Below are positions 1 through 64,000 of a DNA stretch of 64,000 bases, piece by piece. Both the position numbers and the translations under genes were made by a program. Source of the stretch: Eledone cirrhosa (lineage: Eukaryota); assembly GCA_964016885.1 (NCBI GenBank), contig CAXHJY010001125.1:1-64000 (forward strand). The letters run 5' to 3'. The notes under the pieces are model-generated. The model searched no databases, was not told the origin of the DNA, and saw only the letters and a list, made by a program, of their open reading frames with translations. Every line of letters begins with the position of its first letter. The stretch's first letter is position 1.

Positions 1-516
1 GAAATATAATTCTCTAAGATTTAGAGTTCAAAACAGTAATTTTTTTTTTTTATGGGACCGATGAAATGACATTCTGTAATGTTCTCTTCTTTCTCGTGAA
101 TATCACTGGTATGAAGTCAACTCTATATCTTAATAATTGTACAGCCTTTTTATTCGTTCCCTTTTTACAACTTGACAGACATTTTACACCACAGATACAC
201 CGCGGCTTTAATATAATAAAAATATAATTGTATAGCCCCAAATGGGAATAAGTGTGAAACAGCAGAAGTATTAATCCCTGTTGGCCTTTAATTGGTTATA
301 TTGGTAATTCACTTGACATCTACACAATACCCACTGTTCTTTCCCAGTTTGGATTCCTCCCCTGACTAATAACCCCCCCCCCCTCGCCATTTCTCCTTTC
401 GTTAAAACTCGTCCCAATAGATTTGAAATTCCACCCCTGGGAACCAAGTGCCCCCCCCCCATTCGTTTAAAATTCTTTGAGGCAAAGGAGAATGTTGATG
501 TGTTTTATCATGGAAG

Positions 517-838
517 TCATCATCATCATACGGCAGCGCCATCTGCCGAAATCGACTCAACAATTGAGTGGGTCTGTCGTTCATTGCCGTTGCCAAGTCC
601 TGGATTCCAATACCAGAATGTCTGGAGATGACATCGGGGTAGGAGAGCTTGCGCCCCCTGTTATTAGTGACTGCTTGTGGTTTCTAAAGCACTACTAGGG
701 ACACAGCCTCATAGGTGGCACGGTGGCAGTGGCCAGAAAATCAAGATAGGAGAGCTTGCGCCCCCTGTCATTAGTGACTGCTTGTGGTTTCTAAAGCACT
801 ACTAGGGACACAGCTTCATAGGTGGCAGTGGCCAGGAA
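517..838 (-). mobile_element. RTE-clade LINE 3' end, degraded, with a ~107-bp internal tandem duplication (640-838)
   Basis: Minus strand translates LDFSGHCHRATYEAVSLVVL*KPQAVTNNRGRKLSYPDVISRHSGIGIQDLATAMNDR, resembling the RTE C-terminal pattern (FAGHC..R...W.P...GR...Y...I..D......AM.DR), followed by a (GAT)n tail. Confidence 0.75.
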
Positions 839-904
839 ATCTTACTCTCCTTTTACGTATAACGACAGATATGTGTGGGAGGCCGGCATATATCTCTCTC
901 AGAG

Positions 905-1085
905 TAACCTTCCATGTGATCGCCCGCCCTACTAAAAACAGTAGCCAAATCTTCCTCAGTCAGGTAACCTTCCACGTGATCACCCGCCGTGCTAAAAACA
1001 GTAGCCAAATCTTCCTCAGTCAGGTAACCTTCCACGTGATCACCCGCCGTGCTAAAAACAGTAGCCAAATCTTCCTCAGTAGGCA
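905..1085. repeat. 60-bp tandem triplication within a dispersed repeat (gctaaaaacagtagccaaatcttcctca)
   Basis: Three near-identical 60-bp units; related sequence recurs near 44860, 47280-47345, 47585-47705 and 48340-48450. Confidence 0.85.
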
Positions 1086-1755
1086 AAACTGCACCCTACA
1101 GTTTCAAAAGATAAAACAACATAGTCAGTCTCTGATTAACAAAATGGCAGATAATGAAAGCTGTAACGCCTTTCATTATAACTTCGCTCAATCTGAGCTG
1201 ACCTTGGGTTCAACATCACCATCAAAATAACAACAACAGCAGCAAGCGAATGATTGTCTCCAACATGATATATTTGCTGCCATTTGAAATATATATTTGG
1301 TAAAATGTCAACAGATGGTGGAAATTCCAACATAACAAAAAGTCGCCATTATTGTCTTCGTTGTTTATTTCGACAAATAGTTTTGATATGACTCAGAGTA
1401 AATACTGCCTATCTAATATCTAATAGGATGAACCCAACTATAATTACTATTACTAATATTGGTGACTAATACTTATTTATAGAAATAAATCTCTCAGAAA
1501 TATATACTGGGTTGTTAAATATGAAATTTGTAATGAGGCATATAGTCATATGTTTTTTTCTACAAATTTCATACTTGACGATATCTTGTAGTATAATATA
1601 GTTAGCAATCCTTTTAGTCTTCACATCTTAAGCCAACGAAACCAATTAATTCCTCTTATTCATCTAGTATAATTCCATTAACACAAATATGTTTTATACG
1701 AATGGTTTATACAACTCCAGTACTTAAATCTTGTTTTATTTTATCATCGATTCGT

Positions 1756-1786
<31 letters not shown>

Positions 1787-1908
1787 GAGCTGACCTTGGG
1801 TTGAACATCATCACCACAACCATCATCATCATCATAATTATGCTTAGTGGTCATCGATATGTCCAATTCCTTTGTCTACCATCAGGAAAAAATTATACAT
1901 TTTCTATG

Positions 1909-1986
1909 TATTTTATCCGAGGAGGACATGTTTTGCTTTATGTTATACATAAAATTTTACATCTTCGAAATGTATATAATGAAATA
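1909..1986 (+). ncRNA. Degenerate minimal type I hammerhead motif (Penelope-like pLTR remnant)
   Basis: Helix I tattttat/atgaaata, core CCGAGGA (mutated CUGANGA), helix II base ggacatgt/acatcttc, GAAA, tgtat-ATA cleavage triplet. Confidence 0.5.
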
Positions 1987-2040
1987 AATAGAGATGATAT
2001 AAAGTATATATCGTTCGTTTATTACCATTATTATTACTCT

Positions 2041-2449
2041 TCGGTGATGCCCTGATTAACTTTTTCAAATTTCATTTGAAAAGGAAAATCAGGGTAGAGA
2101 GGAAAGTGCTCTCTTCCCAGCATTTTGTTGAAAGATGGGTGAGAGAAGCAAGTATGGCCCGAGTGAATGGGCCTACTCTGAGTATATGTCTGTAAATTAA
2201 AGGTGGAAAACTGGGAGAGGGCACTTGCCTTGGTGGTCAGGGTCACTGTGGTCTTTTAATGGGCTTTCTCCACAAATGTCCCTCGGAAGTCTCCCCCCTA
2301 TTGGGGAATTTTTCTTTGTTATTTTATTACATCCTCTGTTTTTTTACACGCAGAAATGACCATTTGTACCGTCCTGTATTGTCCTGTACTGTCCTTAATG
2401 TCTACTTTATGTAAACCCTTGTGGTTAATAAAGAAATCATTATTATTAT

Positions 2450-2450
<1 letters not shown>
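2041..2450 (+). mobile_element. 5'-truncated LINE 3' end (Tx1/L1-like ORF2 C-terminus plus 3'UTR)
   Basis: 2043-2195 translates GDALINFFKFHLKRKIRVERKVLSSQHFVERWVREASMARVNGPTLSICL*; AATAAA at 2427-2432; (ATT)n on both sides. Confidence 0.65.
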
Positions 2451-2489
<39 letters not shown>

Positions 2490-2491
<2 letters not shown>

Positions 2492-2590
2492 ATAGTTGAG
2501 ACAGTAAACAAAAAAAACAACAAAAAAAAAACAACGTAGAAGCGAAGAGACAGTACAGATGTTAATATTAGTTTCACGCTTGAGAGTGGT
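2490..2590 (-). mobile_element. 3' tail fragment of the Penelope-like pLTR seen at 11960-12045
   Basis: Reverse complement matches ccactctcaag..gtgaa.ctaatattaaca...tgtactg.ctcttcgct, ending in (TA)n. Confidence 0.6.
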
Positions 2591-2790
2591 ATGTATACAT
2601 ATCGAATTCTATCGATCGATTGGTTATTGATTAGGCGAAACCCGCTGATGAAGCCACTTGCGCCGATTATGTATTGTTGCATAATAAATGCAGCCAGAGG
2701 ATGCTGTGAACTCTATTGTGGCATTAAGTGTGGCCGGAACTTGTGTGTTGTGTGTGTAGAGGGTTAGAATCTCTCTCTCCTCCCTTATTT

Positions 2791-2878
<88 letters not shown>

Positions 2879-3051
2879 TCTTTGGAAGAACTCCGCTGTG
2901 TTCAGAATTGGAGAGGGAAGTCTCCGTCATGTTTCAAATGCGTTTAATCAAACGCCAGAGGTCGTGACTGTGCACTAACGACACCATCAAGAGTTATGTG
3001 CCCTTGGATTAATGGAATGGTTAACCCTAAAGAGAACACATTTAAAATATT

Positions 3052-3155
3052 TGTTTCTACTTTTGGCACAAGGCCAGCAATTATCCCAGTGCATTACTGG
3101 TACTTTATTTCATCGACTCCGTAAGGATGAAAGGCAAAGTTAACCTCGGTGGGAT
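3052..3155 (-). mobile_element. SINE family 1, 3' part
   Basis: Reverse complement of gaggttaactttgcctttcatccttacgg.gtcgat...gtaccagtaatgcactggg...ggccttgtgccaaaagtagaaac. Confidence 0.85.
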
Positions 3156-3558
3156 TACTATTAAAATATTAGAACATGGCAAGGAATCTCTCGATTGAAT
3201 GAATCATTAGAAGCCATTAAACTAAAATACTGTCACCCACAAGTTTTTGTAATTTTAATTTCTGATGTATAAGTAAAATTGTTGAGTGAATAATTATTAT
3301 TTGAAAAGCATGTTTTTGAAATTAAACGGATGCATCCATTATTATTTCCGGCCACATAAGTAGTGACCAACAGAGAAAACTAGTCGACTTCCGTTTAGCT
3401 ACTTAACATAATCATCGTTGTCTCTCTCCCCCCCCCCTCTCTCTCACACACACATATACACACATACACATACACACATACACATATTAGGATGGATAGA
3501 AAAAGAACCAGATTAGAGAGTACATGTATGCACACATTCATTCATATACACACATATG

Positions 3559-3635
<77 letters not shown>

Positions 3636-3728
3636 TATATATATATGTATATCTATCTCTCTCTATATATATATGTATACGTAAATGTATATTTATATAT
3701 GTATATGCATATATGTATATATGTATAC

Positions 3729-3784
<56 letters not shown>

Positions 3785-4382
3785 GCATGCATACCTACCT
3801 ACCTACATAAATACATAACTCAAAACATCCACATCCACATACACAATAACATCCATAGTTGCACACACATACACGCATGTAGACATGCATACATATCTAT
3901 CCAGTTGATCTTTAAATTCCAATGAAATAGTCTTGTATCTATGTTAGAAACCGACTCTCTTTCTCTCTATTGGTAAAAATTTATAGAATTATAAAACCAG
4001 AAGAACTTACATTCATTTACCAGCCATCAAACGTTAAAGTGTAAACATGGGTTAAGTTTACATACGCGTGACAAATGCTGGAAGAGATCGCCTCGGAAGG
4101 TATTTCTAGATTGGTGATCAGCAATACACAACCAAAGAAGTTAGACATCTCTATTGTAATAGAACATTAAATGATCATTGCCATGTTTTCAGAAAATCCC
4201 AAAGTGACAGCCACGTAACAATTGGTATATTAGCAACATTCTATTTAAAGGGTTTGCTTTTGTAATCCAGGTACAAAGAAAAAGGAAAGGGAGCGATCGT
4301 TAGATCGGATCAAGGAAACAATGTTTCCATTGATCTTTCCAGATATAATGATCTGGAACGGAGAAAAGAAAGTATGCGCTAT

Positions 4383-4570
4383 AGTACAGACCAGTTGTCC
4401 AACAGACCAGTATACAGACCAGTTGTCCTACAGACGTAAACAGACCAATATACAGACCAGTTGTCCTACAGACGTAAACAGACCAATATACAGACCAGTT
4501 GTCCTACAGACGTAAACAGACCAATATACAGACTAGTTGTCCTACAGACGATTATAGACCAGTTGTACAA
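4383..4570. repeat. 38-bp minisatellite (tacagaccagttgtcctacagacgtaaacagaccaata)
   Basis: About 5 units; a further partial unit at 4937-4960 lies beyond the CRE fragment. Confidence 0.85.
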
Positions 4571-4575
4571 ACCTG

Positions 4576-4865
4576 GTGCAGTCTGCGACTAACCCAGGTA
4601 CTGCTGCACGTCAGGCTGAGGAGGCCAAACTCTCCAAGTACCGGTCGCTCTCCGACAGGTTCGTGGTCGTGCCCTTGGCAGTGGAGACTTCTGGTGTCCT
4701 TGGTCCTAAGGCTACCTCCCTATTCACCGCCATAGGCACTGAGCTGGCCAGCCGCAGGTGTGAGCCTCACGAGTTGGAATGGCTCTTCCAGCGCATCTCC
4801 CTTACCATCCTGTCCGCCGGACTGTGGGGGAGGCCAACACGTAGGACCCCATTTGCTCACCATAC
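4576..4865 (+). mobile_element. CRE-type non-LTR retrotransposon 3' fragment (restriction-like endonuclease C-terminus)
   Basis: AARQAEEAKLSKYRSLSDRFVVVPLAVETSGVLGPKATSLFTAIGTELASRRCEPHELEWLFQRISL matches the K..KY / P.AVET.G..G / FQR.S pattern of CRE-clade elements; RGNA segment deleted. Confidence 0.8.
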
Positions 4866-5130
4866 GGATTAATAGACAAAGTTATAAACTATTGTAAATA
4901 AATCATTAGAAATTATGTCACTTGACCTTAAATACCGACCAGTTGTCCTACAGACGTAATGTTTAGATATAAGGAAAAATAAAAAAAATTATACAGAATT
5001 AATGAGAAATTTGTAAATATTCTACCCCTATTATAACGTTTGATTTATAGATGTAAATATTAGGGCAATTGATTATTTAAGTAACTACCGAAACCTCAAT
5101 CTTGAGGAACTGGGCTTCACAAAACCATTA

Positions 5131-5464
5131 AGGACACGACTACTTTAAAAAATCCAATGAAAGACCCATTAATGGAACTGTGAATATTTGTAAAGTATTC
5201 CAGAAGTTTAACCTTTATTAGGTGCCAAGTTGTTAGAACGTCGGATAAAATACTTTGTGATATTCCGGTTCTCTGTGTCCCGAATTCCGCCCAAGTCAAC
5301 TTTACATTTCATCCTTTCGTGGTCGATAAAAAAATACCAGTCAAATACTGGGGTTGACTCTTCCTTTTTATCTCATATTTCCTACGACTCCACCAGGAGT
5401 TAAGGGTTCATACAGAACAGGGATCTGCAACTTTCAGGTCTGGAACCCCATGTGTTTCTTCAAC
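5131..5464. repeat. Inverted duplicate of 23445-23778
   Basis: About 335 bp of high-identity reverse-complement match, including a diverged SINE core and non-SINE flanks. Confidence 0.9.
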
Positions 5465-5504
5465 GTTCTGATTTTCTTTCATTTATTATTTATATAAGAT
5501 CTGA

Positions 5505-5700
5505 GGGCGGTGGATTGGCTGTATCGGTAGAGGGTCGGACGCCATGCTTTGCAGCATAGAGTTACGTCCCTTTATGATCTAAGTTCAAATCTCGCCGAGG
5601 TTAACTTTGCCTTTCATGCTTACGGGGTCGATAAAATAAAGTACCAATCACGACTTTCCCCTCTCCCAAAATTGCTGGCCTTGTGTCTATATAAGAAACC
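5505..5700 (+). mobile_element. SINE family 1, near full length, with TSD
   Basis: tRNA-like head with B box gttcaaatc, central gcctttcat..ggggtcgataaa box; 19-bp TSD attattta(t/c)ataagatctg at 5485-5503 and 5701-5719. Confidence 0.9.
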
Positions 5701-5955
5701 ATTATTTACATAAGATCTGCAATCTTACATTAAAATAAAAAGCAACACATTTGACCTGGATATTGAAGTAATTTTAGATAAAACGCAAAGCCAAAAATCG
5801 AGTAAGAAAAATATTTGCTAAACACGTTTTCTTTTGTTTGTATGTTTGTAGTTTTGTTTATAATAAATAATATTATATATTTTTCTTCGTTAAAAATGGC
5901 CGTCAGATTAAAATGGTTCCCCTATCCTGACTATAAACATATAAACATATGTATA

Positions 5956-6002
<47 letters not shown>

Positions 6003-6010
6003 GTATACGT

Positions 6011-6054
<44 letters not shown>

Positions 6055-6060
6055 ACGTAC

Positions 6061-6095
<35 letters not shown>

Positions 6096-6284
6096 CATAA
6101 ACAGACAGATTCACTCAAGCAATCATATGGACGCTTGCAAACATACATATGTCTATAGATATATACATACATACATACATACATATATACATACATACAT
6201 AAGTACCAATGCAGGTACATATATGCATACGTACACGCATACAGACACATGTATGCAAAGAGACAGATAGAGATACCAACATAC

Positions 6285-7460
6285 GTACATACATCCATTT
6301 ACACATACATCCATACACACATCTATACACACATACACATACATCCATTTACACATACATCCATACATACATCTATACACACATACACATACATCCATTT
6401 ACACATACATCCATACACACATCTATACACACATACACATACATCCATTTACACATACATCCATACATACATCTATACACACATACACATACATCCATTT
6501 ACACATACATCCATACACACATCTATACACACATACACATACATCCATTTACACATACATCCATACACACATCTATACACACATACACATATATCCATTT
6601 ACACATACATCCATACACACATCTATACACACATACACATACATCCATTTACACATGCATCCATACACACATCTATACACACATACACATACATCCATTT
6701 ACACATACATCCATACACACATCTATACACACATACACATACATCCATTTACACATACATACATACACACATCTATACACACATACACATATATCCATTT
6801 ACACATACATCCATACACACATCTATACACACATACACATACATCCATTTACACATACATCCATACATACATCTATACACACATACACATACATCCATTT
6901 ACACATACATCCATACACACATACACATACATCCATTTACACATACATCCATGCATACATCTATACACACATACACATACATCCATTTACACATGCATCC
7001 ATACACACATCTATACACACATACACATACATCCATACATATTTCTATACACACATACACATACATCCATTTACACATACATCCATACATACATCTATAC
7101 ACACATACACATACATCCATTTACACATACATCCATACACACATCTATACACACATACACATACATCCATCGATCCAAATATACACATACATACATCCAT
7201 TTACACATACATCCATACACACATCTATACACACATACACATACACATACATCCATTTACACATACATCCATACACACATCTATACACACATACACATAC
7301 ATCCATCTATCGATCCAAATATACACATACATACATACATCCATTTACACATACATACATACACACATACATACAAACATCCATTTACACATACATACAT
7401 ACACACATCTATACACACATACACATACATCCATTTACACATACATACATACACACATCC
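6285..7460. repeat. 50-bp CA/TA-derived minisatellite
   Basis: Unit acacatacatccatacacacatctatacacacatacacatacatccattt, about 20 copies; source of the long His/Thr/Tyr/Ile ORFs. Confidence 0.9.
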
Positions 7461-8391
7461 ATCCAGACGTACCCGGCTGCTGTCTTCCAATGAAAGATCC
7501 ATCTTTATGGATGAGGAGACTGTTGTGTACTGGTGGGATATCTTAAGAAATATAACCAGAACACACACACACACACACACACATACATACAGATAGACAG
7601 ACATACACTCCCCTTCACACTAACATACATACAGACAGACACACACACACCCTCACATACATACATACATACATACATACATACAGATAGACAAACAGTC
7701 ACCCTCACACACACACACACACACTCACTCACCCTCATACATACATACACACACTCATCTACAGACACACACATACATACATTCATATACACACACACAC
7801 ACTCATCCACACACACACATACATTCATACACACACTCATCCACACACACACACACATACATATATACATACACACACACAGACACTCGCCCTTAGATAC
7901 ACACACACACACATCCACACATACACACACCCTCACACACACATACATATATACATACACACACACAGACAGTCGCCCTTACATACACACACCCTCACAC
8001 ACACATACATATATATATACACACACACACTCATCCACACACACACACACACATCCTCACACACATACATATATACATATACACACACACTCACCCTTAC
8101 ATACACACACATGATGATTAATACTTGCCAAAAGTTCCACAGGGTATCTGAATATATTTGTAGACAGCATGCCAACACTTGCTCTTCCCCCTCTCTCTCA
8201 CACCCTCTCTTCTCTCTCCCCCTCTCTCTTTCCCACTTCTTTCTCTTCTTCTCTCACTACTCTCTCTCTCTCACTCTCTCCCACCCTCTCTCTCTCTGTC
8301 TGAGAGAGGAACACGTATGAATAGATTCAAATATAAATGTTGTGTAAGTATGATAGAAGCTCATATAAACATAACTAGACAAACAAGAGCA

Positions 8392-8457
<66 letters not shown>

Positions 8458-8501
8458 CTGAGGGTGTGTGTGCTTATAACTACATATCTTAGGCATACAT
8501 A

Positions 8502-8544
<43 letters not shown>

Positions 8545-8790
8545 TGGGTAGGATGAAGGTGTATGGCTTTGAGGTAAGGGCATTCGACCCACGAAACAAA
8601 AGACAACACGGAGTTGCAGATTAAGACCAAATAGTCATTGAGGAGGTCACGGAATGAGTGACGAAAGAACTTTAACGAACAACTATAGTACTAAAGATAA
8701 AGTGTAAAAGTGAAGATCATAGGGTGCGTGTGTTTCTTTTTATTGGCAATACTGGTTACCTGATTATCCCCACAGCCAAATATATATATA

Positions 8791-8893
<103 letters not shown>

Positions 8894-8907
8894 TATATAT
8901 AATGTGA

Positions 8908-8967
8908 GAGATAAAATAAAGTACCAGTAATGCACTGGGGTAATTGCTGGCCTTGTGCCAAAAGTAG

Positions 8968-9001
<34 letters not shown>

Positions 9002-9200
9002 GGCGGTGAATTGGCAGCATCGGTGGAGGGTCGGACGCCATGCTTTCCAGCGTAGTTACGTCCCTTTACGATCCGAGTTCAAATCCCGCCGAGGTTGACT
9101 TTGCCTTTCATCCTTATGGGGTCGATAAAATAAAGTACCAGTAATGTACTGGGTGATTGCTGGTCTTGTGCCAAAAGTAGAAACAATTGTTATTATTATT
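8908..9200 (+). mobile_element. SINE family 1: 3' fragment followed by a full copy
   Basis: Family-1 sequence with (ATT)n tails. Confidence 0.9.
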
Positions 9201-9429
9201 ATTATATAGATTAAGATGGCCACGTGATATAAAGTATCTTGGACATGGATACAACGGAACGCCGAATGATGGAATGCAGACCAACTGGCAGTCGGCCATT
9301 TTTTATGACCCAGCTAGCAAGTCAGCCAACTCTTCTATCTTTCTCTCTCTCTCTTTCTCTCTCTGCCCCTCTCTCTCTCTTTCTCTCTCTTTCCCCCTTC
9401 TCTCTTTCTCTCTCTCTATCTATCTATCA

Positions 9430-9478
<49 letters not shown>

Positions 9479-9527
9479 AGTTGAGATGTATATGAATCTG
9501 AAGTAACAAGAACATTGAAAGATATTG

Positions 9528-9586
<59 letters not shown>

Positions 9587-9605
9587 AAATAGAGAGAGAG
9601 AGATT

Positions 9606-9657
<52 letters not shown>

Positions 9658-11139
9658 GAGAAATCTTGGCTTAAGAATTTGCAATTATCTTCTGACGAAT
9701 ATGCGTGAGTTTTGGAATCAAGTCAGTCTGTTGTAAGCTGTTATAACAATAGACGGCAGCCATGTCTACTGGAAACACACATTCATCAACAGCCTCATTA
9801 AATTGTAAGGTATAAATAAGGTCAAGAAAGCTACACAACTACTCTAGTACATACATACATACTTGGTGAGTTTAATCAATATACATACATGTTTTCTTCC
9901 TTTTTTTCTCTCTCCCGTAACTCTTGATGGAGTCGCATGGGCGCCATATTGATATATGGCGTTTCCAGGGTATTTTCAAACCTGGCGGAGTCCATCTCAT
10001 CTTTAGGTTTGAATATAACAGATTTCTTCCAGAGAAGGATAGAAGTAGGCCCCCACTCGGTCACGAATGACCAGGGCTTTGCCACTAGAAAGTTTCCCTC
10101 CGAGGCACAAGCCTGGGCAAGGTTTCCGGTCCGAGAATCGAACTCGAAGTTGAGGGTTGCTATACCGACGTCAACGATTATCATAGAAAATAAAGCCTGC
10201 ATATTTTTAAGAGTGCTAACCCGAACACACGCACATATACACATACATACACATTCATACATAGCATACATACATACATACACACGAACATACATACATA
10301 CACACATACATACATGGCTGCCCCCTCGTTATTGAGTATGGCCATTGCACGATATAACATTAATAATAATTATCAATTAATGCTATCGTGCAATGCCTGT
10401 GTGTGAAGATATTTTTTTTAAGTGAGGAAAGACTGTGGACTGAGCCAGTCCCACTCGGAGCGACAGTAGCTATACCTACATAGCATACATACATAGCATA
10501 CATACATAGCATACATAGCATACATACAAACACACAAATACATACGTACACACACACACACACACATAGCACACACACACACATAGCATACATGCACATA
10601 CATACACTCACATATACATACATAACTACTGACAATATAAGTAACGCTACTTCAGATTTTCAAAGATGTTTTTTTTTTCTTACTTCCCGTATATTAAAGT
10701 GGGTAGCCCTAAATTTGCTAATTTGTTTGAGACTGTCAGTATATTTTATATACATTTGTTAATGTCACCCCTAACTCTCTATAACTAGTACAGTCTTTCC
10801 TGCAACAGAATTGTCAACAGCTGCCAAAAACAAGAGACAAACAATCGACAAACAAACAAACAAACGAACAGTAGTTGAACGAGTCAACTGCAAATCTTTT
10901 GTCAATCTGTTCCCTTTTAAACAAGGAAGTACTACATTTGAAAAATAAACAGGACAACAATCCTGAAGTATTGTGAATAATTAGCAATTGTGTTTTGAAG
11001 GGTTAATTAAACTACAAATGGGTGGAGATGGACGAAAAGGGGACAGATTTAAGTGTAGTGTTTGTTAGTCTAAAACAGCCATTTTAAACACACGGTTTGT
11101 ATCAACAGATGACAAAACAATAGAGAAGATACATTCGAC

Positions 11140-11355
11140 AGTCAATCGACTTTCGTCAAATCGGACCGAGGAAACGATGTTTCCATTGGTCTTTCCAATT
11201 GCTAGTACTATCTATCGGTCGCAACTCCAGGTAGAAGGTGCAACGTGAAATAAAGTGTCTTGCTCAAGGACATAACGCATCGCCTGGTCCAGGAATCGAA
11301 CTCACAACCTCACGATTGTGAATCCAGTTCTCTAACCACTCAGCACGCGTCTTCA
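11140..11355 (-). mobile_element. tRNA-derived SINE family 2, variant tail
   Basis: Reverse complement carries tRNA A/B boxes and CORE-like tgtccttgagcaagacacttt; near-identical copy at 26983-27198. Confidence 0.85.
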
Positions 11356-11371
11356 CAATAGAAGATATAAC

Positions 11372-11645
11372 AGGTGGTTCAGAGGTTATAGTCTTCGGTT
11401 GACGATGGTAGTTTTACGAGTTTGATTCCCGGGCTGGCCCCTTATATCCTTCAGTAAGACACTTTCTTTCGGCTGGCAAAACTGAGTTGTACCTGTAGTT
11501 CGATGGATCAACCTTGTCACACACTGTGTCACACTGAATCTCCCTGAGAACTACGTCATGGGTACACGTGTCTGTTGGATGCTCAGCCACTTGCAGGTCA
11601 ATTTCACGAGCAGCAGGCTATTCCATTGATTTAATCAATTGAACA
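11372..11645 (+). mobile_element. tRNA-derived SINE family 2 (diverged), head-to-head with the previous copy
   Basis: gagtttgattccc B box, agtaagacactt, tail ctgaatctccctgagaactacg...gctcagccacttgc..aatttcacgagcag. Confidence 0.8.
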
Positions 11646-11829
11646 CACACCGTCACCACACACAAACACATATGTACACCTACACACACACACACAAACA
11701 CTACACCTTCCCACCTTCCCCGCTCGGATCCCCCCCCCCCCCTGTCTCCCACTCTCCCTCTTCTCCTCCATCCACCCACCACCACCCCTACACGCCTCAC
11801 ACCCTTTCACCACTTGTTTCATGTTAATT

Positions 11830-12045
11830 TGTTTTACCCTCTAACCCCCCTCCCTCTTTAATGTCTTTCCACCACTCCTCCTCACACAACCGGAACTCTT
11901 TTCCTGCCCACTTTTCTCCTGATGAAGGGCTTACGCCCGAAACGTCCCCCCCCACCCACCCCACTCTCAAGAGTGAACCTAATATTAACACTTTGTACTG
12001 CCTCTTCGCTTTGTTTTGTCTTTTTTGTTTTCTGTTTTAACTATT
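11830..12045 (+). mobile_element. Penelope-like pLTR with minimal hammerhead core (11919-11946)
   Basis: CTGATGA-A-GGGC-ttac-GCCC-GAAAC-GTC, pyrimidine-rich tail ending in (TA)n; helix I 3' strand replaced by a C run. Confidence 0.7.
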
Positions 12046-12130
12046 ATATATATATACCAATAAATGTAATGAAGGAGTAACCAAGCGTCCTTGTTATCCT
12101 TTCAATATATATATATGTGTGTATATATAT

Positions 12131-12332
12131 ATGTAGGAGGTGAGTTTTATTGTAGTACAATAAAGCAATGCAGATATCGGATAAGTAGCACTCTACAGTT
12201 TGTAGGAGTGGAGTATATATAATATATAAGATCAAAAGATTGTTAAAAGAGTTCCCATGTATTTTATTATGCGCATTTTGAAATGCGCATAATAAAATAC
12301 ATGGAACTCTTTTAACCATCTTTTGATCTTAT
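12131..12332 (+). mobile_element. (TA)n-embedded element family B with ~53-bp-arm palindrome (12226-12332)
   Basis: Both ends match the reverse complement of 16231-16585; fold-back centred just before GAAA-TGCGC-ATA. Confidence 0.75.
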
Positions 12333-12379
12333 TTATATATATATATATATATATATATCTTACTACTTCTCTCTCTCTT

Positions 12380-12460
<81 letters not shown>

Positions 12461-12461
<1 letters not shown>

Positions 12462-12650
12462 ACGAAGGAAATGTGGTAAGGAACCAGGTGGACCATAACG
12501 CACCAAAGTACTCAATATTTGAGGTAGTAGAGTGGGTAATAGGAACCAGTAAGACCCCGACAGCTGAGCTCAAGCCGTTTCGACGGCTAATTCGAGAATT
12601 AGCCGTCGAAACGGCTTGAGCTCAGCTGTCGGGGTCTTACTGGTTCCTAT
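12461..12650 (-). mobile_element. (TA)n-embedded element family A with fold-back palindrome (12539-12650)
   Basis: Unit aacgaaggaaatgtggtaagg...gccgtttcgacggctaattc followed by its inverted partial copy. Confidence 0.85.
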
Positions 12651-13164
12651 ATATATATATATATATATACACCACACTAGAGTACATAAAATACTTTATT
12701 TGTGAAACCTGATATTATATCAGCTGCTAAGTGATGTTTTCTAAGATGTTTCAACTTCCGGTGTTTAAAGCGAGTCCTTAAATACTAATTAGTTGAGTTT
12801 CTAAGAGTTCTCCAGTGTTAGGATTTTGTCCAAAACATTAGTTATTTTACGACACGACAACATATTTCTCGTTTCACTTGTCCTTATATTTCATTAACAA
12901 AACAACTCATTTTAAAAGGTTCCAGTTCCCTCAACATAATTTTCTATAAAAATATTTTATGTTTAAAAAAAGAAAAAAAGTATCTTAATAAAGGTTTCAA
13001 TGCCCTCCGGTCCCAATAATTATATTTTTGGCCCCAAACCACCAAAATAATCATCTATTGATATGAGCAGCTGATGTGTATGTATGTGTGTGTTAACTTA
13101 AGATATGGTTGTCTAAATTACTCAATACATGAACTCTATAAATAATGAACACAACCACAAGGAT

Positions 13165-14080
13165 ATGGTCCGAACACAGAGAAGCCAAACTCCCACTGTC
13201 ATCGTCTCCATCTCTCTCGCCCTCCCCATCTCTACATACACCTGGTCCGAACACAGAGAAGCCAAACTCCCACTGTCATCGCCTCCATCTCTCTCGCCCT
13301 CCCCATCTCTACATACACCTGGTCCGAACACAGAGAAGCCAAACTCCCACTGTCATCGCCTCCATCTCTCTCGCCCTCCCCATCTCTACATACACCTGGT
13401 CCGAACACAGAGAAGCCAAACTCCCACTGTCATCGCCTCCATCTCTCTCGCCCTCCCCATCTCTACATACACCTGGTCCGAACACAGAGAAGCCAAACTC
13501 CCACTGTCATCGCTTCCATCTCTCTCACCCTCCCTATCTCTCACATACACCTGGTCCGAACCAGGAACAGCCGGACTACCACTGTCGTTGCCTCCATCTC
13601 TCTCGCCCTCCCTATCTCTCACATACACCTGGTCCGAACCAGGAACAGCCGGACTACCACTGTCATCGCCTCCATCTCTCTCGCCCTCCCTATCTCTCAC
13701 ATACACCTGGTCCGAACCTGGAACAGCCGGATTACCACTGTCATCGCCTCCATCTCTCTCGCTCTCCCTATCGCTCACTACACCTGGTCCGAACACAGAG
13801 AAGCCAAACTCCCACTGTCATCGCCTCCATCTCTCTCGCCCTCCCCATCTCTACATACACCTGGTCCGAACACAGAGAAGCCAAACTCCCACTGTCATCG
13901 CCTCCATCTCTCTCGCCCTCCCCATCTCTACATACACCTGGTCCGAACACAGAGAAGCCAAACTCCCACTGTCATCGCTTCCATCTCTCTCCCTATCTCT
14001 ACATACACCTGGTCCGAACCTAGAACAGCCGGACTACCACTGTCATCGCCTCCATCTCCCTCGCTCTCCCTATCTCTCTG
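13165..14080. repeat. 77-79-bp minisatellite with two unit variants
   Basis: About 12 copies of cctggtccgaacacagagaagccaaactcccactgtcatcgcctccatctctctcgccctccccatctctacataca; variant units carry ccaggaacagccggactaccac. Confidence 0.9.
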
Positions 14081-14082
14081 TT

Positions 14083-14150
14083 TGGTGAGCAAATGGGGTC
14101 CCACTTGCTGGCCTCCCCACAGCCCCGGCGGACAGAATGGAGTAGGCGTT
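14083..14150 (-). mobile_element. CRE-type element extreme 3' fragment
   Basis: Reverse complement matches 4805-4862 and 26920-26943 (ccattctgtccgcc...gaccccatttgctcacca). Confidence 0.75.
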
Positions 14151-14394
14151 TTTATATTTCGGTTGATATTTGATAATAACAGCTAAACTAATCACTACAA
14201 CTAAATTGACCAAATTTGCCCAATTCAGAAATGCTCCCACCGCCCCTGAAACACAGTGTATTTTAGTATAAATATGGCATCAAAAGGGTTAAGATTCAGA
14301 CAAAATGTTAAAGAATACAACCTGAAAGTGAAATGTCAACAAAACGAATTTAAAATAATACATGAGGATTTTCTTGGTTTGTAGAAAAACTTAC

Positions 14395-14471
14395 CGATTA
14401 AACGTTTTTCCAAAGCAGTCGGTCAGCGAGAGGGCTCAGTCTGAGATTAGAGGCTTGTGGTTCCAAAATAC
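14395..14471 (-). other. Candidate 77-nt spliced exon (UTR, lncRNA or stop-containing)
   Basis: Acceptor atttatttctatttcag|G and donor CG|gtaagt around non-repetitive sequence; stop codons in all three frames. Confidence 0.5.
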
Positions 14472-14772
14472 CTGAAATAGAAATAAATGTCACTATTTTA
14501 ACATTTCTGCGCAGAAAATAAATATTAAACTGAATTTGAAAAGATAGTCTCCACAATGCCGATAACTATAATTAATAGATGAATAAATCGGGTAACCTAC
14601 TATTGCTGATGGATAAAAGTGGACAGGGACGAACTCCCCGCATTTCTTTCCTTCTCCAGGAGCACTTTACTCGATTTATTCAACTATTATCTATAGTTAT
14701 CAAATCTGTGGACGTACCAGCCAGACACAAACAAGTTCCCTCACCAGTTTTCTTCGGATTTACTGAACTTTC

Positions 14773-14826
<54 letters not shown>

Positions 14827-14896
14827 CACATATATATATATATATATATATAGGAAAGAGTCAGGCAAGATTCCACTGTTCTAATGTTGGTGGTTT

Positions 14897-15040
14897 AGTT
14901 CGGATCCAGCTGTCGAAACGGCTGGAGCTCAGCCGTCGGGGGTCTTGATTCTTTTCCTATTACCCACTCTACTCCCCTAAGTATTAAGTACTCTAGTGCA
15001 TTTTATGGTCCACCTGGTATCTTACCACACCCTCTTTGTT
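14897..15040 (+). mobile_element. Element family A (variant subfamily)
   Basis: gtcgaaacggctggagctcagccgtcgggggtc...ggtccacctggtatcttaccacac then (TA)n. Confidence 0.8.
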
Positions 15041-16042
15041 ATATATATATATATATATATATATAAATATATATACATATATATATATACATATATATAT
15101 ACATATATACATATATATATACATATATACATATATATATATATACATATATATAAATATATATATATAAATATATATATACATATATATAAATATATAT
15201 ATACATATATATAAATATATATATACATATATATATACATATATATATACATATATATATACATATATATATATACATATATATATACATATATATATAC
15301 ATATATATATACATATATATATACATATATATATACATATATATATACATATATATATACATATATATATACATATATATATACATATATATATATACAT
15401 ATATATATACATATATATATACATATATATATACATATATATATACATATACATATATATATACATATATATATACATATACAAATATATATACATATAT
15501 ATATACATATATACATATATATACACATATATATATACATATATATACACATATATACATATATATATATATATACACATATATACATATATATACACAT
15601 ACATATATACATATATATATATATACATATATATAATATATACATATATATACACATATATATATATACATATATATATATATGTATATATATATATATG
15701 TATATATATATACACAACGAGCTACTGGGAGTTTGTCTACCAAATTTTACCAGGAAACCATTTATCAATCCGCGGCTCCAGTAAAAGATACTTGCCCAAG
15801 GTGCCACGCAGTAGGAATGAATTAGAAAATCATCTGGGTATGAAATGAAATCCCTAACCACAAAATGTTTTTTTTTTTTTTTTTATTATTGGGGAAGCGG
15901 GTTAAATTTATATTTACATAAATCTACATCACTGATTAAAATTCCAGCCCATTTATTTCGTTTACATCTAAAGTTACAATCTACATTCACACACATTATA
16001 TATATATATATATAATATATATAATATATATATATATATAAT

Positions 16043-16135
<93 letters not shown>

Positions 16136-16230
16136 ATATATATAATATATATATAATATATATATAATATATATATAATATTTATATAATATATATATAT
16201 ATATATAATATATATATATATATATAATAT
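15041..16230. repeat. Compound (TA)n/(TACATA)n microsatellites with a SINE-like fragment at ~15715-15862
   Basis: Low-complexity tracts visible directly. Confidence 0.85.
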
Positions 16231-16583
16231 ATAAGATCAAAAGATGGTTAAAAGAGTTCCATGTATTTTATTATGCGCATTTCAAAAACAAATATCATCA
16301 TGCAATAACATTTGCGTTTTCGTCACATAAAATAGGGAGACATGATATGAAGGTTAAAACACACTTGTGGATAGTGCAGTTTTAAATCAACATATGAAAA
16401 GTAGTTTTAGATTGATGTGTGATATTGGGAAAACATTTTTGAGGGGGGTGGAGGTGGAAAGGATGAAAAAGAGGAGGAGATGAGAGTAAAAAGTGGAGGA
16501 GGAGGAGTATAATGAGAAAGGATGATATTTCTTATCCGATATCTGCATTGCTTTATTATACTACAATAAAACTCACCTCCTAC

Positions 16584-16585
<2 letters not shown>
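16231..16585 (-). mobile_element. Element family B, ~355-nt copy between (TA)n tracts with degenerate hammerhead
   Basis: Minus strand ...ttattgcATGATGAtatttgtttttGAAAtgcgcATAataaaa...; ends shared with 12131-12332. Confidence 0.65.
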
Positions 16586-16630
<45 letters not shown>

Positions 16631-16689
16631 TATTAAAAAAATAATGAATAAACAAAGAAACCGTTCCTTATATTAAACAAAAAAAGTTC

Positions 16690-16827
16690 ATTATTTTACG
16701 ATCGTTTCTAGGATATATATGTGTTAGAATTGGTATGCATATTCTATAGATCTATGTACAATATTTATACAAACTATCAGAGGGAATATACATACCTTCA
16801 CATATATATGCTGTCTTCAGAAATAAT
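16690..16827 (-). ncRNA. Type I hammerhead motif with ~105-nt helix II domain (family C)
   Basis: attattt-CTGAAGA-[atatatatgtg...cacatatatat]-GAAAC-GATC-GTA-aaataat; 7-bp helix I, palindromic helix III. Confidence 0.65.
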
Positions 16828-16846
16828 ATATATATATATATATATA

Positions 16847-17033
16847 AATGGAAGTTCAGGAGAATCGAAGCTGTGGTTGCGGCCATGCTAACGAATGCAA
16901 TCCGGAATGTGCAACTAAGCACTCAATGAGGTAGTTTTACCTTAGAGTAATAACATTACGTTTAGACAGCTTGACAAATTGAAGACTGCGACCGGTGAGC
17001 CAGCCGCAAGGACCAAAGCAACGAGAAAACCAA

Positions 17034-17037
<4 letters not shown>
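16847..17037. mobile_element. (TA)n-flanked ~190-bp element, diverged homolog at 40881-41062
   Basis: Shared blocks aaatggaagtt, tgtgcaac.aagcactcaat, tagagtaat, ttagacagc, caaattgaa.actgcg. Confidence 0.65.
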
Positions 17038-17095
<58 letters not shown>

Positions 17096-17156
17096 GTCTG
17101 GTATATTTCCTGAGGAGGCGCGTGGCCTAGTGGTTAAGGGGTAGGACCGATATTAA

Positions 17157-17377
17157 CCCTTTAGCATTTACATTACTCAATATTTACTATTGTATTTTCA
17201 TGGTAACGGCTTTATTTTATATTATTATATCACATAATATCGAATCTACAAGATTTTGATATTATGTATTTTGAGAACAATACCTTAAAATAAGTATGAG
17301 CTGCTGGTTTTGGCTAGTTTGAAGAGAAAGAGATGAGAAAATTCTGGCCGGATATGGCCAGCTTAAATGCTAAAGGG
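17157..17377 (+). mobile_element. piggyBac-like MITE
   Basis: TTAA TSD on both sides; TIR ccctttagcattta/taaatgctaaaggg. Confidence 0.85.
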
Positions 17378-17659
17378 TTAAACATCAGAGAACGCCTCTA
17401 ACATGCAACTTCGTAAGAAATAAATCAAAACTAGGTATGAGCTATAAATATCTTCAGGGCTTAACATTCAATTGCTTTTAAGATATTTTTTTTTCGTCAT
17501 CTAAATGGTAATTATATATAATTTACCTACATTTTTTTTAAATTACACTATTGTTTCCCTATTCAACGCCAAGGAGAAAATGTATTATACGTATGTTAGT
17601 AACTCTCTTTTTAAAAGTTAAATTCAGACGTTTTTTTAGTGTAAACCTATTTGCTTTAA

Positions 17660-17863
17660 CCCTTTAGCATTTAAACCAGCCATATCCAGCCAGAATTCTC
17701 TCAAAACGGCCGTAACTGGTCACTCATACTGATGTTAAGGTATTATTCTCAAAATAAATATCAAAATCTCATTGATTTGATATTATGTGAGATAGCTATG
17801 TGAGATAAAGTGTTTACCATGAAAATATAATAATCTATAAAGAGTAATGTAAATGCTAAAGGG
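17660..17863 (-). mobile_element. piggyBac-like MITE, inverted relative to 17157-17377
   Basis: TTAA TSD, same TIRs, internal sequence in opposite orientation. Confidence 0.85.
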
Positions 17864-17899
17864 TTAAGTTTGTTTGTTCACATTAATTTACGCTGCCTT

Positions 17900-18075
17900 A
17901 GGGTGGTGGATTGGCAGTATCGGTAGAGGGTCGGACACCTTTACAGCATAGAGTTACGGCCCTTTATGACCTGAGTTCAAATCTCACCGATGTTAACTTT
18001 GTCTTTCATCCTTACGGGGTCGATAAAATAAAGTACCAGTCACGCACTGGGGTCGATTTAATCGACTCCCCCCCC
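17900..18075 (+). mobile_element. SINE family 1
   Basis: ggtggattggcagtatcggtagagggtcggac head and ggggtcgataaaataaagtaccag box. Confidence 0.9.
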
Positions 18076-18543
18076 CCAAAAAAAAAAATTGCCGTGTAGT
18101 CGAGGAAATCGAGTTGGCCAGCAGTCGGTCATTTCAAGAACGCCGCCATATTAGAACTTGACAGTATGAAGATGTGTGATAGATGGATTTACAATATTTT
18201 CATGGAATATGAGAAGCTTAGAATGTCAATGGTGAGAGAAAAACCGATCACATTTCCTTCTTCTTCTTCATTAAATATTCTTCATTAAATATTTCTTCTT
18301 CTTCATTAAATATTTCTTCTTCTTCTTCTTCATTAAATATTCTTCATTAAATATTTCTTCTTCTTCTTCATTAAATATTCTTCATTAAATATTTTGTACA
18401 CTCACGAAGCACACCACAGGGTAATTGCTGGCCTTATGCCAAAAGTAGAAACAATTATATATATTTATATATATATACATATATACACATACAATATATG
18501 TATATACATACACACACACTCACACACATATATATATATTTAT

Positions 18544-18586
<43 letters not shown>

Positions 18587-18639
18587 TTATATATATACAC
18601 ACACATTATATATATATATATATATATACATACACACAC

Positions 18640-18684
<45 letters not shown>

Positions 18685-18731
18685 TATTATATATATATAT
18701 ATATACATACACACACATTATATATATATAA

Positions 18732-18870
18732 TATAGAAATGGCTTCTACGGGACTAGAACAGTTTCATTCGGAAGAAATCATCTGTAGGAGCCAATTATA
18801 TATTAAATGTTTATACTGCTTTGTATTGAGTACCTTACTGTGGTTACCTCCGATTGAACCCGGGATAAAC
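18732..18870. mobile_element. Element family D with inversion breakpoint at the hammerhead core
   Basis: Left part is minus-strand (ct)GATGA-tttc..gaat-GAAAC-tgttcta-GTC-ccgtagaagcc; right part is the plus-strand tail ending aacccgggataaac; homolog 47024-47159. Confidence 0.65.
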
Positions 18871-18901
18871 ACACACACACACACACACATGTATATATAT
18901 T

Positions 18902-19603
18902 AACAGAACAACACCACCATTAACAAAACTAACAATACCACCATGAAAAAAGAACTATTAACAACAGAACTAACAACGCCGCCATTAACAGAACTAATAA
19001 CAACAACAACAACAACATTAACAGAACTAACAACAACACTAACATTACAAGAACTAACAACAACAACACCAACATTAACAAAACTAACAATACCACCATG
19101 AAAAAAGAACTATTAACAACAGAACTAGTAACACCACCATTAACAGAACTAACAACAACAACATTAACAGAACTAACAACAACAACACCAACATTAACAG
19201 AACTAACAACAACAACACCACCATTAACAGAACTAACAACAACAACAACAACAACATTAACATAACTAACAACAACAACAACAACATTAACAGAACTAAC
19301 AACAACACCAACATTAACAGAACTAACAACACCAACATTAACAGAACTAACAACACCAACATTAACAGAACTAACAACAACAACACCACCATTAACAGAA
19401 CTAACAACAACAACAACAACATTAACAGAACTAACAACAACAACACCAACATTAACAGAACTAACAACAACAACACCACCATTAACAGAACTAACAACAA
19501 CAACACCAACATTAACAGAACTAACAACAACAACACCAACATTAACAGAACTAACAACAACAACAACACCAACATTAACAGAACTAACAACAACAACACC
19601 AAC
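18902..19603. repeat. (AAC)n-derived minisatellite with constant attaacagaact core
   Basis: About 22 variable-length units. Confidence 0.9.
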
Positions 19604-20269
19604 AATAATTTTATAGAACCCTCAAAAATTAAAAAAATGCAGTAATAAAAAGCATCGAATGAAAATGAAGTTAAAGCAACGTTAGTAACGAAAAGCAACA
19701 CCGCCCTCATATATGTCTGAGATAAAAAAAAACTACAAAAAATACCAAAAAAAAACTGAGTATCTATCCAGCGTTCCGACCTTTTTTAAATTACACTCAA
19801 CTGCTTGTATTGCTAAAAGCCAACGAATAATTCTGAATCCTCCCAACATTCCAGAGAACGGTAGTAAACCATTAACATAAATGTCTGCATACAATTTCTC
19901 TGTAGCACGTAATCAGCTTACTTTCAGCCTATCCCAATTCGAGGCATTCTAGTAAATAAGACTACTTACTGAATTCAGTACTTGGCTGGTAATATGTGGA
20001 GATGTGGAGAAAACACCCATTGTAGGCGACTATTATATAGTATAAGATATATTATTTCATCCGTATGAGTTAAATTTTATGCCTAAACCCAACAGCAACG
20101 GATGTTATTTAAAGTTTTAAGTTGCAAACATGGAGAGAAGGGCGGGAGCAGAGAGCAGTGAAAGTTAATAAAAGTGTTTGTCTTCATAAGAGTATATTAC
20201 ACATGAGGCAAATATCAAAATAAAGCCGACAGTTGTGTGTTAAATATATTTCTGGTTAGAGTCAGCATT

Positions 20270-20585
20270 GCCGAGGGGTTAAAGAGTTGGCTTTGCAATC
20301 ATTAGGTCAGGAGTTTGATTCCAATGTGTAGCATATTAGCTTATTGTCATCTAATATAGCTTTGAATCAACTTCTGGCTTGGGAGTAGGATTGGGTAGTC
20401 AGAAACTGTTTGGAAGCCCGTCGGATGAACTGGATTTGTAATTGTAATTCAAAGAGCCTTGAGAACTGCGTTAGGGCTGCACGTATCCATAGAATGCTCA
20501 GCCACTTACACGTTAATTTCATGCGCAGCCTGTTCCGTTGATCGAACAACTGGAACATTCATCGTCGAAACTGACGGAGGACCAT
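20270..20585 (+). mobile_element. Diverged family 2-like SINE
   Basis: gagtttgattcc B box; tail gagaactgcgttaggg...gctcagccactt.cacgttaatttc...gttccgttgatcg. Confidence 0.65.
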
Positions 20586-20806
20586 CAATATCTGAACGGT
20601 ATCCAAACAATTTTAATAGCTTTCAGATTAGTGGTTCTTAACATTATGTTGATGCTAAAGCTTTGAAATCTTGCAAGCATTTATTTCAGCTCTTATTATT
20701 AATAACTGCATTGTTTCTTTCCAAGGACTATGTTGAAAAATAAACCTCATTTGGTCATTCCATGAGAGTATCTTGGTCAGTCTATGAACTTTTCAGCTGA
20801 CCCTTG

Positions 20807-20854
<48 letters not shown>

Positions 20855-21178
20855 GATATCCACGGTAAGTCGTGGGGTCCAGTCTGCATGAAGAACTCAA
20901 TGTAATCCATATGTTGAAAATTATTGTCGGTTAAAATAAATCCCGGAAAACAATAAAACATTAAAAGGAAAACAGAGTCATGATATAAATTTTAATAACA
21001 GCTGGTGATATGCATGTAAGTAAATATTTTCCTTATCTGATATTTTGTAACTAACCTTACATAGATCGATAACGAAGTATGGTTACGATGTATTTTCATC
21101 ACCTAGAAACGATCGTAAAGCAGTGAAGTATATTTCTAATGACTTGAATTTTTATTTCATTGTTTTAACTTATATATT
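20855..21178 (+). mobile_element. Diverged family C element
   Basis: atgaagaactcaatgta and cctagaaacgatcgtaaa match the reverse complement of 38150-38480. Confidence 0.6.
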
Positions 21179-21302
21179 TATATATATATATATAGCATGC
21201 AGACCTTTACTCATGGGAGTACTCTGTACATGAGAAGATGTAGAGTTGGTATCGAGATATGTAAAAGGTGTAGTTTACACCCTTTAAAACGCTTGCTGAA
21301 CT

Positions 21303-21585
21303 AAAGAAGTGTGGTAAGGAGCCAAGTGGACCATAACGCACCAGAGTACTCGATACTTTGGGTAGTAGAGTGACTAATAGGAAAAGGTTCAGGACCCCGA
21401 CGGCAAAGCTCAAGCCGTTTCGACGGATATATATATTTATATATATATATATATATATATATAACGAAGGAAATGTGGTAAGGAACCAGGTGGACCATAA
21501 CGCACCAAAGTACTCGATACTTTGGGTAGTAGAGTGGGTAATAGGAAAATGTTCAGGACCCCGACGGCAGAGCTCAAGCCGTTTC

Positions 21586-21619
<34 letters not shown>

Positions 21620-21741
21620 ACGAAGGAAATGTGGTACGGAACCAGGTGGACCATAACGCACCAAAGTACTCGATACTTTGGGTAGTAGAGTGACTAATAG
21701 GAAAAGGTTCAGGACCCCGACGGCAGAGCTCAAGCCGTTTC

Positions 21742-21746
<5 letters not shown>
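21303..21746 (-). mobile_element. Three tandem family A copies separated by (TA)n
   Basis: Units 21303-21426, 21463-21590 and 21619-21746, each ending at gtttcgacgg. Confidence 0.9.
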
Positions 21747-21810
<64 letters not shown>

Positions 21811-22088
21811 TGATGACGAATCCGCTTCTCGACTCCAACACTGTTTATGGCGACTTACATTAACAAACCGGTCTGCCGTTGAGTCTTAAATTATATCTGA
21901 ATAAAGTTGGCTGCAAATATCTAAAATTATGTTTATGTAACCCAATCTTTGCTAACTTTAGTCGCTGCCTCCACCGCCATCGTATATATATATATATATA
22001 TATACACATGTATGTATATACATATATATACAGTCATATGTGTGTGTATATATATGTATTTATATATATATATACACACACATATGTG

Positions 22089-22208
<120 letters not shown>

Positions 22209-22499
22209 TGTGTGTGTATATATATATATATATGCGTATGTGTATATATGTATACAAAAGCAATGTGAAATTTGTGTTTAGCTAGTTAAGTTCGTCATGC
22301 AAATTTCTTCCTACACATAAGCCACAGTAACTTGTCGTAAATTACATACACATTCCCACCTACTAACACAAATATATTTGTATAAGAGACAATAAAATAC
22401 AGTTGTGTATAGTGCACCATAACATAAGCAGCAAGTCCCCCGCTTGGTCGTTAAGTTCGGAAAACAAGTTGCGATAATACTTAACAGATATTTCTTTAA

Positions 22500-22955
22500 C
22501 CCTTTAGCATTTACACTACTCTATATATATACTATTGTATTTTCGTGGTAAAGCCTTTACCTTACACAATTATCTCACATAGCATTTACATTACTCTATA
22601 TATACTATTGTATTTTCACAGTAGAGGCTTTACCTTACACAATTATCTCACATAATATCTCACATAGCATTTACATTACTCTATATATACTATTGTATTT
22701 TCACAGTAGAGGCTTTACCTTACACAATTATCTCACATAATATCTCACATAGCATTTACATTACTTTATATATACTATTGTATTTTCGCGGTAAAGGCTT
22801 TATCGCACATAATTATCTTACATAATATCGAATCTATGAGATTTTAATGCTATTTATTTTGAGAACAATACCTTAATATTAGTATGAGTGGTCAGTTACA
22901 GCCGGTTTGAACAGAAAGAGAATTCTGGCTGGATATGGCCGGTTTAAATGCTAAA
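22500..22955 (+). mobile_element. piggyBac-like MITE with internal tandem amplification and damaged right TIR
   Basis: TTAA-ccctttagcattta start; about four repeats of an ~80-87-bp 5' block; ends taaatgctaaa without GGG-TTAA. Confidence 0.8.
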
Positions 22956-23444
22956 TAATTATGATTTCCTTTATATATTTTTTCACGTGACAAAAAAAAA
23001 CAAATAAAAAAATAGAAAAATAAAATTAAAAAAAAGAAAAAAAGAAAAAAAGAAAAAAAGAAAAAAAGAAAAAAAGAAAAAAAGAAAAAAAGAAAAAAAG
23101 AAAAAAAGAAAATTTAAATACCATTCGTTGAATGAAAGTAGTTTGAGTATTTCGGACCAAGTCCCTAACCAAATGCTTTATTTTATTTTATTTTATTTTA
23201 TTTTATTTTATTTATTTATTTTATTTACTTGTTTGGATCGACAAAGATAGAGACTACGCCATTGTTCATTAATTGCGATATCATCATCATGACCACCATC
23301 ACCACCACCATTAAATCGACCCCAGTACGTTACTGGTACTTTATTGTATCGACCCCCGTAAGGATGAAAGTTAACCTCGGCGGTATTTGAATAAATAATA
23401 ATGGGAAAAAAAATCAGAACGTTTAAGCACGACTTGAAATCCAA

Positions 23445-23778
23445 GTTGAAGAAACATATAGGGTTCCAGAACTGAAAGTTGCAGATCCCTGTTCTGTATG
23501 AACCCTTAACTCCTGGTGGAGTCGCAGGAAATAAGAGTTAAAAAGGAAGAGTCAACCCCAGTATTTGACTGGTATTTTTTTATCGACCACGAAAGGATGA
23601 AATGTAAAGTTGACTTGGGCGGAACTCGGGACACCGAGAACCGGAATAACACAAAGTATTTTATCCGACGTTCTAACAACTTGGCACCTAATAAAGGTTA
23701 AACTTCTGGAATACTTTACAAATATTCACAGTTCCATTAATGGGTCTTTCATTGGAATTTTTAAAGTAGTCGTGTCCT
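23445..23778. repeat. Inverted duplicate of 5131-5464
   Basis: Direct reverse-complement comparison. Confidence 0.9.
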
Positions 23779-24525
23779 ATATCTACCGATACTGTCAACC
23801 CGTATAATGTCCTTTTACTTAACACGTTCCTAAACACTGGTACGACCGAAGAAATGGTGGAAACTTCTTTTTCTTTCAATGTCTTTTCATTCGTAACTAA
23901 TTTAAGCCGTTCAATTTGATAGTAGTTTCAGACGACGCCTAAAATACTCAGTCTAGTACAGGGACCATTAATTACACCTAAACCTGTCTCACCATATAAA
24001 CAACGTTTCGGTAGAAAGTAGGGGTGACTTAATATAAAATTAGTTAAAAGGCCCAGGTCAGGCATGCATAGAAAAATGAAGAGCTGGATCCCACACACAC
24101 AGACGCACACATATATATATATATATATATACACACACATATACATACATATAAACACATACATATATATATACAAGCACATATACACACACACACACAT
24201 ATATATACATACATATATAAATGTATATATGTATAAATATACACACATATATACACACACACACATATATACATATATATATATGTATATATGTATAAAT
24301 ATACACACATATACATACACACACACATATATACATATATATATGTATATATAAAAACACATACATACACACACACACATATCACACACATATATATATA
24401 TACATATATATATATATACATATATATATATGCGTATATATATATATACATATATATATATATGCGTATATATATATATATACATATATAGATATATAAA
24501 TACATATATATATATACTTGCGTAT

Positions 24526-24560
<35 letters not shown>

Positions 24561-24903
24561 ATTATACGTATTGGTATATAATTAGACATGCTACGTGATC
24601 CTGTGTGCTAATGACTATTAAATTCCATTGGTTTCCAGAGCTGAAATACCAAACTAAAGTCGAATATATTCCCACAACGGAGTTAACGTCTGCTGGAAAA
24701 CTAATTCTTTTCCAACCACTGCGTCTATGTTTCATTCAACTAAACTTTGATGGCCAATAACTCCAAACTACTTCTACTGTTTCTGTTGTTGATCAAACGA
24801 ACGAATGACTATCAAATGATAAAACATGGTAACCCATTCGCTACCAACCCAACCAACCCCAAAACTGTCTCCAACTCTATGGAATAAAACTATTCGTTTA
24901 GAA

Positions 24904-26114
24904 CACAGGTTCTCAACCCATTTAGGCCAAATGCCCCCTTTTGTCTTTGTCCCTCGAAATCACGAAACGCCCCCCCCCCCCATTTTCCCATTTTTCAATA
25001 TACTACTGATTTTTATATCAGTAGATTACTAAAAAATTGATTAACAATATTGCAAAGATGTGTGTATTATCTGATTATGTGTTGTATGTGGGTCCTAGAT
25101 GTGTGTATTATCTGATTATGTGTTGTATGTGGGTCCTAGATGTGTGTATTATCTGATTATGTGTTGTATGTGGGTCCTAGATGTGTGTATTATCTGATTA
25201 TGTGTTGTATGTGGGTCCTAGATGTGTGTATTATCTGATTATGTGTTGTATGTGGTCCTAGATGTGTGTATTATCTGATTATGTGTTGTATGTGGGTCCT
25301 AGATGTGTGTATTATCTGATTATGTGTTGTATGTGGTCCTAGATGTGTGTATTATTTGATTATGTGTTGTATGTGGGTCCTAGATGTGTGTATTATCTGA
25401 TTATGTGTTGTATGTGGGTCCTAGATGTGTGTATTATCTGATTATGTGTTGTATGTGGGTCCTAGATGTGTGTATTATCTGATTATGTGTTGTATGTGGG
25501 TCCTAGATGTGTGTATTATCTGATTATGTGTTGTATGTGGGTCCTAGATGTGTGTATTATCTGATTATGTGTTGTATGTGGGTCCTAGATGTGTGTGCTA
25601 CTCGCTTCTGTTTTTTCTTTTCATTTTTTTTTATTTGTAATATTATTTATACAATAGGGAATAAAATAGATCTACATAGTGTTAACTCGTTACGGTTGAG
25701 TCAATAATTTCAGACACGAAATACATTGTTATCGGTGAAGGAAAGATAAGATTCTAACTGTCTGCGCTCAAAGTGTCTTTGACCCAGTTGACTGTGGGTT
25801 TTTCCATTTTTAGGATTTCAATTACCGGTTAACGTCTCAATTACCGGACATGCCTGCACACCTGCTCACAGCTGCGGTCAGATTATAGTTATGCTGTCTG
25901 CAAGCTCATTCAAATGCATTCACACTGGCTGTCTCAAAGACATACAAATATGGCTTATAAAACTTACCAAAATAAAGAGCCTTCCAGCGCCCCCTAACCC
26001 TCTCCCCCAGCTCCAAACGCCCCCCCCCCCCCCTAACGCGATCTTGCTCCCAAACGCGCTCCTGGAGTTCCGAAACGCCCCCGGGGGTGCATATGCCCCC
26101 GTTGAGAACCTTTG
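24904..26114. mobile_element. Non-autonomous hAT DNA transposon
   Basis: TIRs CACAGGTTCTCAACC and CGTTGAGAACCTTTG; perfect 8-bp TSD GTTTAGAA at 24896-24903 and 26115-26122. Confidence 0.9.
25057..25596. repeat. 41-bp minisatellite inside the hAT element
   Basis: About 13 near-identical units gatgtgtgtattatctgattatgtgttgtatgtgggtccta. Confidence 0.95.
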
Positions 26115-26204
26115 GTTTAGAAGGTTCTTATTTAAATAAAAATCCTCCAACAATTTTATACAGGGTAAGTCATAAGTAAGCGAGAAGTCCAACATTTATT
26201 TATA

Positions 26205-26293
26205 CGGCTGAGCTCCGGCCGTTTCGACAGCTAGATCCAGTTCGGATCTACCTGTCGAAACGGCCGGAGCTCAGCCGCCGGGGTCATGACTCT

Positions 26294-26297
<4 letters not shown>
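26205..26297. mobile_element. Family A variant reduced to a fold-back palindrome
   Basis: cggctgagctccggccgtttcgacagctagatcc-agttc-ggatctacctgtcgaaacggccggagctcagccg. Confidence 0.8.
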
Positions 26298-26329
<32 letters not shown>

Positions 26330-26764
26330 CTTTTTGTTATGTTACAAATACCATCTTGATAATTGAAATAATTTTAGTAAAATCCTCCCAAAATTCTTCT
26401 TTGATTAATAAAATAAAAAGTATTTTATCAGAAATATGTTAACAAAACAATTTCCCATTTAATTGTATTTATTTACATACCAGAAGACAGGAAAAAGAAC
26501 TTTGAGGTATGGAGGGGTGTGAGGATAGATATATAATGGAAAGAGGGTGGAAGAAGTCGGGAGAGAGGAATTTCTACACTCTTGCTTAGGAAGTACATCT
26601 CATCTGCGTTCTGCGTACAAGATGGCGGAAGGATTGCCGCGGAGAACAGCCAGCGATAACCGACGTCTCAGGCACTCCACACACCCCATGCTCTTTCTTC
26701 AGACGTGACACTCTCTCACGATTTGGTTTAAAATGGCCGTTCAGTCCAGGGATGAAAGACCCAA

Positions 26765-26943
26765 GCTCGTATCCTTGGCAGTGGAGACTTCTGGTGTCCT
26801 CGGCCCTAGGGCTACCTCCCTACTCACCAGCATAGGCGCCGAGCTGGCCAGCCGCAGTTGTGAGCCTCGCGAGTTGGAATGGCTCTTCCAGCGTGTCTCC
26901 CTTGCCGTCCTCCGGGGAAACGCCTTCTCCATTCTGTCCGCCA
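26765..26943 (+). mobile_element. CRE-type retrotransposon 3' fragment
   Basis: LAVETSGVLGPRATSLLTSIGAELASRSCEPRELEWLFQRVSLAVLRGNAFSIL, with the QR.S.A..RGNA terminal motif; similar to 4670-4818. Confidence 0.85.
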
Positions 26944-26982
26944 TTCAGTCAACATGAACACATAGATATAAATAAATAAAGG

Positions 26983-27198
26983 ATCGATCGACTTTCGTCA
27001 AATCAGACCGAGGAAACAATGTTTCCGTCGGTCTTTCCAGTTGCTAATACTATCTATAGGTCGCAACTCCAGGTAGAAGGAGCAACGTGAAATAAAGTGT
27101 CTTGCTCAAGGACATTACGCATCGCCCGGTCCAGGAATCGAACTCACAAACTCAAGATTGTGAATCCAATTCTCTAGCCATTCAGCCACACGCCTTCA
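26983..27198 (-). mobile_element. SINE family 2, variant tail
   Basis: Near-identical to 11140-11355. Confidence 0.85.
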
Positions 27199-27587
27199 CT
27201 ATATATATATGTTCAATGTGCTTTAAGAGCTGATATATTACTTAATTATGTTCATACACGGAACAAACAGAATCTCAATAGTAACCAGCAGTAAAAAGAA
27301 ACGATCTGTCAAACCCGGTATTTGTTGGTCGTCTAAAACAGCAAATCCCAAACTTTTTACTATTGCAGCCAATTTTAACAAATCAATAACCCCACTCCCA
27401 CCTTCACCCGCCCACCCTGTTTTATATTAAACAACAACAATAACAACAGGTACATTAACATTTAACCCCTTTCATACTAAACTGCCTGGAACCATCACAG
27501 GTTCTGCAACACAAAGCTGCTTGTTTTAAAATGGTTATTTTTTTTATCTAAAAAAACGTATATAATTTTATGTAAGAACCTTTAAGT

Positions 27588-27765
27588 TGTTTCTAATTTA
27601 GGCACAAGGCCAGCAATTACCCCAGTACATTACTGGTGCTTTATTTTATCGACCTCGTGAGGACGAAAGGCAAAGTTAACTTCGACAGGATATGAACTCA
27701 AACCGTAAAGGGCCATGACTCTATACTGCAAAGCATCGCGTCCTACCCTCTACCGTTATTGCCTA
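27588..27765 (-). mobile_element. SINE family 1
   Basis: Reverse complement of the family-1 sequence. Confidence 0.85.
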
Positions 27766-28139
27766 ACAATGAGGAAGTTATATTACTAAATGTCTTCAAT
27801 TTTTTTTCATTATTTGAAAATCCTTTGAAAATTCTTTGAAAATCCTTTGAAAAGTCTTTGAACCTTATAAGCTGTGTTTCATTAGAAATATTTTAAGGAA
27901 AAGGTTAATGCCTTTTCTTGGTGATTCCTCAGAGTTAACAATAAATGTTATCTTATAATCCTTATGTTTGTCGTTTATTGTATTCATTTGACATTTCATC
28001 AAATATTTCAAAAGAAAAAGATTTTGTCTTTGTGACCTTTTCACAAAGATACTGTGACCCACAAGTTGTAATCTACTGCTTGCTCTAAACATTCTTTTAC
28101 TAGCCTTTTGTTGCTATCATTGTTATCGACCTCGTTAGG

Positions 28140-28408
28140 GCAGCGATAGATTGGCAGAATCGGCAGAGCATCGAACACCATGCTTTGCAGCATATAGTTA
28201 CGCCCCTTTACGCATTTGGTCCGACGCTCTACCGATACTGCCAATCTATCAGCATCGATAAAATAATTGTTTCTACTTTTAGCGGTCTGAGTTCAAATCC
28301 AGCCGAGGTTAACTTTGCCTTTCATCCTTACGGGGGGTCGATAAAATAAAGTACCAGTAATGTACTGGGATAATTGCTGGCCTCGTGCCAAAAGTAGAAA
28401 CCATTACT
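28140..28408 (+). mobile_element. SINE family 1 with internal inverted duplication of its head
   Basis: 28145-28176 pairs with 28219-28250; the body resumes near 28285. Confidence 0.8.
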
Positions 28409-28504
28409 ACCGACCACGTAAGAATGACAGTTTGACATGCTTGAGTTAACCCTTCCCCCCAAAAATGTTTCTGAATTAGAAACAATTCTATTATAGTATA
28501 GGAC

Positions 28505-28624
28505 GTTTACGGCCATATCTCGTTGAAGAAACCGGTTCTCGTCCGATCACCGAAGTTAAGCAACGTCGAGCCTAATTAGTACTTAGATGGGTGACCGCTT
28601 GGGAACCCTAGGTGCTGTAAGTAT
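28505..28624 (+). rRNA. 5S rRNA gene or recent pseudogene, solitary copy
   Basis: gtttacggccatatc...ccggttctcgtccgatcaccgaagttaagcaacgtcgagcc...tagtacttagatgggtgaccgcttgggaa..ggtgctgtaag; 120 nt; terminal helix pairs; T4 at 28629-32. Confidence 0.92.
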
Positions 28625-28634
28625 TTACTTTTGG

Positions 28635-28700
28635 CGATTTAATCGGCTTTCCCCCTCGCCCAAAATTGCTGGCCTTGTGCCTATATAAGAAACCATTATA
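28635..28700 (+). mobile_element. SINE family 1 3' tail abutting the 5S copy
   Basis: gatttaatcggctttccc..cccaaaattgctggccttgtgcctatataagaaacc. Confidence 0.8.
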
Positions 28701-28981
28701 GCAGGACGTAAGAATAGAAGTATGTAATGTCCTGTAGTAGCACAGATGTTAAATCGAAGATAACCTTTTTTAGAAAGATTCTTCGGCAGCAACGAAAATC
28801 TGAATTCATATCCCAGGATCTTTGGTGAAATAATACCATTAGTACCATTGTAACTCACACACACACACACACTGATACACACACACTGATACACACACAC
28901 ACACAGACACACACACACACACACACACACACACTGATACACACACACTGATACACACACACTGATACACACACACACACT

Positions 28982-29026
<45 letters not shown>

Positions 29027-29345
29027 GCTGACACACACACACACTGACACACACACACATTGACACCATTGCAACTCTTTCTCTCTCTCTCTTTCTCAAA
29101 CACACACACTGGCACCATCACAGCTCACACACACTGACACACACACCATCGCAACACACACACACACACACCATCGCAACACACACACACACTCACACAC
29201 ACACACACCATCGCAACACACACACACACACACACACACACATACCATTGCAACACACACACTTGTTACACAACAAGTTATCTTCCACTCGCTGATGAGA
29301 TTACATGAATTGTACGGAGGAATCTTTGAGTATGAGAAGAATTCT

Positions 29346-29382
<37 letters not shown>

Positions 29383-29391
29383 CGTATATAT

Positions 29392-29482
29392 ATTTGCCTT
29401 TCATCCTTACGGGGTCGATAAAATAAAGTACCAGTAATGCACTGGGTTATTGCTGGCCTTGTGCCTAAAGTAGAAACAATTA
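29392..29482 (+). mobile_element. SINE family 1, 3' half
   Basis: Central box and tail match family 1. Confidence 0.85.
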
Positions 29483-29515
29483 TATATATATATACATGTG
29501 TGTGTGCATGCGATC

Positions 29516-29579
<64 letters not shown>

Positions 29580-29718
29580 CATGTGTGTGTGTATGCAATC
29601 TATATATTATATATATATATGTGTGTGTGTGTATATATATATATGTGTGTGTGTGTATGTACGTGTATATATATATATATATATTATATACATGTGTGTG
29701 TGTATGCAATCTATATAT

Positions 29719-29753
<35 letters not shown>

Positions 29754-29839
29754 ATATATGTATGTGTGTGTGTATGTACGTGTATATATATATATATATA
29801 TATTATATATACATGTGTGTGTGCATGCAATCTATATAT

Positions 29840-29870
<31 letters not shown>

Positions 29871-30068
29871 ATATATGTATGTGTGTGTGTATGTACGTGT
29901 ATATATATATATATTATATATACATGTGTGTGTGCATGCAATCTATATATTATATATATATATATGTATATATTATATATACATGTGTGTGTGTATGCAA
30001 TCTATATATTATATATATATATATGTATATATTATATATACATGTGTGTGTGCATGCAATCTATATAT

Positions 30069-30163
<95 letters not shown>

Positions 30164-30274
30164 ACGTGTATATATATATATATAGGGAGTGTAACGTGTA
30201 ATGACTGTAGTTTCACCCGAGTGAGAACTCGATGCGTAGTTTCCTGTCTCTCTCTCGCTCTCTCTCTCTCTATA

Positions 30275-30339
<65 letters not shown>

Positions 30340-30398
30340 ACGTATGTAATCTATATATTATATATTTACATGTATGTATGTATGTATGTATGTATGTA

Positions 30399-30473
<75 letters not shown>

Positions 30474-30717
30474 GTGTGTGTGTACAAACGGTAAGATAAC
30501 CGGCGAGGATTTCATTAAAACAGAAGACAACAAGATGGAGGGAGGTGAGGAATTCAGCCGTGACTGAGAGTGGAAGAGAAATACCAACCAATCAATGGAG
30601 ATCGAATATCGAACGACAAGTTAGAAATATATAAAGTTAATAAATAAATATATAACGTAACGTAACAAGTTGCAGACGGTCTTCTGTTTCAAACATTTCT
30701 TCTTCACATGTATGTAT

Positions 30718-30765
<48 letters not shown>

Positions 30766-31292
30766 GTGCATATATACATATATATATATATATACATGCA
30801 TGCATATATACATATATATATATATATATATACATACATGCATATATACATATATATATATATACATACATGCATGCATATATACATATATATATATACA
30901 TGCATATATATATACAATATGTGCATATATACATATATATATGTACATGCATGCATATATATGCATACACGCATATATATACACACACATGTGCATATAT
31001 ACATATATATATACATGCATGCATATATACATACATGTATGCATAAATACATACATGCACATATACATACATGCATATATACATGAATGCATGGATATAT
31101 TCATACATGTATATATAATACATATATGCACATATTCATACATACACGCATATATACATACATGTATATATACATGCATGCATATATACATACATATATA
31201 CACATATATATATACATGCACATATACATACATGCATCCATATATACATACATGCATGCATATATACATACATGTGTATATATATATAGTGA

Positions 31293-31342
<50 letters not shown>

Positions 31343-31527
31343 ATATATACATAGAAGCATATATACATACATGCATATATGCATACATCCATATAAACAT
31401 ACACACACAATGTGTTGCATGCATCCATAGATACATACACAATGTATTGCATGCATACGTACGTACGTACATACATACATACATACATACATACATACAT
31501 ACATACATACATACATACATACATACA

Positions 31528-31559
<32 letters not shown>

Positions 31560-32200
31560 AATACACAATGTGTTGCATGCATACATACATACGCAATGTG
31601 TTGCATGCATGCATACATACATACATTCATACATACATACATACATACATACACAATGTGTTGCATACATACATACATAATGTATTGAAGACAAACATAC
31701 ATAAATGCACCCAGACAATGTATTACACACATACATACACACACATACATTCACACACATACATACATACACACACACACATACACTGACATAGACGCAC
31801 ACACACACACATAAATCTACCCAGACAATGTATTGCAAGCATACACACACTCAGACATATACACACACACACACGCGCACGTACACACACACACACACAC
31901 TCACACACCCTCACACATAAACACACCCGCACATACACTTACCCTCAAACACCCCCCCCCTCACACCCTAACGCAGACACTCACACGCACGCACGTACAC
32001 ACACACGTACACACACACGCCCTAACACACACACTCACACCCTCACATACACACACGTGCACACACACCCTCACACACACACACCCTCACACCCTAACAC
32101 ACACCCTAACACACCCTAACACACCCTAACACGCCCTCACACACACACACGTACACACACACCCTCACACCCTAACACACACCCCCTCACGTACACACAG
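29483..32200. repeat. Compound TA/TG/TACA/CA microsatellite field with short unique islands
   Basis: Low-complexity tracts visible directly. Confidence 0.85.
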
Positions 32201-32374
32201 CCAGACACCACAGTTCTATATGTTGCTATATAACAGTAGCCTGGCAGCCACATTGATTTCCCTACAAAACCTTATCACGACAACTCTACAATAGAGAGAC
32301 AGGCGACTTTATTATCATTATTGTTATTATTATTAAACCATCTTCGTCATTATTATAATTATTCAATCATCATT

Positions 32375-32421
32375 ATCAGTAGTAGTAGTAGTAGTAATGG
32401 TGGTGGTGGTGGTGATGGTGT

Positions 32422-32453
<32 letters not shown>

Positions 32454-32585
32454 ATGGTGGTGGTGATGGTGATGGTGTTGGTGGTAGTAGTAGTAGTAGT
32501 GGTGGTGGTGTTGATGGTGTTGGTGGTAGTAGTAGTAGTAGTAATGGTGGTGGTGGTGTTGATGGTGTTGGTGGTAGTGGTGATG

Positions 32586-32624
<39 letters not shown>

Positions 32625-32955
32625 ATGGTGTTGGTGGTAGTGGTGATGGTGTTGGTGGTAGTAGTAGTAGTAGTAGTTGTTGTGGTGGTAGAGGTGGTAG
32701 TAGTAGTTGCAGTGGTGGTGGGTGTAGTGGTAGTAGTAGTAGTAGTAGTAGTAGTAGACGGCGGCGGCGGCAAGAAGAGCAGCAGCAATGACAGCAGCAG
32801 CAGCAATAACAGCAGCAGCAATAATAACAGCAGCAGCAGCAATAACAGCAGCAGCAGTAATAACAGCAGCAGCAGCAATAACAGCAGCAGCAATGACAGC
32901 AGCAGCAGCAATAACAGCAGAACCACCACCACCACCACCACCACCACCAGCAGCA
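32375..32955. repeat. Trinucleotide tract (AGT/GGT, then CAG/AAT, then ACC)
   Basis: Visible directly; accounts for the poly-S/G/V/A ORFs. Confidence 0.9.
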
Positions 32956-33655
32956 GAGACTAGTGACGAAGTAGTGCAATATCATTAGACGTACGTAATA
33001 ATAGAACGAGAGTCAGTCACGTTGACTGATTCTAGTAGACTCTTGCAGCCATCATTATCCAACGTCTGCAAGCAACAGCATTACAGGCAATACAGACAAA
33101 ACTGTAAGATATAGAATTGTATGCATATATTTTGAATAAAAAATCTTCAAACAGACGACAATATTCATTTGTACATCACTTTCAATGAAAATCTTCAACT
33201 AGGAGATAATATTCAATGAAAAATAGACAATAGTATACCTGCATGTAAGATATATAATTTGCTGCATACATTTTGGAAATAAATTTCAACTAGGAAACAA
33301 TACTCATTAAAATATATATACAATAGTATTTATGCATATATATATATATATATATGCAATAGTATTTTTGCATGTATATATACATATACAATAGTATTTT
33401 TGCATGTATATATACATATACAATAGTATTTATGCATATATATATATATATATGCGATAGTATTTTTGCATATATATATATATATATATGCAATAGTATT
33501 TTTGCATGTATATATATATATATACAATAGTATTTTTGCATGTATATATATACAATAGTATTTATGCATTTATATATATACAATAGTATTTATGCATTTA
33601 TATATATATACAATAGTATTTATGCATTTATATATATATACAATAGTATTTATGC

Positions 33656-33691
<36 letters not shown>

Positions 33692-33696
<5 letters not shown>

Positions 33697-33891
33697 AACG
33701 AGTAGGACCCCGACGGCTGAGCTCAAGCCCTTTCGACGGCTAATTCTGGACTCATGTCTAGAATTAGCCGTCGAAACAGCTTGAGCTCAGCCGTCAGGGT
33801 CCTACTCGTTCCTATTACCCACTCTACTACCCTAAGTATTGAGTATTTTTGCGTTATGGTCTAACTGGTTCCTTACCACATTTCCTTCGTT
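33692..33891 (+). mobile_element. Family A with fold-back palindrome (33692-33814)
   Basis: Inverted arm joined at ctggactcatgtctag; (TA)n on both sides. Confidence 0.85.
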
Positions 33892-34661
33892 ATATATATA
33901 TATATATATATATACAATAGAATTTATGCATGTAAGCTATAGAAACTAGTTGCATACATTTGTAATCGAAATCTTCAACTAGGAAACAACATTCATTCAA
34001 AAACATACAACAGCGTGTATATATGTATTGACCTGATGGAGTCGTAGGGAGGGGTGTGTGATATATGGCCTGGCAGTGCTCATCACTCATCAGATAAGAA
34101 TTTATTACATAAGCAATTGGACTTTGAAATATAGTTAAACGTTTGACTTCTGTTCAAACGAAGGCAGTGTGATGTGGTGGTGGTGGTGGTGGTGGTTGTA
34201 GAGGTAGTGATAGTGTTGGTGTTGTTGGTGGTAATGATAGCTGTTTTGATGATAGAATTACGGGACTATCACATGACATCCCACATGACCAGAGAGATTC
34301 TCTCGGTTTCAACTTCAACTTAGAGGATTTTAATTCCATTTCATTAGGTCAGACAAAACAATTATTAAGATATTTCATTGTGACATCAAATCGAAATGTC
34401 AACTCCTGTAAATATCCCAAGTACCATCAGATAATTAGTACAAAGTGTCTCTCTTTACATTCCATTGGATCAAACAGTTCAACTTTCAGTCATTTTTCTT
34501 TCTCATACAACAGTCGGACATTATCATCTGCTATCGTTTTACTGTTGTCCTATTTTCGTTGTTTCTAAATCATCGCCATCCTCGGTCCGATTTGACGAAA
34601 ACGTCGATCGACTGTCTCTCTCTATATATATATAGAGACTTATGAGTGCAGAAGCCTGTCG

Positions 34662-34692
<31 letters not shown>

Positions 34693-35130
34693 AAATGGGG
34701 AGAAGAATACTGCAGGTTGCACATGGATAACATGTTATAAAATGAGTCCCTCATCAGTGATTTGCCAACGATCATAGATATTTCATTGCATTAAAAATCA
34801 TATACCTCACGTTGGTGCAATAATAACTAAATTAAGTTATTAGGACAATATATATATATATATACGACAGGCTTCTGCACTCATATGTATATACGTAAGT
34901 GTGTGCGTGTGTGGGTCGGGCTATATCTTCTTCTCTGACGACACATGATGGTGGGTAGTAGACTTAATCACCACTCCCGGGGCTCTGGTTCCTTCAGAGT
35001 TCCGGTCTCATGATAACTGTTATCCTTCTTTACACCAAGTCTCGAAAACACTGAAAAATGTCTTCAGTGTTGTCCATCCTTTTCGATAAAAAAACAATTA
35101 AATAGACTGTGTATATGTGTGTGTGTATTC

Positions 35131-35235
<105 letters not shown>

Positions 35236-35654
35236 TGTGTGTGTGTATATATTGCTATAAAACGCTGTCACACGGATATTCTGTTAGGGAATAGCGTTAG
35301 GAGTACACGTGGCTCTCGAATGCTCAGGCACTTGCATGTTAATTCACGAGCAGGCTATTTCGTTGCTTAAACAACAGGAACGCTCACCGTCTAAACCGAC
35401 AGAAGCCCATTCCGTTCCATGCTATGTTTATAAACAAAAACGCAAATGTGAACTCGGTAGAAATAGTGCGGAAATAGTGTATTAGTATGACACTTGAATA
35501 GACGCCCCTGCAGTACTTGCAGTCAACTAGTGACCATTAGTAACTTCCTCTTTTCTGAGACTAATTAGTGAAGTTGAAGACCAAATCTCAGCTAAGGTTC
35601 AGTTTACACAGGCAATTATCAGCTAACGGCAATACGAAGTGATTTGTGTCACAA

Positions 35655-36132
35655 GTGACCTTCCGTACAGTTGATACTTTCTTTCTACAAACATCAGCTC
35701 ATCTAGGAACTCCATTGACCTTCCGTACAGTTGTTACTTTCTTTCTACAAACATCAGCTCATCTATGAACTCCAGAGGTTTTTCGTACAGTTGATACTTT
35801 GTACAAACATCAGCTCATCTATGAACTCCAGTGGTCCAGTTGATACTTTCTTTGTCCAAACTCCACTGGTCTTCCATACATTTGATACTTCTTCGTACAA
35901 ACATCAGCTCATCTAGGAAGCCCAGTGACCTTCCATATAGTTGATACTTTGTCCAAACCCCAGTGGTCTTCCGTACAGTTGATACTTTGTACAAACCCCA
36001 GTGGTCTTCCATACAGTTGATACTTTGTACAAACCCCAGTGGTCTTCCGTACAGTTGATACGTTGTACAAACCCCAGTGGTCTTCCGTACAGTTGATACT
36101 TTGTACAAACATCAGCTCATGTAGGAACTCTA
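35655..36132. repeat. Composite minisatellite (37-57-bp units with core cttccgtacagttgatacttt)
   Basis: About 10 units. Confidence 0.85.
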
Positions 36133-36249
36133 CTGTCAATCCATGGGCCCTGCAGTCCTGATGAAGTCGCAAGGGACACGTGACTATGGAATGCTCAGTC
36201 ACGTGCAGGTTAATTTGAGAGCTACATTAAGGATATAAGTTTTATTAGT

Positions 36250-36727
36250 ACCTTAGTCTAACTTTAACTCACATAAACCACTATACTAGCACCTATACCC
36301 TAGTCTAACCTTAACTCACAGAGTCCACTATACTAGCACCCATACCCTTGTCTAACCTTAACTCACAGAGACCACTATACTAGCACCCATACCCTTGTCT
36401 AACCTTAACTCACAGAGACCACTATACTAGCACTTATACCCTTGTCTAACCTTAACTCACAGAGACCACTATACTAGCACCCATACCCTTGTCTAACCTT
36501 AACTCACAGAGACCACTGTACTAGCACCCATACCCTTGTCTAACCTTAACTCACAGAGACCACTATACTAGCACCCATACCCTTGTCTAACCTTAACTCA
36601 CAGAGACCACTATATGGCACCTATACCCTAGTCTAACCTTAACTCACAGAGACCACTATACTAGCACCCATACCCTTGTCTAACCTTAACTCACAGAGAC
36701 CACTATACTAGCACCCATACCCTAGTC
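36250..36727. repeat. 47-bp minisatellite; second block at 39263-39476
   Basis: Unit ttgtctaaccttaactcacagagaccactatactagcacccataccc, about 10 plus 4.5 copies. Confidence 0.92.
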
Positions 36728-37138
36728 TTCGGTAGCTAATCTTTCCATTGTTTTTCAGTAATCTAGCCACACCCTGTCATAATTAACTTGACAACACACA
36801 ATGTCGTCTGCTTTACACTTCTGTGGTATACAGACAACACTTCTCGTTTGTTTGATTAATTGGTAAAGAATATGTGTGGTGTGGGTGTGTGTGTGGGTGG
36901 GTGTGTGTTTGTGTTTGTGTGTGGTTGTGTGTGTGTGTGTGGTTGTGTGTGTGTGTGTGTGTGTGTGTGTTTGTGTGTTCGTGTGTGTGTTTGTGTGTTT
37001 GTGTGTGTGTTTGTGTTTGTGTGTGTTTGTGTGAGTGTGTTTGTGTTTGTGTTTGTGTTTGTGTGTGTTTGTGTGAGTGTGTTTGGGTGAGTGTGTTTGT
37101 GTGAGTGTATTTGTGTGTTTGTGTGTGTTTGTGTGTGG

Positions 37139-37187
<49 letters not shown>

Positions 37188-37581
37188 TGTGTGTATGTTT
37201 GTGTGAGTGTGTTTGTGTTTGTGTTTGTGTTTGTGTTTGGGTGAGTGTGTTTGGGTGAGTGTGTTTGGGTGAGTGTGTTTGTGTGAGTGTGTTTGTGTTT
37301 GTGTGTTTGTGTGTTTGTGTGTGTTTGTGTGTGGTTGTGTGTGTGGTTGTGTGTGTGTGTGTGTGTATGTTTGTAGAGAGAGAGAGAGAGAAAAAGTTGG
37401 GTAGATAAACACACACACACATATATAGAGGGAGAGAAACACACCCACCATACATCCATATTCACACACATACACACATCCATATATATACACACATCCA
37501 TATATATACATACATCCATATATACACATATACATATATACATGTACACGCACACGCATCCATATATATATACATACATCC

Positions 37582-37612
<31 letters not shown>

Positions 37613-37768
37613 TCCATATATATAAATACATACATCCCTATATGTACATTCATCCATATACACACACATACACATCCATACATACACACTCACACACACA
37701 CACACCCACACACACACCCATATATATATACATACATAGATCCATACACACACATACATCCATATATA

Positions 37769-37807
<39 letters not shown>

Positions 37808-38122
37808 GCACACATCCATAGCCACACATTGACAGTGGCATGTAAGAAGAGAATGCTACAGTTTAATGTGATTCATGCGAAGTTCAGTAAGATTACATAG
37901 GTAGGAGAAATAACAGCCTGTTAAAAGATAACAGACGATAATTAAAATTGTCAGAAGTGTCTTTATTAAGAAGAGATCGAGGACATTACGATTGTAGTTT
38001 CATACTGTAACATAAAACAGTTGAATGGACGACTAATGGCGAAAGTAAGCCATGTAAAATAATAATAAGAATATTGAGATAAATAAAAAATGTAGTGGTT
38101 TGATAAGCGGGTAAGTGTTAAG

Positions 38123-38149
<27 letters not shown>

Positions 38150-38162
<13 letters not shown>

Positions 38163-38474
38163 TAAACAAATAATGAATAAAACAATGAAACAGTTCCTTA
38201 TATTAAACAAAAAAAGTTCATTATTTAACGATCGTTTCTAGGATATATATGTGTTAGAATTGGCATGCATATTCAACAGATCTATGTACAAAATTATACA
38301 AACTATCAAGATTAAATATACATACCAACACATATATACGCCGTCTTCAGAAATAAATCGTTTATCTTTCACCGAAAGTGATTTTTCATTACATCTCTTC
38401 TTTCCATGATATCCGGAATACATTGAGTTCTTCATACGGATTGGACACTACCGTAAACTCTTGGTAAATTTATC

Positions 38475-38480
<6 letters not shown>
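38150..38480 (-). mobile_element. Family C element with hammerhead motif at 38221-38356
   Basis: ttattt-CTGAAGA-long helix II-GAAAC-GATC-GTT-aaataa; close homolog of 16625-16827; flanked by (TA)n. Confidence 0.7.
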
Positions 38481-38568
<88 letters not shown>

Positions 38569-38659
38569 GACATTGTTTGCTTTCCTGGAATCTAGAAAAT
38601 CCTGGTTTCGATATATTTGTGTTTGTAGGATGGTCAAAGGAGAGAGGTAGAAGAAGGCC

Positions 38660-38816
38660 TATTTAGAATAGTTAATTGCCGGAGCCACTCGAGTAAGGCA
38701 ATTATTTAACCCAGAAATGGGGCCCTAATAAGTACAACTACTCCGGGCCAAAGCAGACCTGGGAGTGATAACAACTAAGGGGTAACTCCACATTCCCCAT
38801 ATATATACACACACAT

Positions 38817-38877
<61 letters not shown>

Positions 38878-39035
38878 TCCAGTCCAGAATTAGCCGTCGA
38901 AACGGCTTGAGCTCAGCCGTCGGGGTCCTACTCGTTCCTATTACCCACTCTACTACCCTAAGTATTGAGTACTTTGGTGCGTTATGGTCCACCTGGTTCC
39001 TTACCACACTTCCTTCGTTATATATATATATATAT

Positions 39036-39077
<42 letters not shown>

Positions 39078-39264
39078 ATGGCATTAAACTGCATCCAGTG
39101 GCAAGGCTCCTCCAGTTCGGGAGTTCAGGAGCTGTGGGAAATGTGTTACTTGTTATCACTCCCAGGTCTGCTTTGGCCCGGAGTAGTTGTACCTGTTAGG
39201 GGCCCATTTATGGGTTAAATAATTGCCTTACTCGAGTGGTTCCGGTAATTAACTATTCTAAATA
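38660..39264. repeat. ~115-bp inverted arms enclosing (TA)n and a family A copy (38881-39019, +)
   Basis: 38660-38774 is the near reverse complement of 39146-39264. Confidence 0.85.
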
Positions 39265-39554
39265 CTAGCACCTATACACTAGTTAAACTTAACTCACATA
39301 AACCACTATACTAGCACCTATACACTAGTTACACTTAACTCACATAAACCACTATACTAGCACCTATACCCTAGTTAAACTTAACTCACATAAACCACTA
39401 TACTAACACCTATACCCTTGTCTAACCTTAACTCACAGAGACCACTATACTAGCACCCATACCCTTGTCTAACCTTATATATATATATAGAGAGAGAGAG
39501 AGATATATAGTGACGAAACATAAGTCAATTGCATGAACTCATAATCCTTTATTT

Positions 39555-39610
39555 ACTGCTATATATATTTCGATGATAGCCATTGTATGGCTATGACCTC
39601 ATCAGGCAGT
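39555..39610 (-). ncRNA. Minimal type I hammerhead ribozyme, core intact
   Basis: actgc-CTGATGA-ggtcatagcca-tacaa-tggctatcatc-GAAA-tatat-ATA-gcagt followed by AATAAA; element ~39488-39675 flanked by TA/GA repeats. Confidence 0.78.
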
Positions 39611-39676
39611 TAGTAAGTTCTTAGATATGCCAGCTCTGGGTTTTTGGTGTTGATGGTTTTAGAGCCTTGGGACATT

Positions 39677-39772
39677 ATATATATATATATATATATAGAT
39701 AGATATAGATATATATATATAGAGAGATATAGATATAGATATATAGATATAGATATATAGATATATAGATAT

Positions 39773-39821
<49 letters not shown>

Positions 39822-39862
39822 TATATATATATAGATATATAGATATAGATATATAGATATAT

Positions 39863-39905
<43 letters not shown>

Positions 39906-40635
39906 TATATATATATATAGATATATATATATCTATAGATATATATATATATATATATATAGATTATATATATCTATATATATATATATGCCATATTTCT
40001 AATATGGTATCCCTGAAATATGTATAATGAAATAAATATGGTTTTATAAATATAGTTTCCATTTGTTTAATATCGTATATCTACTCCAAAACTTGTTGAG
40101 TGCTTTATATCAGTTATAAAATATTTACTCGTTGTAACCCAACAATTTTAAATAAAACTTTTGCATATATATATCTATATATATATAGATTATATATATC
40201 TATATATATATATATCTATATATATATCTATATATATATATATCTATATATATATCTATATATATATAGATTATATATATCTATATCTATATATCTATAT
40301 ATATATAGATTATATATATCTATATCTATATATCTATATATATATAGATTATATATATCTATATCTATATATCTATATATATATAGATTATATATATCTA
40401 TATCTATATATCTATATATATATAGATTATATATATCTATATCTATATATCTATATATATATAGATTATATATATCTATATCTATATATCTATATATCTA
40501 TAGATTATATATATCTATATATATATATCTATATCTATATATATATATCTATATCTATATATATATATATCTATATCTATATATATATATCTATATCTAT
40601 ATATATATATATCTATATATCTATCTATATATCTA

Positions 40636-40718
<83 letters not shown>

Positions 40719-40814
40719 ATATATATATATATATATATATCTCTATATATATATATATATCTATATATATATATAATCTATATATATATATATATATATA
40801 TAATCTCTATAGAG

Positions 40815-40870
<56 letters not shown>
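39677..40870. repeat. (TA/TAGA/TATC)n compound microsatellite containing a 5'-truncated hammerhead-element piece (39990-40080)
   Basis: 39990-40080 resembles 41150-41240 (gaaata.gtataat.aaataa.tatggttttataaatata). Confidence 0.75.
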
Positions 40871-40872
<2 letters not shown>

Positions 40873-40880
40873 GTTTAGTA

Positions 40881-41062
40881 AAATGGAAGTTTCGGAGGTA
40901 GCCAAGCTAGCGACATACAATTAGGTTTGTGCAACAAAGCACTCAATAGGGTGTACCACCCTAGAGTAATTAACATACGTTAGACAGCGTAGCAAATTGA
41001 AAACTGCGGTAGGCGGGCCTAGTCACATAATACACCAAAACAACGACAACACCTCCAGGTTA
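40881..41062. mobile_element. Homolog of 16847-17037
   Basis: Colinear shared blocks. Confidence 0.65.
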
Positions 41063-41134
41063 TATATATCCTCACTGAACTTATAACATGAAGTTCACAT
41101 AAAGATATGTTACTATCTTTACACCAATTATTAC

Positions 41135-41193
41135 ATTTTATCTGACGAAAACATACTAAAATATTAGTAGCCTTGAAATACGTATAATAAAAT
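41135..41193 (+). ncRNA. Minimal type I hammerhead ribozyme, core intact
   Basis: attttat-CTGACGA-[tactaa/ttagta helix II]-GAAA-TACGT-ATA-ataaaat; 7-bp helix I, palindromic TACGTA helix III. Confidence 0.75.
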
Positions 41194-41244
41194 AATTATG
41201 GTTTTATAAATATATCTTCCATTTATTAATATTATATATATCTA

Positions 41245-41432
41245 GGCAGTGGATTGGCAGTATCGGTAGAGGGTCGGACGCCATGCTTTCCAGCATAGTT
41301 ACGTCCCTTTACAATCTGAGTTCAAATTCCCGCCGAGGTTGACTTTGCCCTTCATCCTTACGGGGTCGATAAAATAAAGTACCAGTAATGCACTGGGTAA
41401 TTGCTGGCCTTGTGCCTAAAGTAGAAACAATT
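41245..41432 (+). mobile_element. SINE family 1, full length
   Basis: Family-1 match; attaatattatatatat duplicated on both flanks. Confidence 0.9.
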
Positions 41433-42050
41433 AATATTATATATATATGATATAATCAGTTACAATTGCGACACACACACGCACACACACACACACACAG
41501 CGTATTATCATGGATGGTTAATATTTGAAAATCTGCACTCTGGCAGACTTGCAATATGGTGGACTATATTTTCAAATTTGAAATCCTTCTGTACTCCATA
41601 AGTTAACCAAACTTTGTTCACAATATATAATATAGAATACATAATAGGTAAAGTAATTAAACAAGTAATATTTTAAGTCGCTGACAATACACCAATTCGT
41701 GACTCGTACACAATGATAACTCCAATTTATAATGAATAGTTGCACTAGGTTGTTTTGTCACACACGAACGCTAGATTATATAATGCTATTGAACATATGG
41801 GAAAGAAATCACGTTTTATTCAACATTTCAAATAATACACGGTTTTATTTAAATATCTTCAATAAAACAATGTCTTATTTAAGGTATTTAAGAGTGCATA
41901 TTGCCACAATTTTTCCCATTAACTATTTGTCCTCGTAACGTTTTTCCAATGACCTTTATTCCACCCCTATAGTTATTACAAAGCTTCCGTTACAGTTCGG
42001 GGATTGGAGGGGCTTAACTATATATACTGTACATGTGTATTATTATTAAG

Positions 42051-42505
42051 TGGTGGTGGATTGGCAGTATCGGTAGAGGGTCGGACGCCATGCTTTCCAG
42101 CATAGTTACGTCCCTTTACGATCTGAGTTCAAATCCCGCCGAGGTTGACTTTGCCTTTCATCCTTACGGGGTCGATAAAATAAAGTACCAGTAATGCACT
42201 GGGTAATTGCTGGCCTTGTGCCTAAAGTAGACGCAATTATTATTAAGTGCCAGTAATGCACTGAGATAATTGCTGGCCTTGCCAATTATATATATTTGAG
42301 TTCTTATCCTGCCAAGGTCAACTTTGCCTTTCATCCTTACGGGGTCGATAAAATAAAGTACCAGTAATGTGCTGAGGAGTGGAGGCACGTGGCCTAGTTG
42401 TAAGGGTGTTGGACTTACGATCATAATGTCGTGGGTTTGATTCCTGAGTTGTATATTGTGTTCTTGAGCAAAACACTTCATTTCACGTTGCTCCAGTATA
42501 CTCAG
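42051..42505 (+). mobile_element. SINE cluster: full family 1, two family 1 fragments, family 2 head (42378-42505)
   Basis: Family-1 matches; ggaggcacgtggcctagttgtaagggtgttggac...tgtgttcttgagcaaaacactt. Confidence 0.85.
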
Positions 42506-43242
42506 GTTTTGCCAAGTTTTGCTATGTCATCTAATGTCGAGATAGAAATTAGACCCAGAAAATAGTCTTAACGTTTCGGATGCTAATCCATCATCGGTAA
42601 TGGGAAAAGGGAAAAAGAGAGAAGAAAAGGGTAGAGAGGAGAGAAGCACCAGTTGTTGTTAGTCAGCCATCTTAAATATATATATATAGAGAGAGAGAGA
42701 CGGATAGTGTGTGTGTGTGTGTGTGTGGTGTGTGGTGTGTGGTGTGTGGTGTGTGTGTGTGTGTGTGTGTGTGTGTACATTTACAGTTTCTTCATGTCCC
42801 ATAATTTAAAAATTCAACAAAGAAAAGATCGATAGATTAAGTGAGAGACTTGAAAAAAATATGTACTGAGATCAATATGATCTACCAAGCCTGTTCAAAG
42901 TGGTGCCCCAGCATGGCCGCAGTGTAATAACTGAAACCGACACAAGAACAGAATAACAGAAATATATATAAAATCCTTTCTTATATAGGCACAAGGCCAG
43001 CAATTTTGGGGGAAGGGAAAGTCGATGAAATTGACCCCAGTGTGTGACTGGTACTAGTTAACCTCGGCGGGATTTGAACTCAAAATGACAGAAATATATA
43101 TACAATGAAATTAGTAACATCTTCAGAATAGCCGTATCATTCGTCAATATCAATGATGTAATCAATCTATCGATTACACCCTCTCACTTATACAGTAGCG
43201 TCTGTGTGTCCGAGTAAGAAATCAATATAGTATATATATATA

Positions 43243-43478
43243 TATGTCTCACATAAGTATAGATCTGAAGCAGGAGTGAGTAAATGAGATTTGGCTGTTA
43301 TATCTAGCAAGTCAAATAACCACATCATCTGTCACATCAGTGGCTGAGTATTCCATAAGCACGTGTATCCTAAAATATAGTATTATGTCTCACATAAGTA
43401 TAGATCTAAATTAGGAGTGAGTAAATGGGATTTGGCTGTTATATCTATCAGGTCAAATAACCACATCATCTGTCTCAT
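43243..43478. repeat. ~95-bp direct duplication (43243-43338 and 43385-43478)
   Basis: tatgtctcacataagtatagatct...ccacatcatctgtc occurs twice. Confidence 0.8.
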
Positions 43479-44029
43479 CCTCTCAATTAATAACAAAATC
43501 AATAAGATGTCTTAGATCAGCAATGGGAACCAGCGCACCCCAAAACCGTTAATTACTATCGACAGTTATTAGATTAGTAACCTTTTATACTATCAACACT
43601 GTTATTAGATGAGTAATGGGAACCAGGGGACCCCAAAACCTTTTATATTATCGACACTGTTGTGGGATCCTTGCCCCCTCACCAACCTCAGACATCTACT
43701 AATATGTGTAAATAATTAGATAAACAATATATAATCAATAACCAATAAAAAGCAATTATATATAAATTAAAAAACAGTTTAAACCAGTTGGATTCTATTG
43801 ATTTGTTGTATAGATTTAAAAAAATATATAAATATTGGTTTTGGGCCCAAATGTTCAATTGATCCCCATGGGTAGCCTTATATATATTGCTCTGAGGGTT
43901 TCTGATTTACCTGAATACAGCTGTTTATATCATCGGGTTCCGGAGTTATTTGTTGTTTAACCCTGTGATGGCTTTGATACAGCAGATCTTTATATGATCA
44001 AAGGTTTTCATACAATCAACGGAGGAGGC

Positions 44030-44470
44030 TTCTCGTGAAATTAGCGTACATGTCGCTGAGCATTCCACAGACACGTGTACCCTTAATGTAGCTCTCAGGG
44101 AGATTCAGTGTGACATAGGGTATAACAAAGCTGACCGTTTGAATTACAGCTTCAACCCATTTTTGCTAGCTGTGTGGACTGGAGCAACAATAAAATAAAG
44201 TCTCTTGCTCAAGGACACAACTCAGCGCTGGGAATCGAACTCATGACTATACGATCGTGAACCGAAGCCCTTAACCACTAAGCTACTTACCTAGCCGGGC
44301 GAAACGAACGACCGTGTACGAGCCTTGCGCCACAGCGCATGGTTTAGTAGTTAGAGCATTGAGCTTGCAATCGAAAGGTTGTGAGTTCAATTCTCGGACC
44401 GGGTGATGTGTTGTTTCCTTGAGCAAGACACTTTATTTCACATTGCTCCAGTTTACTCAGCTGTAGAAAT
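44030..44470. mobile_element. Head-to-head pair of family 2 SINEs (- 44030-44290; + 44335-44470)
   Basis: tRNA boxes and cttgagcaagacacttt core on opposite strands. Confidence 0.8.
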
Positions 44471-44867
44471 GAGATGATAGGGACTGGGGTCCCTATCATT
44501 AAATCACCCAAGACACCTCCAGCGAGATATACCTTGGAGGAGGCCAGCTAAACCTGCATAGGTGTGAGCTATCACACACACACACAGACACACACACATA
44601 GGTGAGAGCTGTCACACACACATATATGTGAGAGCTGTCACACACACACACACACACACACACAAGGTACGGGTCTTCACCCTGACATAGTAGCTTTCGA
44701 AGCAGTAATTCTTAACCTTAGAACAACGTATCAGTGATGACATACTGCAGATGACTGCATTGATTATATTGATTGCAGCTGCTGCAATGGGTCAGCCATC
44801 GTAAGTACATAATAAGTACATAGGAACCAACAGGAGAACCTCTAGATGTTGATCGATTTCCTAGAAA

Positions 44868-45955
44868 TAGTAGCCATAAGTCGCTCAAATCATACCCCAT
44901 AGTAGCCATAACTCGCTCAAATTACACCCAATAGTAGCCATAACTCGCTCAAATCATACCCCATAGTAGCCATAACTCGCTCAAATTACACCCAATAGTA
45001 GCCATAACTCGCTCAAATTACACCCAATAGTAGCCATAACTCGCTCAAATTACACCCAATAGTAGCCATAACTCGCTCAAATTACTCCTGATAGTAGCCA
45101 TAACTCGCTCAAATTACACCCAATAGTAGCCATAACTCGCTCAAATCATACCCCATAGTAGCCATAACTCGCTCAAATTACACCCAATAGTAGCCATAAC
45201 TCGCTCAAATTACACCCAATAGTAGCCATAACTCGCTCAAATTACACCCAATAGTAGCCATAACTTGCTCAAATTACTCCTGATAGTAGCCATAACTCGC
45301 TCAAATTACACCCAATAGTAGCCATAACTCGCTCAAATTACACCCAATAGTAGCCATAACTTGCTCAAATTACTCCTGATAGTAGCCATAACTCGCTCAA
45401 ATTACACCCAATAGTAGCCATAACTCGCTCAAATTACTCCTGATAGTAGCCATAACTCGCTCAAATTACACCCAATAGTAGCCATAACTTGCTCAAATTA
45501 CTCCTGATAGTAGCCATAACTCGCTCAAATTACACCCAATAGTAGCCATAACTCGCTCAAATTACACCCCATAGTAGCCATAACTCGCTCAAATTACACC
45601 CAATAGTAGCCATAACTCGCTCAAATTACACCCTAGAGCAGCCATAACTCGCTCAAATTACACCCAATAGTAGCCATAACACGCTCAGATTACACCATAG
45701 AGCAGCCATAACTCGCTCAAATTACACCCAATAGTAGCCATAACACGCTCAGATCACACCCTAGAGCAGCCATAACTCGCCCAAATTACACCCCATAGTA
45801 GCCATAACTCGCTCAAATTACATCCTAGAGCAGCCATAACTTGCTCAAATTACTCCTGATAGTAGCCATAACTCGCTCAAATTACACCCAATAGTAGCCA
45901 TAACACGCTCAGATCACACCCTAGAGCAGCCATAACTCGCTCAAATTACACCCTA
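44868..45955. repeat. 32-33-bp minisatellite amplified inside a dispersed repeat
   Basis: About 34 units tagtagccataactcgctcaaattacacccaa with variants; flanks continue the ctagaaatag...ccctacc repeat. Confidence 0.95.
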
Positions 45956-46207
45956 CCATTTTTAAAGTAAGGTAAGAACATATTGCGTAATGTAATCCAA
46001 GATAAAATATGTCTAAAAGAGAACGAAATGGTCACAGATATTTAATCAAAGTTGAACTGCGATTAAGTTACAACTTATATGTAATGGAGTTGTCTCGATG
46101 GATTAGCTGTAGTTATGGCAGTCTCGGTTTGATGCTTTTCAACCAGAATGGATGACTTTCTATATAGGAAGGACTGACATGGTGGTTCTCCATAGTGGTT
46201 CACCAAG

Positions 46208-46330
46208 TACGAAGGGTTGGCTAGAAAGTTCCTATGCTGACTATGAAGGAGTGATGCTAGAGCTGTGAAATTTTGCCTGCATTCATTTCAACTCTTATAA
46301 ATAACTGTATTGATTTTTTCCCGTTGAGCT
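46208..46330. mobile_element. mariner-like transposon terminal fragment
   Basis: TA followed by cgaagggttggctagaaagttc resembles mariner TIRs; no second end found. Confidence 0.5.
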
Positions 46331-46828
46331 ATTATTTACTCAGCAACAGTAACGGGGCCGTTAAGGACATTCACACAACAACAACTACAAGAAATACAGA
46401 GAAAAGCAAGTACAATAAAGAGGAAAACGTTAGAAAAAATTGGCTGCTTTACAAGTTTCAACCATTTTATAATCTGTTGGGAATTCCTCAAATTGTCTGA
46501 CTTCTGATATTATGTACTTTGATGTTTGGAGAAGGTGCGTGGCTTAGTGGTTAGGTTATTCAGCTAAGGAGCGTACAGTCGTGACTTCGATTTCCCTCAC
46601 AGAAAAAGCAACTTGTTTTCATGGTTTATTGTTAAGCCCCAGTTCATTCCTAATCGAGCTGACCTATGACTAAAGGTGTTCTCACCTGTCACAATCACGA
46701 TTTTTGTTCTGTGTAGCTACGACTATTTTTTATAAGACGATAAGTGCTCGCAATCGCTTTCTTTTCCGAAATAGGTATTTGGTGGGGTGACCGCTAGTGT
46801 ATGTATGTATATATATATATATATATAT

Positions 46829-46967
46829 AACGAAGGAAATGTGGTAAGGAACCAGGTGGACCATAACGCACCAAAGTACTCAATACTTAGGGTAGTAGAG
46901 TGGGTAATAGGAACGAGTAGGACCCCGACGGCTGAGCTCAAGCCGTTTCGACGGCTAATTCTGGACT
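46829..46967 (-). mobile_element. Element family A
   Basis: Near-identical reverse complement of 38881-39019. Confidence 0.9.
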
Positions 46968-47023
46968 AAATTTAACCCGGGATAAACATCTCTCTCTCTC
47001 TCTCTCTCTATAATATATATATA

Positions 47024-47159
47024 TGTTTATCCCGGGTTCAATCGGGGGCTAACCACAGTAAGTAAGGTACTCAATATATAGCAGAGTATAAATATTTAAT
47101 ATAGAAATGGCTTCTGCAAGACTAGTACTGTTTCATTCGGGAGAAATCATCAGGAAGCC
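47024..47159 (-). mobile_element. Family D element with hammerhead core (47109-47159)
   Basis: ggcttc-CTGATGA-tttctcccgaat-GAAAC-agtacta-GTC-ttgcagaagcc; an inverted end copy aacccgggataaac sits at ~46974-46988. Confidence 0.65.
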
Positions 47160-47865
47160 CCCCCCCCCCCCCCCCATATATATATATATAGGGAGACACA
47201 AATCAGGCTTTGCTGTACGTGGTCCCTTTAGATTTTTTATTATTATTATTCTAAACTTAATACACAATAAAGACGGTAAGTTGTGATTTGAGAACGATTT
47301 TGGTTGGTATTTCTAGCAGGTTGAGTGACCGAGGGGAGGCTCCTTCGACCTATCTGTCAAAGTTGTTGCCGAATGTAAATTCTATCATTACAATAAGAAT
47401 AAAAGTAGGCCAAATGAAAGATCAGCTGTTGTTCATATCTTTTAAAACCATGAAGGTGGCCTTGGACACACACCACGAAAACGAACAGATGTCATTGTTA
47501 ACGGATAAAATATAACCTTTAGGGAATATCTCCTAGAACGGGTATTTCTCCGGGGTAAGTTATGTTATATAAAGCACCAACAAGGGAGTCTTTATGTGGT
47601 TGTTAGACCTGCTAGAAACAGCAGGAAAGGGGCCAGATTAGATAATGTTGTTTTAGATATACTGTGTATGTAGCTGAATAAAGACGAAATTGTGACAGCT
47701 AGAACCAGGACCATCTTAAAGAACAGAGGCCTAAAGAGCATTTGTCTAGGGGGTCCACCGGCTCTAGGAACTCAATGCTTATCGATGTATGGTTATATAT
47801 GCTATATAATGCTATTATGGTGGCTATGAACCCTGTCTAGAACCCCTTTGATCATAGGTCTACAC

Positions 47866-48139
47866 CAACGGCCTTGTTTCAGGGAGGTACCAGGGGACAA
47901 GTTCCCCCCACTTTTTCAAGCGTCTATATTTTATTTTTTGTTTATTTGATATAATCATTTCTTTTTAAGCTTATTTTTTTTATATCTGAACTTCATTTGA
48001 ATATATAAAATTTAATTAACGTAAAATGTTTCTTATGTGATAGGGTTCGGGAAAGGCACCATAAGCAATTTATGCTCCTTTAAGAATCAACAAATGTTGG
48101 TTTGTCCCCCTCACATTTTTAAGGCAAATGAGGCCCCTG
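47866..48139. mobile_element. hAT-type MITE
   Basis: 8-bp TSD GTCTACAC at 47858-65 and 48140-47; imperfect TIRs CAACGGCCTTGTTT and (reverse complement) CAGGGGCCTCATTT. Confidence 0.75.
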
Positions 48140-48768
48140 GTCTACACAATCAGGGTCAACTTATGCCTAAATAACAAAAACAACTCTATAAAGATATTCC
48201 TCGTTCATTTTATCAAGTAAATGAAATTTAGGCGATTTATATGTCTTTATCTGCCGGGACTGATAATGTAGCTTATTTCTTCCACCATGTTTAACCCTGG
48301 CTGGGAGAATAAACTAGATTGTCCTGGCTAATGAACCAACGAAAGAGTCTTTAGATGGTTGCTTGATCAGCTAGAAATAATAACCAAATCTCCTTCAAAT
48401 CTCCTTCATATCGTCTAAAAAAAGGAAGAACATGTTGGATAACAGACTATTTCTGGAGAAAACTAAGACGGAATGGTTGGAATACCTTTAAGTATGCTGG
48501 ATCGGGGCTAACACAGAGATGAAGTGTAAAGGGAGTGCCAGGAAAGGTCGCTCTTCTAGGTGGCGCTCTGAAGAGATGTAACATATCCTCTGGTCGATCA
48601 TACCTGTTAATTAAGGAGTTGGGGGTACTAAAGGTGTTTACTGCCAGGTGTAAAGGCTTCGGGTAACCCCAAACCCAACCCACCCCCATCAACCATTTCA
48701 AGTTATCTTCCAGTAATCTGAAATGGCTTTCACATTACCCCTTGGGGGTAACCTGAACCCCACTCTCT

Positions 48769-48838
<70 letters not shown>

Positions 48839-49706
48839 TGAAACATTCGAGATTGTAAAGTTTGTCTGAAAACGCGAGGAATTTTTCCTTTTTAAATTTA
48901 CAATTTTTTAAAAAGTAATCGGTAATTGTTTTAAAAATAAGGAATTCTTTTTTTGTGTGTGAAAAACGATATGTTTTAGGGGATTTTACAATCATAGAAC
49001 TTTTTTTTACACATAAATGTATTTCGTTGGTATTTGTAATGTATAAATATATATAAAAATATATTGTTTGCATTTGAAAGTTTTAGTTTGTTTAATTTTT
49101 AATTTTTTATTTTATTTAATTTAAAACACCATTGTTTCAGTTCGGAAAACATATTATTAAGGATAAAAATTTAGTTACAAATTTATATACAAATAAAATA
49201 AGTACTGGACTTGGGGATAATCTGAAATTATAGGGAGTAAGATGGAATAACTTTCAAGGGTATCACTGGGGTAATTTGAAATCGATATCATCCTATATAC
49301 TTTCGGCTCTCTACGTTCTAAGTTCAAATTCCTCCAAGGCCAACTTTGATTTGCCTCCAGCCCAGAATCGATAAAATAAAGTGAAGGATGACTGCAGTTG
49401 ATTGAATATACCTATAAAACATCCTAAATGTGAAGGATGAGTCTTCTGTCACTTTCACCAAACTCCTTAGTTGGTGGAGAATCATATACCACACACACAC
49501 ACATCACAGTCACGTGTGTTCTTGTGTTCGTTAGACAAAAGTAAGTTTTGTAATTAATTCCACAGTGTGGTTAAATGCCATAGAAAGCTATATCCAATAG
49601 CAGACTGATGGAATTTGATTCAGCCTTGCCCTCGCTTCATTCACAATGGTTTACTAACTACAAGGTCCTTGCTATTGCTGAGGGCATGCCTTACAGAAGT
49701 ATTAGG

Positions 49707-49790
49707 TACCGTATTTCCCGGCGTCGAAGACACTACTTTTTCCTAAAATAAGTCTCAAAAACCTACCATGCGTCCTGAAGGCCGAAGGTT
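49707..49790. mobile_element. pogo/Tc1-mariner-type terminal fragment
   Basis: TA followed by ccgtatttcccggcgtcgaagac resembles CCGTATTT-type TIRs. Confidence 0.45.
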
Positions 49791-49804
49791 GCATTTTTCA
49801 TCAT

Positions 49805-50330
49805 TATTATTATTGTTTCTACTTTTTGGCACAAGGCCAGCAATTATCCCAGTGTATTACTGGTACTTTATTTTATCGACCCCGCAAGGATGAAAGGCAA
49901 AGTAAACCTCGGCGGGATTTGAACTCAGATCGTTTACGTCCCTTTACGATCTGAGTTCAAATCTCGCCGAGGTTTACTTTGCCTTTCATCCTTGCGGGGT
50001 CGATAAAATAAAGTACCAGTAATACACTGAGATAATTGCTGGCCTTGTGCCAAAAAGTAGAAACAATTATTATTTTTCTTTTTTTTTCGATTTGATTGAC
50101 TTTTCCCTCCCCCCAAAAATTACTGGCCTTGTGCTTATACTAGAAATCTGGCAGTGTCGGTAGAGGGTCGGGCGCCATGCTTTTGAACATAGAGTTACGA
50201 TCCTTTACGATCTTTGTTCAAATCCCGCCGAGGTTGACTTTGCCTTTCATCCTTACGGGGTCGATAAAATAAAGTACCAGTAATGCACTGGGATAATTAC
50301 TGGCCTTGTGCCTATACTAGAAATCATTAT
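49805..50330. mobile_element. SINE family 1 cluster including a near-perfect palindrome (49805-50073)
   Basis: - copy 49812-49932, + copy 49933-50070, tail 50088-50146, + copy 50148-50330. Confidence 0.9.
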
Positions 50331-50768
50331 ATAAATGATTATAGTTTAGATGATGTTTACTGATATAAAGAAATCACTCTAAACAACTAAAACGATGTCA
50401 GGTCACTGTAGCAGTAATTGTTGTGGCTTTTACTTTGAATTGATCAACGAGATTCTTCAATCGCTGCTGCTGCTACTATTCTATTGTTAGTATCTATCAT
50501 TTACAACAACATTTCACCACTGACATGAATTCTTCGACATTACAGCTCTAGCTAAACTCTCGTGCTAAACTCTCGTGTTAAACTCTCGTGCTCACTGTCG
50601 TCTGATGATCACGATGATACACCAGGGCGCCGTAAACTTTACATTTTTCAATAACACCACCATGTTCGCCTGCATGATGCACTATCACATGTTATTATTC
50701 TATAGCTGTCATTATAGTCAAGTTCTCTTCGGGAATTAGACAGATAATCTATTTATCTGTCTAACCCC

Positions 50769-50817
<49 letters not shown>

Positions 50818-51431
50818 GCTTATTCCCGTTCATTATACTATTTTTTGTTTCTGTTTTTCCCCTTCTTCCTCCATTCTTCAATGTCCTCCTGCCTTCTAAC
50901 TGTCTGTACAAGTCTTCTACTGCTCCTACAGGTCTTAATCTGAGAGAGAGAGAGGGGGGAGAGTGAGAGGGAGAAAGGGGGAGACGGAGGGAGAGAGGGA
51001 TAGACAGACAGACAGACAGAGGGGGAGAAAGAGGGAGAAAGAGGGAGAAAGAGGGAGATGAGTGATCGATCCTGTTGAAAAATTCTCTTCTCCATTTTGG
51101 TTGCTTTCGAACGTAGAAGTCACGTTGACTGTAATGTCTTAGCATACTTTACAGGTGACTCATAACACTTTTCTACACCGTCGCTCTCTCTCTACGTCTC
51201 CCTACCTCTCTCTCTCTCTCTCGCTCGCTCCCTTTCTCTCTCTCCACCTCTCTCTCGCTCCCTCTCTATTTCGTCTACCTCTCTCTCTCTGTCCCCACTT
51301 CTCCCTTTCTCTCCCTATCTCTCTCTTCCTCCCTCTCTTTCGTTCCCTCTCTCTCCTATCTCTCTCTCGTTCCCTCTCTAACTCCTCACCTCTCTCTACG
51401 CCCCCTCTCTATATCGTCTTGCTTCTCTCTC

Positions 51432-51676
51432 CCTATCGTCTGCTACCAACCTCTCTCTCTCTCTCTCTCCCTATCTACCGTCAACCACCAACCTTTCTCC
51501 CTCTCTACCGTCTGCCACCAATCTTTCTCCCTCTCTATCGTCTGCCACCAACCTTTCTCCCTCTCTATCGTCTGCCACCAACCTTTCTCCCTCTCTATCG
51601 TCTGCCACCAACCTTTCTCCCTCTCTATCGTCTGCCACCAACCTTTCTCCCTCTCTATCGTCTGCCACCAACCTCT
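51432..51676. repeat. 30-bp minisatellite (ctctatcgtctgccaccaacctttctccct)
   Basis: About 7 units. Confidence 0.9.
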
Positions 51677-51797
51677 CCTACCCTCACACCATTACTATGT
51701 GTCCTTATCTCCACATCCCATCAACTTTTCTTTAATGTAATAAAGTCAACCACCCTCATCTTTCATTCGTTCTAATTTAATTCAAAAGAGTACAGCA

Positions 51798-52845
51798 ATG
51801 GTGGTGGTGGTGGTGAAGGTTGTGGTGAGGTGTTGGTGTTGGTGGTTGTGGTGGTGGGGAGATAGGAGAGAAGTTGTGATGGTGGTGGTGGTGATGGTAG
51901 TGGTGTTGGTGGTGTTGGTGGTGATGGTGTTGGTGGTGGGTGATGGTGGTGGTGTTGGTGGTGGTGTTGGTGGTGGTGTTGTTGTTGGTGGTGGTTGTGG
52001 TGGTGGGGAGATAGGAGAGAAGTTGTGATGGTAGTGGTGTTGGTGGTGTTGTTGGTGGTGGGGAGATAGGAGAGAAGTTGTGATGGTGGTGGTGGTGATG
52101 GAGTTGGTGATGATGGTAGTGGTGTTGGTGGTGTTGGTGGTGATGGTGATGGTGATGGGTGATGGTGGTGGTGTTGGTGGTGGTGTTGGTGGTGGTGGTT
52201 GTGGTGGTGGGGAAATAGGAGAGAAGTGGTGGTGGTGGTGTTGGTGGTGGTGGTGATGGTGGTGGGTGATGGTGGTGGTGTTGGTGATGGTGTTGGTGGT
52301 GATGTTGTTGGTGGTGGTGGTGTTGGTGGTGGGTGATGGTGATGGTGGTGATGGTGGTGATGGTGTTGGTGGTGTTGGTGGTGATGGTGTTGGTGGTGAT
52401 GGTGTTGGTGGTGTTGGTGGTGATGGTGTTGGTGGTGGTGGTGTTGATGGTGGCGAAGGTGGGGTGGGGGGTAGGAAGAAAAGAAGAGATTCGGTTAAGT
52501 TGAACGAGAAGAAGCAGACGAGTGAATGAATGTGAGAGAAAGAAGAGAAGAAGAAATAGAATGAGTTAAAAGTAAAGTAAATTGATGAGAAACCCCTCCA
52601 CCACCACCACAACTACCACCGTCACCACCACCGTCACCACCACCACCATCACCACCACCATCATCACCTCCACCACCATCACCACTACCACGATCACTAT
52701 CAACACCACTACTAAAACCACCACCACCACCACCACTACTAAAACCACCACCACCATCACTATCAACACCACACCACCACCACCATCACCACCAACCACC
52801 ACTAACACCCCCACCACTACCACCACGACCACCGCCACCGCCACC
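51798..52845. repeat. (GGT)n-rich tract and opposing (ACC)n-rich tract
   Basis: 51798-52470 is GGT/GAT/GTT-rich; 52597-52845 is ACC/ATC-rich. Confidence 0.9.
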
Positions 52846-53073
52846 AGAACGGAAAGAGGGGGTGAGGTGAATGGGAGGAAGAATATTCAGACAAATTCGT
52901 TAGACAGACGATGATGAACGCTTAACAACTCGTGGGGGAGGAGGAGGAGGAGGAGGAGAAGGGGGAGGAGAAGGAGGAGAGGGGGGTGCAGGGGGACAAA
53001 TGTTTAGTTTGTTTTCTTTCTTTCTTTCTTCTATTTATCTGTTACACTTCTGACGAAAGTTTGCAACTGTGAA

Positions 53074-53738
53074 GGAAGGGTGTAGAGTCTGCAAACGATG
53101 GAGGGAAGGTCTGTTTGAGGCTGGTGTGTGTCCAGAGAAGCAGACGACATTGGTTCAAATCACTACATGGTGGAGGAAGGGTGTAGAGTCTACACTGCAA
53201 ACGATGGAGGGAAGGTCTGTTTGAGGCTGGTGTGTGTCCAGAGAAGCAGACGACATTGGTTCAAATCACTACATGGTGGAGGAAGGGTGTAGAGTCTACA
53301 CAGCAGACGATGGAGGGAAGGTCTGTTTGAGGCTGGTGTGTGTCTAGAGAAGCAGACGACATTGGTTCAAATCACTACATGGTGGAGGAAGGGTGTAGAG
53401 TCTACACTGCAAACGATGGAGGGAAGGTCTGTTTGAGGCTGGTGTGTGTCCAGAGAAGCAGACGACATTGGTTCGAAACACTACATGGTGGGGGAAGGGT
53501 GTAGAGTCTACACTGCAAACGATGGAGGGAAGGTCTGTTTGAGACTTGTGTGTGTCCAGAGAAGCAGACGACATTGGTTCGAATCACTACATGGTGGAGG
53601 AAGGGTGTAGAGTCTACACTGCAAACGATGGAGGGAAGGTCTGTTTGAGGCTGGTGTGTGTCCAGAGAAGCAGACGACATTGGTTCAAATAACTACATGG
53701 TGGAGGATTAAAGAGTGTAGAGTCTACACAGCAGACGA
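53074..53738. repeat. 106-bp tandem repeat
   Basis: About 6.3 units; period read from ggaagggtgtagagtc at 53175, 53281 and 53387. Confidence 0.92.
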
Positions 53739-53884
53739 TCACCAGCTTCTAAAGCCACCAGGGAACCGCATCAACTATATATCTTAGCTCAGAGTATTTA
53801 GCTCTAGAAAACGAGATGTTGATTATCGAGTCAGTAAAGACTACAAACGGACAGCAAATATAATGTAAGAAAGAGGACAGACAA

Positions 53885-53925
<41 letters not shown>

Positions 53926-54340
53926 CGGATTACTGACACTAGTAAAAGATCCGACTCCACTGTATATCTACGGATTGTTAAATAGATCGCGTCTGGGTGC
54001 ATTTCACTACGGGAAAAGACAACAACACTGTGTGTAGGTATGTGTCTATGTATTATGTATGTTTATGTATGTGTGTATGTATGCATGTACGTATGTGTAT
54101 GTATGTATATGAATGTATGTATGTATGTATGTATGTATGTATGTATGTATGTATGTATGTATGTATGTATGTATGTATGTATGTATGTATATGTGTATGT
54201 ATGTATGTATGCCTATATGTATAATATATATGTGTATGTATGTAAGCATGTATGTATGTGTGAAAGTATGTACGTATGTGTGTATATATGTGTATGTATG
54301 TATGTATGTATGTATGTATGTATGTATGTATGTATGTATG

Positions 54341-54948
54341 TCAGGTCACCAGTTGGTGCTACTGGTAACATGTATCCCAGTACAACCTGTCTCATGGTCG
54401 GGTCGTTGGCGACTAAACTGGCAACCCCACCAAGGTTTCTTGGTGAGGAGGGTGACTTTGGACATCCTGCAGGACTAAAAACAAAACCTGTCAAAGGGCA
54501 AAGGAGCTCTTAAGAGTCAATGGCCATCCAAAATCCCCTGGAGAGATGACCCCTTAGCCTTTGTCAAGGCAGAATTCTAGGAGAAGGAAAACTCTGATAT
54601 AACACCTGCAACCCTGATGGTATCCAATGATGTTGACTTGTTCTTCTTTTTGGTAAATATCATCTTGGTTAAGAGAGTGGGACTGGCTTTGTGCAGTGCC
54701 TTTGCTCACTATAAAAGCTTCATGGCACAGGCATTGCTTTATATCTGGGGATCTCTCTGCACTTGTCGTCACATGGTACCATGGGCCCAGCACTATGTGT
54801 CAATAATTGTCACAAGTGTAGTGTTTGTACCAGAGCTTTCAAGTCGCTGGCTGGACTAAAAAGTCACAGTCGTTCAGCGGATCGGTAGGGGTTCTCCTAT
54901 ATGCATATAAAGTAGTGGCCGTACTCGAAAACGAGTTGGCAGCCACCA
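54341..54948 (+). mobile_element. Internally deleted (bipartite) RTE LINE inside (TATG)n
   Basis: RTE-like 5'UTR (taggagaaggaaaactctga); 54805-54888 encodes NCHKCSVCTRAFKSLAGLKSHSRSADR*, an RTE-type C-terminal zinc finger; 3' hairpin ctcgaaaacgag. Confidence 0.75.
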
Positions 54949-55364
54949 TGTATGTATGTATGTATGTATATGTGTATGTATGTATATATATATATGTATG
55001 TATGCCACTGTATGATAATGTGTGTGGTACCTAATAACGTCTGTAATATATCTGTTTGCTTATATCCAAGACACAGAAGTGTTAAACGGAGATTAATCGT
55101 TCTATGCAAGGGAAACCTTATTATCGGACATAACACCATTTAAAGATATCGTATCTCTTATTGACAGCTAAATAAGGTGGGGAGGCATTAAAGCGAGGAA
55201 AAGGGTGAGGAGAAAGGTGATATTATTAAGAGACATAAATAATCACATGCCACAGAATAAATGAGATGTCAACTAAAAACATAGGAGAGTCCAAGGAAAT
55301 CATGTTAATCCACACCTGACTGGAGTAGACTGGATCTTAAACCACCTTGAGTAAGGTTACACTG

Positions 55365-56030
55365 ACAGACTGGTGAGGACCAGAGATGTGTTTTCACTGC
55401 TCAGATAAGGTGGCACTGGCTAACAGACTGGTGAGGACCAGAGATGTGTTTTCACTGCTCAGATAAGGTGGCACTGGCTAACAGACTGGTGAGGACCAGA
55501 GGTGTGTTTTCACTGCTCAGATAAGATGGCACTGGCTAACAGACTGGTGAGGACCAGAGATGTGTCTTCACTGCTCAGATAAGGTGGCACTGGCTAACAG
55601 ACCGGTGAGGACCAGAGGTGTGTTTTCACTGCTCAGATAAGGTGTCACTGGCTAACAGACTACTGAGGACCAGAGGTGTGTTTTCACTGCTCAGATAAGG
55701 TGTCACTGGCTAACAGACTACTGAGGACCAGAGGTGTGTTTTCATTGCTCAGATAAGGTGTCACTGGCTAACAGACTACTGAGGACCAGAGGTGTGTTTT
55801 CACTGCTCAGATAAGGTGACACTGGCTAACAGACTGGTGAGGACCAGAGGTGTGTTTTCACTGCTCAGATAAGGTGTCACTGGCCAACAGACTACTGAGG
55901 ACCAGAGGTGTATTTTTACTGCTCAGCTAAGGTGACATTGGCTAACGGACTACTGAGGACCAGAGGTGTGTTTAGCTAAGGTGGCGTTGACTAATAAACT
56001 GCTGACTATTGAGGGCCAGAGGTGTGTTTT
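55365..56030. repeat. 58-bp minisatellite
   Basis: About 11 units acagactggtgaggaccagagatgtgttttcactgctcagataaggtggcactggcta, degenerating rightwards. Confidence 0.92.
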
Positions 56031-56904
56031 CATAGAATTGCTGCAGAATAACTGATCTGACGGCTGCTACTCCTGATAGGAGGGAGGGGCCAGAATTTGA
56101 ACACACGATGCAAAAGAGCTGGAACAGATGATGTAAAATTTAAATCATTCCGTCCGACTCTTTAGAAATTCTGTCAATCCACCGTCCCTGCATTGGTACT
56201 TTATTTCTCGACTCTGAGTGGATAACAGAGTTGGACTTGAACTTAGAGTGCAGAGAGTTGGGACAAATATCGAAGTATTTAATTTATCAAATTAACTAAA
56301 ATATATTTCATTAGAAATACTGTCACAAAATGCAATCATAATTTCTCCCTCGCGAATACCACAGGAGCTGCTAGCTACCCTCTGTTACAGAAACTGATCA
56401 CAGACCCCCAGATCAACTCTCCCATGATACCTGTATAGAAAAATAGATTACTGTAAGCAAACATAGCTAACAACTGACTTAGCTAACAAATGAGGAAGTG
56501 GTATGAAATATAAAACCAATTCTCGTTAAACACAGAAGAGTTAGTTATTTACCTCAAATGATTCTATTAATATCAGGAAAGAAATGAAGAGCAGCAGACA
56601 TTAAGGTTGAAAGAGAGAAAGAAATGGAAAGGGGTGTGGTTGAGGTGGAGTAGGGTGTGGTTGAGGTGGGGTCGGGGCACTCTAAAGAACATGATCCTAG
56701 CTTGAGTAGGAGAAAGAAAGAACCTGTTAGTTGAAAGTGAAAGTTGGAGAAGTAAAGTTAAGTGTTTGATATTACAGAAAACTGTCCCACATATTTCGAT
56801 GTAAAACGAGAAGCACAGCTCGTATATCAACCCCGCCTAGCTTCCCACGTGTTAGTTTTAGCAATATAGGAACTAGGATATTAGTTATTTATTTATTTGT
56901 TATT

Positions 56905-57620
56905 ATTGGTTTCTTATATAGGCACAAGGCCAACAATTTTGAGCAAGGGGAAGTCGATTAAATCGACCCCAGTACATTACTGGTGCTTTATTTTATCGAC
57001 CCTGTAAGGATGAAAGGCAAAGCTAACCTAATAATAATAATGATGATGGTGATGATAATAATAATAATAATAATTTGTGATTTAGGAACAAGGCCAGTAA
57101 TTTTGGGGAGGGACAGCCGATTAAATCGACCCCAGTACATTACTGGTGCTTTATATTATCAACCCCGTAAGGATGAAAAGCAAAGTTAACCTCGGCGGGA
57201 TTTGTACTCAGATCATAAAGGGCTGTAACTCCATGCTGCAAACGCATGGCGTTCGACCCTCTACCGACACTGCCACTCCACCTATTATTATTGGTGCTTT
57301 GGCAGTATCGGTAGAGCGTCGGACACCATGCTTTGCAGCATAGAGTCACGGCCCTTTACGTTCTGAGTTCAAATCCCGCCGAGGTTAACTTTGCCTTTCA
57401 TCCTTACGGGGTCGATAAAATAAAGTACCAGTAATGCACTGAGATAATTGCTGGCCTTGTGCCAAAAGTAGAAACAATTATTATTATTTCTATTACTACT
57501 ATTGAGGATGGTGGATTAGCAAAATCGATAGTGTCGGGGAAATGCTTTGCAGGGTTTAGCTACGGCCCTTTGCATCCTGAGTTCAAATCCCACCAAGGTC
57601 AACTTTGCCTTTCATCCTTT
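56905..57620. mobile_element. SINE family 1 cluster (-, -, +, + diverged) with a head-to-head pair at 57075-57485
   Basis: Family-1 matches on both strands. Confidence 0.88.
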
Positions 57621-57944
57621 ATTTTAAAGTGTTTATATTTCTCTAAAAACCTTTCATCATAATTTTATATAAGAACTCTTCATTTATGCTCCAAGCAGCA
57701 GATAAATAAATAAATAACCAGAAAATTACCTTATTTAATCACTCCCAATTCTTGGGTATTTTCAATACTTTTTTGAAAATACTGTGGCAATGTCTTTCAT
57801 TAGAAATAGAGCAATAAAAAGGTTACGCATCGTTTTTAAACCTTACAGTGACATAAACAGTCTACCAACAATCATAAGCTTGGCTCACCGTCCTATTTGA
57901 CGTATAAAGGTGAATCTCCCCACACTGGCAAGTACACAAGAGTT

Positions 57945-57991
57945 GTGTGTATGTGTGTCACTCTGTGTGTATGTGCGTCTGTGAGTGCATG

Positions 57992-58065
<74 letters not shown>

Positions 58066-58213
58066 CGTATGTATATATATACCTGTATGTATGTGTGTGT
58101 ATATATATATCTGTATGTATGTATGTATGTATATATATATATCTGTATGTATGTGTGTATATATATATATCTGTATGTATGTGTGTATATATATATATCT
58201 GTATGTATGTGCG

Positions 58214-58262
<49 letters not shown>

Positions 58263-58403
58263 ATATATATATATATCTGTATGTATATATATATATATAT
58301 ATATCTGTATGTATATATATATATATATATATATATCTGTATGTATGTGTGTATGTGTATATAGATATATATGTATGTATGTATGTATGGTTATTTATAT
58401 ATT

Positions 58404-58476
<73 letters not shown>

Positions 58477-58479
58477 ATT

Positions 58480-58511
<32 letters not shown>

Positions 58512-58520
58512 TTCACACAA
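57945..58520. repeat. (TA/TATG)n compound microsatellite
   Basis: Visible directly. Confidence 0.9.
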
Positions 58521-58942
58521 AACTAACATAGCTTTGCCTCACCTTGATGTTATAGAAGCCTATCTATAAATGCTTATCTCCAGCCCAACACCACCTCCAC
58601 ACACCACACACCACCTTCACAAAACTTCCTATCTATTTCTAGAATTGTGAGCTTTACCTGAGGGTTGTGTAAATATCTCTCCTAATGTTAACTTTAAAAT
58701 GATGTATCTCTTTCCACATTCTATCGTCTGATTAACTGTTGGTTCTTCTTATAGTGAGGCACAACAACAAACTTGAAGTGTATTAAACTATAGAAAACAC
58801 ACAGCAACATTTAATGGGGACATTTATCATCATTATATCATTATATCTTAATATCTTATATCTTAACATTTTATATCAACTTTTTGCAGGCAGCCAAATC
58901 TACCTGCTGCCCTTCCAGCGAAAATTCAAAGTGATATCGCTC

Positions 58943-60348
<1,406 letters not shown>

Positions 60349-60349
60349 G

Positions 60350-60460
60350 CGTTCAAATCCCGCCGAGGTTGACTTTGCCTTTCATCCTTACGGGGTCGAT
60401 AGAATAAAGTACCAGGAATTCTTTGGGTAATTGCTGGCCTTGTGCCTAAAGTAGAAACAG
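60350..60460 (+). mobile_element. SINE family 1, 3' part
   Basis: Family-1 match. Confidence 0.85.
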
Positions 60461-60509
60461 TTATATATATATATATATACACAATACCGTTTATTTTGGT
60501 AGATTAATC

Positions 60510-60570
<61 letters not shown>

Positions 60571-60626
60571 CTATATAAATTTATAATTATCTGAAATGGC
60601 GCAATACCAACGATTAAAAATATGTG

Positions 60627-60795
60627 ATACTTTTTCGGCAACCCCCGAAAAGGATTTAATCAAAATAAACCCTAATTTTTTAATACTTTTTCAGCAACCC
60701 CTGAAAAGGATTTAATCAAACTAAACCCTAATTTTTTAATACTTTTTAGGCAACCCCTGATGAAGATTTAAATCATACTGAACTCTAAATCTGAT
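60627..60795. repeat. ~56-bp tandem triplication
   Basis: atactttt..gcaacccc.ga...gattta occurs three times. Confidence 0.75.
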
Positions 60796-61276
60796 TTATA
60801 ATTGTTGTTGTGGTGGTTATTGTTGCCTAGTGCTAGGTCAGACTGACCGAGTAAAACCATAAGCAATGTACGCTCTAGCTGAGATCAGCATATCTATTTT
60901 TAGACATAATGTATTTAAAACTATATTATCTCCTTATTAAAAGAAAAAAAATACAAAAATGAGCAAAGCACGATTTGAAGCTTTCGTTATTCATTTGACG
61001 GGAGGTATAATAAATTCTTTAATTCCGTCTCTTTACTTCAGTGACCAAAATCAAACCAGTTGAAACTAGTCAGTCGTTAAAAATACTTCATACCGATGAA
61101 AAATACAGCAATGAAGACGAATAGTGTTAAAGTGTAGAGAAAGACAATCCAATCGACTTGAATACAGAAATTCGGTTTCCATTGATGGCTTGACACTTTC
61201 CTTATGATATTCCTCATGAAAAAGACTACGCTTTTCATTTCATTTTGGAAATAATCAAGAATTTCCAAGAATCCAA

Positions 61277-61462
61277 TAATTGTTTCTACTTTTGGCACAA
61301 GGCCAGCAATTCCCCCAGTGTATTACTGGTACTTTATTTTATCGACCCCGTAAGGATGAAAGGCAAAGTTAACCTCGGGGGTGATTTGAACTCAGAATGG
61401 CAAGGGCCGTAACTCTATGCGTCAAAGCATAGTGTCCGACCTTCTACCGACCCTGCCAATCC
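61277..61462 (-). mobile_element. SINE family 1, full length
   Basis: Reverse complement of the family-1 sequence. Confidence 0.88.
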
Positions 61463-61643
61463 TAACTATATAAATAACTTTCTAATTATTAAGTTGGTGT
61501 TTAAAGCATAATCGAACATAGGTTCTTGCATAAAGACTGGGGGCGGTTTCGGGCAGTTTAGTATCAAAAGGGTTAACCCATTCCATATGCTGTGTGGTAT
61601 AAATGCCCCTGGTTGTTCATGGGCATTATGACATTTCAGAAAC

Positions 61644-61702
<59 letters not shown>

Positions 61703-61709
61703 GTAATAA

Positions 61710-61843
61710 TAATTGTTTCTACTTTAGGCACAAGGCCAGCAATTACCCCAGTGTATTACTGGTACTTTATTTTATCGACCCCGTAAGGATGAAAGGCAAA
61801 GTCAACCTCGGCGGGATTTGAACTCAGATCGTAAAGGGACGTA
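61710..61843 (-). mobile_element. SINE family 1, 5'-truncated
   Basis: Reverse complement of the family-1 sequence. Confidence 0.88.
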
Positions 61844-63017
61844 ATAATAATAGTAATAAATTTGAAGACTAAAATCCAAAGAGGGCCTGATAAGGATTCT
61901 TTGCTTAAACTTTAATCTGTTATTTTAATAAATAAATATATATATATATATACATATTTATATATATGTATGTATATATATATATATGTATATATATGTA
62001 TATATATATATACATGTATATATGTATATGTATATATATATGTATATATATATACATATGTATATATGTATATATATACATATGTATATGTATATATATA
62101 TGTATAATCATCAAAGATTCTTGAACAGTTACGAAAAGGAAGAAACTTAACATCATTTTCCCTTCTCAGCCGCCATATTGGAACGGAGACTGTGTGATTT
62201 CAACTTGATTACAGAGGGCAGCAACGGCCCATCTCATGGATATCAGAAGATAGGGGCGGGGGGTTATGTTTATCCTCTGGAAGAGATGTATGTGAGACAT
62301 TACACGACACCATGGTAGACGTAGACATACAGTAATTAGACAGCGGTATAGAATAACAAATGACTAGACAAACAGAATGTTTGTTGGCAGACGACAGCAT
62401 AAAATATACAATAAGGGAACAAAACAAATTAAACATTGAAATAAAGATTTGAAAAAAAGTCTTACGACTATGATAGGTCCAGGGTAGCAACGTGAGGGGA
62501 AAATACTGAAGACTTTCGTCTGGAAACGAGTAAATGTCTGGGAGAAAAGAATTGAGCGTGCTGCACAGATGTTGTACAACGAAGGAAAAAACCGAATGGA
62601 GAAAGTAGGCGGAAGTTAAAGGAGATACCGAAAAGAGAATTATGGGTTAGAAACCGAGGATAGAGAAGGGAGAGAGAGAGAGGGGGGGGGGGGGGTAATT
62701 ATCCCAGTGAAAATAATATTTTGGTAGTTGGAACAAAATACTGTACCGTAATTAAATATTGACAAAAATTCTACAGGAAAAAACGCCAACAATTTTTGGT
62801 TAATATTTATTAAGGGCACAACATTATGTTCCAACTGCTAACATATTATTTTTGGCTGCGACAACCTCTCTCTTTTACACACCTTTTACCTGTATCCCAT
62901 CATTCTGTTTCTAGTGTATTATGTCTGTTCCCTCTTGTAATTCTTCGAGTCTCTCTTCTTTTGTGAAGAAGTTTTGACAATATATAATGGCGGCAAAGAA
63001 CAGATTTTTTCTTCCAA

Positions 63018-63063
<46 letters not shown>

Positions 63064-63172
63064 GAGTACAAAATTAAAATCAATATATATTCGTGAGAGT
63101 CGTTACAAAAAGTAGTTTTGGACGATAGAACTAAATTCGCTGGGCACCTAACCCAGTGTTTCTATGTCATCG

Positions 63173-63210
<38 letters not shown>

Positions 63211-63312
63211 GGTGGGTGGATGTGTGTGTACATATACCCATACACATACAGGCGCGCGCGTGGCCATGGAAACACTAGGTGTGGTGCCCATGAATATGTA
63301 TGTATATATGCA

Positions 63313-63357
<45 letters not shown>

Positions 63358-63494
63358 TCATATAAAAAACACAAACATACACGCACACACACATATATAT
63401 ATATATATAAACCCGAATGTATAGCTGATCCGTGTTATTCTTCACTCCTATAAATATATATATATATATATACACACACCCACACACACACACA

Positions 63495-63536
<42 letters not shown>

Positions 63537-64000
63537 GTAGTAAAGGAACGAGAGAGCCCTGTTATATTACATAAATTTTGTGTTATTCTATATGCTAAAA
63601 TATTTGAGAGCAAGCAAGCAAACAGTCATTTTGGATGTGAGCCAACATTCTTTCTGAGCATGTTTATAACAGCTGTGAGTTTTATATTCATTCCATCAAA
63701 TACTCTACATCCATCGCTGCGTTTATAATTTCCTCAGAGCAATCTTCACAGTTGGACCCTTCCCGGCTATTTAATTATCTTCCCTTAGTTTGAGTTCAAC
63801 TACGAACTATAGAAAACTCATCCAAATATCCTTTCCACCACCCCTACCACTGAAAATACAGGCCGTTTCAAAACCTGTATTTAGAGCTGTGTTTATGATG
63901 AATTGGCGGAGTCGTTAAGATGTTGGATTAAATACCTCGACAATTGTTTCGGCTCACTGCACTCCGAGTTCAAATCCTGCTGAGATAAACTTAATGTTTT

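Follow-up and report, generated by a model that had tools for sequence, protein, structure and literature searches.

Head-to-head stubs of a Penelope-like element in Eledone cirrhosa end mostly at one edge inside a hammerhead loop, probably the capped start of its mRNA

In the 64,000-nt stretch of Eledone cirrhosa DNA analysed here (the window), copies of a repeat designated family A break off, or fold back on themselves, at the core of a hammerhead ribozyme, which raises the question of what sets this end and how the mirror arms arise. Self-BLAST of the window bore out the nine copies of the original prediction, a foldback being counted as one, at 12.5, 14.9, 21.3-21.7 (three in tandem), 26.2, 33.7, 38.9 and 46.9 kb. 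As predicted, the hammerhead 3' half (GAAAC, helix III and GTC, or a mutated form) was present in all nine, and CUGAUGA was not: neither CTGANGA nor YTGANAA lay within 90 nt upstream in any of the 7 arms caught by a motif scan of the window, and the 26.2 and 33.7 kb arms, read by eye, likewise had no hammerhead 5' half. The 5' ends were measured at about 4-21 nt upstream of GAAAC, in agreement with the predicted 20 nt or so. No hammerhead was found among the 150 Rfam matches listed of 321 for the window, where the family A copies hold half a motif, and a repeat finder was swamped by microsatellites. Minisatellite arrays (32-nt unit, degenerate triplet arrays) were observed at 44738-46000, 19060-19800, 32340-32790 and 51770-52440, and one 5S rRNA gene, or a copy of it, at 28505-28623 on the plus strand, with 105 bits.

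Element coordinates take as +1 the A in TT(T/C)AGT, which precedes GAAAC by 18 nt. The three predicted foldbacks were real and their apices differed. Their arms were unequal, one meeting (TA)n at about +59 (short end) and the other 78 nt further (tail end). The first, 12539-12650, is a 54-bp hairpin on folding (z=-22.6), but this predicted extent was too small, since the 78-nt tail on one arm is absent from the other and places the start of the insertion at about 12461. The tailed arm (12461-12593, minus strand) runs from +7 to about +139 and comprises the hammerhead 3' half, the short-end site, the tail and a (TA)n end; a single filler base (12594) separates it from the short-ended arm of subfamily C2 (12595-12648, plus strand, +6 to about +59), with GAAAC at 12608 and the GTC cleavage triplet at 12628-12630. 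In the second pair, an arm from +6 that has lost its 3' part beyond helix III (26204-26238, minus strand) meets, at a blunt junction, a short-ended arm (26239-26297, plus strand) beginning exactly at A+1 (AGTT variant). In the third, the short-ended arm (33693-33753, minus strand) reaches A+1 (33752) and carries one untemplated G (33753, minus-strand reading) where the template has T, and the tailed arm (33756-33891, plus strand) starts from +2, past a 2-nt filler. The 14.9 kb copy added a fourth, lopsided head-to-head pair, in which an antisense stub of a short-ended arm (14851-14865, minus strand, by eye) is followed by about 28 nt of unassigned sequence and a tailed arm of a diverged subfamily (14894-15040, plus strand) beginning TTTAGTT, with A+1 at 14897. 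The other copies were three tandem tailed arms with (TA)n between them, each beginning about 7 nt before GAAAC (21299-21749, minus strand), and two solo tailed arms, one beginning at A+1 (38881-39019, plus strand) and one reaching about -3 (46829-46970, minus strand). A near-perfect foldback at 12231-12328, beside a (TA)n tract and by eye without sequence kinship to family A, is possibly a stub pair of another family.

In the 3.0 Gb assembly the 23-nt family A core had 27,936 exact matches and the reversed control 0, therefore family A is not a chance pattern; the subfamily of the 12.5 kb copy, followed with a 35-mer of its own, had 9,963 genome matches. The sequence continued upstream in a minority of copies, one such extension having 686 exact matches. 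The parent was a 3,541-nt unit consisting of pLTR, hammerhead, tail, 5' leader, RT-endonuclease ORF and a 1.2-kb 3' region. RT and GIY-YIG share a single ORF, read as a 595-aa open frame with YRDD and YIG motifs in locus L132, and with its start in L141. The tail is the start of the 5' leader, its continuation being read in L141, L142 and L144, which also have partial tandem and inverted pLTR layouts with a one-sided tail; the ATG is at +232, and the putative RT start sites fall in the 5' leader. In nearly all arms inspected the 3' ends enter (TA)n. The Penelope-like origin and the inverted, truncated pLTRs that had been suggested from the window were thus supported by the parent with its RT and GIY-YIG and by the one-sided tail in 51 of 52 pairs. 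In L141 a small predicted hairpin in the leader (about +150 to +190, just past the tail end) might, from its modelled fold, mark an RT start site. Beside the L141 and L144 insertions, a different GIY-YIG ORF with a zinc-finger-like linker was seen on the opposite strand, likely belonging to another Penelope-like family.

Judged by its sequence, family A is the end of an EN+ Penelope-like element. The ORF contains DKT, the CxCx5C linker, CxxC and CxH around conserved E and N, and a C-terminal EN; the RWK position reads RWR at residue 37, a conservative change. Absence of a CCHH motif from the endonuclease is a further trait of the Hydra clade, and the C and H positions of the element's protein were mapped. 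From these motifs and the likeness by eye of the N-terminal and RT parts to printed Hydra proteins, the parent probably belongs to the Hydra clade; the Neptune clade, also considered, was dropped, as the motifs fit the Hydra description of PMC8557442. Pfam and PDB searches with the ORF gave no useful match, and although 2,028 of 7,988 scored candidates were homologous at E<=1e-20, the 120 of them listed bore no informative name. Members of the Hydra clade such as Hydra-1_Obim share with the element the single ORF of RT and C-terminal GIY-YIG, DKT, the CxCx5C linker and CxxC/CxH, as well as (TA)n targets, a pLTR hammerhead and tandem and inverted arrangements (PMC8557442). The element differs in RWR versus RWK, a unit of 3.5 kb versus <3 kb, a tail of 78 nt versus 30-40, and a U3-A8 hammerhead with a loop II of about 40 nt versus the canonical motif of Hydra-1_Obim (PMC8557442); because of this unlike hammerhead it was taken as a different family from Hydra-1_Obim. 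In itself the element is an ordinary new family within a known clade. Non-LTR retrozymes, described as tandem non-coding units each with a complete hammerhead (bioRxiv 10.64898/2026.07.22.740005), were rejected as its identity, the short copies being without the hammerhead 5' half, also in the 21.3-21.7 kb tandem.

The longer copies that had been predicted, with the hammerhead 5' half and an RT ORF, were found, but the missing half has a UUGANAA (U3-A8) core and not the expected CUGAUGA or CTGANGA, so that a CTGANGA search would miss the ribozyme. ACCCC is followed by (U/C)UGA(G/U)AA and then by the helix II strand, and this 5' half had 1,849 exact matches. By eye, the first 100 long copies listed had U3 in 64 and C3 in 36, and G in 80 and U in 20 at position 7 (C in L179). 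With GAAA and GUC present beside UUGA(G/U)AA, the core residues are those of a type I hammerhead. U3-A8 is a known natural swap for C3-G8, found also in hammerheads of Schistosoma PLEs, and this natural covariation is common to the element (PMC3088659, PMC4209133); unlike those hammerheads, the element has a stable 6-bp helix III, a long loop II holding the likely start, and C3-A8 in about a third of long copies. Sequence suggests that the C3-A8 copies are likely impaired in self-cleavage; this core mismatch was seen in 36 of the first 100 long copies listed, yet that subfamily spread widely. The three-way junction was the minimum-energy fold in L294 and L291 and not in L302, the z-scores of the hammerhead fold over three copies (-0.4, -1.8, -0.2) were none of them significant, and among 10 close copies 91.6% of cells were paired, with two-sided change in 0 of 25 pairs. 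Position +1 sits in the loop of about 40 nt of predicted helix II, and the predicted hammerhead cut site is at +41. In the flanks of L018 and L022, close to family A insertions, further hairpins, long and perfect, were noted by eye, as was another motif resembling a hammerhead.

The 5' edge was mapped with subfamily-matched natural references in two sets taken irrespective of what lies upstream, the first 100 matches to the core on contig C1 together with the first 30 of subfamily C2; every junction sample came from the first 80 Mb of one contig. The breakpoints clustered strongly: 110 of the 130 arms ended in a 25-nt zone from +19 to -6, none ended from -7 to -37, and 20 were long. A uniform spread, which would have spoken against the predicted breakage at the hammerhead core, was not found. 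Within the zone the ends spread from -4 to +7 with a tail toward +19, the pattern expected if a fixed end had been trimmed. The edge is not at the helix base, and corresponds to the initiator-like TT(T/C)AGT inside loop II, beyond the 3' strand of helix II; the initiator fit (consensus TCAGTY/YYANWYY, PMC1779564) held in every variant and subfamily seen. By eye, most of 30 tail-anchored loci reached the same zone and a few began near +42. Short stubs outnumbered long copies by about 5:1. Many arms of subfamily A end in T-runs or reach -4/-5, and 33 of 42 T-preceded short arms belong to it; to account for these ends, slippage or a second start at -4 has to be assumed. Hammerhead cleavage was rejected as the source of the edge, the cut site being +41 and not +1, as was splicing at the nearby AG, which is kept in the copies; a cluster of reaches near 385 nt reflected divergence from the subfamily A reference and not true breakpoints.

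Many arms carry an extra base before the edge. A search whose pattern left out T at -1 found a non-T base before A+1 in 5,707 arms, with G in 45, C in 47 and A in 8 of the first 100 listed (by eye). In long copies the -1 base was T in 92, C in 8 and G in 0 of the first 100 of 4,380 listed (by eye), and those of subfamily C2 likewise never had G there; a templated G in some subfamily was rejected on these grounds. Non-A at +1 was found in only 33 long copies genome-wide. For the count of G, 97 distinct arms with such a non-T base were taken, of which 32 (subfamily B or unassigned) were set aside, so that only subfamilies whose long copies have T at -1 were counted; a base was removed where the partner arm (30), a G of the partner's own (4), the copying of a piece (3) or a microsatellite (2) accounted for it. 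The 26 untemplated bases left before A+1 were 21 G, 5 C and 0 A. Of the 39 arms starting at +2, 11 were set aside; here 10 bases before G+2 were left without explanation, 2 G, 7 C and 1 T, and the enrichment of G at +1 over +2 (21/26 versus 2/10) gave Fisher p=0.003, against a small control of 10 cases. The signal came mostly from subfamily C2, 22 of the 26 cases being C/C2. Full-length L1 insertions typically carry an extra 5' G from the cap (PMC11702581), and an untemplated G before A+1 is what would be expected of a copied mRNA cap; +1 is thus likely the capped start of the element mRNA, start site and cap both being read from DNA junctions alone. Among the arms with C before G+2, 7 of 19 read G-C-GTCC (L013, L228, L272, L274, L277, L279, L280), as if a cap G had been followed by a miscopied first base.

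The pairs obeyed further rules. In unselected loci, 51 of 52 pairs joined a short-ended arm (about +59) to a tailed one (about +139), and both arms were of the same subfamily in 49 of 52 (two pairs joined B with C and one was unassigned); since L085 and L098 join different subfamilies, one RNA molecule is not the rule in every case. Toward the 5' side the short arm reached further in 15 of the 51 pairs, the two were equal in 14, and the tailed arm reached further in 22; in L297 about 1.3 kb of the short-ended arm is absent from its partner. The junctions (n=52) showed microhomology in 20, filler in 21 and no addition or overlap (blunt) in 11. Apices were highly varied and arms unequal; the apices that recur correspond to the simplest ways of joining ends at +1, +2 and +7. 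Among 52 long arms, an inverted partner was visible for 27 and not for 19, the latter in part because of divergence from the reference; the other 6 extended beyond the locus. The 27 partners, some pairs being counted from both arms, were long in 22 cases, shorter than +25 in 5 and ended near +1 in 0; exceptions to the long-with-long rule are L134 and L139, in which the partner of a long arm does end near +1 (read from translations). This geometry, the shared subfamilies and the long-long pairing indicated that the arms were made separately, usually on the same class of template, and self-priming of one cDNA is disfavoured because the short arm reaches further 5' in those 15 pairs. Each mirror pair is therefore likely two separately made cDNAs joined head to head, not one folded-back copy.

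It is probable that family A consists of Penelope-like stubs ending mostly at a capped mRNA start inside loop II, and that the pairs are two joined cDNAs. From the observed parent, edge, extra G and pairing rules we infer the following course. An internal pLTR promoter would start transcription at +1, and the mRNA's 5' end would then carry the 3' half of the ribozyme only and would be spared self-cleavage at that place. Once the element protein had cut (TA)n, both DNA ends would serve as primers, each using one of two internal sites on the RNA that lie a little upstream of the ORF. With the 5'-most pLTR of the mRNA as template, the cDNAs would run off the cap once about 60 and 140 nt had been copied; their ends would copy the cap as C or gain A residues and be trimmed by a few bases, and the two cDNAs would be united by end joining or template jumping. 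A downstream pLTR in read-through RNA, used as template, would give two long arms with the full ribozyme. The ratio of stubs to long copies could be so high because the mRNA's own 5' pLTR would always be available beside the ORF start.

The same edge might also be made by cleavage or processing of a longer transcript, the extra G arising from untemplated C added by the RT, with the two cDNAs kept. The RT evidently adds untemplated bases, as A-runs up to 17 or more were found at apices, the ends spread over several bases, and addition of C at any RNA end would yield the same G. However, the hammerhead would cut at +41 and not +1, and by eye the 30 tail-anchored loci showed no pile-up at the ribozyme cut site (+42); the site is initiator-like in all subfamilies seen, and the added base is usually a single G that is enriched at +1 relative to +2. 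Processing was therefore considered unlikely. A stall of the RT at helix II, or at a small loop hairpin such as that folded over the site in L294, followed by self-priming of the second strand by the cDNA and joining to the target at the short-end TAT microhomology, was in essence the mechanism first suggested for these copies, and self-priming has been put forward for PLE palindromes (PMC3846280). Clustering of breakpoints near helix II is indeed observed, and the sharing of a subfamily by most pairs would follow; snap-back of a tailed cDNA needs a short arm that starts downstream, and therefore fits the 22 of 51 pairs in which the tailed arm reaches further. Against it, the edge is beyond the 3' strand of helix II, in the loop, at an initiator-like site with an untemplated G, and no apex retains the intact loop II expected from snap-back through helix II. 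Moreover, the short arm can hold bases absent from the tailed arm, exceeding 1 kb in L297, and both arms can bear an extra G of their own: among 34 pairs reaching +1 on both sides, G was on both arms in 5 and on one in 8. A chance stop would also often pair long with short arms, whereas long arms paired with long ones. This mechanism was judged quite improbable.

The short hairpin form could instead be a non-autonomous element of its own, MITE-like or hairpin-ended and amplified by a DNA route, as the high copy number, the fold-back shape and the recurrence of some apices might suggest. The variety of the apices and the inequality of the arms do not agree with fixed TIRs and a common interior, the short forms follow the long parent subfamily by subfamily, and the sequence runs on into the RT-endonuclease ORF. 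The related prediction of a hairpin end that moves by another route was unsupported on the same point, the sequence being continuous with that ORF on both sides, and such an origin is very improbable. Inverted duplications can arise in long-read assemblies, and the palindromes could accordingly be assembly or long-read chimeras; but the arms differ in 3' end and substitutions, the flanks differ on the two sides, and opposite-strand joints occur in this stretch also in contigs from public runs, possibly of the same sample. Chimeras were thus hardly credible as an explanation.

Several parts of the preferred reading, a capped start and two joined cDNAs, have parallels in known systems. Inverted truncated pLTRs with a one-sided tail have been published (PMC8557442); a fixed 5' edge or an extra G is not described for the Hydra clade in the sections of PMC8557442 covered here. 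For Poseidon_Ac (PAc) of Anolis, studied in vitro, the RT has two internal start sites, one on either side of the tail, cutting and extension affect both DNA strands, targets are AT-rich and a dimer is predicted, as would be the case here; PAc is of another clade, and its start sites lie inside the ORF while those of the element fall in the 5' leader (PMC11167929). The portions of PMC11167929 consulted are silent on 5' junctions, on the pairing of start sites in one insertion and on a cap signature. An internal promoter with Inr and DPE is known from D. virilis Penelope, and the element would resemble it in having an internal pLTR promoter with an initiator (PMC2377424). The PLE palindromes of PMC3846280 are likewise head-to-head inverted pLTRs with a one-sided tail; antisense-template self-priming is inferred there, whereas the junctions of the element speak for two cDNAs made on a sense and likely capped template. 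L1 twin priming is alike in the extra 5' cap G and in reverse transcription primed by the second DNA end, but inverts without duplicating the 3' part and uses variable internal priming sites (PMC11702581); in the element the two sites are fixed and both cDNAs copy the same segment. Searches of an open-access library of the literature showed neither a cap G nor a fixed 5' edge nor the short-plus-tail rule to have been reported for PLEs.

The origin of the inverted repeats, the RNA strand copied and the role of the hammerhead in PLEs have been named as open questions (PMC8557442, PMC3846280 and PMC11167929, in the parts consulted). At about even chances, the junctions, tens of thousands in number, record the Penelope cycle in vivo, with a dimeric RT, two fixed sites on capped sense RNA, mostly run-off ("strong-stop"-like) copies, a promoter within the ribozyme, and a complete hammerhead only in read-through RNA. 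For annotation, such palindromes should be regarded as retroelement stubs and not MITEs, and CUGANGA descriptors miss the ribozyme. If the reading is true, the extra G would fix the template as capped sense RNA, the short-plus-tail rule would tie the two start sites known in vitro to the two DNA ends of one insertion, and a promoter within the ribozyme would explain how the 5' end of the mRNA escapes self-cleavage. The self-priming, antisense-template model for inverted pLTRs would then be replaced, and the role of the hammerhead in PLEs would be limited to read-through transcripts.

What the first reader, a model, noticed from the sequence alone, without database searches (positions are those of the whole stretch)
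41135..41193. Second intact hammerhead from an unrelated family, with decayed relatives
Seen: attttat/ataaaat helix I, CUGACGA, a helix II hairpin with an imperfect base, GAAA, palindromic TACGTA and an AUA site. Relatives occur at 1909-1986 (core mutated to CCGAGGA, different helix II) and 39990-40080 (truncated inside helix II). Helix II sequences differ while a hairpin is kept, which suggests structural selection during family evolution.
Basis: partly seen in the sequence, partly recalled or inferred. Interest (0 to 1): 0.7.

Follow-up and report, generated by a model that had tools for sequence, protein, structure and literature searches.

The report
Hammerhead variant at Penelope retrotransposon end
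This is the broken-off end of a Penelope-type jumping gene carrying a predicted self-cutting hammerhead RNA; this copy has partly decayed, but over 100,000 related motifs in the genome share an unusual fixed mismatch and a palindrome that likely lets them cut as pairs.

Summary
The motif is real: a type-I hammerhead core with an AUA site at 41135-41193. It is the 3' end of a 5'-truncated Penelope-like retrotransposon (41067-~41235). Longer genomic copies carry RT plus C-terminal GIY-YIG with Hydra-clade motifs.

'Intact' is only half true. The core is perfect, but three helix II substitutions break two G-C pairs (-0.5 vs -6.7 kcal/mol in an undecayed copy). 'Unrelated' is wrong: the 39605 hammerhead shares the architecture and tail, and its family's RT is 53% identical.

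New here: 112,785 such motifs in the 3.0-Gb genome (reversed control 544). Of these, 94% have a C opposite C/U at helix II position 4, never paired (0/86) while neighbouring pairs covary. The helix III loop stays palindromic across families, which supports dimer cleavage. Both 3' ends sit just before a bulged hairpin; the scan had already noted this on other DNA of this genome (e1-8673755).

Hammerheads in Hydra elements, including an octopus family, are published (PMC8557442). Cleavage is untested, and I could not read the key variant paper (Lunse 2017). Verdict: new variant of a known kind.

The parts
41067..41235 (+). 5'-truncated copy of the 3' end (pLTR) of a Penelope-like element, ending at the 'short' 3' end about 49 nt after the predicted cut; short TA runs on both sides (3' edge fuzzy to 41244)
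41076..41121 (+). two predicted hairpins upstream of the hammerhead (41076-41097, 41100-41121); role unknown
41135..41141 (+). helix I, 5' strand
41142..41148 (+). catalytic core CUGACGA (C3-A9), intact
41149..41174 (+). helix II. Family layout is 3 bp + C.C + 7 bp + tetraloop; here the two G-C pairs flanking the conserved C41152.C41171 mismatch are broken by A41151, A41153 and G41170
41175..41178 (+). core GAAA (G12-A15.1)
41178..41185 (+). 8-nt palindromic helix III; 2 bp + tetraloop as a monomer, 8 bp in a dimer (duplex -6.5 kcal/mol)
41184..41186 (+). AUA triplet; predicted cut between 41186 and 41187
41187..41193 (+). helix I, 3' strand
39990..40165 (+). sister-subfamily copy truncated inside helix II (no CUGANGA), with the long tail; bulged tail hairpin at 40083-40104
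39510..39676 (-). copy of the 'first' hammerhead family (core 39605-39599), same architecture, undecayed helix II; a related PLE family, not an unrelated one
1909..1990 (+). decayed relative, core U4 changed to C, helix II still 3 bp + C.C + stem
16215..16345 (-). another related-family copy, core C3 changed to G, C.U at helix II position 4

Best explanation
The motif is the hammerhead at the 3' end of a 5'-truncated copy of a Penelope-like retrotransposon, most likely of the Hydra clade, and this copy is probably a weak or dead ribozyme because its helix II has decayed. SHOWN: in full elements the hammerhead lies about 1.2-1.3 kb after the ORF stop and, in tandem units, about 200 nt before the next start codon; copies end about 45-59 or 140-150 nt past the predicted cut and sit in (TA)n; the lineage fixes an AUA site, a palindromic helix III and an unpaired C.Y at helix II position 4. 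INFERRED: a transcript that runs through two same-strand hammerheads would pair their palindromes into a dimer and cut after AUA, which would set the RNA ends of a unit-length element. The element's RT would bind the bulged tail hairpin and start cDNA a few nucleotides 5' of it, on uncleaved or re-ligated RNA, since inserted copies span the cut site. Early stops would give solo ends like this one, which then decay neutrally. The C.Y mismatch is likely a structural or protein-contact determinant; its partner is unidentified.
For: Family: 45 matches from 40 scored of 1,416 candidates, mostly 91-94% identical; 308 strict-pattern copies, control 0. ORF link: L034 has an RT/EN ORF ending near 6860 and this family's hammerhead at 8051 on the same strand; L002 has the EN C-terminus followed by the shared 3' UTR; L147, a sister family, is a pLTR-ORF-pLTR unit with 98% identical repeats, hammerheads 3.94 kb apart and a 775-aa open stretch. 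Clade motifs: DKT, CxCX5C, CxxC..E and N..CxH present, GxKF/Y and CX2-5CxxC absent, matching the Hydra definition (PMC8557442 section 11). Ends: 44/67 alignments end at +40-59 and 17/67 at +140-150. Dimer: the inner loop pair, impossible in a monomer, is complementary in 18/19 clusters (UA, AU, CG, UG; 0/2000 shuffles reach this) and the outer pair in 17/19. C.Y: 105,744 of 112,785 matches genome-wide, control 40; 0/86 paired while pairs 2 and 3 are 85/86 paired. AUA and U15.2-A16.2: relaxing them raises the count only to 112,380, control 2,611. Second hairpin predicted, then found right after the long end.
Against: No cleavage or expression data. Rfam has no hit. In the only PLE tested in vitro, hammerhead mutants did not affect insertion and no RNA-seq read ended at the cut site (PMC11167929). 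Clusters are related, so the shuffle numbers are not probabilities, and at 10 clusters the inner-loop signal weakens to 79/2000. The 86-sequence sample comes only from the first 5 Mb of contig C1. Hydra membership rests on motifs, not on a tree; the RWK motif reads RWI, RWC or RWR here, and the L147 unit (3.94 kb) is longer than the '<3 kb' typical of Hydra. End positions are blurred by TA overrun: 55/93 short ends lie 0-12 nt before the hairpin, the rest at -1, 13 or 16; 7/13 long ends lie 0-12 nt before hairpin 2, and for 5 of the 6 misses the regex misplaced the hairpin in L147.
Confidence: 0.8

Rival explanations
1. The hammerhead fold is kept by these elements but cleavage is not a needed step of transposition. 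It acts as a protein-assisted or conditional ribozyme, or mainly as a binding or folding element.
For: PAc hammerhead mutants insert normally and the ribozyme cuts only with protein (PMC11167929). Low in vitro activity of metazoan PLE hammerheads (PMC4209133). All copies here span the cut site.
Against: Core, AUA and palindrome are conserved across families whose RTs are 53-75% identical, which is what catalysis in a dimer would require.
Confidence: 0.3
2. The window copy is itself an intact, active ribozyme kept by selection at this locus.
For: Perfect core and 7-bp helix I. A same-strand partner palindrome lies 1.15 kb upstream at 40018-40025 and could pair (duplex -4.7 kcal/mol). One public contig holds 41135-41195 without a difference (X2 record 9; possibly the same sample).
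Against: Three substitutions break helix II: -0.5 vs -6.7 kcal/mol, active monomer +2.8 vs -4.7. The copy is 89-94% identical to the others, as expected from neutral decay. No exon-like ORF was seen in the window.
Confidence: 0.08
3. The 170-bp unit is a discrete non-autonomous element (retrozyme or SINE-like) and not a truncation product.
For: Most copies are short; one related family shows no ORF within 1.5 kb after its tail. Animal retrozymes derive from pLTRs (bioRxiv 10.64898/2026.07.22.740005).
Against: 5' ends of this family vary continuously from about 100 nt to over 1 kb and run into the ORF. No head-to-tail 170-400-nt arrays were seen in 30 loci.
Confidence: 0.05
4. The two 3' ends are set at the DNA level, by the endonuclease cutting next to the hairpin motif in an existing copy, and not by RNA-level RT initiation.
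For: L152 and L044 begin right at a hairpin after a TA run. The D. virilis endonuclease needs the tail for recognition (as cited in PMC11167929).
Against: The hairpin stem covaries (inner pairs A-U 25 / G-C 13; G-C 18 / U-A 8 / A-U 5 of 41 unique sequences), which suits a single-stranded RNA structure. PAc ends match RT start sites in vitro.
Confidence: 0.15

Closest known systems
Hydra-clade Penelope-like elements, including Hydra-1_Obim (Craig et al. 2021, PMC8557442; section 11, passages, supplement files S1/S2 and sequence excerpts seen)
   Same: C-terminal GIY-YIG, DKT, CxCX5C, CxxC and CxH around E and N, (TA)n insertion, hammerhead near the 3' end. By eye the Hydra-1_Obim protein excerpt matches L147 motif by motif, and the same bulged tail hairpin is readable in Hydra-2_Amil and Hydra-1_Ajap.
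   Different: None of the 26 Hydra hammerhead rows in file S2 (read by eye) shows 3 bp + C.Y + stem in helix II or the 8-nt palindrome with AUA. The 3' UTR is about 1.2 kb. RW is followed by I, C or R, not K. The paper reports 'a small number' of families, whereas the RT search here had 25,027 candidates.
Metazoan PLE hammerheads with small palindromic helix III (Cervera & de la Pena 2014, PMC4209133, parts 1-2 of 4 read; Lunse et al. 2017 not readable, known only through PMC6765202 passages)
   Same: Type I, in pLTRs, weak palindromic helix III predicted to work as a dimer, long helix II, many divergent families per genome, mostly solo copies.
   Different: No extra nucleotide between 9 and 10.1. 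G10.1-C11.1 is rare (7/86; A-U 45, U.U 17, G-U 13). Invariant C.Y at position 4. About 113,000 motifs against the 2,000-9,000 per genome given in that paper.
Poseidon_Ac tail and internal RT initiation (Frangieh et al. 2024, PMC11167929, parts 1-2 of 4 read)
   Same: Two 3' ends downstream of the hammerhead separated by an optional tail; AT-rich targets; copies span the cut site.
   Different: The tail is about 90 nt rather than 30-40 and lies in the 5' UTR, not the ORF. Each end is followed by a copy of one bulged hairpin.
Non-LTR retrozymes, e.g. axolotl with 126,247 type-I hammerheads (PMC7229834, passages)
   Same: Very high hammerhead copy number, dimer-type helix III.
   Different: Dispersed ends of coding PLEs rather than short tandem arrays. 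Density is one per 27 kb, roughly ten times the axolotl figure if that genome is about 32 Gb (size recalled).

Membership tests
Hammerhead ribozyme, type I | Core C3 U4 G5 A6 N7 G8 A9, G12 A13 A14 A15, U16 H17 (definition in PMC3088659) | tested here: met
   41142-41148, 41175-41178, 41185-41186
Hammerhead ribozyme, type I | Core-adjacent pairs 1.1-2.1, 10.1-11.1, 15.1-16.1 | tested here: met
   U41141-A41187, A41149-U41174, A41178-U41185
Hammerhead ribozyme, type I | Stable helix II without multiple mispairs (window copy) | tested here: not met
   Three consecutive mismatches, -0.5 kcal/mol; undecayed copy L009 has one mismatch, -6.7
Hammerhead ribozyme, type I | Helices supported by covariation (lineage level) | tested here: met
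   19 clusters: II.3 19/19, II.8 19/19, II.9 17/19, I.4 18/19, each 0/2000 shuffles; relatedness not controlled
Hammerhead ribozyme, type I | Match to an Rfam hammerhead model | tested here: not met
Hammerhead ribozyme, type I | Site-specific self-cleavage | not testable with these tools
   Needs an assay
Metazoan PLE hammerhead (Cervera 2014) | In the pLTR of a PLE | tested here: met
   L034, L147
Metazoan PLE hammerhead (Cervera 2014) | Palindromic 15.2-16.2 and loop 3 | tested here: met
   60/86 strict palindromes, 81/86 allowing G-U
Metazoan PLE hammerhead (Cervera 2014) | Extra nucleotide between 9 and 10.1 and conserved G10.1-C11.1 | tested here: not met
   First pair A-U 45, U.U 17, G-U 13, G-C 7, other 4 of 86; no insert
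Hydra clade PLE (Craig 2021) | Single ORF, RT followed by C-terminal GIY-YIG | tested here: met
   L147, L044, L048, L034; Pfam scan gave 0 families, so this rests on motifs
Hydra clade PLE (Craig 2021) | DKT motif; GxKF/Y absent | tested here: met
   L147, L044
Hydra clade PLE (Craig 2021) | RWK motif | tested here: inconclusive
   RW present at the right place but followed by I, C or R
Hydra clade PLE (Craig 2021) | CxCX5C linker in place of CX2-5CxxC; CxxC and CxH beside E and N | tested here: met
   CxCX5C 4/4; CxxC..E 3/4 and N..CxH 2/4, misses being ORFs that end or shift frame earlier
Hydra clade PLE (Craig 2021) | CCHH motif absent from the endonuclease | not tested
Hydra clade PLE (Craig 2021) | Insertion into (TA)n | tested here: met
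Hydra clade PLE (Craig 2021) | RT phylogeny groups with Hydra | not tested
   Published sequences were only read by eye; nearest database proteins are unnamed, 32-40% identical
Non-LTR retrozyme | Non-coding tandem repeats of 170-400 nt, each with a hammerhead | tested here: not met
   Dispersed, variably truncated, contiguous with an ORF

The most novel reading that the evidence does not exclude
This lineage carries an undescribed hammerhead subtype in which an invariant C.Y mismatch in helix II replaces the usual loop-loop contact or docks the element's own RT protein. With about 110,000 motifs (one per 27 kb) whose AU-rich palindromes cross-pair between families, the genome would hold the densest ribozyme load reported, able to form mixed dimers within long host transcripts and cut them.
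Probability: 0.2. Interest if true: 0.7.

Novelty: new variant of a known kind. Interest (0 to 1): 0.4.

Why it matters
The role of hammerheads in Penelope-like elements, relatives of telomerase, is open (PMC8557442 passage; PMC11167929). This lineage offers natural variants for direct tests: an invariant mismatch flanked by covarying pairs, at least four interchangeable palindromes that predict which families can dimerise, and twin hairpins that predict the RT start sites. The motif count also means a large, Rfam-invisible ribozyme load in one animal genome. The single locus that was flagged is an ordinary decaying repeat copy.

Tried and rejected
Rfam: only 5S rRNA at gathering threshold; no hammerhead at E<=10. 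Single-sequence folding was not significant. Pfam: 0 families for 4 ORFs. I first suspected the Naiad clade from memory and rejected it: Naiads have an N-terminal endonuclease and lack canonical hammerheads. The endonuclease upstream of the 39605-type hammerhead in L108 belongs to another PLE family and was dropped as evidence. Upstream walking of that family failed; the link came from the tail, and L152 itself lacks the hammerhead, so the link runs through tail identity with L090/L106. No conserved partner for the invariant C was evident in the helix I flanks. Metagenome scan: 91 matches, 0 structured, 0 RT hits; that collection holds little animal DNA, so this says nothing about other animals. 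Sequencing runs: no RNA holder listed; three contig sets from one sample give no end or strand information. The end-mapping script failed for several families and was redone. Literature: 'octopus' + 'hammerhead ribozyme' gave 5 papers, none on this motif by listing; 'hammerhead ribozyme' + 'C-C mismatch' + 'stem II' gave 0. Lunse et al. 2017 is not held, and the figures and supplements of Cervera 2014 and the bioRxiv supplements were not seen; any of them may show this variant.

Full report
OBSERVATION. The sequence at 41135-41193 reads as a type-I hammerhead: helix I 41135-41141/41187-41193, CUGACGA 41142-41148, helix II 41149-41174, GAAA 41175-41178, palindrome 41178-41185, AUA 41184-41186. 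A strict scan of the window found only this motif and the one at 39605 on the minus strand; a relaxed scan added remnants at 1909, 12278, 16285 (-) and 40013. Rfam finds no hammerhead and the lone sequence folds no better than shuffles (z -1.39), so the case rests on the copies.

THE FAMILY. The window lies in a 3.0-Gb assembly of 1,796 contigs. The host looks like an animal; an octopod is my guess from recalled repeat types and was not tested. A DNA search with 41100-41240 had 1,416 candidates; 40 were scored and gave 45 matches, mostly at 91-94%. A strict helix II pattern gives 308 copies, control 0. The window copy spans 41067 to about 41235 between short TA runs, followed by a 200-bp SINE-like repeat. 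Against 28 copies it differs at 41134, 41151, 41153, 41170 and 41196. Three of these break the G-C pairs on both sides of the central C.C, and helix II goes from -6.7 (copy L009) to -0.5 kcal/mol. One public contig holds the window version of 41135-41195 unchanged, which argues against an assembly error, though it may be the same sample. The core is intact; the helix is not.

THE ELEMENT. Longer copies share over 1 kb upstream and run into an endonuclease C-terminus (L002). L034 has RT and GIY-YIG frames ending near 6860 and this family's hammerhead at 8051 on the same strand. L017, L018, L031 and L033 show the inverted arrangement typical of PLEs. L147, a sister family, is a complete pLTR-ORF-pLTR unit: 387+ bp repeats 98% identical, hammerheads 3.94 kb apart, start codon about 215 nt after the first predicted cut, a 775-aa open stretch. 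The RT query had 25,027 candidates, 150 scored. Motifs DKT, CxCX5C, CxxC..E and N..CxH are present and GxKF/Y and CX2-5CxxC are absent. This matches the Hydra clade as defined in PMC8557442 section 11, whose supplement lists an octopus family with a differently built hammerhead. Its protein excerpt matches L147 by eye. No tree was built, and RWK reads RWI, RWC or RWR here.

THE HAMMERHEAD SUBTYPE. A pattern that fixes only the core, U15.2, A16.2 and AUA has 57,019 + 55,766 = 112,785 matches, reversed control 544. These are pattern matches; helices were checked only in a sample. I fetched 97 of the first 100 listed matches (first 5 Mb of C1); they gave 86 unique sequences. Helix II pair 2 is paired in 85/86, pair 3 in 85/86 (G-C 35, U-A 26, A-U 22, G-U 2), pair 4 in 0/86 (C.C 65, C.U 20, U.C 1), pair 5 in 79/86, pair 6 in 83/86. 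The pattern did not specify position 4. Adding C and Y there keeps 105,744 matches (93.8%), control 40. Relaxing 15.2, 16.2 and 17 gives 112,380, control 2,611, so about 96% use U-A and AUA. After dropping the one non-family hit (L055) and taking one medoid per cluster (19 clusters at 85%), pairs II.3, II.6-II.9 and I.4 exceed all 2,000 shuffles and position 4 is C.Y in 19/19. The two loop III positions are complementary in 17/19 and 18/19. The inner pair cannot form in a monomer, so its covariation points to dimers, as described for PLE hammerheads (PMC4209133; PMC6765202). The clusters are kin, and with 10 clusters that signal weakens (79/2000). As a control, 0 of 91 metagenome matches to a tighter pattern had both helices.

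THE 'UNRELATED' CLAIM. The 39605 family (43 matches from 40 scored of 514 candidates, mostly 96-99%) has 3 bp + C.C + 7 bp, AUA, a palindrome and a short end at about +53. Its long copies carry the same tail hairpin. In L152 that tail runs into an ORF whose RT is 53% identical to the L034 RT over 214 aa; L152 itself lacks the hammerhead. The two are distant relatives. The 1909, 16333 and 39990 remnants fit the same layout as far as they extend.

ENDS AND TAIL. Of 67 alignments, 44 end 40-59 nt and 17 end 140-150 nt after the predicted cut, mostly before (TA)n. This is the PLE tail signature (PMC11167929). The tail begins with a bulged hairpin (RCTC-stem-TN-GAGY-RCT) seen in 41 unique sequences; inner pairs not fixed by the search are paired in 39, 40 and 37 of 41, with A-U/G-C/U-A swaps. 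I predicted a second copy after the long end and searched with patterns that asked only for two strong bases. It appeared in the 39605 family (1 of 2 loci), this family (1 of 11) and the TATC family (21 of 22), the misses being unrelated junctions, and in L050 and L147. All 93 short ends map between -1 and +16 nt of hairpin 1, 55 of them within 0-12; long ends 7/13 within 0-12. The motif is readable by eye in the published Hydra-2_Amil and Hydra-1_Ajap sequences. After finding this I looked up the scan's notes: the twin hairpin was already noted on another piece of this genome (e1-8673755). I found no note on the C.Y mismatch.

MECHANISM. Shown: position, architecture, ends, conservation. Inferred: dimer cleavage of tandem transcripts after AUA, setting the RNA ends; hairpin-guided internal RT start on uncleaved or re-ligated RNA; early termination giving solo ends that decay. 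Against a needed role for cleavage: PAc hammerhead mutants insert normally and no reads ended at the cut. The window copy is a single decayed end and probably inactive, though a compatible partner palindrome lies at 40018-40025.

NOVELTY. Hammerheads in PLE pLTRs, dimer-type palindromes, Hydra elements in octopus and Penelope expansions in octopus (PMC13282606 and PMC8967140, passages) are known. I did not find the fixed C.Y mismatch or a count of this size for PLE hammerheads in the searches. The axolotl has 126,247 retrozyme hammerheads (PMC7229834, passages). Lunse et al. 2017, the paper most likely to list such a variant, was not available, and the Cervera 2014 figures and supplements were not seen. 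Papers seen: PMC4209133 parts 1-2 of 4; PMC8557442 passages, section 11, supplement part 2 and search hits; PMC11167929 parts 1-2 of 4; passages only of PMC6765202, PMC7229834, PMC3088659, PMC13282606, PMC8967140 and bioRxiv 10.64898/2026.07.22.740005.

VERDICT. A real but partly decayed hammerhead in a PLE end; new variant of a known kind; interest 0.4.

Noticed in passing
window 12205-12330: Fold-back (inverted) pair of 3' ends of the 16333-type family, centred at the helix II / GAAA junction, so only half a hammerhead is kept; resembles note e1-9525717.
   Followed up: partly
window 40870-41060 (-) and 16830-17030 (-): Another repeat family (75% identical pair) carrying the same bulged tail hairpin (40967-40938, 16948-16918) but no hammerhead in these copies; the first lies head-to-head with the finding.
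   Followed up: partly
window 38947-38973, 46901-46875, 21729-21345, 12533-12507; L014, L108: A GC-richer PLE family (endonuclease 28-33% identical to L034) whose short fold-back ends also carry a version of the tail hairpin; its hammerhead was not identified.
   Followed up: partly
L170-L198 (TATC..CATT subfamily): After the second hairpin this hammerhead family shows no Hydra ORF within 1.5 kb in 21 loci; it may be a non-autonomous derivative. It has U.U at the base of helix II and a longer insert in hairpin 1.
   Followed up: partly
window 41241-41440 and over 20 other places: About 200-bp SINE-like repeat, 76-97% identical copies; also inserted inside the PLE ORF in L034 and into PLE ends in L028, L029 and L107.
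   Followed up: no
window 28505-28623: 5S rRNA match (105 bits) lying between pieces of the SINE-like repeat; possibly a dispersed pseudogene.
   Followed up: no
L152, L044: Two ORF-bearing copies begin exactly at a tail hairpin after a TA run, so the sites of the 3' ends also appear as 5' junctions.
   Followed up: no
window 39677-39989 and 40166-40815: Long TA-rich microsatellites separate three PLE ends of different families within 1.7 kb, a nested insertion hotspot.
   Followed up: no
window 13149-14183: Tandem repeat giving a 345-codon repetitive open frame; not examined.
   Followed up: no
L035 7366 (+): A different small hammerhead (short helix II with G-C base, 4-nt palindrome, AUU-type site absent; U at 17) showing that other PLE hammerhead types coexist in the genome.
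   Followed up: no
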